A DNA stretch of 49,016 nucleotides, the filler included, from Bipalium vagum (taxonomy: Eukaryota): assembly GCA_037834085.1 (NCBI GenBank). It is 2 parts of 2 records of this genome, joined end to end, with 100 filler letters (N's around TTAATTAATTAA, not from the genome) between each part and the next. Parts side by side here need not be neighbours in the genome. Positions count along the whole stretch, not along the records: positions 1 to 23,498 come from JBBMKC010208376.1; 1 more part is not named here. One strand, 5' to 3'. This document shows, piece after piece, positions 1-49,016 of the stretch. Position numbers and translations under genes: made by a program. How positions within the stretch are numbered: the first letter of the stretch is position 1; each line of letters begins with the position of its first letter. The notes under the pieces are model-generated. The model was not told the origin of the DNA. It was given only the letters and a program-made list of their open reading frames with translations, and did no database searches.

Positions 1-885
1 TCGAAAAGTAATTTAAAAATTCCCAGAAATTTTAGTTTGAAAATACTTAGAAAATAAAATAACCCTCTAAAAATAATAATTTTTTTAAGAAGCTTAAAAG
101 AGGTATTTTAATAAATATTAAGGATCATAATAAAATAATTTTAGGGAATTGTTAGGGAATTTTAGAATTTTGATAAAATTTTTAGAATTTTAAGTACAAT
201 TTTGGGAATATCTTAAGAATATTTCGCAGATGAATATCAGTCCCAAATCAGTATATATCATATATCAGTATATAAGCAAAGGGATTTCAGCAGATTTTTA
301 ACCCTCAGAAAACGTGTTTACAATTATTGTCAACTGCAGAGTTCGATAACAGACAAATTCGGAAACAGAGTTCGATAACAGACGAATATTACAGTTCCAT
401 TCACAGGTACTCCAACGTTCATTTTAATGATGGGACTATGTTTACAATTCCCCACCAGAGGGTTATCGGTGAGCAACCGTTAGGGCTCAGACGATAACTC
501 GGGAGTTTTAACCGAAGGCAAATCGTAAGGTCTTTTTATTTAATTTTTTTATTATTTTGTATTAATATTTTATTAATCGTTGACTATATCTAATTATTAG
601 TATTTGATTTAACACTACATTTGATCCGTTTTGACTATATTTAATTATTATTGATAGTATTTGATTAAACGTGTAATTGTTGTGTTGTGATAAGATAGTG
701 TGAGGTAGGTTTAACATTTCAGACATTAATTGTGATCCCAGACTCTTGCATTATCTTGTTCGAATTCCGTGTATTTTCTTTTGCGTTTGTGTGATATAAA
801 TACAGGTGTTGCTTTACTGATTGTTTTTTTGCACCACCTAAGATTTGGAGTCAAGTTTAAATTTGATACACTAAATAGTGAACAA
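1..885 (+). mobile_element. LTR (3' portion) of a gypsy-type family, homologous to 20749-21650
   Basis: Shares the CCCCACCAGAGGG..TGAGCAA..GGCTCAG hairpin, TTTTGCACCA and the terminal TAGTGAACA with 21231-21650. TATA-like GTATATAAG near 272. Short tandem duplication CAGAGTTCGATAACAGAC at ~337-384. Confidence 0.75.
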
Positions 886-1079
886 TATTGAAAAATTTAA
901 AGATAGTAAAATTGAATTAAACAAAGAAACTAAAAACAAAAATATTCATAATTTTAAAATAGACTTATAAAAAAACCACTATTTTGATTTTAGTTTGGTG
1001 TGATAGTATAAGGCTTACAATAAAAAATTGATTAATACTATATAAAATTTCAAAAAATTCTCTTTAAAACCATTCATTT

Positions 1080-1440
1080 CAAACAAAGAATTCGACTAAG
1101 ATTACATTAAAATAATAGCAAAGAAAACTAAAGAGACTTTATTTACACTCACATAAATACTAATATAGCTGAAGACACAAAATTAATAGCAGAACAAAAA
1201 CCATTGTCAGTAGGATTTTATATTAAATATAATTATACTGAATTGTGTGAATCAAAATATTTTGAATTTTTATGGGGGAAATATTATAGATGAATTTGAT
1301 ATTTTACAAAATAAAGGAAATAAATATTGTAACTTCAAAAGTAAAAAAGACAAGTAATTATTACAATGATAGAATAATAATATCTGAAGATGAAAAAATC
1401 AATTATTCAAATTCAAGAAAGTGTATTTATTGTTAAAAAA
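1080..1440 (+). pseudogene. Degenerate Polinton/Maverick protein-primed DNA polymerase B fragment
   Basis: Translates DTKLIAEQKPLSVGFYIKYNYTELCESKYFEF ... EDEKINYSNSRKCIYC, resembling the pPolB region preceding the HNH/endoVII motif. Contains stops and frameshifts. Confidence 0.55.
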
Positions 1441-1469
1441 AATATTTATTTTCATTGATGATTTTTAGG

Positions 1470-2800
1470 AAACCTAATCCATTTAAGTATTCAGCTCGGA
1501 TATACATGTTTGAGCCAAGCTAAATAATTAAAGCTCCCGGATTGACATTATCATAATGGGAAAGGGGAGCGGATGGGTCACCTAGAGATGAAGAGCTTGT
1601 GAGCTTAGCATCAAGAGCAGCCACAGAGTCAATTATTGAGCTGAGGCGACTAAGGACTGGTTGAGCTGGATAACTGATAGCTCCGGGTTTCTGAGTAGGC
1701 AAAACCAGAAGAGGAAGATCCCCCTGATATGATTAGCGATTGGCGAATGGTGGAAAACTGGAGAATATAATTAACTACCAGATCTTCCATCGCAAAACCA
1801 AAATAGAACAAGAAATTGCGAAGACAGAAGCTGCGAAGATAGTTGGCTTTTATGACTAATGGTAGTGGTAGTAGTAGACCTGTCAATAATGGCGCAGGAT
1901 TTAAAGGTGTTGAGCCGAACAAATTCATTGGAAGAAAGAGTCGATTCGGATGTAAATGTTTCAATGGCTTTGGTAGTACCGATTGAAGATAATCATGACT
2001 AACGTCCTGATGCATTAGGAAGAGAATTTGAAAGAGAACCAAGAAATAAAGATAAAATAATTAAAATATTGAGCCGTGGCTGAATTAACAGTATTTCCTG
2101 CTATATTACAACAAGTGGTTCAGGTGATAAAACTTCATATGGTTGAATTTGGTGCACACCCAAAGATCAGATCAGTGGTAAGTAGGTATGGAAGGTATGT
2201 GCGGTTAAGAGGAGTTTGTCAAGGGACTACAAAGGTAAAATTAGGAATGATCGGGTTTGAAAATCAGATTTTAGAGGTGCATTATTGTTTAAAGGTAAAA
2301 TTGTTGAGAGAGAGCTTGAAGGATAATGGGTGATTGTAATTTCATGTGAAGCTCAGTAGTTAGATGATGACGAATATTTGATGGAGAAAGGTAGTAATGC
2401 ATCAAAGAGACATTTTTGATGGCGATTCAAGTAGATGATCAATGTGAGCTAGCTAATACATTGAATAGTTATTTGAAGTCATTAGTGAAACATAAAGTGT
2501 TTCGTACGGCAAGAGAGTATGGTGAAGTATCAAGTACAGAAGTTCAATATCCAGATTCTGTGGTGTCAGAAGAAATAATCAATGAACAAGAGACATTGGA
2601 ATACGGAGAAACACCATTATCTGATGAATTAGTGTCAATTCAAGCTATAGTTTCCGAATTGATACCACAAGAACTGATACTAAGAATGCCCGAACTGAAA
2701 GATCAGTTAAGAAAAAGTCAGTATCAATCAGAAAACCTTACATTGGCAAAATGGGGAGAAAGTTATAATGATCGAGTGTCAATAGATGTTATCCATGAAT
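1470..2800 (+). mobile_element. Decayed gypsy gag/protease region related to the element at 21658-23340
   Basis: SLEERVDSDVNVSMALVVPIED..PDALGREFER (~1925-2040) aligns by eye with SLKEKVDVNGNVIMALVDLDEE..PGVLEREFAR (23140-23255). Many stops. Confidence 0.55.
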
Positions 2801-3660
2801 GTACTAAGAAAAGGAGACGATTTGGGGTGTTTTATAAAAAGATGTCAAAGAAACTTTGACATTAAGGAAACCCCAATAAAGAAGAGAAAAACAGCGATTT
2901 ATGCGCTGTTACACGAAGACCTATGAGAGGCCTACGAGGAAACATCTGGGAAGGCAAGAGGATTTGAAGCTAGAATCCGTCTATTGTTTGAGAAAGAAAA
3001 AATGTCGTTGACGACTGCGAAGAATTAATAATGTATAGAAGAGGCAGTGAGGACATTGAAGGCTTTTTTTAGGAATGTTAGATCATTGGTAGAGAAAGTA
3101 CTGTCACATGATCTGACCGTTGAAAAGCTTGAGGCACTGTTCTTAGTAAAATGCATTGGAGATGAGGTCGCACGAGAAGTCAAAATGCGAAGGCTGGGGA
3201 AAGGAAGCGAAATTAAAGATTTGATGAGATTGATAACCGACATCAAAGAAAAAGTCGGTAAAGGCAGTATGGAGTTACAGAGATGTTGTTATAAGGACAC
3301 CAGAATACTCTCATTTATAGGAAGACATATCGCAAGAGAAAATATTAAATGTTATGGATGTAATAAAGATAGCCATTTAGCTTGTAACTGTACGGCAAGA
3401 AGACAAATAGAATGCTGGACCTGTTCGAGTCAGGGTCACATTAGCAGGGATTGTCCAAAAAAGAAACCTTAAGTATGCTTCGGATGTCAGAGAGAGGGTC
3501 ATATTAGGAGAAATTGTCCAAATATAAAGTATAAACAGGAATGAGCATAGTGAAAGGGAATTTTATACGAACCTTCACGATGGTAGGAGTTTTCAAGCAC
3601 AGATGATCAGAGGTCCAAAAAAAGCTTATAGAAGAAATAACTTAAATGCATTAGAAGATT
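2800..3660 (+). mobile_element. Decayed gypsy Gag with tandem CCHC zinc knuckles
   Basis: Knuckles CYGCNKDSHLACNC, CWTCSSQGHISRDC and CFGCQREGHIRRNC. The N-terminal part (IYALLHEDL*EAYEETSGKARGFEAR) resembles the Gag at 16744-16968. Confidence 0.85.
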
Positions 3661-3684
3661 AAACAATATTAAAATACCTAAAAG

Positions 3685-4355
3685 TTGTTGGGTTAGCTAA
3701 GGACACATCCCTGTAAACCCTTGTAAAAGCATATGTTAGAGACCGCAATAGGGTCTAGATTGGTTACCATTATTATCAATTAATTATTAAGACCGCAAAA
3801 GGGTCAGAAATAAAATAATAATAATTAATTAATTAAATAAAAAGTACATTCAAACAAAAAGGGCAATTAATTATTTCCAAAATAGATCTAATCTTGACAA
3901 CGGCGAACCTTAATTGCCAATATCAGATCAAAAATCGCAACGAGGGATCGATTTAGAATTATCGATCTAAAAAGGGAATCGACATTCCCCATTAGTCAAG
4001 CTGATCTACGACTGATTTGTCGTCTGATCAGAAGATGAAATTCGCAGTGGATTGCCAGAAAATCTCTGAGAGAAATTTGCGTCAGAAGGCACAATTTTTT
4101 CTTGGAGTTAGCAATCACTCTTCATGCCCTCTCTGCGACAGGAGCTCACAACGGGTCCTTTGTTGTTACGAGTTTTCTGAGCAAACCCGGTTGGGCTCAG
4201 CAAACCACCCTTTGGACCTGTCGTAGTCACAACTGGTGAGAGTATCTTCACTTTATTTTCTTTGTTTTTTTCTAAAATAATTAATATTTTGTGGAAACTC
4301 CCGAAACCATCCAAAAATTCCAAATGACAATATAATATTTTTGTGCACCAATAAC
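3685..4355 (+). mobile_element. LTR copy of the structured-LTR family (3' end uncertain)
   Basis: Begins TGTTGGGTTAGCTAAGGACACATCC, nearly identical to 40971. Shares GACCGCAA..GGGTC hairpins, the GATCTAATCTTG palindrome and the leader multi-stem with 40971-41725. Confidence 0.8.
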
Positions 4356-6100
4356 ATTATTATGTGATCAATTAATAAAAACTTTGTTTATTTAATTAGT
4401 TGTATTTATTTTTTATATATTTCATGTCAAAATAATCCTTTGCCGAAAATTTAATATATAATAAAGATTAAATAAAATAAAATATAAATAATAATAATAA
4501 TTATTATTGTTATTATTATTGTTGTTGTACATAAATTAATACAAAAGTCGTGAAAAAAAAACTAAAAATAGATTTTTTATAAAAAATTATGTATCAAAAG
4601 TTATAATTAGCAAGATATGTATAAAACATATTTAATTTATTATTTTAGTAAAAATTGCTACTAAAAATAATGTAGCTATTAGGAATTACATATAAATACA
4701 ATCAACATTTTTGTTGACTTGCACAAAATAGTCGACATAAAATAAACAGCGCAAATAAACGGCTCAAAAAAATAAAAGCGAAATATTTTGATCACGACAA
4801 ATTCAGAAACAGATAAATCAGACATATTCAAATCACGAAGCCATAATATCAATAACAATACAAATCATCCAAGTAGCTCAAATTATTTACATATAATCAG
4901 GTCAACGATTCACAAATAATTCAATAACAAATGTTATGCTCTATAGCAAGCAATTAATTTTATCTATTATTATTTTCTTTTTCTTTTAATAAATATTTTG
5001 CGTAATTGGTAATTTTTAATAAATTACACAATTACAATTATTTTAAATAACTGAAATCAAAAACCCTCAGTTGGTAATTTTCAATAAATTGCACAACTGT
5101 TTTAATTAATTATCTTATAAATAAATGCTAGGATCTAGCCCTAAAATCATGTAATCCTTTTTGTTATTTCCTCACTTCGGTTGCAGATTTTTGTTTTTCG
5201 CAGTTCACACACTAATTAGGGTGGTGAATTGTCTATCGTTGATATTTTTATCAGTGCGAAAAGATTTCCTTCCTTTAAATAATCCTAAACTCGGGGAAAG
5301 TTTTCTTACAGAGGATTGTTCAAACAGTAATCACTCTTGATTTGTAAAGTTACACAACTGTTTTGTTATTTAGTATCAATAAAGTATATAAAAACAATTT
5401 ATTTTAGTCAATTAAAAATCATAGAAAAAGCACGCTTCCAAAAACCTTCTAACCGTTAAGCTTTTAGTTCGCTCCACTTTTTAAGAGACTTAACAATTTA
5501 ATTATTTGATTGATTATTACCATTTGATTTTTAGTGATTACTTGAGACATTTTGTGATTGTTATTTTAGCAAGTTTTGTTCGTAGTTGTCTTGATTCATT
5601 CATTTGCGTCAAAAGTGAAGGGGTCAGTAAACTTTTCGAGCTAAGTGTTACGACAGTGTTCATTTTAAATAATAGCGTAACAAAATTTAATTTTACACTC
5701 TCAGTCTTGCCTCATTACATTTTCACAAACTACATCTGAAAGTTTATTTTGATCTCAATCCCTTTCTGAACTAAAATTTGAATCCCCTAATATTCTCTAC
5801 CTTAATATCATTTTTTCCTTCCTTCCCCTAATTTCATAAACTATTAACAATAACTTAACCACCATTCGGGAAATTTTTACTTTTTCGAGAAAACCAACTT
5901 AATAATATTTTACAATCTTATTATTGCTACGTTACTAAAATACACTTCGTCGTCCCTTCCTGGTTTCTTTTCTACTCAAAACTAGTACCTTTTCGACGAA
6001 CATATTTTAAATAAGATTTCGATAAAACTGAATGATTTGATTATTCAGATATAAGTAAAAACAAACGAAACAAATTATATTTAATCTATCAATTGAATAT

Positions 6101-9100
6101 TTATTTTCTTTCTTCGAAAGCCTTAGATTTATTCTAAAATTTATTAATAAGACCCAGTAACAAAAAAAAATTACCTGAACATTTTCGCAAAAAGCATTTC
6201 TGGAGATTAAATTTTTCAGTTTTTCATTTTCAGTTTTTAATTGCCTTATTTTCTCTTCCATTTTTTCAAATTGTACCCTCTTTGCTCGATATCGTGCTTT
6301 AAGATCATTGTAGTGATTAAGTAAAGTATCAAATGATTTCAGTCCTTCATTCTGTCGTTCGAGCACCTTTGAATTTTGATTAACTATCGACTTAAGTCTA
6401 TCAAGTTCCTTTTGCTTTTCTATCAACTCGGAAACATTAATCAAATTTTTACTGCCAATACTTGATATTTCAAGTGTCTCAAAACGGGCTTTCAGAGACT
6501 GGTTTTGGAATTTTTCTTCTTCTAAGACCTGATTACCTTTTACAATTTCAGATTCCAGCAATGATACTTTTTCTTTCATCAAATCCATTGAATTTGAAAG
6601 TTCTGAGAACTTACTATAAGATTTTAACAACTGTTGATCCTTATACATCAGTTCATCTTTGGCATAATTTAACGAACTTGTAGCACTTTGTAATTGACTT
6701 TTGAAACTTTCCACAGTTTCATAGGCTTTTCGAATTATGCACTCATTTTTTCCGAACAAACTTTGATACTCGCTAACACAGATATGCAATAATTCCTCAA
6801 CGGACATTTTGTACATTGCTTTCACTTCATTTCCAGAGTTCTTTTCTATGAAATTCTTTCCCAAGAATTCAATGCTTTCTTTCATTCTCAACGCTTCTAT
6901 TGACTGAACAATAATTTCTTTGAGTGTTCTTGTTTCGCATTCAAATGGTTTTACAATTTCATTAATCAAATATTGATTGGATCTCTCATTTTCGAAGTCT
7001 TCAATCAACAAACTTTGTTCAAAGATTTTCTTTTTTAATATTTCAAATTCCAACTTACACTTTTGTAATTCAGTTTTCAATGCTCTCATTGATTCAGTTT
7101 CTCGTTTTGAAAATTTTTCTTTGGACAATCGTTTAAATTCTATTATTTCTTGTTTTTCCGACAATTTCTTTTGTAGATTATCACAAGATAATCGGAGATT
7201 CTTTTCCACCAACTGAAATTCTGCCATTTTACACTGATTGTCCTTCAAAATTTCTTCGATTTCTTCATGGTGTCTTTTTCTAATCAAATTTATGTCATCT
7301 AATTTTCTCTGAACCTCTTCATTTTGAATGACACATCGCCTTGCACAACTGTTATCCACAAAATTTTTAAAATAGTCTATCCTCTGACATTCTAGTTCCG
7401 CAGTTCGAACATTGATTTCGCTTTTTAAATCAATTTTATCCGAATTTAGCATCGCAATTTGATTTCTGAAGTCTTCACGTTCTTTTTCTTTGGTTTCCTT
7501 TAGGGCGTTCAATTCACATTTCAAATTTGCTACAAGACTTTGCAAATCTTCATTTTCTTTATTTGAGGAGACCAAATCGTTATGCAATGTCTCGATAACT
7601 TTAGTTTTGCGGGATATACTTTCCTCGTACTCCATGATTTTCTCTTTTGAACTGCTAATTTCTTCAGACATTTTACTAGCATTTTCTCTAAGAAATATCA
7701 AGTCACTGAGTTCATCGTTAAACTTATTTCTTTCAGTTTTCAATTTTTGAATTTCAGATTGACAATTAAAGAATTTTAACCTGAAAGAATCCAGAAGTTC
7801 CTTAAGTGAATTTTCCGGCTCATTTTCATTATGATTTTTAACTAATTGATCAATACTTTCAAAATTTTCAAAAACTGAAGTTTCCATATATTTTATTGCA
7901 CAAATCAATTCTTTTATTTTATCTAATTCAAAATAAAGCTTTTCATTATCTTCTCTTAAAGTCAACAACTTTTTCTCTATCTCTGCTTTATCTTGCACCA
8001 CAGTTTTAAGATGATCTTTCAATTCAGAATGACTGGCTTCCATCTGAAGTTCATATTCCAATTTTTCAAACATGCACGTTGAATTCAAATCAACATTTTG
8101 GAAATGAACTTTAATTTTTTTAATCAAAATACAACAAAAGTGATAGATAAAATCTTCCAATTTAAAGGAAGATTTATTCATATCCTTAAAATTATTTGAT
8201 AAAAATTGTGTAAAAATGGAGAAAGATTTTTCAACCAAATATTCAAATTTGTCTTTTTCTTCCCATTCCAATTTCTCTAATTTTTCTGATAGCATATCTA
8301 AAATGTTAATATCATCTAACATTTCCAGACTTAAAAGTGATTTATTTTGTTGCGGCAATCTTTTGGAATTTGACAATTTAGAATTTTGTAAATTTGAGAT
8401 GCTCTACAAAATTAATGAACATAAATTCAATATAACACTAGTATATATCTTTAAGAATTTCTACTGTCAAAAAATGGTTTAATGTTTTAAAACTATTAAG
8501 GAATGAAGTAATTTTTTCAAATTTCTTAATTCACTTTTTAAATTAAAATATATTGATAGTTACAAAAAATAATGGTAAAATTTAAATGATCACAATAATT
8601 ATGAGCAAGATAAAAGGTTTATGAAAATGAAAAATAAAATATCAAAATAAACTTTTTCAGATGAATACATATTTTCTTCATTTTTCAAACAAATAGTATC
8701 AATGTTAAACAAGTCCAAATCCAAAATTGAGTCATTCATTGCACTGTTCTTGTTATCAATATCCTCATTTTGATTAATACTTAAACAACTTTGCTTAATA
8801 ATTGAGATTAGTTCAGGAATGGATTCATCATATGAAAGAATTTTTCCACTTTCAATAATTATACTTCTTAAGGAGTTACGATAAACTTCTTCGAAAGTAA
8901 TAAATTCATTCACTTTATAATTAAGTTCGAGGCATTCATTTATTTGCTCTTCAAGATCATTGTTGATTTTATCAATGTATAACTTTGCCTGTTCTAACTC
9001 AGTCGATTTTTTCTCAAGTTCATATTGATTTACAAGTTCTTCAATTCTGAATTCTGCGACTTCTAATTTGTCTCTTACAGAATCCATTTCAATTTGTAAT

Positions 9101-9134
9101 TTATTTTCATTATCAAATCTTTTCATAGTTGGAA
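6101..9134 (-). CDS. Large coiled-coil protein (~900 aa, family not identified). Exons 9134-8653, 8403-6175, 6133-6101; 5' end uncertain (upstream exon or ATG at 9126)
   Basis: Long E/K/L-rich open frames in AT-rich DNA. GT-AG junctions keep frame (SSEK|SISNL; ENVQ|NKSKAFEERK*). The last intron is 41 nt. Confidence 0.8.
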
Positions 9135-9784
9135 CTAAAAATAATTTTAAAATACTCATAATTAACATAAACTAAATCATATTAAAATATATTTCATGTT
9201 AACTTTTCTACTTATATATAAACAAATTCATGAAATTGAAATTTAAATTCATAATGTTAATTTAATTCTTGTCTGATAAAATGACTAATTTTGATTTAAT
9301 TAATATTAAATATAAAATTATTTAATCTTTAAATTAGAAAGTTTTGGTGATTTTAAAACTACCATATTCCTGAGTTACTGAATTTTACATTTTTGTCTTT
9401 GTTAATGTTTACCATACTAATTATCTCTACTTATATCTCTTCATTTTTATATATAAGATATCTAATTTAATTCTCATAATGTAAGTAATACTGAAACAAA
9501 ACTTGATATGTGTGTATCGATTCATTTTTCTTGATTGATAAATTTTCATAAAAAGAAAATTTAATAAAATTGCTTAAAACAATTAAAAACTTAAATATAT
9601 TTTTAAAATTTTTATTTCGGTTTAAATTCCGTAAACAGAGTTTGTTTTAATATTTAATATTTAATTTTGTGAATGAATAAGTTCTAAACGATAATATTTA
9701 TTTGTACAAGCTGAATAAATTTACTTTTTGTTTTATTAGTTAAGCAAATTAAATGTTTGATGAACTTACTTTTCAAACTGTGAA

Positions 9785-10400
9785 CTACTTCAAATCCAAA
9801 ATTATGTTTCGTAAAAGATGTAACCATTTTCGATTTCCCTTTTCAGTAAATTTTTTGAACATTAAATATTTTAGAGTTTTATTAAACCTTTCTATTACAA
9901 CTGCTTTTCCTTCATTCTCTGTTGAGTAAATTTCTATTTCATTATCACCACAAAATTCTTCAAAAGTTTTATTGTAAAATTCTGACTCTCTTGGTAAACC
10001 TAATCTTAAAGTTACCTTTCCTTTCATTATTAATTTTACAATTGCTCTTTCAAGTTTTTCTCTTGGAGTTGGATTTTGAATATTGTTCATTTCGAGAATT
10101 ATTTCTACATCTTTTCTTTTAAATCTGTTGATATACATTTTACACCATGTTTTATTGGTGCTTGATCAATTTGATTTATTGGAATTGAATCAGGTTTTGG
10201 AATTACGAGAATTGATAAATCTTGATTATCTTCATCATTTTCTAATATTTCTTCATAGTTTTCTAAATGTTTGTCAATATTAGTTCCAGGTCCTGTAAAA
10301 TTGTGAAGTAGATTTGTTTTGTTTAAAGGATTTACAGATTTTAAATGTAATTCAGCTGGATATTTGCCAGTTGTAAATTTGTTAAAAAATTATTATTAGT
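9785..10400 (-). pseudogene. Polinton/Maverick remnant: PLA2X (parvovirus VP1u-like phospholipase) joined to an rve integrase C-terminal core
   Basis: HNFTGPGT (10282-10305), INQIDQAPIKH, and NPTPREKLERAIVKLIMKGKV, followed by ESEFYNKTF..IEIYSTENEGKAVVIERFNKTLK..KW. Confidence 0.8.
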
Positions 10401-10416
10401 TATTGAAGATTGGATG

Positions 10417-10625
10417 TCACCTCTTGTTTTTATAAAAAAAGATGGATATTTTTCTTGAATTAGTACTTTTTTCACGAGTACTTTCATTAGTACTAATAGT
10501 ATCATTAGTACTTTTATTAGTATCTTTAGTACTGTTTTTCAAATTTACGTCTGTATTTAAATGTTTTGATTTATTATATTTTGAAATATTTTTGTCACAA
10601 ATTTCAAATAACATTTTCCACTGTC
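10417..10625 (-). pseudogene. Degenerate C2H2-like zinc-finger ORF of Polinton type
   Basis: EICDKNISKYNKSKHLNT adjacent to the PLA2X remnant. A similar decayed motif lies at ~34285-34370. Confidence 0.4.
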
Positions 10626-11460
10626 ATTTTTAATTTTATAATTTTATTAATTTTTTTTGATAAAAATATAATATTTCCTCACTTAATTCTTTAATTTATT
10701 TTAGAATAATTATAAGTAATAATTAATAATCATTCAGATTTTCATGTTGTTCTTTTATTTTATTTTTATATGGTTCAAATGTGCAATTATTTATTAACAA
10801 TAATAAATCTTTAGAATAAAATTTTAAATCTTTTTCTTCTAACTTAAAATTGTTTGCTCGTAAATATATTTCAAAATATTTATTTTGTGGAAATTTATTT
10901 CATATTTTATTTAATTCTAGATTGGATAGATTATTTAAATCGTTTCTTTTGGTTTCCATTTTTAAGAAAAAATTTGATTTTTTCAGTTTTAATTTTTTTG
11001 ATTTTTTGACTATTTTTTAATGAATTTTTAGTGAATTTTTTAGTGATTTTTTTATAAAACGTTTTTGACGAACAAACGAGTATGTGGGCCGAGAGGAATT
11101 TTTGTGAGTGAGTGAGGAAAAAATGGGGGTACAGGTGGGGTACATTTTGTGTGTGAAGTGTTTCAGTATGAAAACACAAAATAAACACGAACAACAGGTA
11201 AAAATATCTACTCCGAAGAGAAGAAAACCCGAAGCATTCCAAAATGAGCCAGAGAAAATATAATCATAAGTCTCAGGGTCCAGCTTTAAGGAGAATAACA
11301 CTTAGTAAATTATTTTATTGTGATAAGTTTATTAGATTTGACTATAAATATTAATAAACTTTTATCGTTATTAAATTAAAAAAATATAAAATAATTCTTG
11401 GTTTTCACACTGCTCGCAGGTGAACCCATAACCAAATAAAAAATAGTAATAAAAGTTTAA

Positions 11461-12050
11461 AAACTATAATTCAATTACGAATTATAAGTTATTAATTAAA
11501 TAAAATAAATACTAAGGCTTGGACAGCTTCTCCAATACTTTAGGATCAAATAATTGTTATCTTTTTTCTTACTTCCCAGTATTTTCTTTTTTTGCGTTCT
11601 TCAGGTCTTAGAACCGATTTTTTAACTGAGGGTTCTTGAGAGTAAGGTACCGATGGGTGATCTGACTTTATTCTTAACTCCTTATCTCTGGTTTTAACTC
11701 CAAAGTAAAATTGTATTAAAAAATCAAGTTATTATATTTATATCAAATATATTTTATAAAACAACTTGTTAACTCAATTGATCGATTAAAAGTTTATCGT
11801 TTTAAAAGTTATAAAAGATCAACTTTTCGTAATCAACATTTTTATTGTCACTCAAATTTTAACTTCGAACGTACGCGCACTAAATCCATCTGAATTTACA
11901 TATATCTTATGTTAAGTTCCTAGAAAGTCCACTATCAATATTCTTAACCAAATAAACGTAAATAGTCCAATTTTGATCTTTTTAACCAATCTAAAATTAG
12001 TAAATATTTTCATATTATTTTTTTAGTGAAACTTAAAATATTAAAAATAG
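11461..12050. repeat. Dispersed ~600 bp repeat, copy 1 (class unknown)
   Basis: Colinear high similarity with 23599-24250 (CTATAATTC..ATTACGAATTATAAG; GTACGCGCACTAAATCC; AAAGTCCACTATC). Confidence 0.85.
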
Positions 12051-12399
12051 TATTATAAGTTGAAAAGTAAACTAAGTCTAATTCATAATTGATATTTGAA
12101 TCAAGATGTAATGGATTTTGTAATTTCAAAGTTATATCAGATGTTTTACTTTCTATCATAAATATTGTTGAAAAATTTTTAGATAAAAGATCAGATATTT
12201 TTGTATAGATTCTTCTGCGCTCATTTTTAAAAAAAGAAAAATAAATATTTTTAAAAAGTAAATATTTAAAAAAAAAGCAAAATAATTATTTTATTATTAG
12301 ATTTTATATAAAGAAAACTTTGTTCGTTTTTTTTCGTAATTTGATTCAATAATTCTTTTGTTTTTTAAATTTATTTAATATTTTTAAAATCAAATGATC

Positions 12400-13880
12400 A
12401 AGATTATCATGACCAGCTTTTTTTGCAGATAAATATTTTCTCAAAGTTATAAATTGATCAAGTGAATGCTTTGGTTTATAGATTTGAAAACCTTTTCCTT
12501 CAGCTTTTATTTCTTGTAATTAATACATGTTTTCTAATATTCTTAATATATTTTGTTTTATTTCCTTTAAGGTTTATGCTTTTTATTAGTTCATCATATT
12601 TTTATATTTCTTCATTTTTAAAGTCAGGTTTAAAATTTCCTTTTATAATTTTCTAAATTCATTTGTTATTATATATTCCTTTTGTGTATTATTATCTCTT
12701 AGACATTCATCTTTATTTATAATTTTTAACACTTTTTTATTTATTTTAAATTATTTCTTTCAATAATTGGTATTAAACTTGATGACAATTTTTTATCTAC
12801 GTTCAAAGATAATAATGGAAGTTGATCATTTGTAAAGTTTTGTTGAACATTTATTATCTGTTTTATTTTGTTAGTTGAATTTGAATGATAGAACTTGTAT
12901 TCATTTTTCCTAATTTATCTACAAGTTTATGAAATGTATCTAAATCAGTTATTAATCCACTTTCTAATTTCCATTTTAATTAATTGATTAGTTGCAAATT
13001 TATTTTTTGCAGCTATTAATTTTTCTAATTCTTCAAATCTTCTTTTATTAAAATTTAATATTAAAATTCATTTAAAACTATTATTTTTGAGAACTTCGTT
13101 TGTATTTTTTAAAAATAAAAATGTATTATACAACAAATAAAAATGCGATAGAAGATTTTAACACTAAAAGTGTTGTTTCTATTTTTCCCAAGGAAATTCA
13201 TAATTTACAATTCCTAAATAATAATAAATATCTTGAAGAGAATAAATTTCAATATTTTTTAAGATATGAAAAGTTTCTAATAAATATAATATTTTGCTTA
13301 ATTCATAATAGTTACATTCATTATCCAATACACTCATTTTTTTAAAAAAATACGAACGAAGTTCTTAAAATTTATAGTTTTTAAAAATAGTACATATATT
13401 TTTTTCTAGACTTTGTCTTTAAAAGCGATGCTTCGCATTATGTTCTTATATCCTTTTCAAACTCTTGTTTCAACTCTTTTTAAACTTCCTTATTTATATT
13501 TTCAATTATTATTTTATCTTGCTCAATTTTGTCATTAGATAATATTATCTTATAAAGCTCTTAATTGAAATATAAAATATTTATTAATTGATGATTCTAT
13601 TGATTCAGAAATTTATCTATATTTCTTTTTATATGTGATTCGTATACAAATTGTTTCACAAAAAATTTTACAGAACCAAAAATTGATCTTGAAACAGGAA
13701 TATAAATTAATACGGCTATTAATAAAGTAGAAATTTCTGTTAATATTGTACTTCCAATTCCTGTTATTCCTCCTATAAAAATACTTCATAATTTTAAATT
13801 TGAGCCTGTAAAAGTATTTTTAATTTTTTTATAATGTTTTAATAAATCTTTTAATACTTTTTTTTATCGCTTCTTCACCT
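12400..13880 (-). mobile_element. Very AT-rich decayed Polinton-like ORF debris
   Basis: K/N/I-rich broken frames, including a basic-then-hydrophobic small ORF (KHYKKIKNTF..IFIGGITGIGSTIL). Also a GAACTTCGTT inverted repeat. Confidence 0.35.
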
Positions 13881-16800
13881 TAAATAAAAATCTCTTTCTT
13901 GTTATTCGCATTGAGGTTTTCAGTCTTCACTGTATTTAAGGTCTTCGTTTTAGGGTTTCCTGTTTTAGCTTCCTCATGTTGTATCTGACATTGATTACAT
14001 GTATCGCATTTTGGCCTGGACAGCAGATCTGCATTTGTGTGGTCTGTCCCTTTACGGTACTCTAATTGAATATCTAAACTGCTCAAATAATTGATCCACG
14101 TTTGGAACTGGGACGTGATTGACTTCTTTGTGCTTAAAAGTAATAGCTTTTTGGTCTGTTCGCAACAAAAATTTCCTGCCGTACAAAAAATGATTAAAAA
14201 GCTTACAAAAATAGTAAATAGCAAGCAACTCTTTTCTGGTCTCGCAGTAACCCTTTTCGTGGCTATTCAACGTGTGAGATCTACGCTACTATCCGTTCTT
14301 TACCATTATTATCCATCTGCGATAAAATTGCACCAATAGCGTCAAAACTTGCGTCCGTATCAAGAATAGTCTTGTCTTAGATCTGGAAAGCACAGTATTG
14401 GACTTGACATCAGGGCCTTTTTCAAATTCACAAATGCTTCTTCTGCAATTTCATTTCACACAAGCTTTTTATTGACATTTCCACACATGCGTTCCAAAGC
14501 TCTAGCTTTTCTTGCATATTCCTTGATGAATTTCCTATAATAATTGCATATTCCTAGGAAACTTCGTAAACCTTTTTACGCAGTTTGGTTTGTTGAAAGA
14601 TGTAATGGCTTCTATCTTCTGTAGATTCATCTTAATCCCTTTTTGATTTAAAAATTGTCCCAAGAATTTTACTTCTTCTTTTAAAAACTGGCATTTTTCA
14701 GGGTTCACTCGCAATCCAGCTTTTTTTATTTTTTAATACCCTATCCAGCCTTGTGTAATGTTGTTCGATGCTGTCTGAAAATACCAAGATATCATCCAGA
14801 TAAACAATTGTTCCTTTCAAACCACCAACTACTTTATTCATAATCCTTTGAAAAGTCCCTGGAGCAGCTGCTATTTCAAACGGCATGCGATTAAAACAAT
14901 ATTGGCCTGTTTTTGTTGAAAAGGCCGTCTTTTCTTTTGACTCTTCATCCAATTCCACTTGGTAATAGGCGTTTCCTAAATCAATAGAACTGAAATATTT
15001 TGACCCACTTAATTGATCTAGCATTTCATCAAGATTTGGGATTGGAAAAGCCGGTCTCTCTGTTATTGCATTGAGCTGTCTGAAATCCAAGCATAATCTG
15101 ATTTCCTGCTTATCTTTTTTCCACACATATATTAAAGACGTGTTCCACGGTGATTGACATTTCCTAATTATGTCATTCTTATGAAGGTTGTTTATTGTTT
15201 CATTGATCTTGTCTTTTAAATTCATCGGCTGTCTAAATGGTTTAATATTAATAGGATTACTTGTTGTTTCTATGTTATGCCGAGCTAAATGAGTGCATCC
15301 GAAGTCCCATTTATCAGCCATAAAGGCGTCTTCATTTTCTTGAATAATTTTACCTAACTGTGACTTCTGTTCTATTTTCAATGCTGTTAATGTTCGATGT
15401 TGTCGTTCTCCAATGTTTATTTGTCTCCCAAATTTTGCCTCAATATTGCAAATAAATGGTTTTTCTCTGTCTTCTATTTTGTTTATTTGCACTTTCGTAG
15501 TTAAGTTTTCTTGCTTTAATACAAAACCAAACTATCATTGTAATTCTACACATCCTATCGTCAGGAGTAATATTTTTCAGCACAATAAAATTAATTTCTG
15601 CTTGTCTGCCTTCTATTACAACATTTACTGACATTTTCCCATAGTTTCTGATGCGCTGTCACTTGCACATCGTAATCTGTCTTCACATTTTCTTAGTTGA
15701 ATATTACACAATATTTTAGCTATATTACTGCTCATTATATTATTTCTGACCGATGTATCTAATAAACATTCCAACCTCAACTCTTGTATCATTACTGTCA
15801 CACTCGGCCTCCCCTAAATCACATATTATCGCTAACCATATTCACTCATCCAGTATCATATCTATTACTCACCTCACAATTCTCTCTTTTTATAAATCTT
15901 TATATTTTTTCGTTCACCCTGTCATCTTCTCTTCCATCCACGGCCTCCTGGGAATAATCACTGACGATATTTAGTTGATGGCTCCGACTAGCTCCCCGAC
16001 TAGTGGATCCCTGTTGTTTGGGTGTTTCTCATCTTCAGGTATATCACTTCTATAGCATTCATCCTGTTAAAACTTACTCTGTTTCTTGTTGGCATTTCTC
16101 CCTGACTTCTAGATTCGTATCTACGTGAATCGAATTGTGCATAGCATTTTGACATAATGTCCATGTTTTTTGCATCTTAAACAGACAACATTGGGACATG
16201 ATTTTTTATGTCCAGGTTTTCTACACGCGAAAAATTTTCTGTCAGAACATTCTCTACTTAAATGTCGCATTTTGTTGCAAGACCAACAAACAATATCACT
16301 TTGGTCTCTTCACCTGTTAATACTATGGTAGTTACCTGTCATGTGTCTTGATCCTGCAAAATTCTTCGGTACTGTGTGATATTCAGGAATCTTTGTTGTC
16401 TGTACCATCTTCATTTTATTCTGTTTTGTATTCACTGCAGTTTCGGTCAAAATTGATTTTCTCGTTTCCCTTTTGATTAATTACTTCCATTTTTTTCATC
16501 AGAGCTTCAATATCATCCATATTTTTAGTTTCCTCATTTCTACTTCTCGAACCATTTCTTCGTCATTCACGAAGTATAATAACATTCTTGATATTAAATT
16601 TTCTGTGATTTGATACGCCAACGCCTTTTCACTTTCTTCTTTATTATCTTCACGAATGATTGGATATCTTCGTTTCCTCTTCGATATTGTAATAGGTTTT
16701 CCAAATCTGATATCATGTCCACCGGTTCTGCAAAAGCTGGTCGCTATTTAACTTCAAAGCCATCTGCTTTTGAAAATGTTTTTTCATAATCTTCGATGAG

Positions 16801-16968
16801 ATCTTCGTCAATCACGGTATTGATCATCCTTTCTCTGGCCTTTTTTGATTTTTCTACTAAATCAAAATACCTTCGACATTGGCCAATAAATTTTTCGATG
16901 TTGTCGCCTCTTTGCAGAATTTTGGGTAACAGTCTTCCAGCCAATGGATCTACTGGTGTGGTCGCCAT
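13880..16968 (-). mobile_element. Ty3/gypsy LTR retrotransposon internal region (gag-pro-RT-RNaseH), degenerate and truncated before integrase
   Basis: RT motifs RLCLDFRQLN, FSSIDLGNAYYQV, KTAF, FNRMPF and YLDD. RNase H motifs LDTDAS, RKELLAI and LRTDQKA; also NADLLSR. Gag CCHC knuckles at ~16130-16295. PBS-like TGGCGACC at 16967. Confidence 0.95.
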
Positions 16969-17189
16969 GTTAATCTGTTCAGTATTATCAAAAAATCCAA
17001 TCAAAAACAATAATTTCGACCCTGTTCTGATTATTTAAACAATAATCATTAGTAAATTTAATTATTTCCATTACAATGATTATTTTCTAACAAATAAATT
17101 TATTTCTTTTCAGAATTATAATAATATGAATTGAAATGTTAAAGATTGTAAGTCAGTTCCATTATATTTTTGTGTCTTCTGAGATACTA

Positions 17190-18240
17190 CAGTGGTAAAC
17201 ATTCGTTTAGACGCAGTTAAAATAATTCAAATTTCTTTAAGATATAAAGTATATTATAATTAAATTTTAATTCATCGCAAAGATCTTAAATTAAAAGATG
17301 CATATCAAATGTTTTTGTTATAAGTTTCGTAAAATAAAATCGTTATCATTTGATAAAATGAAATTTAGCAACAAAATTGTGAAACATTCGTTTAGACGTA
17401 GTTGTATTAAAACTGTTGCATTAATCAGAATTTATTTCATTTTGTTTAAATAATCATTACAATTTAAATTTTGAACTATGTAAACTTGTATTATTTGAAA
17501 AATAATTAATTTTAATTCAAATCTTTTCAGTATATTATCAATGCCAAAAGGTACTTATCTCAGTTTAGAAGAACAGATAAAAATACAAATTTACAAGAAA
17601 GATAATCTTTCAAATAGGATTATAGCTTCGAAAATTGGTAGATCCGTAAAAGCTTTTGTGATGAAAGGTGATAAATATGGAATAAAAAAACAATAGGAAA
17701 TACAAAGCTGTCGACGCGGAACAAGAATCAATTAAAAACAGAAGCAACCAAAACCATTTGACTAGTAAACAAATTATACGAAAACTAGATCTGCCGGTCA
17801 GTCCACAACATGTCGCTCGTGTGTTTAGGTCTGAACCCAATATTAAATGGAAGACTTAATCCAATCCATATTCAAAAGCGATTACACTTTGCCGAAAATT
17901 ATATGAATTGGAAATCTGTCATCTTTTCGGATGAAAAAGTTCAATCTGGATGGCTAAAAAAGGAAAATCTTTGGGGCATATTAGCTTCCAAAGTTTATGC
18001 TAATGGAAGACAATTTCAAAGTATTTTCCATCTCCAAAGACATATAAAAGAGTGCTGAAACGAAATTGACAATTCAATATTGAAAAATTTAGCTATGTCA
18101 ATGCCAAAAAGAAATTTTAATTTGATTAAAGCACAAAGAAAAAATATCCCTAATTAAACAGGCTTTAATTGTATTTTATTAATAAAACATCATTGCGTCT
18201 AAACTAATGTTTCGACTTTTCTGTGAATTTTTTACATTTT
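17190..18240 (+). mobile_element. Tc1/mariner (Tc3-like) DNA transposon, internally deleted; transposase pseudogene at 17541-18156
   Basis: TA|CAGTGG terminus. AAACATTCGTTTAGACG occurs at ~17197 and ~17382 and inverted at ~18196-18212. Translates MPKGTYLSLEEQIKI..LSNRIIASKIGRS, WKSVIFSDEK and SMPKR. Confidence 0.9.
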
Positions 18241-19061
18241 TAAATCTATATAAACCATATTGAGTAATTTATTACAACAGTTTTCTGGGTTAATTTATTA
18301 ATGGTAAATTAATATTTATTAATTACATAGGACATTTTGAAATACATTCTTTACAGGTAGCTCTATCTTAATATTAATGACAGTACATGAATACAGATCA
18401 CAGAAATATTGGTTTGACTCACGTGTACTTGTAGCTCACCTTTATGTTAAAATGGAATATTTATAAATAAATTGGTCTCCACGTTTTCCTTTAAGTTTAT
18501 AACATCAAACATACAAAAAACCAGTTACTATCATAGTCCGCTGGCTATCTAGTAATCTTTGGGATACCATATTTTGTTTTGATCGTGGAGTCTTTCTAAC
18601 AACCTATTCATCATAAAAACTCAGAAATTACTCCTAATATTTAAACTGATTAATTTTATATTTTAGGAATTTTCTTCAACGAATTTAAATCCTTTCGTAG
18701 AAAAAAATTGATACAATGATACACCAACATATACCTAATAAAGAATCTTTCTATATTCGGTCGAAATATTAAATTCTGATTAATTATTAAATTGACTAGA
18801 ACATTTAATGATTAATAAATAGGACTGAGAGAAGAATACCATATTAACTGACTATCTAATCTTTCACATTACCAAATAAAATGTGCTAAAATAAGTACAC
18901 TACTTTAAAAAAATAATTAGATAAATTTCATGAATATCGACCATGTTCTATTTTAATTTTGTTTACCTTAAAAATCAAGAAAATAAAAGAGTAATATAAC
19001 ATAATACTATAGTATAAATTTTAAAAATTTATTGACAAAATTACGAAAGCCAGAATGACAC

Positions 19062-19626
19062 TTAATTTGAGAACTTAATTAATTCCTTCGGAGGAGGCTT
19101 TATAGGAATCCTAGTTTGCTCAAAATCCAATGCATTAAACGCTTCAATTTCTGATTCTGATAGGTCATCTAAGTGTGAAAATATTTCATCATCGCCATAA
19201 AAAGCACTCAAGGTATTCTGAAAAATACTCGGGCCGTCTGTAATATCAATATTTTAATTATTTATAGATAGTTTCTTCTATTTCAGTATTCTTTGTGAAA
19301 AAATCCTGCAAATTAACCTAAGATTATCATAAAGTTAAGAATTAATAAAAAATAGTAATTAAAATTTTGAATTTAAAACAAGTCTTATTTTAGATATCAC
19401 TGGAGCTACTTGAATTTTAATGACTATCAAAATATGCATAAATAAAAAATACTGTTATACGACGGACCACAAGCAGAAGTTGGCATACGATTGTCTAATT
19501 CAAAATATTTTTGCTAATTATATAAAACTAAAAACCTAATTTTAAAGCAGGATTAAAATGTTTGTATCTGCAATTGGGACTTTTGCAACATCCAGCCAGA
19601 TAATATTTGCATAATTGAACAGACAT
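19062..19626 (-). CDS. NUP42: NUP42/NUPL2 (hCG1)-like nucleoporin, minimal form. Simplest model: exons 19626-19536, 19494-19453, 19237-19062 (102 aa)
   Basis: N-terminal CCCH finger MSVQLCKYYLAGCCKSPNCRYKH. The C-terminus LSESEIEAFNALDFEQTRIPIKPPPKELI resembles the Gle1-binding tail of Nup42. GT-AG junctions are in frame. Confidence 0.75.
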
Positions 19627-20419
19627 TAATTACACAAATAATTTTTATTTAATAATTATCAATAAATATTAAAACAACTTCAGTTTCTCATTTTATTTTA
19701 ATTTTTAAATTAATTTAAAGATTTAAATTATTATTTGAATTATTCATTTTGTTAATTTTAAAATGTTAAAGAAAATATGGTTTTATTAAAAAGTTTCAGA
19801 TTAAAAGAAATTAAGTTAATTTTATCAAACTGATATAATATTCTATATGAAGAATTTTAATCTGGATTTATCAACATTAAGATTAAAACTATTCTGATGA
19901 TTCACCAATGGACAGAATAGAGTCAATGTCCTAAAGTTGTTATCGGGATTGTGAAACTCATTTTAGAAGATTTAGAAGATTGGATACGTGTAATGGAATT
20001 TTGAAAACTCTTTTTAATATACATTTTATTTACAAAGTCAACCATCAGTGATATGTACTTTTTGAGACATTTTGGTAAGAAGGATGAACAATTTCAAAAA
20101 AACTTCTCAAACAACTTTTCAAAAATTAAATATTATGAAGTACTTTTTCGTGTAAAAATAATATTTTTAAACTTAGAAGACAAAAAATGTTTATTTTTAT
20201 CTTATGATTTTGAGTAGGCTTGTCTCACAAAACCCATTACTATTATAAAGTGTGATCAATGTAATAAATTCAAATGACATTCTACATCAAATCGACGATT
20301 TCTATTTTTTATTGTCTACGTTAGTAGTGAAGAAATGGCTGCGACCAACACCCAAACCCCAAAAATTTAGTTTTCATTTTTTCAATCTCCTTTCAAACTT
20401 TTAAACCGATTTTTTCTCA

Positions 20420-20539
20420 ATGTGGAATATCGAATAAACTTAATCTGGTTTTCATTATTATATAATTTTATGAATATTGAGTTTGTAATAAACCCAATTT
20501 AGTTTTAAGTTTTTCAATGTCGAATATCGAATAGACCCT
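20420..20539 (-). mobile_element. Possible hAT/MITE terminus
   Basis: The reverse strand starts TAGGGTCTATTCGATATTCG, with repeated subterminal GAATATCGAATA motifs. Confidence 0.3.
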
Positions 20540-20748
20540 ATTTGATTTTGATTATTTTTCAAAATTATTTTTTTATTATTGAAAACCAAATGTTGAATAC
20601 CAAATACTGCAATAACACAATATCGAATATGAATATTAAATGTATGTGTTGGTCGCAATAAATCATTTCCCCACGACTTGTACTAATTTTTAAATTTTTA
20701 TTGTTTTCATTGATTTTGCAATATGTCGAATTTTTCATTTTTTTCAAT

Positions 20749-21650
20749 TTATTGGGTTTACCAAAACACTCATCCGTCCCAAATGAAAATTGTAAAAGGA
20801 TGTTTAAAATAATAAGAATAATAATTAAATAACAATTTTTGCTAATTAAAAAGTACAAAGTTAATTAAAAAGGGAAAAAAGGCAATAATTTATTTTTTGT
20901 TGGGATCTAATCTTGACAATGGCGAACCTAAATTGCCAAGATTAGATCAGGGTCTGCAAGGAGGGACCGATTTAGGATTAATGATCCTAAAAGGAAATAT
21001 TGACATTTCCCATTAATAAAATTAGTCGTCGACAAAAATACTGTATAAGAAGAAGGATTCTACCATAAATTAGCCCACAATCACGAGATCAACATTTTGA
21101 AGAAACTTTTTAGAAGACGACAATTTCAAGATGTTCGTTGAGATTCAAGCCAGACGACAGATTCAAGATATTCGGAAGACTATAATTCTGAAGTATTTTT
21201 AATGCATTTGGTCTTGGGATTGGGTTTGAGTTCCCCACCAGAGGGCTATTTCTGAGCAACTGTAAAGGCTCAGCTAATAGTCCGGGAAACCTAAACGAAG
21301 ATAATTCGTATGCTTATTTCATTTTTTTATTTTCACCTTAATATTATTTTTGGTTAAAACTAAGTAATTTGATTATATTATTTCATATTAACTATTGATT
21401 AACTTTAAGTATTTATTTGTGTTCTTAACTCGAATTTGGTTAACTATTTTGTTTTGATTGATTATTAAAGATAATTGCAGATGTGTCAGATCTTATTGTG
21501 ATTCATTTTCTCTTAAGTTTGACGATTTTAGTGTAATTGTTATCATTGTATGTGTTTTAAGGTGTAAATACAAATTATTGCTTTAATGATTGTTGTTATT
21601 TTGCACCATCTTAGAGTAGGAATCAGGTTTAAAGTTTGAATTAGTGAACA
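20749..21650 (+). mobile_element. 5' LTR of a gypsy element (structured-LTR family)
   Basis: The 5' half matches the 3685 and 40971 copies; the 3' half matches 440-885. Ends TAGTGAACA, 7 nt before a PBS. Confidence 0.8.
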
Positions 21651-21657
21651 TATTTAT

Positions 21658-21682
21658 TGGTGAGCGGCCGACGTGATTCGAA
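21658..21682 (+). promoter_or_regulatory. Primer-binding site complementary to the tRNA-Trp 3' end
   Basis: TGGTGAGCGGCCGACGTGATTCGAA versus the reverse complement of the eukaryotic tRNA-Trp 3' end, TGGTGACCCCGACGTGATTCGAA. Confidence 0.75.
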
Positions 21683-23340
21683 AATCGGTTGGTAATTGTG
21701 AAACTGTGTGGGTGATTGTGTGTTATTGGTCTTTGTCTAGTTTGCGTGACTTGTTTTGAATTTGTAAGCCCTGAATACCGTTTTGATAAATTTTTGGAAC
21801 TTTTAGTAATGGCCGCCGAGGCATAGAAGTTGTTTATAGTGTTTCAGGAAGAAATCAGTAAGCGTCCAGAAAACTAATCTGGCTAGTGGAAAGAAATCAG
21901 TTACAGATATTCGAGGAGTTATAACCAGAAGTTTGACAAAGATAATTAAAGAGAAAGGTGTAGAAGAAAATCATTTAGAAATCTAGGAGAATAACCGAGA
22001 AGGAACATTAGAAGACATTAATACAGGTGTTAAAGAGATAAATATAATGGATTAAGAATTCGTAAAATTACCGGTAGGATATTTAATGGGGAACCAACAG
22101 AATTCGCAGATTTTATGGCTGAGTATTGGCAAGTGACAGAAGCGTTAGGATATGATGAGGCACGGATGGTAAGAAGATTACCGAATCATTTGAGTGGAAT
22201 GGCACAGAGTGCAAATTATGACAAACGTAGCAAACAAAAGTTGGGTCGAAGTGGTTAAGGAATTAACGAAGAAGCTAATTTCGGGAGATATAGGTAGAGT
22301 AAATAGGAAGCAAGGAGCAGAAGAGTCAGTAGGCAAATATGCGTATCAAGTAGAATTATTAGCACAGAGAGCATTCGGATCCAAGAAACAGTGGACACAA
22401 ACAATTAAAAAGATAGTGGAAGATCAGTTTTTCATTGGAATGTTAAAATCATTAAGAACAGCGTTAGGATTGGCAGATTATAAAATTTTCGAAGAGTTAC
22501 TGCAGAAAGCACGAAAAACAAAAATGAATATTAAAGGAAACCCAACGATGATTTGTGAAATAGGAGCAGTTAGAAGAGACAGCAATAGACTAGAAACATG
22601 GAAATAAAGCGAAATGAGACCAATGAGCAAATAGTAAAGAATATTATATTGTCAGAAGCCAGGGAATTTAACGAAGCAATGTGGATCTAGAAAATCAGAA
22701 TTTTGTCCAGGTCCAGCTAGAAATCAGAGGACAAATACAGATATTGTTTGTAGAAACTGTAATGAAACAGGTCATTTGGCAGAAAAGTGTAAAATAAAAA
22801 TTTTTAGGTATTGCAAGAAAAGAGAACATTTGGAAGAGACGTGTTGGGCAAAGAATTCACCTCAAAGAGATAATGTAAACATCGATGAGAAAGTACAATG
22901 CTTTTAATGTAAGGCGTATGAACACATGGTGAAATCTTGTCTTAGTGAAAAGAGATCACAAAAAGTGATTAAAAGGTTGGCATTGGGTAATGAAAAAATA
23001 ATCATGGTAAGAGATATGGAAGACAATAACGAAACCGAAAAATTGAGGGCAGAAAACGGAGATCCAGAGTAATTGGACACGAAATGGTATCAATGATCCA
23101 AATACAGGAAAATGAAATTAAGATATTAACTAGAAACGATTCACTGAAAGAAAAAGTAGATGTTAACGGGAACGTAATAATGGCATTAGTGGATTTGGAT
23201 GAAGAAGAATGTAATACACTTCCTGGGGTACTAGAACGGGAATTCGCAAGGACCTCTAGAAACAAAAACAGAATTATGGATTTGTTAAGTCAGGTAACGG
23301 AACAGGCGGTCACTGCAATGATGCCTGGGAGAAGTCAAAG
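21683..23340 (+). mobile_element. Decayed gypsy Gag region with about four zinc knuckles, truncated
   Basis: Retrotransposon gag motif QGAEESVGKYAYQVELLAQRAF..EDQFFIG. Knuckles YCQKPGNLTKQC, CRNCNETGHLAEKC, YCKKREHLEETC and CF*CKAYEHMVKSC. Confidence 0.85.
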
Positions 23341-23362
23341 TAATAAATATAAATAATAAATA

Positions 23363-23498
23363 CACTACCGCTCAGAAGTATTAGGCAAGTACTTGAATTT
23401 TTAAATATAATATAAGTAGAACACTTTTTTTCATGACAAATTTTTCGAAATAAATTTATTTATAAAATTTAATAATCCTTTTCATATATAATCGATCT
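23363..23498 (+). mobile_element. Tc1-like terminal inverted repeat running into the gap
   Basis: TA|CACTACCGCTCAGAAGT, a Tc1-type terminus with a TA target site. Confidence 0.5.
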
Positions 23499-23598
23499 NN
23501 NNNNNNNNNNNNNNNNNNNNNNNNNNNNNNNNNNNNNNNNNNTTAATTAATTAANNNNNNNNNNNNNNNNNNNNNNNNNNNNNNNNNNNNNNNNNNNN
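23499..23598. other. Artificial assembly spacer
   Basis: 44 N + TTAATTAATTAA (stops in all six frames) + 44 N. Confidence 0.97.
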
Positions 23599-24250
23599 AA
23601 AGCTATAATTCGATTACGAATTATAAGTTATTAATTAAATTAAATAAATACTAAGGATTGGACAGCTACTCCAATGCCTTAGGATCAAGTAATTGTTCTC
23701 TTTTTTCTTACTTCCCAGTATTTTCTTTTTTTGTGTTCTTCACGTCTAGTAGGATGGAGAACCGAATTTTTATCTGAGGGACCTTGAGAGTAAGATACCG
23801 AAGGGTGACCTGACTTTTCTATTAACTCTTTATCTCGGGTTTTAACTCCAAAGTAAAATTGTATTAAAAAATAAAGTTGTCAGATTTATATCAAATATAT
23901 TTAATAAAACAACGTGTTAGCTCAGTTGATCGATTAAAACTTTATCGTTTAAAATGTGTAAAAGTTTATCATTTTAAAAGTTAAATAGTTTTGCAATCAG
24001 TATTTGTTAAAATGTTAAAAAGCTTCAAATTTAGTAATCAACATTTTTATTGTCACTCAAATTTTAACTTCGAATGTACGCGCACTAAATCCTTCTGAAT
24101 TTGCATTTATTTAATGTTAAGTTCCTAAAAAATCCACTATGGATATTCTTAACCTAACCAACGTAAAAAGTCCACTATCGATCTTCTTAACCCGATTAAA
24201 TATTAATAATCATTTTCATATTATATGATCTTTTTAGTTGAAACTTAACA
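23599..24250. repeat. Dispersed ~600 bp repeat, copy 2
   Basis: Matches 11461-12050 and begins at the contig edge. Confidence 0.85.
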
Positions 24251-25047
24251 TTTAATTATAATGGCTCTCTATATACAATAAGGAATTGAAAATTGTCAAG
24301 TAGTATTATTTTGAAAGGGCATTCAAAAATATTTTTTAAAACGATGACTGAATTGTTAATATTACATCTAGCAATAATATTTGAAGTATTTCTGATTACA
24401 ACTACGGTCGACTCATTAATTGTTTTTACTGATCACTCGTATACGAGTTCAATCCGTTATCTGATAGTTATTTTGTGTTCGATTGACCTTTTTTGTGAAC
24501 ATTTGATCGCATTGATTCTTTACCCTTGTGAAGATTAAACAAAGTTTGATTCTGTGGTTATTTTCATTCAATCACATTCGAACACGATATTAACTTAAGT
24601 GAAACAGTCAGTAACATCCCAAGCTAAGCGCTAAAAGCTTTCATAGTAATGAAAACGTGACGCATCATTATATATATTTTAAAGAAAAATTTATATTGGA
24701 TGGTGATGAAAAATTTATTGCAGCGATCTTCACTCAAACTTCTTTCGTCTGAATCTCTGCGACATAATAAAGATATCAGAGTGATATTTTGAATAGGTCC
24801 CTTAGGTGGCAGTCACTAACCTACATTACCCAGCATGTTTAACTATTTTTCAGTCTCGTTAAATTTCTTTTCTTTTAAAAAGAAATAATATATTTTAGGA
24901 ATGTAATGTTGATTAATATATCGATGGTGTATAGAACCCTCTCTTAACCGGAGCCTCTGATTTACCATAATAAAATGAATCAATATTATAAAAGCACTCA
25001 TAAGAGCAGTTAAAGTCTTTATTCGCATAAAAGGCTCCTACAATGGC

Positions 25048-37564: not shown

Positions 37565-39927
37565 CTACTGCTGTCTACTATAGGGGTGATATCCTCCGGT
37601 GTTACCTGCAGTACTGCCTGCGCCTCCTCGTCCACGCGCGGTCATTTTGCCTCCTGCTGCACTACCTGGAGCTCTCGGGGGTACGACATAAGGCTGTGGC
37701 GGCATCGGATAAGCTGGACAGATCAACGGAACACGCATCAGAAGGAAGAGGAACATGAAATGAAGAAGTCACAATAAGTCACGGAACATCAGTGATAAGA
37801 TAAGATACTTACAGTAACCATACGGATAGCCACCGTAATAACTGCTGTAGTAGGCGTTTGGATCGTATGAGTATGGATATTCATAACTATAGTACTCACT
37901 GCCCGGGGGATACATGGAGCTGTTGTAGTTACCCCAAGCCGTCACTGTCGATAATGGAATCACAATCAATAGGGCCACAGATAAAAACGTCAATCAAACC
38001 GTTACTTTTATTTTTGTTCACTTGATCCTTGGGCACCGCCATTCGCACGTCACACTGCAAATTAAAACGAAACACGATCAAAACGAAAATCAATAAAAAT
38101 TTCGAAATAGAGCGTGATAAGTAGTTATCATTATCAAATGGAAATTTTTTCTTACTTAATCTTTTTTATGTTACCGATATATATGTACAACAAATGTTAC
38201 GACAAAGCTAACTTTAACGCTTAGAGATAAAATGAAAATGATCTTTACCAGAAAATGTTTACGGAGAAAAAATCAATAAAATCGAGTTACATGAAAATAC
38301 CAATGAAATCTCAGCACACCTGTCAGAGGGGAACTTAGCCGTGGTTTGAAAACACGTACGTTTCGTGTATGATGATGGTAGTAGAGGTAGGTACCTTTGT
38401 CCCTTCTTTTTCAAGTCCCACCATGCCGGCAACGTTCAGAAGAAAAGCCTTTTTGGAAACGTTGGCACTACTTTCCTGTTTGAGACACGCGTATTTTGTG
38501 CGGCTTTATAATCGAAAAATGAACTCTCGGCAACAACAAAAGACTCAGCATAAAAAATTGATTATTTTTTTGCTTTTCCAAAATATCCAATCATGCACAA
38601 TCGATAATTATTTTAATAAACTCAGACAAACAAACATCGGTTTGAGAAAGCGAAAAACAATGTTTAAAGATTATTATTATTATGTTAATAAAAAATGACT
38701 TTCACTAAATTATTGACAGGTTTTAATCGGAAAAAAATCAGTTACTAAAATTTAGTAAAAAAATTATGAAAATCGATAATTTAAAAAGTTCAGCTTAAAT
38801 TATGATTATAATTAAATCAATTTCTGAACCATTGATCTCATTTATCTTTACAAATCAATTGACTTTTAAAATTATAAATATATCAAAAAATCGATAATAT
38901 AAATACAAAATAATTAATGCAACTTTAACTAAAATTGTAATAATGCCGATTAATTGATTTTTAAATTATTAATTTATCAATTGACTCCAACAAAGAATGT
39001 AAAAATGACAAATCAAAGCCAATAGTCAAATCTGGTCGACTTTTTACTCTTTGGAAATTAACGATTTTTGTGATTTTGTTTTATTATCGATTTTGTGGTG
39101 TAAAGTGTTAATTTACCTTGGAACCAAACACGTCTTGTTTTTCGATTAAAATAGCGTTTTTCGCCGCTTCCTCTGTGGTGAACGAGAGAAAAACGTACGG
39201 CTTCCTTTTTCCCTTGGACGTGTCAAACGGTAAATCCACGCTTTCCACCTGAACAAAAAAAGAGAATGGAAGATAGACCAAATGTTAGAAACTCCATTTT
39301 GGTTTTCTTATCGTACATTTCCATATTGGGAAAAGAATTCTTTGATTTGATCTTCAGAAACGTCTGGAGAGAGGCCGCCGACGAAAATCTTCTTGTTTGG
39401 CTCCTTAGTGGGCTTTGCTGACTTCGGATCTATCTTTTTGTTCTTCAACCGATGCTCGCTAACTTCGAGCACTCGTCTCATCACCTCCTCACTCTCCATC
39501 GTAACAAAGCCAAATCCCCGGGAATTCCCGGTCATTTTGTCGAGTTTGATGACGCAGTGAGTCACTTTGCCCCAAGACTCGAAGTACGACTTCAGGTCGT
39601 CCTCGGTCGTTTCCCAGCTCAATCCGCCGACGAAAAGTTTTCTATTCGAGCATTAAATGAAGGAAGGAAGAAAGCGTAGAAATCCCGTTCGGGATCGGAT
39701 CAGAAACACAACCTGCTGTCATCGTCGTCATCGACTTCGTTTGTCGAATCGACTTTGTTGCTCCATTTGTTGTTGGAGTCGTCGTTGGTACCCAAACGAG
39801 ACGTGTCATCTGGTACATTTTCTGCTGTTTCATCCTTCTCAAAATTGTCAGCGTCGACTTGTTCCACCACTTCCTTGTGGTTCTCGACGTCCTCGCTGAA
39901 ATTTTCGTTAGAATTGGTGGCCGACAT
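37565..39927 (-). CDS. hnRNP A/B-D (squid-like) two-RRM protein, 335 aa. Exons 39927-39713, 39641-39317, 39248-39117, 38054-38000, 37944-37813, 37713-37565
   Basis: KLFVGGLSWETT, SRGFGFV, KKIDPK and KIFVGGL; Tyr/Gly-rich tail with RGRGG and terminal GYHPY (PY-NLS-like). All junctions are GT-AG and total 1008 nt in frame. Confidence 0.93.
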
Positions 39928-40970
39928 GTTTTATGAAATGAAATTGAAACTGTTTTTAAATTGATCGATTAAAACAAATTTGTTTTGTGATTTATTAATT
40001 TCATTTAAGAAATGACTTTTGCTTTCTCCACCAAAACCAGTTTTTCTGGTCCAGATCAATTTTAGAAATTCTTTTTGAATTTTTTAAATTTAATTTCTTA
40101 TCAAAATAATTAAGAATATTAAACCAAAATTAATTAATAATATTTGATAAACTTTAATGAATTTTTAAGTTAACAAATTTCAAATAATATGAGGTTACCA
40201 AAATAATCTCACAATCATAACTTTAAAATTCAATTTCAAATTCAACATAGGTATATATAAAGCTATTGGACCAAAACACTTAAACCATATACACAAAAAT
40301 CCGTGGTAAGCCAGGTAAACCCAATGCAATTGTAAATATCATTTCAATATCATTTAAAAATAAACTTATCAAAAATAGTTTATATTAAGAATGATTTATG
40401 TAAATGTCTTAGAAATTCTTCGTAATTTTTGGAATATACGTAGGCTACTCGACAAGTGTTACAAAATGACACTCTACATTAGCTCGATGTGATCTGAATT
40501 TTTATGATAACATTTTGATTTTTTAAGGTGTGCCTTAATGTTACATTTTGAACAGATGCTTTTGGATAATTGATATTTCAATACTTCTTAATATAAAAAT
40601 GAAATTAAATCCCGATAATTGAAAAATCATGATTTATTAATATTAGCGAGGATATTTATCTTAAAGGTATTTCATTTCTCAGTCTAATTCAACTTTTGGT
40701 GATGAAACCCTTCACAATTCCACTCTACATTACTGATTCGAAAAATCTAACAGTGGTCTTAGTTCACTGACGGATTACTTTAAGAGCATCCAAAACCAAT
40801 CGTGGGACTAACAAGCATTATTGTCACCAAAGAACTAATAAAGCTTGGTTATAATATGACTTAAATCAAGATTTGTGCATCATTGAGTATTAATATGACT
40901 TAAATATACTTAGTGTTCCATGAATATTTTGGTGTGAAAATCTGTGTACCGATTAGATCTTGCATATATT

Positions 40971-41091
40971 TGTTGAGTTAGCCAAGGACACATCCTTGCC
41001 AACCCTTGTAAAAGTAGAAGTATGGTAGAAACCGCAATATGGCTTAGATTGATTATTATCAATTAATTATTAGGACCACAAGAGGGTCAGA

Positions 41092-41146
<55 letters not shown>

Positions 41147-41725
41147 TAATTATTAATTAATTAATTAAAAAGTACCAAAATGGGCAATTAATTATTTCCA
41201 AAAAGAATCTAATCTTGATAATGGCGAACCTAAATTGCCAAGATTAGATCAGGGTCAGCAAGGAGGAACCGATTTAGAATTATCAGGCTAAAAGGGGATT
41301 GATCGTCTGATCAGAATAGTATATAAAGAGTTTGAATCCGCAGTGGATTGCCACAGAAGTGAGATCGAGAGCTGCTGTTATTATTTTCAGAAAAGTGATC
41401 GAGCTATTATTATTGTCAGAAGAGTGATATTGTCAGAAGAGGGATCAATAGTTGCTATTATTATTTTCAGAATAGTGATCGAGCTATTATTATTGTCAGA
41501 AGAGTGCTATTGTGATTACGAGTTGTCATTATTATTTTCAGAAGGAGGACCAAGAATTAATTTGCTGCTATTATCTGAAGACTTTTTATTCGACATTGTA
41601 ATTCATATAGATGCCCTCTATGCGACAGGAGCACACGACGGGTCCTGTGCGGTTAGGGGATTTCTGAGCTGACCGGATTGGGCTCAGCTAACCACCCTTT
41701 GGACCTGACGTCACAAGTGGTGAGG
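40971..41725 (+). mobile_element. LTR copy of the structured-LTR family
   Basis: Colinear with 3685-4240. TATATAAA near 41320, an internal (AAT)n tract and an internal tandem array. Confidence 0.85.
41357..41582. repeat. Degenerate ~28-30 nt tandem array inside the LTR
   Basis: Repeated GTGATCGAGCTATTATTATTGTCAGAAGA-like units. Confidence 0.85.
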
Positions 41726-41824
41726 TTTCCATTTACTATAACAGTGTTTCAGAAATACAAGAGCCCCTAAGGGTGTATCTGACAAGGACGGCCTTATCTT
41801 TGTACTGAAGTTCGCTGAGACAGA

Positions 41825-42900
41825 TGACACATTTTAATATCTGTAGATGTTGGCTTCATTGTTAAAATGACATCAAACAACCTTTGTAAGCTTTCTGTAA
41901 GCTTTCCAATATTTCTGAAGAGAGTAAATTCCACAGATAACCATCTAAAACTTTCTTGTCCAATAACCACAATTGATTTTTCTTTTTGAAAAACAGTTCA
42001 TAAAGTTGTTCTTGAAGGTTGGGTATTGAACGTTGGCATTACTGGCTATGGTCTCAAATAATTCCGAATCACTGATACTGAAAAGACGAGGTGCTACCAT
42101 CTTTTCTATAATTAAATCTCGGGGTTGTATTAGGGGATGGATGAATAAGAAGCCATCCTGGCTTCCAATATAAGAAGGGGTTTAATTATAGAAAAGACGG
42201 TTGATTTCAAGCTAAGATTGATTGTTTGAATGTTATGAAAGCTGGATCATTTAAACTCCGAAGTGAATTCATGACGTCAACGCTCAGCCGTTTACAAATC
42301 CTGTTTTTTAAATTATCAACGAAACACTTGGTAATTTCGCTTTCGAGCAAAGAAAGCTTGTTAAACATAAATTTAATAATTGTATCAGCACGAAGTGTAT
42401 GTCTGTGCACAGGTGAGATACTGTTTGCTTGAATGCCCTCTGCATCACGTCGCTTCATCGTTGGGGAATCTTTATCAATGACTGGAACGGAGTTGTTATT
42501 ATAATAGTGTTCTTTATTGATACAAGATGTAAGAAAAATGGACCTCTTTCCCACTTCCTGACCAGCGAGGATACATTATTAGAGTTACTGGCAGAAGACA
42601 GAAAGTCAGTTACAGATTGTTTCCTCAATAATAACTTAATCCCTTTTCTCATTATCTAACCTCCTCTCATCCTCAAAATTATTCCTGTCAGCTGGAAACA
42701 GTTTTCCTTTACAGACAACAATATTGACATTGGTATTTTTTCAGTTTATTTCAGTCGTTTCAGAAAAAGAACCGAGAGCAGATTTTCCAGTATTATAAAA
42801 CGCTGTTAAAAGCATTATCCAATAAAGTTTCTCATTTTTCATTCGGTAAAATGAGCTCAAGTCTGTACCTATTTTGCTCACGATGGTTCGAAAAATTAAC
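41825..42900 (-). pseudogene. Decayed hAT-family transposase
   Basis: KLTESLQRLFDVILTMKPTSTD resembles the hAT dimerization motif. TLRADTIIKFMFNKL..NLKNRICKR..LNDP resembles the hAT insertion-domain region. Confidence 0.55.
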
Positions 42901-43049
42901 AACACTGACACTGTGTGACAGAGAAGGAGGAGTCCTCGATCTCATTTGTAACTGGTTCGGAGAAGAAAATTATTTGGTTGAATAGGGTTGAATAATTAAA
43001 TAATAATAATTATTTAATAATATAATAATAAGTTGAATAATAATAAGTA

Positions 43050-43830
43050 AGCAGGCTCAACCGGATAAAATTAGTCCCACATTACACTTTGTATCAGGCG
43101 CAGGTGGTTGATGAGATGACTGATTGAGGAAGTTTTAGTCTTCATTAAGCAGTCATCATTAGCAGCCGGTTGCCTGAGGTACGTAATTTTATTCAAATTG
43201 ACTAATTTAATTTAATTTATTTTTTTTTATTATTTTATTCTTAACTTTTTTTTGTTATTTCTATTTTAAAATGAATTTCAATGATGTCGCTTTTTATAAC
43301 GTTCTCCACTGAGTTTGTTAAAGTGATGCAATAATTGACAAGATCTGACAATTTTTGACGAGTCTCGATTTATTAGACAAGAACGAAATCGATAATTACA
43401 TTACAAGATGAACTGATAAGAGTAAAAAGTGTAATAATGATATGAACGGGGGTAGTATGATGAGGATAGGAGCAGGAGAAATACAATCTTGATGGTGTAG
43501 TCTGGTTTATATAGATACGAGTACTTTTGTATATTGAGAGAAGAAAAACAGCACTTGAATATGTTGATAAAAATATACCAGCGATATGCTGGATGATTTG
43601 TTCGAACAGAGCCCATTCAATGGAAAAAGAGAAGATAGAGGACGTCCCTAATGGATATCAAAGTTTGAAGTAGCAGTGGAAAAGGTGACTGGCGAATTAC
43701 AGGAGCTCTGCCAGTTTCTATTTAATGGAGTAGCAACGTTTCTCGAGCCAAAAGATTTTGAGGAGAAATTGTTGAAAATGTTGATGATGTCAATAGAATT
43801 ATATGAAAACGTACTTTGGTTAAAATTTAT
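43050..43830 (+). mobile_element. Decayed retroelement leader and gag fragment
   Basis: Hairpin leader, then PFNGKRED..WISKFEVAVEK, similar to gypsy Gag N-terminal motifs. Confidence 0.4.
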
Positions 43831-44225
43831 TAATAAACTTTTCCTTTATATATTTGTTAGTTTAATTATTTATTTAATTTTATCCAGGTAAATAAATAAT
43901 TAATTAAAAAAACCAACTATTATTGATTTAAAATTGAAGTCAGATTAGATCAGACCAGAGAGAGCCGAAGATTTTAGTTAATATTTTCACAGAATATTAA
44001 AATTTCTTCACATTTTTACTTTTTTCAACATAACAAAAAAATATTTAAAAATCTTAATCAATAAAAATATTCTATAAATTTTTTAAATCAATATAAAAAA
44101 TAAATCTATAAAAATAGGAGAATTAATATAAAGATTGGTAAATATTTTATCTTAAAAAATATTTAGTTTATATTTAATTAAATAATAGTTTATATTTTAT
44201 AAATTATAATTGTAACAAAAAATAT

Positions 44226-44460
44226 GATTATTTAGAAATTTCTTTTAATCCGACAACTGCAACAACTTTAAATAGAAACGGAAATTTAACTTTGTGATTA
44301 CAAACAACAGCTTCTTTAAATTTATTAGAAGCCTTATTAGTTTTCGAAAAAGAGATAGAATTTATAAAAGCCAATGAAAATTTAAATTTACAAAATAATT
44401 TCTTTTCTTTTTTTATCAAATACAATTTTAAAAATAGATTAAACAGAAGAAAAAACAAAA
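44226..44460 (+). pseudogene. Polinton major capsid protein N-terminal fragment
   Basis: YLEISFNPTTATTLNRNGNLTL..LLEALLVFE..NLNLQNNFFSFF resembles the double jelly-roll MCP N-terminus. Confidence 0.55.
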
Positions 44461-44789
44461 AATGAATTCAAAGAAAGTTTACCTGAAAATATACCTTTTT
44501 AAAATAAAATTAAGTCGAATTGAAAATATTATGCTGTTGAATGTTATAAAAAATTATGTTCAGAATTTAATATTTGGTAGTCTTTTTGGAAAGTGATAAA
44601 AGAAGTTTTGCAAGAAAAATTTAGAGATCATTTCAACAATGATTTTACAATAATAATAGTTGCAGAGAAACATAAATATGAAATAAATAGGATTGTTTAT
44701 TTTGGATCAATAAATCATTATCATATTTTTGGTTGGTATAATAATTATAGAAATTATTTTAATATTGAGTTATATTTTTTATATTTTCA

Positions 44790-45420
44790 TTATATTTTGA
44801 AATCATTTCTTTAAAAACTAAATGAGAATCATATCCAGATTCATTATGAAAAATAAAATAGAATGAAGTTTTTTTAATAATAATAAATTTATTTGTTTTT
44901 CTTCTTTATTTGGTTTAGAATTAAAATTTTCTGGGTGTAGATGGTATTAAATTTACCCTTGGTATATGCGACTCCATAGAGTTTTTATTTGCAGAAATAT
45001 TATTTGTTTATGGAAATTTTAATACTTTTTATTTTTAATGGAAAGCTGATATTATTTAAATTTAATTTATTTATATATTCCAGATTACCAACTCCACCAG
45101 AATGAGTTTTCGCTGAATGAAAATGTGCTAAAAAGACTAAGCAAAACATTTATCATCATTGTTTTCAATATTTACAATGTAAGTTGATTTATTAATAATG
45201 GTAAATGGTAATTTTTTATAAGGTGATCCAACCAAAGATTTGTTTGAATTAAAACTTTTTATCATTTTAATCTGACAAAGTATAAATAGCATAGTTTCTT
45301 TTATTTTTAATTTATTAATAAACTTTGTTTTTCATTTTACAAATTTCATACTACACCACCTGATAATTGAGTTTTCATTAAAATATGTCAAAGTTGACAA
45401 ACATTTATTTTTTTCAGATT
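44790..45420 (-). pseudogene. Polinton/Maverick pPolB fragment
   Basis: VGSPYKKLPF..IVNIENNDDKCFA and IFHNESGYDSHL (exonuclease motif). Confidence 0.8.
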
Positions 45421-45874
45421 GAGTCCTTATTTTAAAAAATATTTTCCTTTTTAATTTTTTATTATTAAATAATTTTTTTATTAAAAAAAATAAAATTAAT
45501 AAATAAATGATTAAATTGTGAAATTGAATTTCCTTTGGAAGCGAGATATTTAATTATTAATATTAATGGGAGTTTTCATAAAATATTTATTCTTGTCCAA
45601 GGAAAAAAAAATATATACTCAATTTATAAACAAGCATTTACAAATATTTAAAAAATATAATTAATTATTTATAATTCAACGTTTTCTTAATAAAATATAT
45701 ATTTCTTTCACAAAGAAAAAAAATTCAAATTATAAAATTCCTTTTTTCTGTCAAATAATAATTATTAAGTTCTTAAATAATTTTTTAAATAAAAATTTGG
45801 TGAACTAAAATTTATAAAATTTTTTATAATTTTAAAATAATTATTTCATTATATATAAAATAATAAATCTGCCA

Positions 45875-45924
<50 letters not shown>

Positions 45925-47119
45925 TTCTTTTTATTCCCTGAGTGGTGACTATTTTTGGCACTCTGGGAAAGTCACAATAATGCTTATGAATATAAGACGC
46001 CACTGCCCGGATACGGACCCTAGGTGGTCTTACATAAAGGGCTGTCAAGCTGTAGAAAGTTGCCACAACGAAATTATTGAAGGATTGTATTTCAAAGCTG
46101 TAAGAGTTTTGACATTTGGTGATTATCGAAGGCATGTTATTTGTGGGTTTGCAGCAACAAGACAATTTTTTTGCCAGAAAATTTCTACGATATTTGTTTC
46201 CATCTCAAAGACGCATGTTGAACTTTTGCAGGGGTTTTGACAATCATTCCACCCTGTGGAGTTCGTTCGTCTTTAGATGCGTCTCACTGACGACCCAAGG
46301 CCTGATTGAAATTGCTCGTCGAGGAAGGGCTCGTTCATTAAATTATTTTTTTGTGTTTCGTTTCATTTACTTTATCTTATTGAACTTTATTGACATTTTT
46401 ATTAACATTGATTCCATTATTGATTCTCGTTGGTATAATTACTTGACATTCGATTATTGATTTATTTTTATAAGTGCTGGCAAAAGTTGTGGGTAATTGT
46501 TGATCTATTTGAATTGGTGAATGTGCGTCATTGGACGATTGTATTGTCTTTGTGTTAAAAAGGTTTTATTGTCGAACTGATTATTCTCCTTCTCTCATTA
46601 ACATCAACCATGAGTGAGAGGAAGGGCAGCGACTAAAGGTTTGGATTTCTACTACTCGTTACAAATTGACAAAATAGTTGGGCTTGCCTTCACTTATCGT
46701 TAAATATTAGATTAAAATGTACTGGCATTTAATCAATGAAACGGTCATGTCTCGTTAGATGCCCTAAATGTTTGTGGACAGAAAAATGAATGTCATTTCT
46801 AAGACCTTTATGGACTTACTCTTCTTACTCTTCAACGTGAACATGTCCGATATGGGTTCGGTGTCGTTTGGTGCTAATTGTAATTCGTTGGTTTCATGGA
46901 TTACATTGTCGCTTCACAAATGTCTTCACTGGGGAACGGCTTTTTGTCACAGAGCTGACCACAAAGAATTTCCATCAATCCAGACTCTTGAGAATTTCCA
47001 TGACTCTGTCGGTTGTTCTCGGTACAGCTCGACCATGTGGTACAACCTCAAAATGAATTATGTCTTCACATATACATCGATACAACTTCACCTTTTCACA
47101 AATCGATTCTTTTTAACAA

Positions 47120-48000
47120 TTGGTGCACGAGGTTGGGCTTGTAACATCCAATATTATTTTCCCTTGATTAATAAAATAGATACATTTTTCATCTGCAGTA
47201 ACGGTGCGACCTGAAAAGACTTGTTGCAGATTTCCAAGCGCCTTTCATCCTGACGTTCCGATAACCCATGCAGATCTAATATAGGTCGCTTACAGTCAGA
47301 GTTAAATCGCGTGTGGCGGCCGCGTGTGAGTGATCAATTAATTGGTTGGCTGATGAGCATTTTCATTCGTCGAGGACACCAGAAACTGGCTCCAATCTTG
47401 GTTCTTCTCAAAAAACAGGGATTTCTTTCAAAGCCGACAAAAGTCAAGCTGGAGTCATTGGAGGAGCGAATGGTCGAAGGGCTGGAATGCCGTTATCTGT
47501 CCCTCGAAGGGGTACTGAAAGAGTTGAAGGCGGATCTTGAACCCATAGGAATCATTAGAGGAATTATCACCATTAAGTTGGGCAACATTCAACAAGAGCT
47601 CTCTTACCACCAGACATTAGATGAAGTTTTCATGCTGACCGCATTGATTGGATGGTCCTTTCGATCGATTCAGACAAGTGAAAAGGTTTGTGATCTTGGT
47701 GATCGAGGGTACCACAGGTCTTCGCAGTAAATATGATCGAGAAAGGGAAGGGAGACATTCTCTCTGCCGCCTACTCATCAGTTGGAGAAATGTTATCTGA
47801 CCGGAATAATTAAGGCTGACCGTAAATGGCCTCCTAAACCTGAAAGGAATACCGAAGGGATTCATGGATCTGATGGCACGTGGTCAAACTCTCAAGAAAG
47901 GCAGGTCGGATCAGCTCATGAATAAGAGTGACGGATTGTGAGTTCCCAGGTGAGGCTTTCGGGCCTTGACTAGCCTGAAGGAAAGATTACCCAACAACGA
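47120..48000 (+). mobile_element. Highly deleted gypsy internal remnant (PBS-like site, protease, RT connection)
   Basis: ..AACA AT TGGTGCACGAGG. Protease-like LEPIGIIRGIITIKLG..TALIGWSF and connection-like FRALTSLKERL. Confidence 0.45.
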
Positions 48001-49016
48001 CAGCTCGGCCCCATCCATCAACATTTTCCCAAGGAGAGCGAGACAGTCCTACTGCTGCTGAACAATCATCACGCGGTTTCCATGAGCGTACAGGCAGCGA
48101 GCAGAGCTCCCTGGGCACGGGAGGCCAGAGATTGTTAGGAGGAGAAATCGCCCGAGAGCGCCCTCCGGGTACGCAGGCACTTGCAAGGCACTTTAAATGC
48201 CAATTATTTTGCTAGCAACACATGGGAACGGTGATGAAAAGCTGCCCTCAAAGAAAGGAAATGTTTATCGATTACAGTTTGTAGGAAAACTAATTAATTT
48301 GCTCCCATTCAGCTGGGCCTGGGAACAAGACAATGAAACCGAAGAGGCAAAGTGACGCGTTCCAGAGCAGGTTGGAGTGTGAGGCTGGAGCAGGAGGCCA
48401 GAGCGGGACTCGTGAGCGCAGGCCGGCGCAATTGCTATCTGCAGCTTCCATCTTCATTTCACCGGGAACGCCAGGCAACGTCGTTTGGGAAGCGTTACCA
48501 CGGCAGCGCCGTTCTCCGAGCGGCTCAATCAATATTGCCCATGTCTCCCAGAGCCGAGGGCAATCGATGGAAGCCCGCTCGCCCCGATGCACGGCAGAAT
48601 CTGTCCGCGCGGCCTCTGTAACGCGAATCCGTGCCAATTAAGATATCATTGAAACCAATAATTAATCCCTCTGCTCTAAAGGCATGAGCGCCCATCGCTC
48701 CGTCGACAGCCGCGGTCTGCGGGCAGGTAGCTCTGCGGCAGGTAGGCTCTGCAGCCAGGGCAACGGCAGAGAATGATCGCTATCGCGCAGCCAGCACGGC
48801 CACAGGCAGAGGCAGCCATCCTCACATGGTACCGCGCAGCCAATGGTGACGACATGGAGGGGTCCACATGTGGCTACAAATGTAATAATAGCATCGATTT
48901 TCTTTTCAAAACACTTTCAATTAGGACTGTCACCGTTGTTGCTATTACTACTTTCAATTTATATTATTTTATTATTTTATTATTTTTTAATTTTTTTAAT
49001 TTTATTACTTTATTAT

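Follow-up and report, generated by a model that had tools for sequence, protein, structure and literature searches.

Cis-acting RNA signals have been well mapped for a few retroviruses and hardly at all for LTR retrotransposons. The locus described here raises the question of whether a compact, bulged stem-loop that recurs in otherwise diverged LTRs of Bipalium vagum is a functional RNA element and, if so, what might read it. The window comprises 49,016 nt; our analysis covers its positions 1-23498, a piece of AT-rich eukaryotic DNA that is rich in decayed mobile elements and whose GC content, taken per kb, runs from 18 to 36%. Three plus-strand LTRs bear on the question: LTR A, at approximately 150..884 (beginning with TGTTAGG and ending in GTGAACA); LTR B, at 20898..21650 and perhaps extending to 21657 (TGTTGGG to GTGAACA); and LTR C, at approximately 3866..4405, which resembles B in its 5′ part and ends like both A and B. 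A preliminary description of this DNA had proposed a covarying, bulged RNA stem-loop in the LTR leader, functional in some way and belonging to no recognised family. As set out below, the signals retained in these LTRs suggest, on good but thin evidence, that the hairpin is real, undescribed and probably functional, and that it belongs to a known general class, the structured cis-elements that LTRs carry in their transcribed portion.

The two full copies of the hairpin, at 448..505 in LTR A and 21231..21288 in LTR B, were delimited by RNAfold, RNAalifold and their alignment to each other, and on the plus strand RNAfold gives both the same architecture, which bears out the bulged stem-loop originally described. 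From its base, the hairpin consists of an outer stem of 5 bp (UUCCC/GGGAR), lengthened in copy A by two extra outer pairs to 446-507; a one-sided 5′ bulge of 7 nt, CACCAGA, which is invariant between A and B; a middle stem, which spans 9 bp in copy A (GGGUUAUCG/CGAUAACUC) and 8 bp in copy B (GGGCUAUU/AAUAGUCC); a small internal loop that is variable; a 5-bp core helix, UGAGC/GCUCA, whose sequence is identical in A and B; a likewise invariant AA bulge beyond the core; and a tip of 2 bp, which reads CC-GUUA-GG in A and CU-GUAA-AG in B. Segments of 91 nt containing the hairpins have plus-strand MFE values of -29.6 (A) and -27.3 (B) kcal/mol, corresponding to z-scores of about -3.0 and -3.1 relative to dinucleotide shuffles, while the minus strands of the same segments reach just -1.3 and -1.6. 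The hairpins are also about 50% GC, against an average of about 28% for the piece. The small CGAA-type hairpin that had been reported to follow in both copies is a 5-bp stem in B (ACGAA/UUCGU, 21295..21309, plus strand), but in A it shrinks to 3 bp in RNAalifold (513..525, plus strand). It shows no covariation, and this part of the description is only partly borne out.

RNAalifold further indicates an alternative partner for UCCC in the outer stem, namely an invariant GGGA located 13-14 nt upstream. It is tempting to speculate that this alternative GGGA/UCCC pairing (432-452 in A and 21216-21235 in B), which is without covariation, could constitute a two-state switch. A separate observation concerns LTR A, where a 13-nt tandem repeat of 3.3 copies (337-382) includes the string CGATAAC; the identical 7-mer forms the 3′ side of the middle stem in copy A (492-498), and the repeat could compete for the 5′ strand. 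No such CGATAAC-bearing repeat was seen in B. When the conserved island around the hairpin was inspected for a pseudoknot or long-range partner of the bulge or loop, only meaningless G-U pairing with a U run emerged.

To what extent has the fold itself been retained? The comparison set consists of two full copies (A and B) and one partial copy (C), and the main figures derive from a single, ungapped pairwise alignment of A and B in which 21 pairs were scored. Although 16 of the 60 aligned positions differ, 20 of the 21 pairs in A remain standard pairs in B: 14 are unchanged, three are changed on both sides (one U-A to C-G and two C-G to U-A), three are altered on one side only, all of them between G-U and G-C, and one is lost. 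Paired bases do change together, as first proposed, while CACCAGA and AA are the same in A and B. The one-sided changes are tolerated in plus-strand RNA alone, which is the strand that also carries the TATA box, the primer site and gag. When the same substitutions were placed at random on A in 200,000 trials, at least 20 pairs were retained in only 23 of them (P = 1.2e-4), and at least three compensatory pairs arose with P = 0.012. Shifting the 3′ partners by 1-3 columns reduces the proportion of cells that can pair from 97.6% to 17-55%, and RNAalifold recovers the same helices with no structure imposed. In the tool used for counting pairs, the shuffle control, which is weak at two to three sequences, was reached in 59/500 cases for A and B and in 20/500 when C was included.

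The genomic surroundings of the hairpin add a second line of evidence. In a global alignment, LTRs A and B match at shuffle level (13-20 of 40 columns) everywhere outside two islands. The first island, at 433..572 in A and 21217..21348 in B (both plus strand), reaches 26-31 of 40 identical columns and contains the hairpin, its small companion hairpin, seven consecutive T (544-550 in A, 21322-21328 in B) and the string TTAATATT (562-569 and 21338-21345). The second, at 791..884 in A with its counterpart at 21559..21650 in B (plus strand), contains TAAATACA together with a GT-rich stretch and the terminus of the LTR; it is a candidate poly(A) signal followed by U5/att, and its layout fits the order of poly(A) signal, GT-rich stretch and att given in PMC3601003. 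Since the first island is about 72% identical amid shuffle-level flanks, it appears to be old and not the product of a recent exchange, and its simplest reading is that of an old island retained by selection. As a further observation, exactly seven T in a row, with TTAATATT after another 10-12 nt, are found in all three LTRs (544-569 in A, 21322-21345 in B and 4265-4288 in C), roughly 30-45 nt past the hairpin; this block may be a signal related to 3′-end formation or termination, or mere AT-rich drift.

The third LTR carries a diverged copy of the hairpin at 4133..4226 (plus strand), located by pattern, RNAfold and covariance model. Its core hairpin (4174-4204) has TGAGCAA...GGCTCAG in common with A and B. 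The pattern TGAGCAA, 6-14 nt, GGCTCAG matches three times in the piece, always on the plus strand, where no match is expected; the third match, at 4178-4200, is that of copy C. Serving solely as a search profile, a covariance model derived from the A and B copies scores the C core at 14 bits (E ~0.05) and, run over the piece, finds no copy beyond A, B and this core. The remainder of copy C has drifted further: it combines a 3-bp tip and a different loop (GGUU) with a 4-bp middle stem and longer, different outer stems, and it is devoid of the CACCAGA bulge. It contributes one additional compensatory pair in the model-fitted alignment, an alignment that itself leans towards structure. Beyond the piece, scanning a collection of viral contigs with the pattern yielded no further hairpin copies; metagenome contigs gave two GC-rich matches that lack the fold, which we took as chance, and genome contigs gave four bacterial matches, which is about the expected number, none with the architecture and likewise attributable to chance.

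We then compared the hairpin with known RNA families. Rfam 15 gave no match at gathering thresholds anywhere in the piece and, with E allowed up to 10, none on the hairpins of copies A, B and C; near B and C, the relaxed search returned just far sub-threshold chance rows lying off the hairpins. The view that the element belongs to no recognised family is thereby upheld. Taken together, the compensatory changes, the wobbles that are tolerated on the plus strand only, the position within a GC-rich island of otherwise unalignable AT-rich LTRs and the absence of an Rfam match suggest that a sense-strand RNA structure has been under selection, a conclusion with good support considering the small number of copies. 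Of the proposal that this is a functional RNA, the part that stands is therefore structural selection, for which covariation, strand, island and Rfam result all speak, while the specific roles put forward with it (TAR-like, dimerisation, catalytic) find no support, for the following reasons. Likeness to TAR is probably one of shape only, because the hairpin lies about 180 nt past the TATA box (at about +150 if transcription starts some 30 nt past TATAAG) and not at the predicted transcript start, and because no transactivator gene is visible in the piece, whose edge truncates element B and whose remaining copies have decayed. Dimerisation through kissing loops is disfavoured by the apical loops GUUA, GUAA and GGUU, none of which is palindromic or self-complementary. 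As for catalysis, no Rfam ribozyme matches, no conserved pseudoknot partner is apparent, and the core motifs or folds of hammerhead, HDV-like, twister, twister-sister, hairpin, pistol and hatchet ribozymes were not found with Rfam. Several local resemblances were also considered and rejected as neither conserved between copies nor supported by Rfam: that of ACCAGAG to the hairpin ribozyme, that of ACUCGGGAG to 7SL, a GNRA loop with its receptor, and a K-turn.

Where does the hairpin lie within the element? TATAAG boxes are present at 271-276 in LTR A and 21044-21049 in LTR B (plus strand), and each lies upstream of the hairpin start, at a distance of 177 nt in A and 187 nt in B. A purine tract resembling a PPT precedes LTR B (20867..20882, plus strand) and has its equivalent before LTR C (3856-3863, plus strand). 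Seven nucleotides past LTR B, a plus-strand 25-mer resembling a primer-binding site, as read from the sequence, occupies 21658..21682; it starts with TGG, its complement leads into TTCGAA, a box of the T-loop type, and it may be of tRNA-Trp type. ARAGORN detected no tRNA gene anywhere in this piece, and a partial match to the tRNA model of Rfam was likewise absent. The end of the LTR lies about 365 nt downstream of the hairpin; in copy B, the last base of the hairpin is 21288 and the first of the primer site 21658. Contrary to the placement in an LTR leader, between primer site and gag, the hairpin is thus inside the LTR, roughly 180 nt past the TATA box and 365 nt before the LTR end. Most likely it falls in R, the predicted transcript start and poly(A) site being motif-based. 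As a side observation, the 5′ strand of A's core (467-479) resembles B's primer site (21657-21669) in sharing GGTGAGC and 10/13 positions; B's own hairpin has just TGAGC in common with that site, so the likeness is probably a coincidence.

Both A and B have the TGTT...AACA ends that form the terminal motif of animal Metaviridae LTRs (PMC3601003), and in B they are accompanied by the purine tract, the TGG-type primer site and a downstream gag. Together with gag relatives bearing Retrotrans_gag and zf-CCHC domains, these features identify the LTRs as being of the Ty3/gypsy type. LTR A is not followed by a primer site and is thus solo or rearranged; no target-site duplication was seen around it. 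The first 110 nt of LTR C and the preceding 75 nt are 74% identical to B 20823-21015. Within the piece, no two of A, B and C are the paired LTRs of one element, all three being strongly diverged, and B's partner would fall past the piece edge. We also noted that the approximately 75 nt before LTR B (20823-20897) match the 3′ internal end that precedes LTR C, meaning that LTR B is flanked by 3′-internal sequence on its left and by primer site and gag on its right; these flanks resemble a tandem or recombinant array of elements with one LTR in common.

The gag of element B extends over 22046..23003 (plus strand); measured against its relatives, it is broken by one or more frameshifts and some four in-frame stops, and the element is cut by the piece edge. 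A full HMMER search retrieved 12 relatives with Retrotrans_gag (PF03732) and zinc knuckles (zf-CCHC), on which its assignment to the Ty3/gypsy type rests, while a word search with its longest open stretch returned no match in the allowed length range. Upstream of LTR C lies a second gag-like region (2400..3523, plus strand), with zinc knuckles at its 3′ end, at least one stop and an uncertain 5′ limit, which is not detectably similar to the gag of B outside the zinc knuckles. Within 2400-4405, this region passes directly, and without an intervening pol, into a short 3′ region, which the purine tract and then LTR C follow; the arrangement, whose 5′ side adjoins the unrelated LTR A, could represent a gag-only, non-autonomous or internally deleted element.

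Based on these sequence comparisons, we consider it somewhat more likely than not that the hairpin is a cis-acting element of a Ty3/gypsy-type LTR retrotransposon lineage that acts in the full-length transcript and is read by a protein; our confidence in any one RNA step, be it selection, export or translation, is much lower. In this model, the hairpin, sited between the TATA box and the LTR end, would be transcribed within R (or U5), provided that the LTR promoter fires as usual. It would then be found near the 5′ end of the full-length RNA and, if in R, near the 3′ end as well. The covarying helices would serve as a scaffold that presents the invariant CACCAGA and AA bulges and the invariant 5-bp core; such a combination of covarying helices with invariant unpaired bases and an invariant core is typical of protein-recognition sites on RNA, and leads us to propose one here. 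The likeliest readers would be either Gag/nucleocapsid from the element itself or an RNA-binding protein of the host, which might mark the transcript for selection into particles, for export or for translation. The hairpin may thus serve in packaging or in another kind of protein recognition.

Between the two candidate readers, the evidence leans slightly to one side. Zinc-knuckle nucleocapsids prefer G/U-rich sites, and the unpaired bases of the hairpin are A/C-rich, which counts against the proposal. In addition, since the gags by A/C and B are unrelated outside the knuckles, one common Gag-specific signal is not obviously expected, and a host factor is mildly favoured; the same observation would also suit a role at the DNA level. 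Even for the RNA of Ty1 and Ty3, a precise definition of where Gag binds is lacking (PMC4974528), which makes it plausible that an element of this kind has so far gone undescribed.

The invariance of the bulge could, alternatively, reflect a constraint on the DNA. Under such an explanation, the invariant CCACCAGAGGG(T/C) would be a site for CTCF or another zinc-finger protein, TGAGC...GCTCA would be the site of a dimeric factor, the LTR would bear a module acting as insulator or enhancer, and folding of the RNA would be secondary. We regard this as unlikely overall, although for the invariant bulge it is a live alternative and several observations speak for it. The invariant 12-mer, composed of the bulge and the first three stem bases (450-461 in A, 21233-21244 in B), coincides with the CTCF core motif as CCACCAGAGGGT in A and CCACCAGAGGGC in B, a string identity and not a weight-matrix score, and each of the two is contained within published CTCF cores (PMC11417384, whose CTCF site is the mouse alpha-globin HS-38; bioRxiv 10.1101/336156). 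Moreover, the two sequence-invariant blocks correspond exactly to the motif and the palindrome arms, and an overlap with CTCF could account for the invariance of the bulge without invoking RNA. Nevertheless, a DNA site leaves unexplained both the three compensatory and three wobble changes and the asymmetry between strands. It also sits poorly with copy C, which retains the core of the hairpin without the 12-mer, and the match was made post hoc to one of many known factor motifs.

The nearest rival at the RNA level, and to our minds an equally unlikely one, is a purely structural R-region hairpin whose stability is what matters, aiding first strand transfer or modulating 3′-end formation. The hairpin is in the probable R region, the conserved T7 run and TTAATATT follow within 32-37 nt in all three LTRs, and TAR and poly(A) hairpins figure in the literature on retroviral strand transfer and polyadenylation. 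A thermodynamic role, however, has no need of an invariant 7-nt bulge, AA bulge and core helix, and a better candidate poly(A) signal, complete with GT-rich stretch, lies about 300 nt on in the second island.

It might further be argued that there is no function at all, and that an inverted repeat has persisted by chance, or owes the retention of its symmetry to mutational template switching, in a patch recombined between LTR families. This is consistent with there being just one independent pairwise comparison, with the weak shuffle control noted above and with the decayed state of all elements here. We nonetheless judge it improbable in view of the P value of about 1e-4 for the retention of 20/21 pairs, the tolerance of G-U pairs on one strand only, the age implied by an island at about 72% identity between shuffle-level flanks, and the retention of the core by a third LTR.

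More ambitious readings fare no better. That the hairpin founds a new class of retroelement RNA device strikes us as quite improbable, whichever of three forms it might take. One possibility would be a dual-coded module, in which an RNA switch, its UCCC able to pair with either the upstream or the downstream GGGA, houses a zinc-finger (CTCF-type) DNA site in its bulge. Another would be a mimic of a tRNA 3′ end that regulates priming, for which one may point to the bulge reading CACCA and to the 3′ strand of the core resembling the end implied by B's primer site. The remaining one would be a small ribozyme. A precursor of miRNA- or siRNA-like small RNAs, made from LTR transcripts, would fit the dimensions of the hairpin (about 60 nt, some 20 pairs) and its place in a repeat that is probably transcribed, yet it is very improbable: canonical precursors are unlike a hairpin with a one-sided 7-nt bulge and a tetraloop, conservation peaks in the bulge and core and not along one arm, and no Rfam miRNA model matches. 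Least credible of all is an undescribed self-cleaving ribozyme, to which the invariant unpaired bases framed by covarying helices and the hammerheads borne by the LTRs of plant retrozymes might lend some colour, but which is at odds with the lack of any Rfam ribozyme match at E up to 10, the single unbranched hairpin without a conserved partner for its bulge or loop, and the missing bulge in copy C.

Returning to the protein-read hairpin, its closest analogues are the R hairpins of retroviruses, namely TAR and the lentiviral poly(A) hairpin. Like these, it is bulged, located in the LTR past the promoter and on the sense strand, with helices retained by compensatory change and constrained unpaired bases; residual conservation in long R regions has, in fact, been linked to stem-loops (PMC3601003). 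Unlike them, it is found at about +150 instead of the predicted transcript start, has no poly(A) signal in its loop, no visible transactivator gene and no similarity in sequence or model, and belongs to a Ty3/gypsy-type element and not to a retrovirus. The retroviral U5-IR and self-primed Tf1, cited in PMC3601003 and PMC4974528, likewise feature a conserved LTR stem-loop with a role in the RNA life cycle. However, the U5-IR stem adjoins the primer binding site, whereas the hairpin described here is about 365 nt upstream of it and is therefore not the U5-IR stem. Ty1 and Ty3 have their own cis-acting RNA in the form of a pseudoknot, bipartite primer sites and Gag-binding regions (PMC4974528, PMC3681743); these too are structured 5′ RNA regions that serve priming, dimerisation or packaging, but they occupy the 5′ UTR/gag and primer sites in place of a long R and are unrelated in sequence. 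Plant retrozyme hammerheads share with our hairpin the presence of a small structured RNA motif inside an LTR, although the latter has no hammerhead core and sits on gag-bearing elements. Finally, CTCF sites borne by transposable elements resemble it in that its 12-mer equals a published CTCF core in a repeat able to spread sites, and differ in that the 12-mer is here embedded in covarying RNA helices and is absent from copy C.

A compact hairpin that outlasts the divergence of the surrounding LTR would provide a concrete candidate cis signal for the Ty3/gypsy group, and would be a useful marker by which LTRs of the lineage could be recognised after divergence. Were the CTCF-type explanation true instead, it would describe a retrotransposon that spreads architectural-protein sites in an AT-rich genome. 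On present evidence, either reading is incremental and not field-changing.

Other sequences in the piece complete the picture of its mobile-element content. On the minus strand, 13880-17010 holds a separate decayed Ty3/gypsy-type element with protease, RT and RNase H, in which the covariance-model search found no copy of the hairpin. Its closest relatives are metagenome proteins at 45-68% identity; named relatives of its RT, from sponge, rotifer and fungi, are at 34-41%, and its pol is interrupted by one or more frameshifts and by 6-14 stops, the count varying with the relative chosen for comparison. The segment 17580-18060 may hold a fragment of a Tc1/mariner-type transposase (HTH_Tnp_Tc3_2, reaching just E 0.07), and 9785-10138 may hold one of an integrase-like protein (read by eye, without a Pfam match). 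The minus strand of 6007-9168 encodes a long coiled-coil ORF of 789 codons with a probable upstream exon; a word search returned no relative and Fez1 matched at sub-threshold level only, and the ORF is probably a fast-evolving host gene.

What the first reader, a model, noticed from the sequence alone, without database searches (positions are those of the whole stretch)
3740..4015. Conserved palindrome cassette in the U3-like region, four copies
Seen: GATCTAATCTTG-ACAAT-GGCGAACCTAA-ATTGC-CAAGATTAGATC has perfect 12-bp arms at 20904-20948, with variants at 3885-3929, 31070-31114 and 41206-41250; the loop GGCGAA is invariant. It is flanked by small GACC-GCAA..-GGTC hairpins (one with flipped arms, GGTC..GACC) and a TTTAG..CTAAA hairpin. 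In the 20904 copy, loop CCTAAAT could pair with downstream ATTTAGG as a pseudoknot. Inference: a structured 3'-UTR RNA element of the genomic transcript, or a DNA cruciform/enhancer.
Basis: partly seen in the sequence, partly recalled or inferred. Interest (0 to 1): 0.7.

Follow-up and report, generated by a model that had tools for sequence, protein, structure and literature searches.

The report
Hairpin array in flatworm errantivirus LTRs
The four palindromes are the first of about seven neighbouring hairpins just upstream of the TATA box in the terminal repeat of an abundant envelope-carrying retrotransposon of a flatworm; paired changes between element families suggest the hairpins were kept by selection, likely as a folded tail of the element's RNA.

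Summary
All four copies lie in U3 of LTRs of a gag-env-pol Ty3/gypsy element (errantivirus type) in a flatworm genome: TG..CA ends, 4-bp target duplications, tRNA-Trp primer site, thousands of candidate copies. The palindrome (hp1) opens an array of short hairpins running through the TATA box. In 121 aligned copies, individual copies decay equally in stems and loops, but differences between families fall mostly in loops (A1 vs E: 24 loop, 8 stem) and five stem pairs change on both sides. hp1's 12-bp arms never change between families, so they show no covariation. The proposed pseudoknot fails in families A and E; no ribozyme match. A sister family (C) has no array, another (D) has an array of unrelated sequence, and B appears to have taken the module by recombination. 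Best reading: a selected, non-essential structured 3' UTR of the genomic RNA (0.5); rivals are a DNA promoter role and template-switch by-products. Closest precedent: the palindrome region before the TATA box of plant Sirevirus LTRs. The scan's earlier notes held no look-alike.

The parts
3686..5682 (+). Family A solo LTR (copy 1), split by an unrelated insertion at about 4290-5528; flanks AAGT/AAAT (4-bp duplication, one mismatch)
3741..3755 (+). Upstream 4-bp hairpin, loop GCAATAG
   Evidence: 52 such hairpins in 29 family A copies
3791..3805 (+). Second upstream 4-bp hairpin, loop GCAAAAG
3885..3929 (+). hp1 of copy 1 (two arm mismatches)
3932..4031 (+). hp2 (damaged, 3932-3949), hp3 (3952-3971), hp4 (3974-3989), hp6 (4001-4031) of copy 1; the TATA box behind them is lost in a 13-base deletion
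4124..4240 (+). Structured stretch of the inferred R region ending in a splice-donor-like GGTGAG
   Evidence: donor use not shown
20750..21650 (+). Family B 5' LTR (copy 2)
20904..20948 (+). hp1 of copy 2: 12-bp stem, A.C mismatch, 4-bp stem, GGCGAACC apex
20951..21010 (+). hp2 (20951-20968), hp3 (20971-20991), hp4 (20993-21010) of copy 2; hp6 is partly deleted
21039..21049 (+). TATA-like box (one change from the TATATAAG of most family B copies)
21658..21682 (+). Primer-binding site complementary to host tRNA-Trp(CCA)
22049..22950 (+). Broken gag with CCHC zinc knuckles of the family B element
30995..31185 (+). Copy 3: fragment of a subfamily A3 LTR; hp1 31070-31114, 32-base deletion through hp2-hp3
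40971..41724 (+). Copy 4: subfamily A2-like LTR up to its splice-donor-like site; hp1 41206-41250, hp4 and half of hp6 deleted, TATA 41319-41328
1..884 (+). 3' part of a family C LTR, a sister family without the hairpin array (comparison, not a member)

Best explanation
The cassette is part of an array of about seven short hairpins in U3 of the LTR of a flatworm gag-env-pol Ty3/gypsy element, and it likely works as a folded 3' untranslated tail of the element's genomic RNA that was under selection while each family was active. Shown: position between the pre-LTR purine tract and the TATA box, stem-preserving differences between families, neutral decay in dead copies. Inferred: U3 is transcribed only from the 3' LTR, so the hairpins would form at the RNA's 3' end and present recurring purine-rich loops (C-GCAA-N1-2-AG-G in three stems, GGCGAA, AGGA) to an RNA-binding protein, most likely the element's own zinc-knuckle Gag or a host export/stability factor, raising the share of RNA that is exported and packaged. 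The module is an accessory: family C spread without it, family D carries a different array, and family B likely acquired it by recombination. The same DNA serves as promoter in the 5' LTR, so part of the sequence conservation probably reflects factor-binding sites.
For: Cassette-bearing LTRs stand as 3' LTRs behind the shared purine tract and 3' ORF (A: L190, L192, L195; B: L201, L202, L208). With 55 pairs fixed on one A1 copy, family E differs at 24 of 76 unpaired and 8 of 110 paired positions (Fisher p 2e-5). Two-sided changes: hp3 pair 6 A-T 22/26 in A1 to G-C 13/30 in E; hp6 outer pair 1 C-G 27/29 to T-A 23/31 in B; hp6 outer pair 4 A-T 29/29 (A1), G.T 9/16 (A2) and 21/29 (E), G-C 21/27 (B); hp6 inner pair 5 C-G 19/27 to T-A 13/15 in A2; hp7 A-T 29/31 to G-C 23/30 in E. 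Chance of that many double hits: 0.017 (E), 0.002 (B, hp3 and hp7 left out after inspection), 0.09 (A2), 0.055 (A3). A hairpin just before the purine tract runs G-C 10/12 (A), G.T 4/4 (B), A-T 16/16 (C). G.U intermediates and a lasting A.C mismatch (96 of 121 copies) fit selection on an RNA helix better than copy-repair of palindromes. The 160 bases before TATA fold at mean z -4.6 in A, -4.6 in B, -3.8 in D (unrelated sequence), against -1.5 in C.
Against: No RNA data (one search listed no RNA run). Both strands fold equally well, and the wobble tally is only a tilt: on pairs fixed beforehand, four G.T events on the sense strand against the constant hp1 A.C, a C.A in E (21/30) and partial A.C in A3 (6/12, 4/12). 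hp1 arms and hp2 stem show no covariation at all. The stem/loop contrast is not significant for A2 (p 0.74), A3 (0.07) or B (0.68, inflated by a register shift in hp3 and a non-homologous hp7). Family-level breaks exist: A.G in hp3 of A2 (5/6), T.T in hp6 of an A1 sub-lineage (6/27). Loop inversions in L015 and L193 show that template switching acts on these stems and could itself make two-sided changes. Family C has no array. No binding partner was tested; Gag binding is a guess from retroviral precedent (recalled).
Confidence: 0.5

Rival explanations
1. The array acts as DNA in the 5' LTR: palindromic or inverted factor-binding sites, or extruded cruciforms, that set promoter strength and tissue specificity, as proposed for the Sirevirus palindrome region.
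For: It ends exactly at the TATA box in A, B, E and D. Short motifs survive in different pairing contexts: GGCGAA while its partners change in E and A3, TCTACGACT paired upstream in D but downstream in A/E. hp1+hp2 identity between A and B (0.878) equals that within families (0.884, 0.874), while hp3-hp6 drifted (0.764). DNA folds are stable on both strands (z -6.3, -7.2). U3 swaps are a known way to change expression (PMC4728375, section 16).
Against: Seven different stems with loops of 4 or more bases, bulges, G.T intermediates and a stem between TATA and the inferred start are not what dimeric protein sites need; a covarying hairpin also lies outside the LTR before the purine tract.
Confidence: 0.27
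2. The hairpins are by-products: template switching during reverse transcription or replication creates and repairs inverted repeats, and the conserved block reflects recent exchange between families, not function.
For: In-place loop inversions in 2 loci (L015 hp1, L193 pre-purine-tract hairpin); recurrent deletions between short direct repeats in hp6 (6 of 29 A, 5 of 29 B, 2 of 30 E copies with deletions of 8 or more bases there); B nests among C-type elements; template switching can produce compensatory changes (PMC8794818, abstract).
Against: Copy-repair gives perfect Watson-Crick pairs, yet the hp1 A.C mismatch and bulge persist in all five groups and G.T states are fixed in whole families; loops diverge three to four times faster than stems between A1 and E.
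Confidence: 0.15
3. The hairpins matter mainly as sources or targets of host small RNAs that damp the element, as in maize Sireviruses.
For: Same place and make-up as the Sirevirus siRNA hotspot.
Against: The longest stem is 12+4 pairs in 45 bases, shorter than usual Dicer substrates (recalled); no small-RNA data here.
Confidence: 0.05
4. hp1 with the downstream ATTTAGG forms a pseudoknotted self-cleaving ribozyme or switch.
For: Seven complementary pairs in family B (27/30 at the outer pair); GGCGAA recalls the HDV J4/2 strand (recalled).
Against: Outer pair C.A in A1 (26/29) and four outer pairs G.G, T.G, C.A, G.T in E; the covariation at that position follows hp3, not the loop; no Rfam hit at gathering score in the window or at E<=10 over the cassette in four loci; order of elements does not fit the HDV fold (by inspection).
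Confidence: 0.03

Closest known systems
Palindrome-rich cis-region of Sirevirus LTRs (Bousios et al. 2016, PMC4728375; abstract, passages and section 16 read)
   Same: GC-rich hairpin-forming palindromes in the upstream half of the LTR before a conserved TATA box; an inverted repeat near the internal/3' LTR junction; env-like gene; structure kept while sequence differs among families; long indels; LTR swaps suggested.
   Different: Plant Ty1/copia versus animal Ty3/gypsy; there one palindrome motif repeated about 7 times, here about seven different hairpins with bulges; the passages read hold no compensatory analysis (0 hits for 'compensat'); siRNA targeting shown there, untested here.
GAG-ENV-POL errantiviruses with HSV/gB-type env in Platyhelminthes, e.g. 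Smed_errantivirus_1-6 (PMC13524379; passages and supplement rows read)
   Same: Gene order gag-env-pol, class III-type fusion protein (Pfam Monjiviricetes_fusion), flatworm host; the env row of Smed_errantivirus_1 looks homologous to L113 by eye (not aligned).
   Different: That table gives no LTR or primer site for the six Schmidtea elements; here LTRs, tRNA-Trp site, 4-bp duplication and extra 3' ORFs are seen; no LTR structure appears in the passages read.
Retroviral 3'-end RNA elements: MPMV CTE, RSV DR, MLV export elements (PMC9143442, passages)
   Same: Structured cis-elements near the RNA's 3' end that could recruit export or packaging factors.
   Different: No sequence or Rfam match; short separate hairpins, not one long stem with twin internal loops (recalled); analogy only.
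Foamy virus LTR with splice donor upstream of the poly(A) signal (PMC3694450, abstract)
   Same: A splice-donor-like site sits in the long inferred R region upstream of poly(A)-like signals.
   Different: Adding U3 did not change predicted donor accessibility in 27 copies, so no support that the array masks the donor.

Membership tests
Ty3/gypsy LTR retrotransposon (Metaviridae) | LTRs with TG..CA ends and short target-site duplication | tested here: met
   TGTT..AACA ends; 23 of 33 copies with both ends have an exact 4-bp duplication, 5 more one mismatch
Ty3/gypsy LTR retrotransposon (Metaviridae) | tRNA primer site behind the 5' LTR and purine tract before the 3' LTR | tested here: met
   Site matches host tRNA-Trp(CCA) at 22 of 23 bases in most copies; shared purine-rich stretch before A, B and C LTRs; priming itself not shown
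Ty3/gypsy LTR retrotransposon (Metaviridae) | pol order protease, RT, RNase H, integrase | tested here: met
   Pfam hits in this order on broken copies L113-L115
Errantivirus-type, GAG-ENV-POL | Fusion-protein gene between gag and pol | tested here: met
   PF24664 E 5e-22 and 1e-36 in L113, 2e-9 in L116, between gag and protease; seen on elements found with the family B gag of the window
Errantivirus-type, GAG-ENV-POL | Placement in the published pol tree | not tested
   Reference pol sequences were not aligned
Sirevirus palindrome region | Plant Ty1/copia host element | tested here: not met
   Gypsy domain order, flatworm host
Sirevirus palindrome region | Hairpin-forming palindromes upstream of the TATA box | tested here: met
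Sirevirus palindrome region | Small-RNA hotspot | not testable with these tools
   No RNA run listed
Known self-cleaving ribozymes (HDV-like, twister, hammerhead, pistol, hatchet) | Match to the family's covariance model | tested here: not met
H-type pseudoknot of hp1 | Loop-tail pairing kept or compensated across families | tested here: not met
Ty3-type bipartite primer site | U3 segment complementary to the primer tRNA's 5' part | tested here: not met
   Only 9-base runs with G.U in half of family A copies, none shared by B or E; model from PMC5371799 passages
Functional conserved RNA structure | Covariation beyond phylogeny | tested here: inconclusive
   Five two-sided family-level changes and loop-biased divergence, but few lineages, no R-scape, none in hp1

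The most novel reading that the evidence does not exclude
Planarian errantiviruses carry an exchangeable U3 module whose selected property is a string of small RNA hairpins: it is passed between families by recombination (A to B), rebuilt from unrelated sequence (D) or dropped (C), and docks Gag or a host factor on a recurring C-GCAA-N1-2-AG-G loop, making it a new class of 3'-end RNA element in animal LTR retrotransposons and a convergent counterpart of the Sirevirus palindromes.
Probability: 0.25. Interest if true: 0.65.

Novelty: new variant of a known kind. Interest (0 to 1): 0.42.

Why it matters
U3 is normally the least conserved part of an LTR, with few motifs besides the TATA box (PMC3601003, passages). 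An array of covarying hairpins there, present, absent or replaced among sister families in one genome, gives a natural series for asking whether LTR palindromes act as RNA or as DNA, a question left open for plant Sireviruses. It also adds LTR, primer and target-site annotation for the little-described gag-env-pol elements of flatworms. It is not a new ribozyme and not a host element.

Tried and rejected
Rfam: 0 hits at gathering score; 2 chance hits at E 6-8 in four loci. Pseudoknot, HDV-like fold, Ty3-type tRNA pairing in U3 and foamy-type donor masking: not supported. Reading copy 1 as the 3' LTR of the gag at 1860-3540: rejected, it has its own target duplication and lacks the pre-LTR purine tract. 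Relatives outside the genome: 0 in viral contigs, 1 chance match inside an unrelated gene in metagenomes; no look-alike in earlier notes. Protein Atlas gave no answer for the 3' ORFs. The gag-pol junction in L119 is a microhomology deletion, not a splice. A fuzzy-pattern script timed out. RUNX or nuclear-receptor sites in the GACC hairpins were considered from memory and not tested. Literature searches showed no description of this array; subscription papers and repeat libraries were not searchable. Counts of the exact loop motif and of perfect arms over all copies were not obtained.

Full report
Observation. The copy at 20904-20948 has perfect 12-bp arms and is the only such repeat in the window, against 0.13 per block shuffle. 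The stretch 20904-21012 folds into four separate hairpins at z -5.1 on the + strand and -5.4 on the - strand. The copies are members of a large repeat: 3382 and 2996 first-look candidates in the 441-Mb genome, of which 40 were scored each time.

What it sits in. Related copies share sharp ends, TGTTGGG at the start and AACA at the end, with unrelated flanks; 23 of 33 copies with both ends show an exact 4-bp duplication. They are LTRs, mostly solo. Copy 1 (3686-5682) is a solo LTR split by an insertion; it follows a gag only by chance. Copy 2 (20750-21650) is a 5' LTR followed by a site complementary to a host tRNA-Trp gene and a broken gag. Longer stretches found with that gag show gag, a fusion-protein gene (PF24664), protease, RT, RNase H, integrase and extra 3' ORFs, all broken. 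A host RRM gene is 69-73% identical to trematode and monogenean proteins, so the host is a flatworm; two earlier notes on other pieces of this genome call it a planarian (unchecked beyond this). GAG-ENV-POL errantiviruses with HSV/gB-type env are described from Platyhelminthes (PMC13524379, passages and supplement rows). Cassette-bearing LTRs of families A and B also occur as 3' LTRs behind a shared purine-rich tract and the same 3' ORF, with the cassette 215-290 bases into the LTR and just before a TATATAAG box. It is therefore U3: promoter DNA in the 5' LTR and, by standard LTR biology, the 3' untranslated tail of the genomic RNA. Start and poly(A) sites are inferred from motifs only.

The array. 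After hp1 come hp2 (5 bp, loop GCAAGGAG), hp3 (6-8 bp), hp4 (6 bp), hp6 (6+6 bp) and, between TATA and the inferred start, hp7; family A has two more 4-bp hairpins upstream (52 in 29 copies). The genome holds at least five LTR families with the same start. A, B and E share the array. D has 4-5 hairpins of unrelated sequence in the same place. C has an AT-rich U3. Mean folding z of the 160 bases before TATA: A -4.6 (10 of 22 copies), B -4.6 (10 of 19), E -1.3 (10 of 16; older, more decayed), D -3.8 (10 of 11; -3.2 without one mis-anchored row), C -1.5 (3 of 3); the - strand gives similar values except in C (30 shuffles each).

Selection test. I aligned 121 copies (A1 31, A2 17, A3 12, B 31, E 30; best hits, not a random sample; two duplicates, one truncated copy and the copy with an inverted loop left out). 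Changes private to copies hit stems and loops alike (G/C sites 8.6 vs 8.4% in A1, 11.4 vs 10.9% in B, 21.7 vs 20.2% in E), as expected after insertion. Between families, with pairs fixed on one A1 copy, E differs at 24 of 76 unpaired and 8 of 110 paired positions (p 2e-5); A2, A3 and B give p 0.74, 0.07 and 0.68, the last affected by a shifted hp3 register and a different hp7. Five pairs change on both sides and all five stay Watson-Crick; one runs A-T, G.T, G-C across families. Chance of these double hits is 0.017 (E), 0.002 (B, after leaving out hp3 and hp7), 0.09 and 0.055. A hairpin before the purine tract shows the same G-C, G.T, A-T series over A, B, C. Against this: hp1's arms and hp2's stem are the same in all five groups and so carry no covariation; hp3 is broken in A2 (A.G 5/6) and one hp6 pair in an A1 sub-lineage (T.T 6/27); hp6 is often deleted between short direct repeats. 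The strand is weakly fixed: four G.T events on the sense strand on pairs chosen beforehand, against the constant A.C of hp1 (96 of 121), a C.A in E and partial A.C in A3.

The pseudoknot has seven pairs only in B; in A1 the outer pair is C.A (26/29) and in E four pairs fail or wobble, while the change at that position is compensated inside hp3. Rfam finds nothing. No conserved complement to the primer tRNA lies in U3, and adding U3 does not change predicted access to the splice-donor-like site in 27 copies.

History. In a tree of 366 bases of the 3' ORF (16 rows, midpoint root for drawing, no one-clade test), the two B rows group with two C rows (100/100) and the two A rows stand apart; A-B coding identity is 0.58, yet hp1+hp2 are as alike between A and B (0.878) as within them. 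The simplest reading is that a C-type element took the U3 module from the A lineage by recombination; the direction is inferred. C spread without the array, so it is not essential. Two loci carry a loop inverted between intact arms, showing template switching at these stems, a process that can create and repair hairpins without selection (PMC8794818, abstract).

Mechanism. Best reading (0.5): a selected, folded 3' tail of the sense RNA whose recurring purine-rich loops dock a protein, most likely the element's zinc-knuckle Gag or a host export/stability factor; position and family-level conservation are shown, folding in cells and any partner are not. Rivals: DNA promoter function (0.27), template-switch by-product (0.15), small-RNA source (0.05), ribozyme or pseudoknot (0.03). 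RNA and DNA roles may coexist, since short motifs (GGCGAA, TCTACGACT) persist in different pairing contexts.

Comparison and novelty. The nearest precedent is the palindrome-rich region before the TATA box of maize Sirevirus LTRs, where structure is kept, sequence varies among families and LTR swaps were proposed (PMC4728375; abstract, passages, section 16). U3 is otherwise described as poorly conserved (PMC3601003, passages). Six searches of the held library showed no account of this array in flatworm or other animal gypsy elements; closed journals and repeat libraries were out of reach. Verdict: a real feature, a new variant of a known kind, interest 0.42.

Noticed in passing
window 4124-4240, 21231-21313, 448-553, 41611-41724: A second structured element in the inferred R region of all LTR families, ending in a splice-donor-like site; its central hairpin differs between B and C in ways that look compensatory by eye. 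No Rfam match.
   Followed up: partly
L190-L215, about 20-45 bases before the 3' LTR: 8-bp hairpin before the purine tract, kept in A, B and C with two covarying pairs, one through G.T.
   Followed up: yes
L015 (hp1) and L193 (pre-tract hairpin): The loop is inverted in place between intact arms, the mark of template switching.
   Followed up: partly
L120-L134: LTR family D has 4-5 hairpins of unrelated sequence before its TATA box, loops GGCGT, and a 12-base inverted repeat that spans the TATA box.
   Followed up: partly
L115:407-2321 (-), L195, L200, L201: Extra ORFs behind integrase: one with a predicted membrane stretch and one without Pfam match whose end resembles a DEDDh exonuclease by eye (recalled motif, untested).
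   Followed up: no
L111-L116, end of gag: gag ends in a degenerate copy of the protease start (GNVIMALVDLD against GRLVSALLDSG), suggesting env entered with a duplication; L119 has lost env by a deletion that leaves gag and protease in one frame.
   Followed up: partly
window 4290-5528: Unidentified 1.2-kb AT-rich insertion inside copy 1, partly repeated in L015.
   Followed up: no
window 26809-28386, 33129-33743, 39308-39968, 14698-15531, 6007-9171: Host TRAF-like gene (RING, zf-TRAF, MATH), a probable TAF8-like gene (by eye), an hnRNP D-like RRM gene, a second gypsy-type RT fragment and a long coiled-coil gene.
   Followed up: no
LTR starts, e.g. window 3686 and 20750: The first 16 bases of every family's LTR can form a small hairpin (TTGG..CCAA) whose loop differs by family (by eye).
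   Followed up: no

What the first reader, a model, noticed from the sequence alone, without database searches (positions are those of the whole stretch)
4134..4240. Alternative multi-branched leader RNA (type B) sharing the CTGAGC/GCTCAG helix
Seen: a closing stem GCGACAGG/CCTGTCGT, a first arm around ACGGGTCCT whose stem differs between copies (ACAAC/GTTGT here, GCACA/TGTGC at ~41630-41650), and a second arm CTGAGC-bulge-CC-loop-GG-GCTCAG also present in type A leaders. GGGTCC may alternatively pair with GGACCT. Inference: one conserved protein-binding helix presented in two different scaffolds, possibly switchable.
Basis: partly seen in the sequence, partly recalled or inferred. Interest (0 to 1): 0.7.

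Follow-up and report, generated by a model that had tools for sequence, protein, structure and literature searches.

The report
uORF-threaded hairpin in retrotransposon LTRs
The stretch is a decayed copy of an RNA hairpin found in the end repeats of a large family of jumping genes in this animal, with a tiny 15-20-codon reading frame that runs up one side of the hairpin and stops at its tip, so a ribosome likely unzips the hairpin and thereby decides whether an RNA is translated or kept intact, probably for packaging.

Summary
The pairings are in the sequence, but this copy is a decayed, TATA-less, truncated solo LTR of a Ty3/gypsy-like retrotransposon, and alone it folds no better than shuffles (z -0.94). 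Eight LTR subfamilies from this genome show one scaffold for types A and B: a bulged rod with many compensatory changes. CTGAGC/GCTCAG is conserved as structure, not sequence. The three-way junction is a plausible second state in B2/B3 only. A 5' splice-site motif follows 54-58 nt after the stop, the leader is AUG-poor, and Gag appears to start at CUG/GUG. Best reading (inferred, no RNA data): ribosome melt-through and reinitiation that sorts RNA between translation and an intact-rod use such as packaging. It resembles foamy-virus and pararetrovirus leaders but fails the shunt geometry. The scan had not noted this on other DNA.

The parts
3686..4286 (+). 5' two thirds of a solo-type LTR (subfamily B1), starts TGTTG; 3' part (polyA signal, U5) missing; TATA box lost in a 13-bp deletion near 4032
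   Evidence: full relatives are TG...CA, 785-1076 bp, with perfect 4-bp target duplications in 13 of 21 rows
4124..4180 (+). upstream ORF, 18 codons (MPSLRQELTTGPLLLRVF), ATG 4124-4126, stop TGA 4178-4180 at the base of the top helix
   Evidence: same position in 26 of 34 B1, 34 of 45 B2, 9 of 14 B3 copies
4135..4142 (+).
4148..4158 (+). X2, 5' strand of the rod's lower stem (one A.C mismatch in this copy)
   Evidence: two-sided changes between B and C/D
4159..4167 (+). 5'-side bulge of about 9 nt, ends in GTT in B, D, C1 and E; candidate protein contact (inferred)
4168..4211 (+). middle stem (5' strand damaged in this copy), small internal loop, top helix 4177-4182/4195-4200, 3-nt bulge, apical mini-stem and loop
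4214..4224 (+). Y2, 3' strand shared by X2 (rod) and X1 (junction)
4227..4241 (+). short hairpin (4227-4230/4236-4239) over a 5' splice-site / U1-type motif G|GTGAG, GT at 4236-4237
   Evidence: GTRAG 54-58 nt after the helix codon in all eight subfamilies; use as splice site untested
40970..41724 (+). second truncated LTR (B2): uORF 41611-41667, rod, GT at 41720
427..530 (+). type A1 leader: uORF 427-483 ending at TAG in the apical loop, rod, GT at 525
21202..21313 (+). type A2 leader: uORF 21202-21255 ending at TGA of the top helix, rod, GT at 21308
21658..22049 (+). primer-binding site (21658-21677; tRNA-Trp-like, identity recalled), acceptor-like TTTCAG 21842-21847, candidate CTG start of Gag 21879-21881, in frame with ATG 22047

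Best explanation
It is the structured leader in the R region of a Ty3/gypsy-like LTR clade: a bulged rod hairpin overlapped by a short upstream ORF that ends at its apex, which likely lets a translating ribosome melt the rod, terminate at the tip and reinitiate downstream at Gag, so that translated RNAs lose the fold while untranslated RNAs keep it, probably for packaging. Shown: LTR context, rod covariation, position and frame of the uORF, AUG-poor leader, splice-site motif, candidate CUG/GUG Gag start. Inferred: transcription start upstream of the uORF, its translation, melting, reinitiation, and the packaging role. The adjacent U1-type site upstream of AATAAA likely serves a second, nuclear job (splicing or suppression of 5'-LTR polyadenylation).
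For: Rod: two-sided changes in lower stem (G-C to A-U, C-G to G-C), middle stem (U-A to C-G at three pairs) and top helix (G-C to A-U, A-U to G-C, C-G to U-A) across eight subfamilies; forcing the rod costs at most 2.1 kcal/mol in all six B/C/D groups; B-trained structure models give 21 and 25 hits at E<=0.01 in 46 A/C/D/E loci, the sequence-only model 3. uORF: intact (14 or more codons, in-frame stop) in 166 of 218 decayed copies; family-typical ATG-to-stop distances 45, 48, 51, 54, 60 nt, all multiples of three; the stop stays a stop through TGA/TAG; B3 keeps 54 nt through a +1/-1 pair of indels; A1 reads another frame yet still ends after 18 codons, in the loop. ATG density 1.9-6.6 per kb in the leader and 2.4-5.0 after the splice motif against 8.8-12.9 in U3; it is the rarest of six letter permutations in 7 of those 8 regions. 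No third-position bias in differences between families, so the event and not the peptide is kept. Gag frame opens at CTG (16), GTG (11) or TTG (1), never ATG, with a purine at -3 in 28 of 28, in frame with the later ATG in 20 of 28. Analogies: uORF plus stem sorting RNA between translation and packaging in CaMV and PFV (PMC5902531, PMC2761275); HBV polymerase binds epsilon on pregenomic but not precore RNA (PMC8615760).
Against: No RNA, ribosome or probing data; all function is inferred. The uORF AUG is the first AUG after the presumed start in only 34 of 66 B, 7 of 11 A2, 11 of 25 A1 and 11 of 46 C/D copies (start site assumed at TATA+25, copies decayed). A1 has an extra out-of-frame ATG in 28 of 32 copies and some A1 copies lack the loop stop. 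AUG contexts are mostly weak. Copies and subfamilies are related, so the number of independent events is small (about five distinct lengths). The search anchors contained the stop codon region and the NTG motif, which favours seeing them. AATAAA follows in B (46 of 61) and C/D (58 of 67) but in few A2 (6 of 32) and no A1 (0 of 17) copies within the range scanned. Fold z-scores are weak in D (-0.9) and C2 (-1.6). Within B alone rod and junction fit equally (93.4% and 95.1% of cells paired), and the junction model gave slightly more hits in other families than the rod model. Nothing here ties the rod to packaging.
Confidence: 0.5

Rival explanations
1. Mainly a nuclear element: the structure gates U1 access to the splice motif and so controls splicing or polyadenylation at the 5' versus 3' LTR, as in foamy virus; the uORF only dampens Gag output or marks spliced RNA for nonsense-mediated decay.
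For: GTRAG is kept at a fixed place in all subfamilies with varying flanks and lies in a small hairpin or is paired by upstream sequence in predicted folds; AATAAA lies about 100-250 nt downstream in B and C/D; same order as foamy virus (PMC3694450). The stop lies 54-58 nt before the motif, near the 50-55 nt decay rule (recalled).
Against: Does not explain why the uORF ends exactly at the apex in two different frames, nor the AUG-poor sequence after the splice motif, which fits scanning of unspliced RNA. No canonical AATAAA in most type A copies. No spliced DNA copy found.
Confidence: 0.25
2. A true two-state RNA switch (rod versus three-way junction by strand exchange of X1 and X2 on one 3' strand), is the working principle.
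For: X1 follows two of three changes of the shared strand between B and C2 and pairs 7/8 in D and C2; junction is the favoured state in B3 (mean probability 0.44 against 0.18) and in this copy (0.73).
Against: 5-11 kcal/mol penalty in B1, D, C1, C2; arm 1 has no common register; no equivalent kept in A1; none of 7 closing pairs shows a two-sided change within B.
Confidence: 0.15
3. The uORF is the true first exon of gag, joined by a recoding event at the helix stop and by splicing.
For: The +1 frame after the stop is open to the splice motif in B (26 of 28, 37 of 40, 12 of 14) and C1 (14 of 18), and in B it would join the gag frame at the TTTCAG acceptor.
Against: The open frame differs by family (+2 in A2; none in most C2 and A1 copies), so no single recoding rule fits; C-type gag has no matching acceptor and a good GUG.
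Confidence: 0.06
4. A self-cleaving ribozyme (HDV-like or hammerhead) in the LTR.
For: C-N-R-A follows the top helix in B and A2, as in HDV-like J4/2 (recalled).
Against: No Rfam match; my simple descriptor found the HDV L3+P3+GG core in 0 of 218 copies and a hammerhead core in 1; the R of CNRA is base-paired with covariation.
Confidence: 0.02

Closest known systems
Prototype foamy virus leader (R-region splice donor, PMC3694450; sORF-dependent shunt, PMC2761275)
   Same: Splice-donor motif inside R upstream of the polyA signal; structured leader; short ORFs before Gag; reinitiation.
   Different: Here the host element is a Ty3/gypsy-like retrotransposon; the uORF runs up the stem to the apex instead of ending before it; the rest of the leader is AUG-poor, not loaded with sORFs; Gag likely starts at CUG/GUG.
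Caulimovirid shunt configuration (CaMV, RTBV; PMC5902531)
   Same: 5'-proximal uORF whose peptide is not conserved, a strong stem, U/A-rich sequence behind it, proposed sorting between translation and packaging.
   Different: Shunting needs the stop in front of the stem so that the stem stays folded; here the stop is 30 nt inside, at the top, so the stem would be melted.
HBV epsilon and precore translation (PMC8615760 passage; Nassal 1990 title only)
   Same: Bulged rod in a terminal repeat whose function is lost on RNAs translated through it.
   Different: In HBV a long ORF on a separate transcript class does it; here a dedicated 15-20-codon ORF on the same RNA. No sequence or Rfam match.
Rous sarcoma virus leader uORFs (PMC2657110 table entry)
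   Same: Short uORFs in a retroelement leader, Gag by reinitiation.
   Different: No apex-terminating geometry is described in the passage read; different element class.

Membership tests
LTR of an LTR retrotransposon | TG...CA ends with short target-site duplication | tested here: met
   perfect 4-bp duplication in 13 of 21 rows, one mismatch in 5 more
LTR of an LTR retrotransposon | primer-binding site and gag follow the LTR | tested here: met
   (L202, L216, L220, L227, L229 for type B)
Ty3/gypsy | gag-protease-RT-RNase H order with gypsy-type domains | tested here: met
   gag-asp_proteas, RT_RNaseH, RT_RNaseH_2 in linked but broken elements L205, L208; zf-CCHC weak
Ty3/gypsy | integrase after RNase H; RT phylogeny | tested here: inconclusive
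   no Pfam hit on the fragment tried; no tree built
uORF-dependent ribosome shunt (CaMV/PFV) | short 5'-proximal uORF with unconserved peptide | tested here: met
   5'-proximal in only about half of A/B copies
uORF-dependent ribosome shunt (CaMV/PFV) | uORF terminates in front of the stem base | tested here: not met
   stop lies at the top helix or in the loop
uORF-dependent ribosome shunt (CaMV/PFV) | bypassed region holds inhibitory AUGs | tested here: not met
   sequence after the rod is AUG-poor
Foamy-type U1 control of LTR polyadenylation | splice donor in R upstream of the polyA signal | tested here: inconclusive
   motif order met in B and C/D, AATAAA mostly absent in A; R borders inferred
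Foamy-type U1 control of LTR polyadenylation | U1 binding suppresses 5'-LTR cleavage; different fold at the 3' LTR | not testable with these tools
   no RNA data
Retroelement packaging signal | specific Gag/nucleocapsid binding, needed for encapsidation | not testable with these tools
   none
HDV-like ribozyme | P3/L3 core, P1.1 GG, catalytic C in J4/2 | tested here: not met
   0 of 218 copies; Rfam none
Conserved-peptide uORF | purifying selection on the peptide | tested here: not met
   no third-position excess; A1/A2 and B1/B3 read shared bases in different frames

The most novel reading that the evidence does not exclude
A retrotransposon clade has a dedicated 'melt-through' device: a uORF tuned in length to end at the apex of its packaging hairpin, so that each initiation event both licenses reinitiation at a non-AUG Gag start and erases the packaging signal on that RNA, the inverse of the pararetroviral shunt, kept across at least eight LTR subfamilies whose sequence has otherwise turned over.
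Probability: 0.35. Interest if true: 0.75.

Novelty: new variant of a known kind. Interest (0 to 1): 0.55.

Why it matters
How a retroelement RNA is sorted between translation and packaging is an old open question. A 110-nt element with natural compensatory series, a uORF whose stop tracks the apex and a candidate non-AUG Gag start is a compact, directly testable model, and suggests that short ORFs inside LTRs, which annotation ignores, are under selection. If only the nuclear (U1) role holds, it would still extend the foamy-virus arrangement to gypsy-type elements.

Tried and rejected
Rfam on the window and on 16 better copies: nothing relevant. RNA runs: no RNA holder listed; the one run laid behaved as genomic contigs and showed no joint at the splice motif, which says nothing on expression. 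Pattern search for a spliced DNA copy joining the R-region motif to the gag acceptor: 0. Two exact-pattern scans of metagenome contigs: 0. 5' hairpin state (X1 with TCCTGT): common in B1/B2 predictions but lost in B3 (probability 0.00), rejected as conserved. GGTTAG/CTAACC register: B2 only. RNAalifold consensus on B recovered the top helix and part of the closing stem but a weak, different middle; not relied on. HDV-like, hammerhead, twister, pistol and SECIS readings: rejected (the last three by eye against recalled motifs). Stop readthrough and -1 slippage at the G-rich run: not shared by A, C, D. Kissing-loop dimerization through a wobble palindrome in GGGUCC: not kept in C, untested. One search had helix 1 one column off and was replaced. 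Host: protein search did not name it (best named flatworm hit 70% over half the query); earlier notes call it a planarian. Literature: ten searches; those combining uORF, LTR retrotransposon and packaging or R region gave 0 papers or only general reviews (77); the library lacks most subscription journals and repeat databases, and no supplements were read.

Full report
Context. The window is two contigs of an AT-rich 441-Mb animal genome; earlier scan notes call it a planarian, my own protein search did not settle it. The finding belongs to a repeat with 1767 first-look candidates. Flank comparison shows an element of about 900 bp, TG...CA, with perfect 4-bp target duplications in 13 of 21 rows: mostly solo LTRs. 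Some are followed by a primer-binding site (tRNA-Trp-like by recall) and a gag shared with type A elements; linked broken pieces carry protease, RT and gypsy-type RNase H; integrase was not identified. The window copy starts at 3686, has lost its TATA box in a 13-bp deletion near 4032 and ends near 4286. In relatives the motif lies after the TATA box and, in B and C/D, before AATAAA, so most likely in R (inferred).

Checking the observation. The pairings are present, but the copy folds like its shuffles (z -0.94). The two arm-1 stems are in different registers; the one here depends on private changes and the other pairs in 66.8% of cells. Over 93 B copies three states are within a few kcal/mol: rod (X2 with Y2), three-way junction (X1 with Y2) and a 5' hairpin; mean probabilities rod/junction/hairpin are 0.44/0.07/0.31 in B1, 0.31/0.14/0.33 in B2 and 0.18/0.44/0.00 in B3; this copy is 0.73 junction. 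B alone cannot choose between rod and junction (42 of the 93 copies were given to those calls).

Distant families decide it. Following gag-linked LTRs gave families C1, C2 and D, whose 5' arm is only 51-56% identical to B2 in the two pairs compared (B2-D, B2-C1). In 218 copies of eight subfamilies (53 further hits dropped for contig edges or indels) the rod keeps its register with two-sided changes in the lower stem, the middle stem and the top helix, and between A1 and A2. One lower-stem pair is a mismatch in C, and D and C2 have two mismatches in the middle stem. Models trained on B only, run over 46 A/C/D/E loci, gave 21 (rod) and 25 (junction) hits at E<=0.01 against 3 for sequence only (E-values rough, the two models share the upper half, so this shows homology and not which state wins); type A scores 4-14 bits better under the rod. 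Forcing the rod costs at most 2.1 kcal/mol in every B/C/D group, forcing the junction 0.1 (B3), 2.3 (B2), 5.0 (D), 6.2 (B1), 10.0 and 10.8 (C2, C1) (14 copies each). So A and B are one scaffold; the junction is a possible second state. In its favour, X1 followed two of three changes of the shared strand; that is few events.

The overlooked feature. The top helix begins with a stop codon (TGA in A2 and B, TAG in C and D) in frame with an ATG 45-60 nt upstream. Here the ORF is 4124-4180. It is intact in 23 of 30 B1, 40 of 44 B2, 10 of 15 B3, 13 of 20 C1, 24 of 32 C2, 10 of 14 D, 25 of 31 A2 and 21 of 32 A1 copies. A2 lineages with different upstream sequence keep the ATG at 51 or 54 nt; B3 keeps 54 nt through compensating indels; A1 has one base more, reads another frame and ends after 18 codons at a TAG in the loop. 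Five distinct family-typical lengths are all multiples of three, which has about a 1 in 81 chance if lengths were free (my arithmetic; lineages are related). The anchors I searched with contained the stop region, not the ATG. Differences between families show no third-position excess, so the translation event seems to matter, not the peptide. ATG is scarce both before the uORF and after the splice motif, relative to U3 and to its letter permutations, although the uORF AUG is first in only about half of A/B copies and a quarter of C/D copies under my assumed start site. After the primer-binding site the gag frame opens, usually 5-15 codons after an in-frame stop, at CTG, GTG or TTG in a good context, ahead of a conserved basic N-terminal motif and 147-201 nt before the first ATG in the 20 of 28 in-frame cases (the motif used to find it required NTG but allowed ATG, which never occurred).

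Mechanism. Shown: the anatomy above. Inferred: scanning ribosomes meet the uORF AUG 17-26 nt before the stem base, elongate up the 5' arm and unwind a rod of about -24 to -35 kcal/mol, terminate at the tip, and the small subunit resumes scanning over AUG-poor RNA to Gag. An RNA so used has lost the fold; an untranslated one keeps it for a ligand, most simply Gag, with the 5' bulge and apex as candidate contacts. Confidence 0.5. A GTRAG motif 54-58 nt after the stop in all subfamilies points to a nuclear role as well (rival, 0.25). Recoding into gag fits B but not A1 or C2. Ribozyme readings fail.

Comparison with what is known. Foamy virus has its major splice donor in R upstream of the polyA signal, with U1 suppressing 5'-LTR polyadenylation (PMC3694450: abstract and Background read), and a sORF-dependent shunt (PMC2761275: passages). 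Caulimovirid shunting needs a short uORF ending in front of the stem, whose peptide is not conserved, and is thought to preserve the packaging signal (PMC5902531: passages and section 6). The element here shares the parts but not that geometry, so it is not a member; it would work more like HBV precore translation through epsilon (PMC8615760: passage and reference title; the melting mechanism is recalled). RSV reinitiation after uORFs is from a table entry in PMC2657110; PMC10275272 passages mention only the non-LTR element SART1. Searches for a uORF-hairpin unit in LTR retrotransposon R regions found none (listings only), in a library that lacks most subscription journals; no supplements were read. 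The scan's own notes held nothing on this sequence.

Verdict. New variant of a known kind; interest 0.55.

Noticed in passing
window 46215-46330; L352-L366: A more distant LTR family (E) with the same outline: lower stem, 9-nt 5' bulge like that of B, middle stem, short top helix, GTAAG motif about 45 nt after the loop; ATGs 63 and 47 nt upstream give ORFs that often end at or just past the apex, in 15 decayed copies with many exceptions.
   Followed up: partly
window 3885-3930, 20904-20970, 31070-31130, 41195-41260: U3 carries a strong inverted repeat followed by a second small hairpin, shared by type A and B LTRs (z -3.5 for 20900-20985); damaged at 3885.
   Followed up: no
window 41354-41543 and B, C, D LTRs: Variable-number tandem repeats containing CAGAAG lie between the TATA box and the uORF; leader length varies from about 130 to 560 nt while staying AUG-poor.
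   Followed up: partly
window 21740-21770; L202, L213 and others: Further 5' splice-site-like motifs (GTGAGT, GTAAGT/GTAAGC) about 75-100 nt after the primer-binding site, conserved in A, B and C elements.
   Followed up: no
window 30990-31230: LTR fragment with U3 only, cut just after the TATA region.
   Followed up: no
window 26809-28386: TRAF-like gene (RING/zinc finger exon, MATH domain) with much higher G+C than its surroundings.
   Followed up: no
window 3032-3472, 13880-15531 (-), 9785-10165 (-): Unrelated or unlinked mobile remains: zinc-knuckle gag piece just upstream of the LTR, an RT/RNase H piece, and an integrase-like piece.
   Followed up: no
window 39308-39968 (-), 33129-33743, 6007-9171 (-): Host genes: two-RRM hnRNP-like protein, a TAF8-like histone-fold protein (recalled likeness), a long coiled-coil protein.
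   Followed up: partly
L254 and L164: A1-type copies whose uORF lacks the loop stop and runs 32-37 codons to a TAA inside the splice motif.
   Followed up: partly

What the first reader, a model, noticed from the sequence alone, without database searches (positions are those of the whole stretch)
19062..19626. Hidden miniature Nup42 with no FG repeats
Seen: a CCCH finger and a Gle1-binding-type tail lie within 565 bp, and no FG-repeat sequence lies between them. Established: Nup42/NUPL2 is normally about 400 aa with an FG domain and supports Gle1-Dbp5 mRNA export. Exon-like segments at 19408-19379 and 19317-19270 exist, but the latter lacks a GT donor and runs into a stop. The locus may be a truly minimal nucleoporin, alternatively spliced, or a decaying duplicate.
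Basis: partly seen in the sequence, partly recalled or inferred. Interest (0 to 1): 0.7.

Follow-up and report, generated by a model that had tools for sequence, protein, structure and literature searches.

The report
Miniature FG-free Nup42 in a flatworm
The only copy found in this animal (likely a planarian flatworm) of the nuclear-pore gene Nup42 keeps just a zinc finger and the tail that likely binds the mRNA-export factor Gle1 and has no FG repeats; a glass sponge has a similar short form, and one missing splice site leaves open whether this copy still works.

Summary
On the minus strand a CCCH finger (19611-19558), the only such motif in six frames of the window, lies 565 bp from the end of a tail that matches the human NUP42 Gle1-binding motif (E 6.6e-5). 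No Phe-Gly codon pair lies between them. Four protein searches of the genome found no second Nup42; Nup98 keeps 25 FG. The central Amo1_N domain is missing too. Against 78 introns inferred from this genome (all GT-AG, 63 of 40-70 nt), the locus reads as five exons (125 aa) whose fourth donor lacks GT. Fully canonical in-frame skips give 77-107 aa (best 102 aa); retaining that intron gives 73 aa without the tail. No RNA could be tested. FG-free finger-plus-tail NUP42 is not unique: three proteins of 177-181 aa, one from the glass sponge Oopsacas minuta, have it, and yeast exports mRNA without the Nup42 FG domain. Verdict: likely a working, naturally shrunken Nup42 (0.65); a recently broken gene is the main rival (0.2). 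New variant of a known protein, modest interest. The scan's index showed no earlier Nup42 note.

The parts
19536..19626 (-). Exon 1: ATG and divergent CCCH zinc finger (motif 19611-19558); 91 nt, ends in phase 1
19495..19535 (-). Intron 1, 41 nt, GT-AG (inferred)
   Evidence: donor 21st, acceptor 31st percentile of 78 genome introns; GC 0.15
19453..19494 (-). Exon 2, 42 nt linker (inferred)
   Evidence: coding score +8.9 in the model frame, GC 0.45
19409..19452 (-). Intron 2, 44 nt, GT-AG (acceptor 19409 weak; 19406 is an in-frame alternative); its donor can also pair in frame with 19238
19380..19408 (-). Exon-like piece 3, 29 nt (weak: coding score +2.3, donor at 19379 in the 3rd percentile)
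19318..19379 (-). Intron 3, 62 nt, GT-AG (inferred)
   Evidence: GC 0.13, acceptor 44th percentile
19278..19317 (-). Exon-like piece 4, about 40 nt, with no GT donor; 3' boundary inferred from phase and composition
   Evidence: coding score +6.0 in frame, -11.3 and -7.9 in the other frames
19238..19277 (-). Intron-like 40 nt with a good acceptor but no GT at its start; holds the in-frame stop at 19260-19258
   Evidence: GC 0.15, acceptor 50th percentile
19062..19237 (-). Last exon: Gle1-binding motif (about 19199-19074) and stop 19064-19062; second in-frame acceptor at 19218
19028..19033 (-). AATAAA, possible poly(A) signal about 30 nt after the stop (common in AT-rich DNA; weak)

Best explanation
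This locus is the only Nup42 (NUPL2/Amo1) gene found in the genome, and it likely makes a protein of about 100-125 residues: an N-terminal CCCH finger, a short linker and the Gle1-binding motif, with no Amo1_N domain and no FG repeats. Inferred: splicing, expression, Gle1 binding. For splicing I commit to the all-canonical form exon 1-exon 2-last exon (102 aa), with pieces 3 and 4 (69 nt, three times 23) as exons of an older 125-aa form that became skippable when the fourth donor lost its GT.
For: Tail matches NUP42 GBM (profile E 3e-12 human, 1.6e-5 yeast) and keeps 9 of the 10 GBM columns invariant in 10 homologues, the tenth Y to F as in human (mapped by eye), including the two Phe equivalent to yeast F409 and F414, the latter needed for Gle1 binding (PMC5998080 section 8). 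Finger is N-terminal and Nup42-like and the only one in the window. Single locus in searches with the tail, the finger, a 440-aa mollusc NUP42 and the 177-aa sponge protein (the 3 other finger hits have no GBM). Introns are at the genome's modal size, so nothing long can hide in them. 67 in-frame GT/GC-AG paths join finger to tail, 29 GT-only, none with FG; best 102 aa. Precedent: 3 of 17 hits are finger+GBM proteins of 177-181 aa without Amo1_N or FG outside the finger. Yeast: GBM alone localises and stabilises Gle1; FG deletion leaves export intact. Nup98 here has 25 FG.
Against: The five-exon pattern, with all four introns of modal size and pieces 3 and 4 scoring best in the predicted frame, needs a donor that is not there; 78 of 78 inferred introns are GT-AG, so a non-GT donor is unlikely, and retention of the last intron would give 73 aa without the tail. 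The skip needs a 215-nt intron (only 15 of 78 exceed 70 nt). The finger is degenerate: one residue short, lacks a Gly invariant in 10 of 10 homologues, below all Pfam cut-offs. The GBM has Thr for a near-invariant Gly. Many housekeeping genes occur in pairs in this assembly, so a sister copy may have been missed; first looks scored only 1-9 candidates. No flatworm orthologue was found to confirm the short form.
Confidence: 0.65

Rival explanations
1. A naturally short (125-aa) Nup42 gene that broke recently: the fourth donor lost its GT, the short intron is retained, and the product (73 aa, no tail) is degraded or useless. The animal lives without Nup42.
For: Missing donor in a genome with 78 of 78 GT-AG introns; retention product 73 aa; degenerate finger; Nup42 is described as non-essential in yeast (10.64898/2026.02.10.705189). 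Short-intron genomes tend to retain an intron when a donor is lost (my knowledge).
Against: In-frame canonical skips exist with mid-range splice sites (donor 19452 36th, acceptor 19238 50th percentile); GBM exon is intact with its key residues; no other lesion seen. Even here the FG-free form is real and older than the break.
Confidence: 0.2
2. All five exons are used (125 aa), through a non-GT donor near 19277 or through another allele that still has GT.
For: Phases close exactly (91+42+29+40+176 = 378 nt, one stop); piece 4 scores +6.0, reached by 12 of 255 intron windows at 5 or more.
Against: No non-GT donor among 78 inferred introns (the one non-GT call and two 33-nt calls were dropped as a coding insertion of Cdc34-type E2s, my reading); no variant contig at this place in X1 (contigs drop variants). 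The protein's mechanism would be the same as in the best explanation.
Confidence: 0.08
3. A decaying duplicate whose full-length FG-bearing sister is missing from, or was missed in, the fragmented assembly.
For: 13 reciprocal pairs among 50 DEAD-box loci and 10 among 50 E2 loci at 67-87% identity; 272,664 contigs.
Against: No second GBM; no Amo1_N match (one spurious hit, E 0.08, two stops); clean small-intron structure with no trace of a deletion; GBM conserved.
Confidence: 0.05
4. Finger and tail are unrelated pieces, or the assembly collapsed a long FG region.
For: The finger alone scores below Pfam cut-offs.
Against: Only finger motif in 49 kb, same strand, right order; one X1 contig spans the locus without a gap.
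Confidence: 0.02

Closest known systems
Human NUP42 / NUPL2 / hCG1 and S. cerevisiae Nup42 (Gle1-binding motif, PDB 6B4F, 6B4E; Pfam NUP42_C PF27899)
   Same: C-terminal GBM with the core Phe, Leu and Pro-rich end; N-terminal CCCH finger as in animal NUP42.
   Different: About a quarter of the length; no FG repeats; no Amo1_N (PF27634), which 61-100% of members of the large NUP42/Amo1 Atlas clusters carry; finger one residue short.
Oopsacas minuta NUP42 (KAI6652853.1 / UniRef A0AAV7JVR9, 177 aa) and two unnamed relatives P0006, P0007
   Same: Finger + linker + GBM, no Amo1_N, no FG outside the finger.
   Different: Linker about 105-110 aa against about 25-50 here; canonical finger; a distant phylum, so the shortening is likely independent (inference; no tree built).
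FG-poor NUP42 of 336-364 aa (Lycorma delicatula P0016; unnamed P0017-P0019)
   Same: Finger and GBM kept, FG cut to 2-3 outside the finger.
   Different: They keep Amo1_N.
Engineered yeast nup42-deltaFG and GBM-only constructs
   Same: Export survives loss of the FG domain (PMC2064648); residues 397-430 suffice for pore localisation (PMC5998080).
   Different: Laboratory alleles; yeast Nup42 FG loss is harmful when combined with other cytoplasmic FG deletions (PMC5998080 section 8).

Membership tests
Nup42/NUPL2/Amo1 | C-terminal Gle1-binding motif (NUP42_C) | tested here: met
   best genome hit of P0015 and P0008. The PF27899 model itself is not in the library on hand.
Nup42/NUPL2/Amo1 | N-terminal CCCH finger (animal, plant, most fungal forms) | tested here: met
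   Motif present with three Cys and His in reach, but divergent and under Pfam cut-offs.
Nup42/NUPL2/Amo1 | Central Amo1_N domain (usual; absent also in the sponge-type short forms) | tested here: not met
   No room in 565 bp; no match with P0004 1-118 or P0015.
FG-nucleoporins | FG-repeat domain | tested here: not met
   0 FG codon pairs in any frame; so it is a Nup42 homologue but not an FG-nucleoporin.
Nup42/NUPL2/Amo1 | Sole orthologue in the genome | tested here: inconclusive
   One locus; assembly fragmented, completeness not given.
Nup42/NUPL2/Amo1 | Expressed as a spliced mRNA that includes the GBM exon | not testable with these tools
   No RNA holder listed.
Nup42/NUPL2/Amo1 | [quoted passage not shown] | not tested

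The most novel reading that the evidence does not exclude
Planarians have cut Nup42 down to a working 100-aa finger-plus-Gle1-motif adaptor, the shortest natural form seen here, independently of glass sponges; two lineages converging on the same remainder would mark the CCCH finger, whose role is unexplained, as the second indispensable part of animal Nup42, and splicing across the donor-less exon could switch between tail-bearing and tail-less products.
Probability: 0.3. Interest if true: 0.55.

Novelty: new variant of a known kind. Interest (0 to 1): 0.36.

Why it matters
If it works, it is a natural deletion experiment: it shows that an animal pore can do without both the FG repeats and the Amo1_N domain of Nup42 while keeping the finger and the Gle1 motif, and planarian RNAi makes the finger's role testable. 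It confirms rather than overturns yeast genetics, and a sponge precedent sits in UniRef, so the gain is for nuclear-pore evolution specialists. Short multi-exon genes like this are easily missed and may be scored as gene loss.

Tried and rejected
No RNA holder listed: no evidence either way. Gle1 by Pfam PF07817: 0 candidates, control silent, uninformative. DDX19/Dbp5: not recognised among the 50 of 59 DEAD matches that I fetched (58 of 164 candidates were scored); L120 proved eIF4A-like; a recalled motif pattern found only a DDX3-like gene; absence is not shown. Single-sequence search of the tail: 0 of 30 candidates. Short-protein search: 2 of 93 candidates, neither with a finger family. P0001 (top phmmer hit, 5066 aa) is a repeat-driven match outside the motif and was dropped; P0009 (112 aa, no finger) was not counted as a short form. 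L050 rejected as spurious. AlphaFold of the tail alone: pLDDT 64, pTM 0.31, no Foldseek match at E 0.001: uninformative for a motif that folds on its partner. Atlas search for clusters lacking Amo1_N and FG: no usable hit. Changed genetic code considered and rejected: TAA, TAG and TGA all interrupt the frames and long ORFs read under code 1. U12 intron considered: no ATATCC/GTATCC donor seen at the place (by eye). dN/dS not possible: no near orthologue. No complex job: no Gle1 in hand. Paper searches listed nothing on an FG-free natural Nup42 or on flatworm Nup42, and search 63 nothing on non-canonical planarian donors (top 10-20 listings only; subscription journals are not held).

Full report
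Setting. The window packs two stretches; the finding lies in the first, G000:C208376, same coordinates, GC 28%. The genome is 441 Mb in 272,664 contigs. I take the animal for a planarian: the 18S copy read looks triclad to me (recalled, not tested by a tool), and two earlier notes on this genome say the same.

Observation. On the minus strand the ATG at 19626 opens a CCCH motif at 19611-19558, the only such motif in six frames of the window. It scores E 0.0014 on Pfam zf-C3H1, under the cut-off, and aligns with the N-terminal fingers of two full-length Nup42. Its spacing is one residue short and it lacks a Gly invariant in 10 of 10 homologues. The ORF 19253-19065 matches the human NUP42 Gle1-binding motif (GBM) at E 6.6e-5 and yeast Nup42 at 0.078. 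The four next-best of five phmmer hits among 1.84 billion representatives are Nup42 tails; three are 351-519-aa FG proteins. Mapped by eye through, the tail keeps 9 of 10 invariant GBM columns and both Phe equivalent to yeast F409 and F414; F414D abolishes Gle1 binding in yeast (PMC5998080, section 8 read). No Phe-Gly codon pair occurs in any minus frame between ATG and stop. One contig of DNA run X1 covers 18500-20300 without a difference; X1 may be the assembly's source, so this is not independent.

Copy number. DNA search: one full match plus 16 AT-rich partial matches upstream of the gene. Tail: 1 match of 2 candidates. Finger: 1 of 1. Full-length mollusc NUP42 P0015: 1 of 1, this locus. 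Sponge P0008: 4 matches of 9 candidates, best this locus; the other three are finger proteins without a GBM in the fetched loci. An Amo1_N query gave one spurious hit. Caveat: first looks are loose, the assembly is fragmented, and many housekeeping genes come in pairs. FG repeats are not lost in general: the Nup98 ORF holds 25.

Splicing. To learn this genome's rules I inferred 12 introns from 30 DEAD-box loci by comparison of paralogues (the best GT-AG placement scored within 3 points of the best free placement in all 12) and 69 from 31 E2 loci with a profile aligner that allowed any ends at a 9-bit cost each (4 loci gave no intron). I dropped 3 calls under 40 nt, one of them non-GT, as the coding insertion of Cdc34-type E2s (recalled). 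The remaining 78 are all GT-AG, 40 nt or longer, 63 of 40-70 nt, 7 of 71-250, 8 longer; a frame-keeping GT-AG pair arises by chance in 293 of 13,200 trials; internal exons go down to 32 nt. The method leans towards GT-AG and alignments that stop early could hide exceptions. Against this, the locus reads as exons of 91, 42, 29, 40 and 176 nt with introns of 41, 44, 62 and 40 nt, closing to 125 aa with one stop. Exon-like pieces score positive only or best in the predicted frame and intron-like pieces strongly negative (the intron model was trained on the same introns used for the null). The fourth intron-like piece has a good acceptor but no GT; a one- or two-base change could have removed one (inference). 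Enumerating GT/GC-AG paths gives 67 in-frame joins of finger to tail, 29 GT-only, 77-107 aa, none with FG and none using piece 4; the best is exon 1-exon 2-last exon, 102 aa. Retention of the last intron gives 73 aa without the tail. Which happens cannot be told without RNA. Either way no FG or Amo1_N domain can be encoded here.

Relatives. A tail profile found 17 proteins of 112 aa or more among 5,285 candidates, 3 of them its own members; the sample is biased to tails that share exact words. Three (P0006, P0007, P0008; 177-181 aa) have finger + GBM, no Amo1_N and no FG outside the finger; P0008 is Oopsacas minuta, named NUP42 by UniRef. They share 48-51% identity, so the short form is conserved there; that P0006 and P0007 are sponge relatives is inference. 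Four more (336-364 aa) keep Amo1_N with 2-3 FG outside the finger. Large Atlas clusters mostly carry Amo1_N. No flatworm orthologue turned up, so I cannot say how far the short form extends.

Mechanism. In yeast and human the GBM folds onto Gle1's C-terminal domain, raises its melting point by 13-24 degrees, and yeast residues 397-430 suffice for pore localisation (PMC5998080, sections 7 and 8 and passages; its supplementary notes and alignments were not visible, and may list short homologues). The cytoplasmic FG domains of Nup159 and Nup42 are not needed for mRNA export, whereas their non-FG domains are (PMC2064648, passages), though loss is harmful in combination. Nup42 is non-essential, and Gle1 leaves the pore in heat-shocked deletion cells (10.64898/2026.02.10.705189, passages). 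Passages of 10.1101/2021.10.26.465790, PMC8311971 and PMC8421043 added only context; Adams 2017 and Kendirgi 2005 were not held. The best reading is therefore a bare Gle1 stabiliser and anchor; binding, location and expression are inferred. Gle1 and DDX19 were not found in this assembly by weak searches.

Verdict. Real feature; a Nup42 homologue that fails the FG-nucleoporin test; a new variant with a database precedent in a glass sponge. Working short gene 0.65 (0.73 with the five-exon variant), recently broken 0.2, duplicate or artefact 0.07. Interest 0.36.

Noticed in passing
G000, loci L020-L049, L051-L100, L103-L122: Many housekeeping genes come in pairs at 67-87% nucleotide identity (13 reciprocal pairs among 50 DEAD loci, 10 among 50 E2 loci), some with very different GC3 (0.59 against 0.24): an old genome doubling, a hybrid, or two related animals in one assembly.
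   Followed up: partly
P0006, P0007, P0008: A conserved 177-181-aa FG-free, Amo1_N-free NUP42 in Oopsacas minuta and two unnamed relatives; I found no paper on it.
   Followed up: partly
L010-L017: 22 matches to eukaryotic 18S, all far below full score; the best copy is AT-drifted and looks like a pseudogene.
   Followed up: no
L120:405-1599: Divergent eIF4A/eIF4AIII-like helicase with an insertion before motif VI of the kind I recall from Dbp5/DDX19.
   Followed up: partly
window 33129-33743 +: Open frame of 204 aa with a weak histone-fold hit (Bromo_TP_like E 0.055); possibly a short TAF8-like gene.
   Followed up: no
window 26809-28386 +: GC-rich TRAF-like gene (RING, zf-TRAF, MATH).
   Followed up: no
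window 21640-23330 +; 14698-15531 -; 17540-18100: Broken gag-like, reverse-transcriptase-like and transposase-like relics flank the gene (labels by eye).
   Followed up: no
window 6007-9171 -: Long coiled-coil gene (798-aa and 190-aa frames) with no Pfam hit over cut-off.
   Followed up: no
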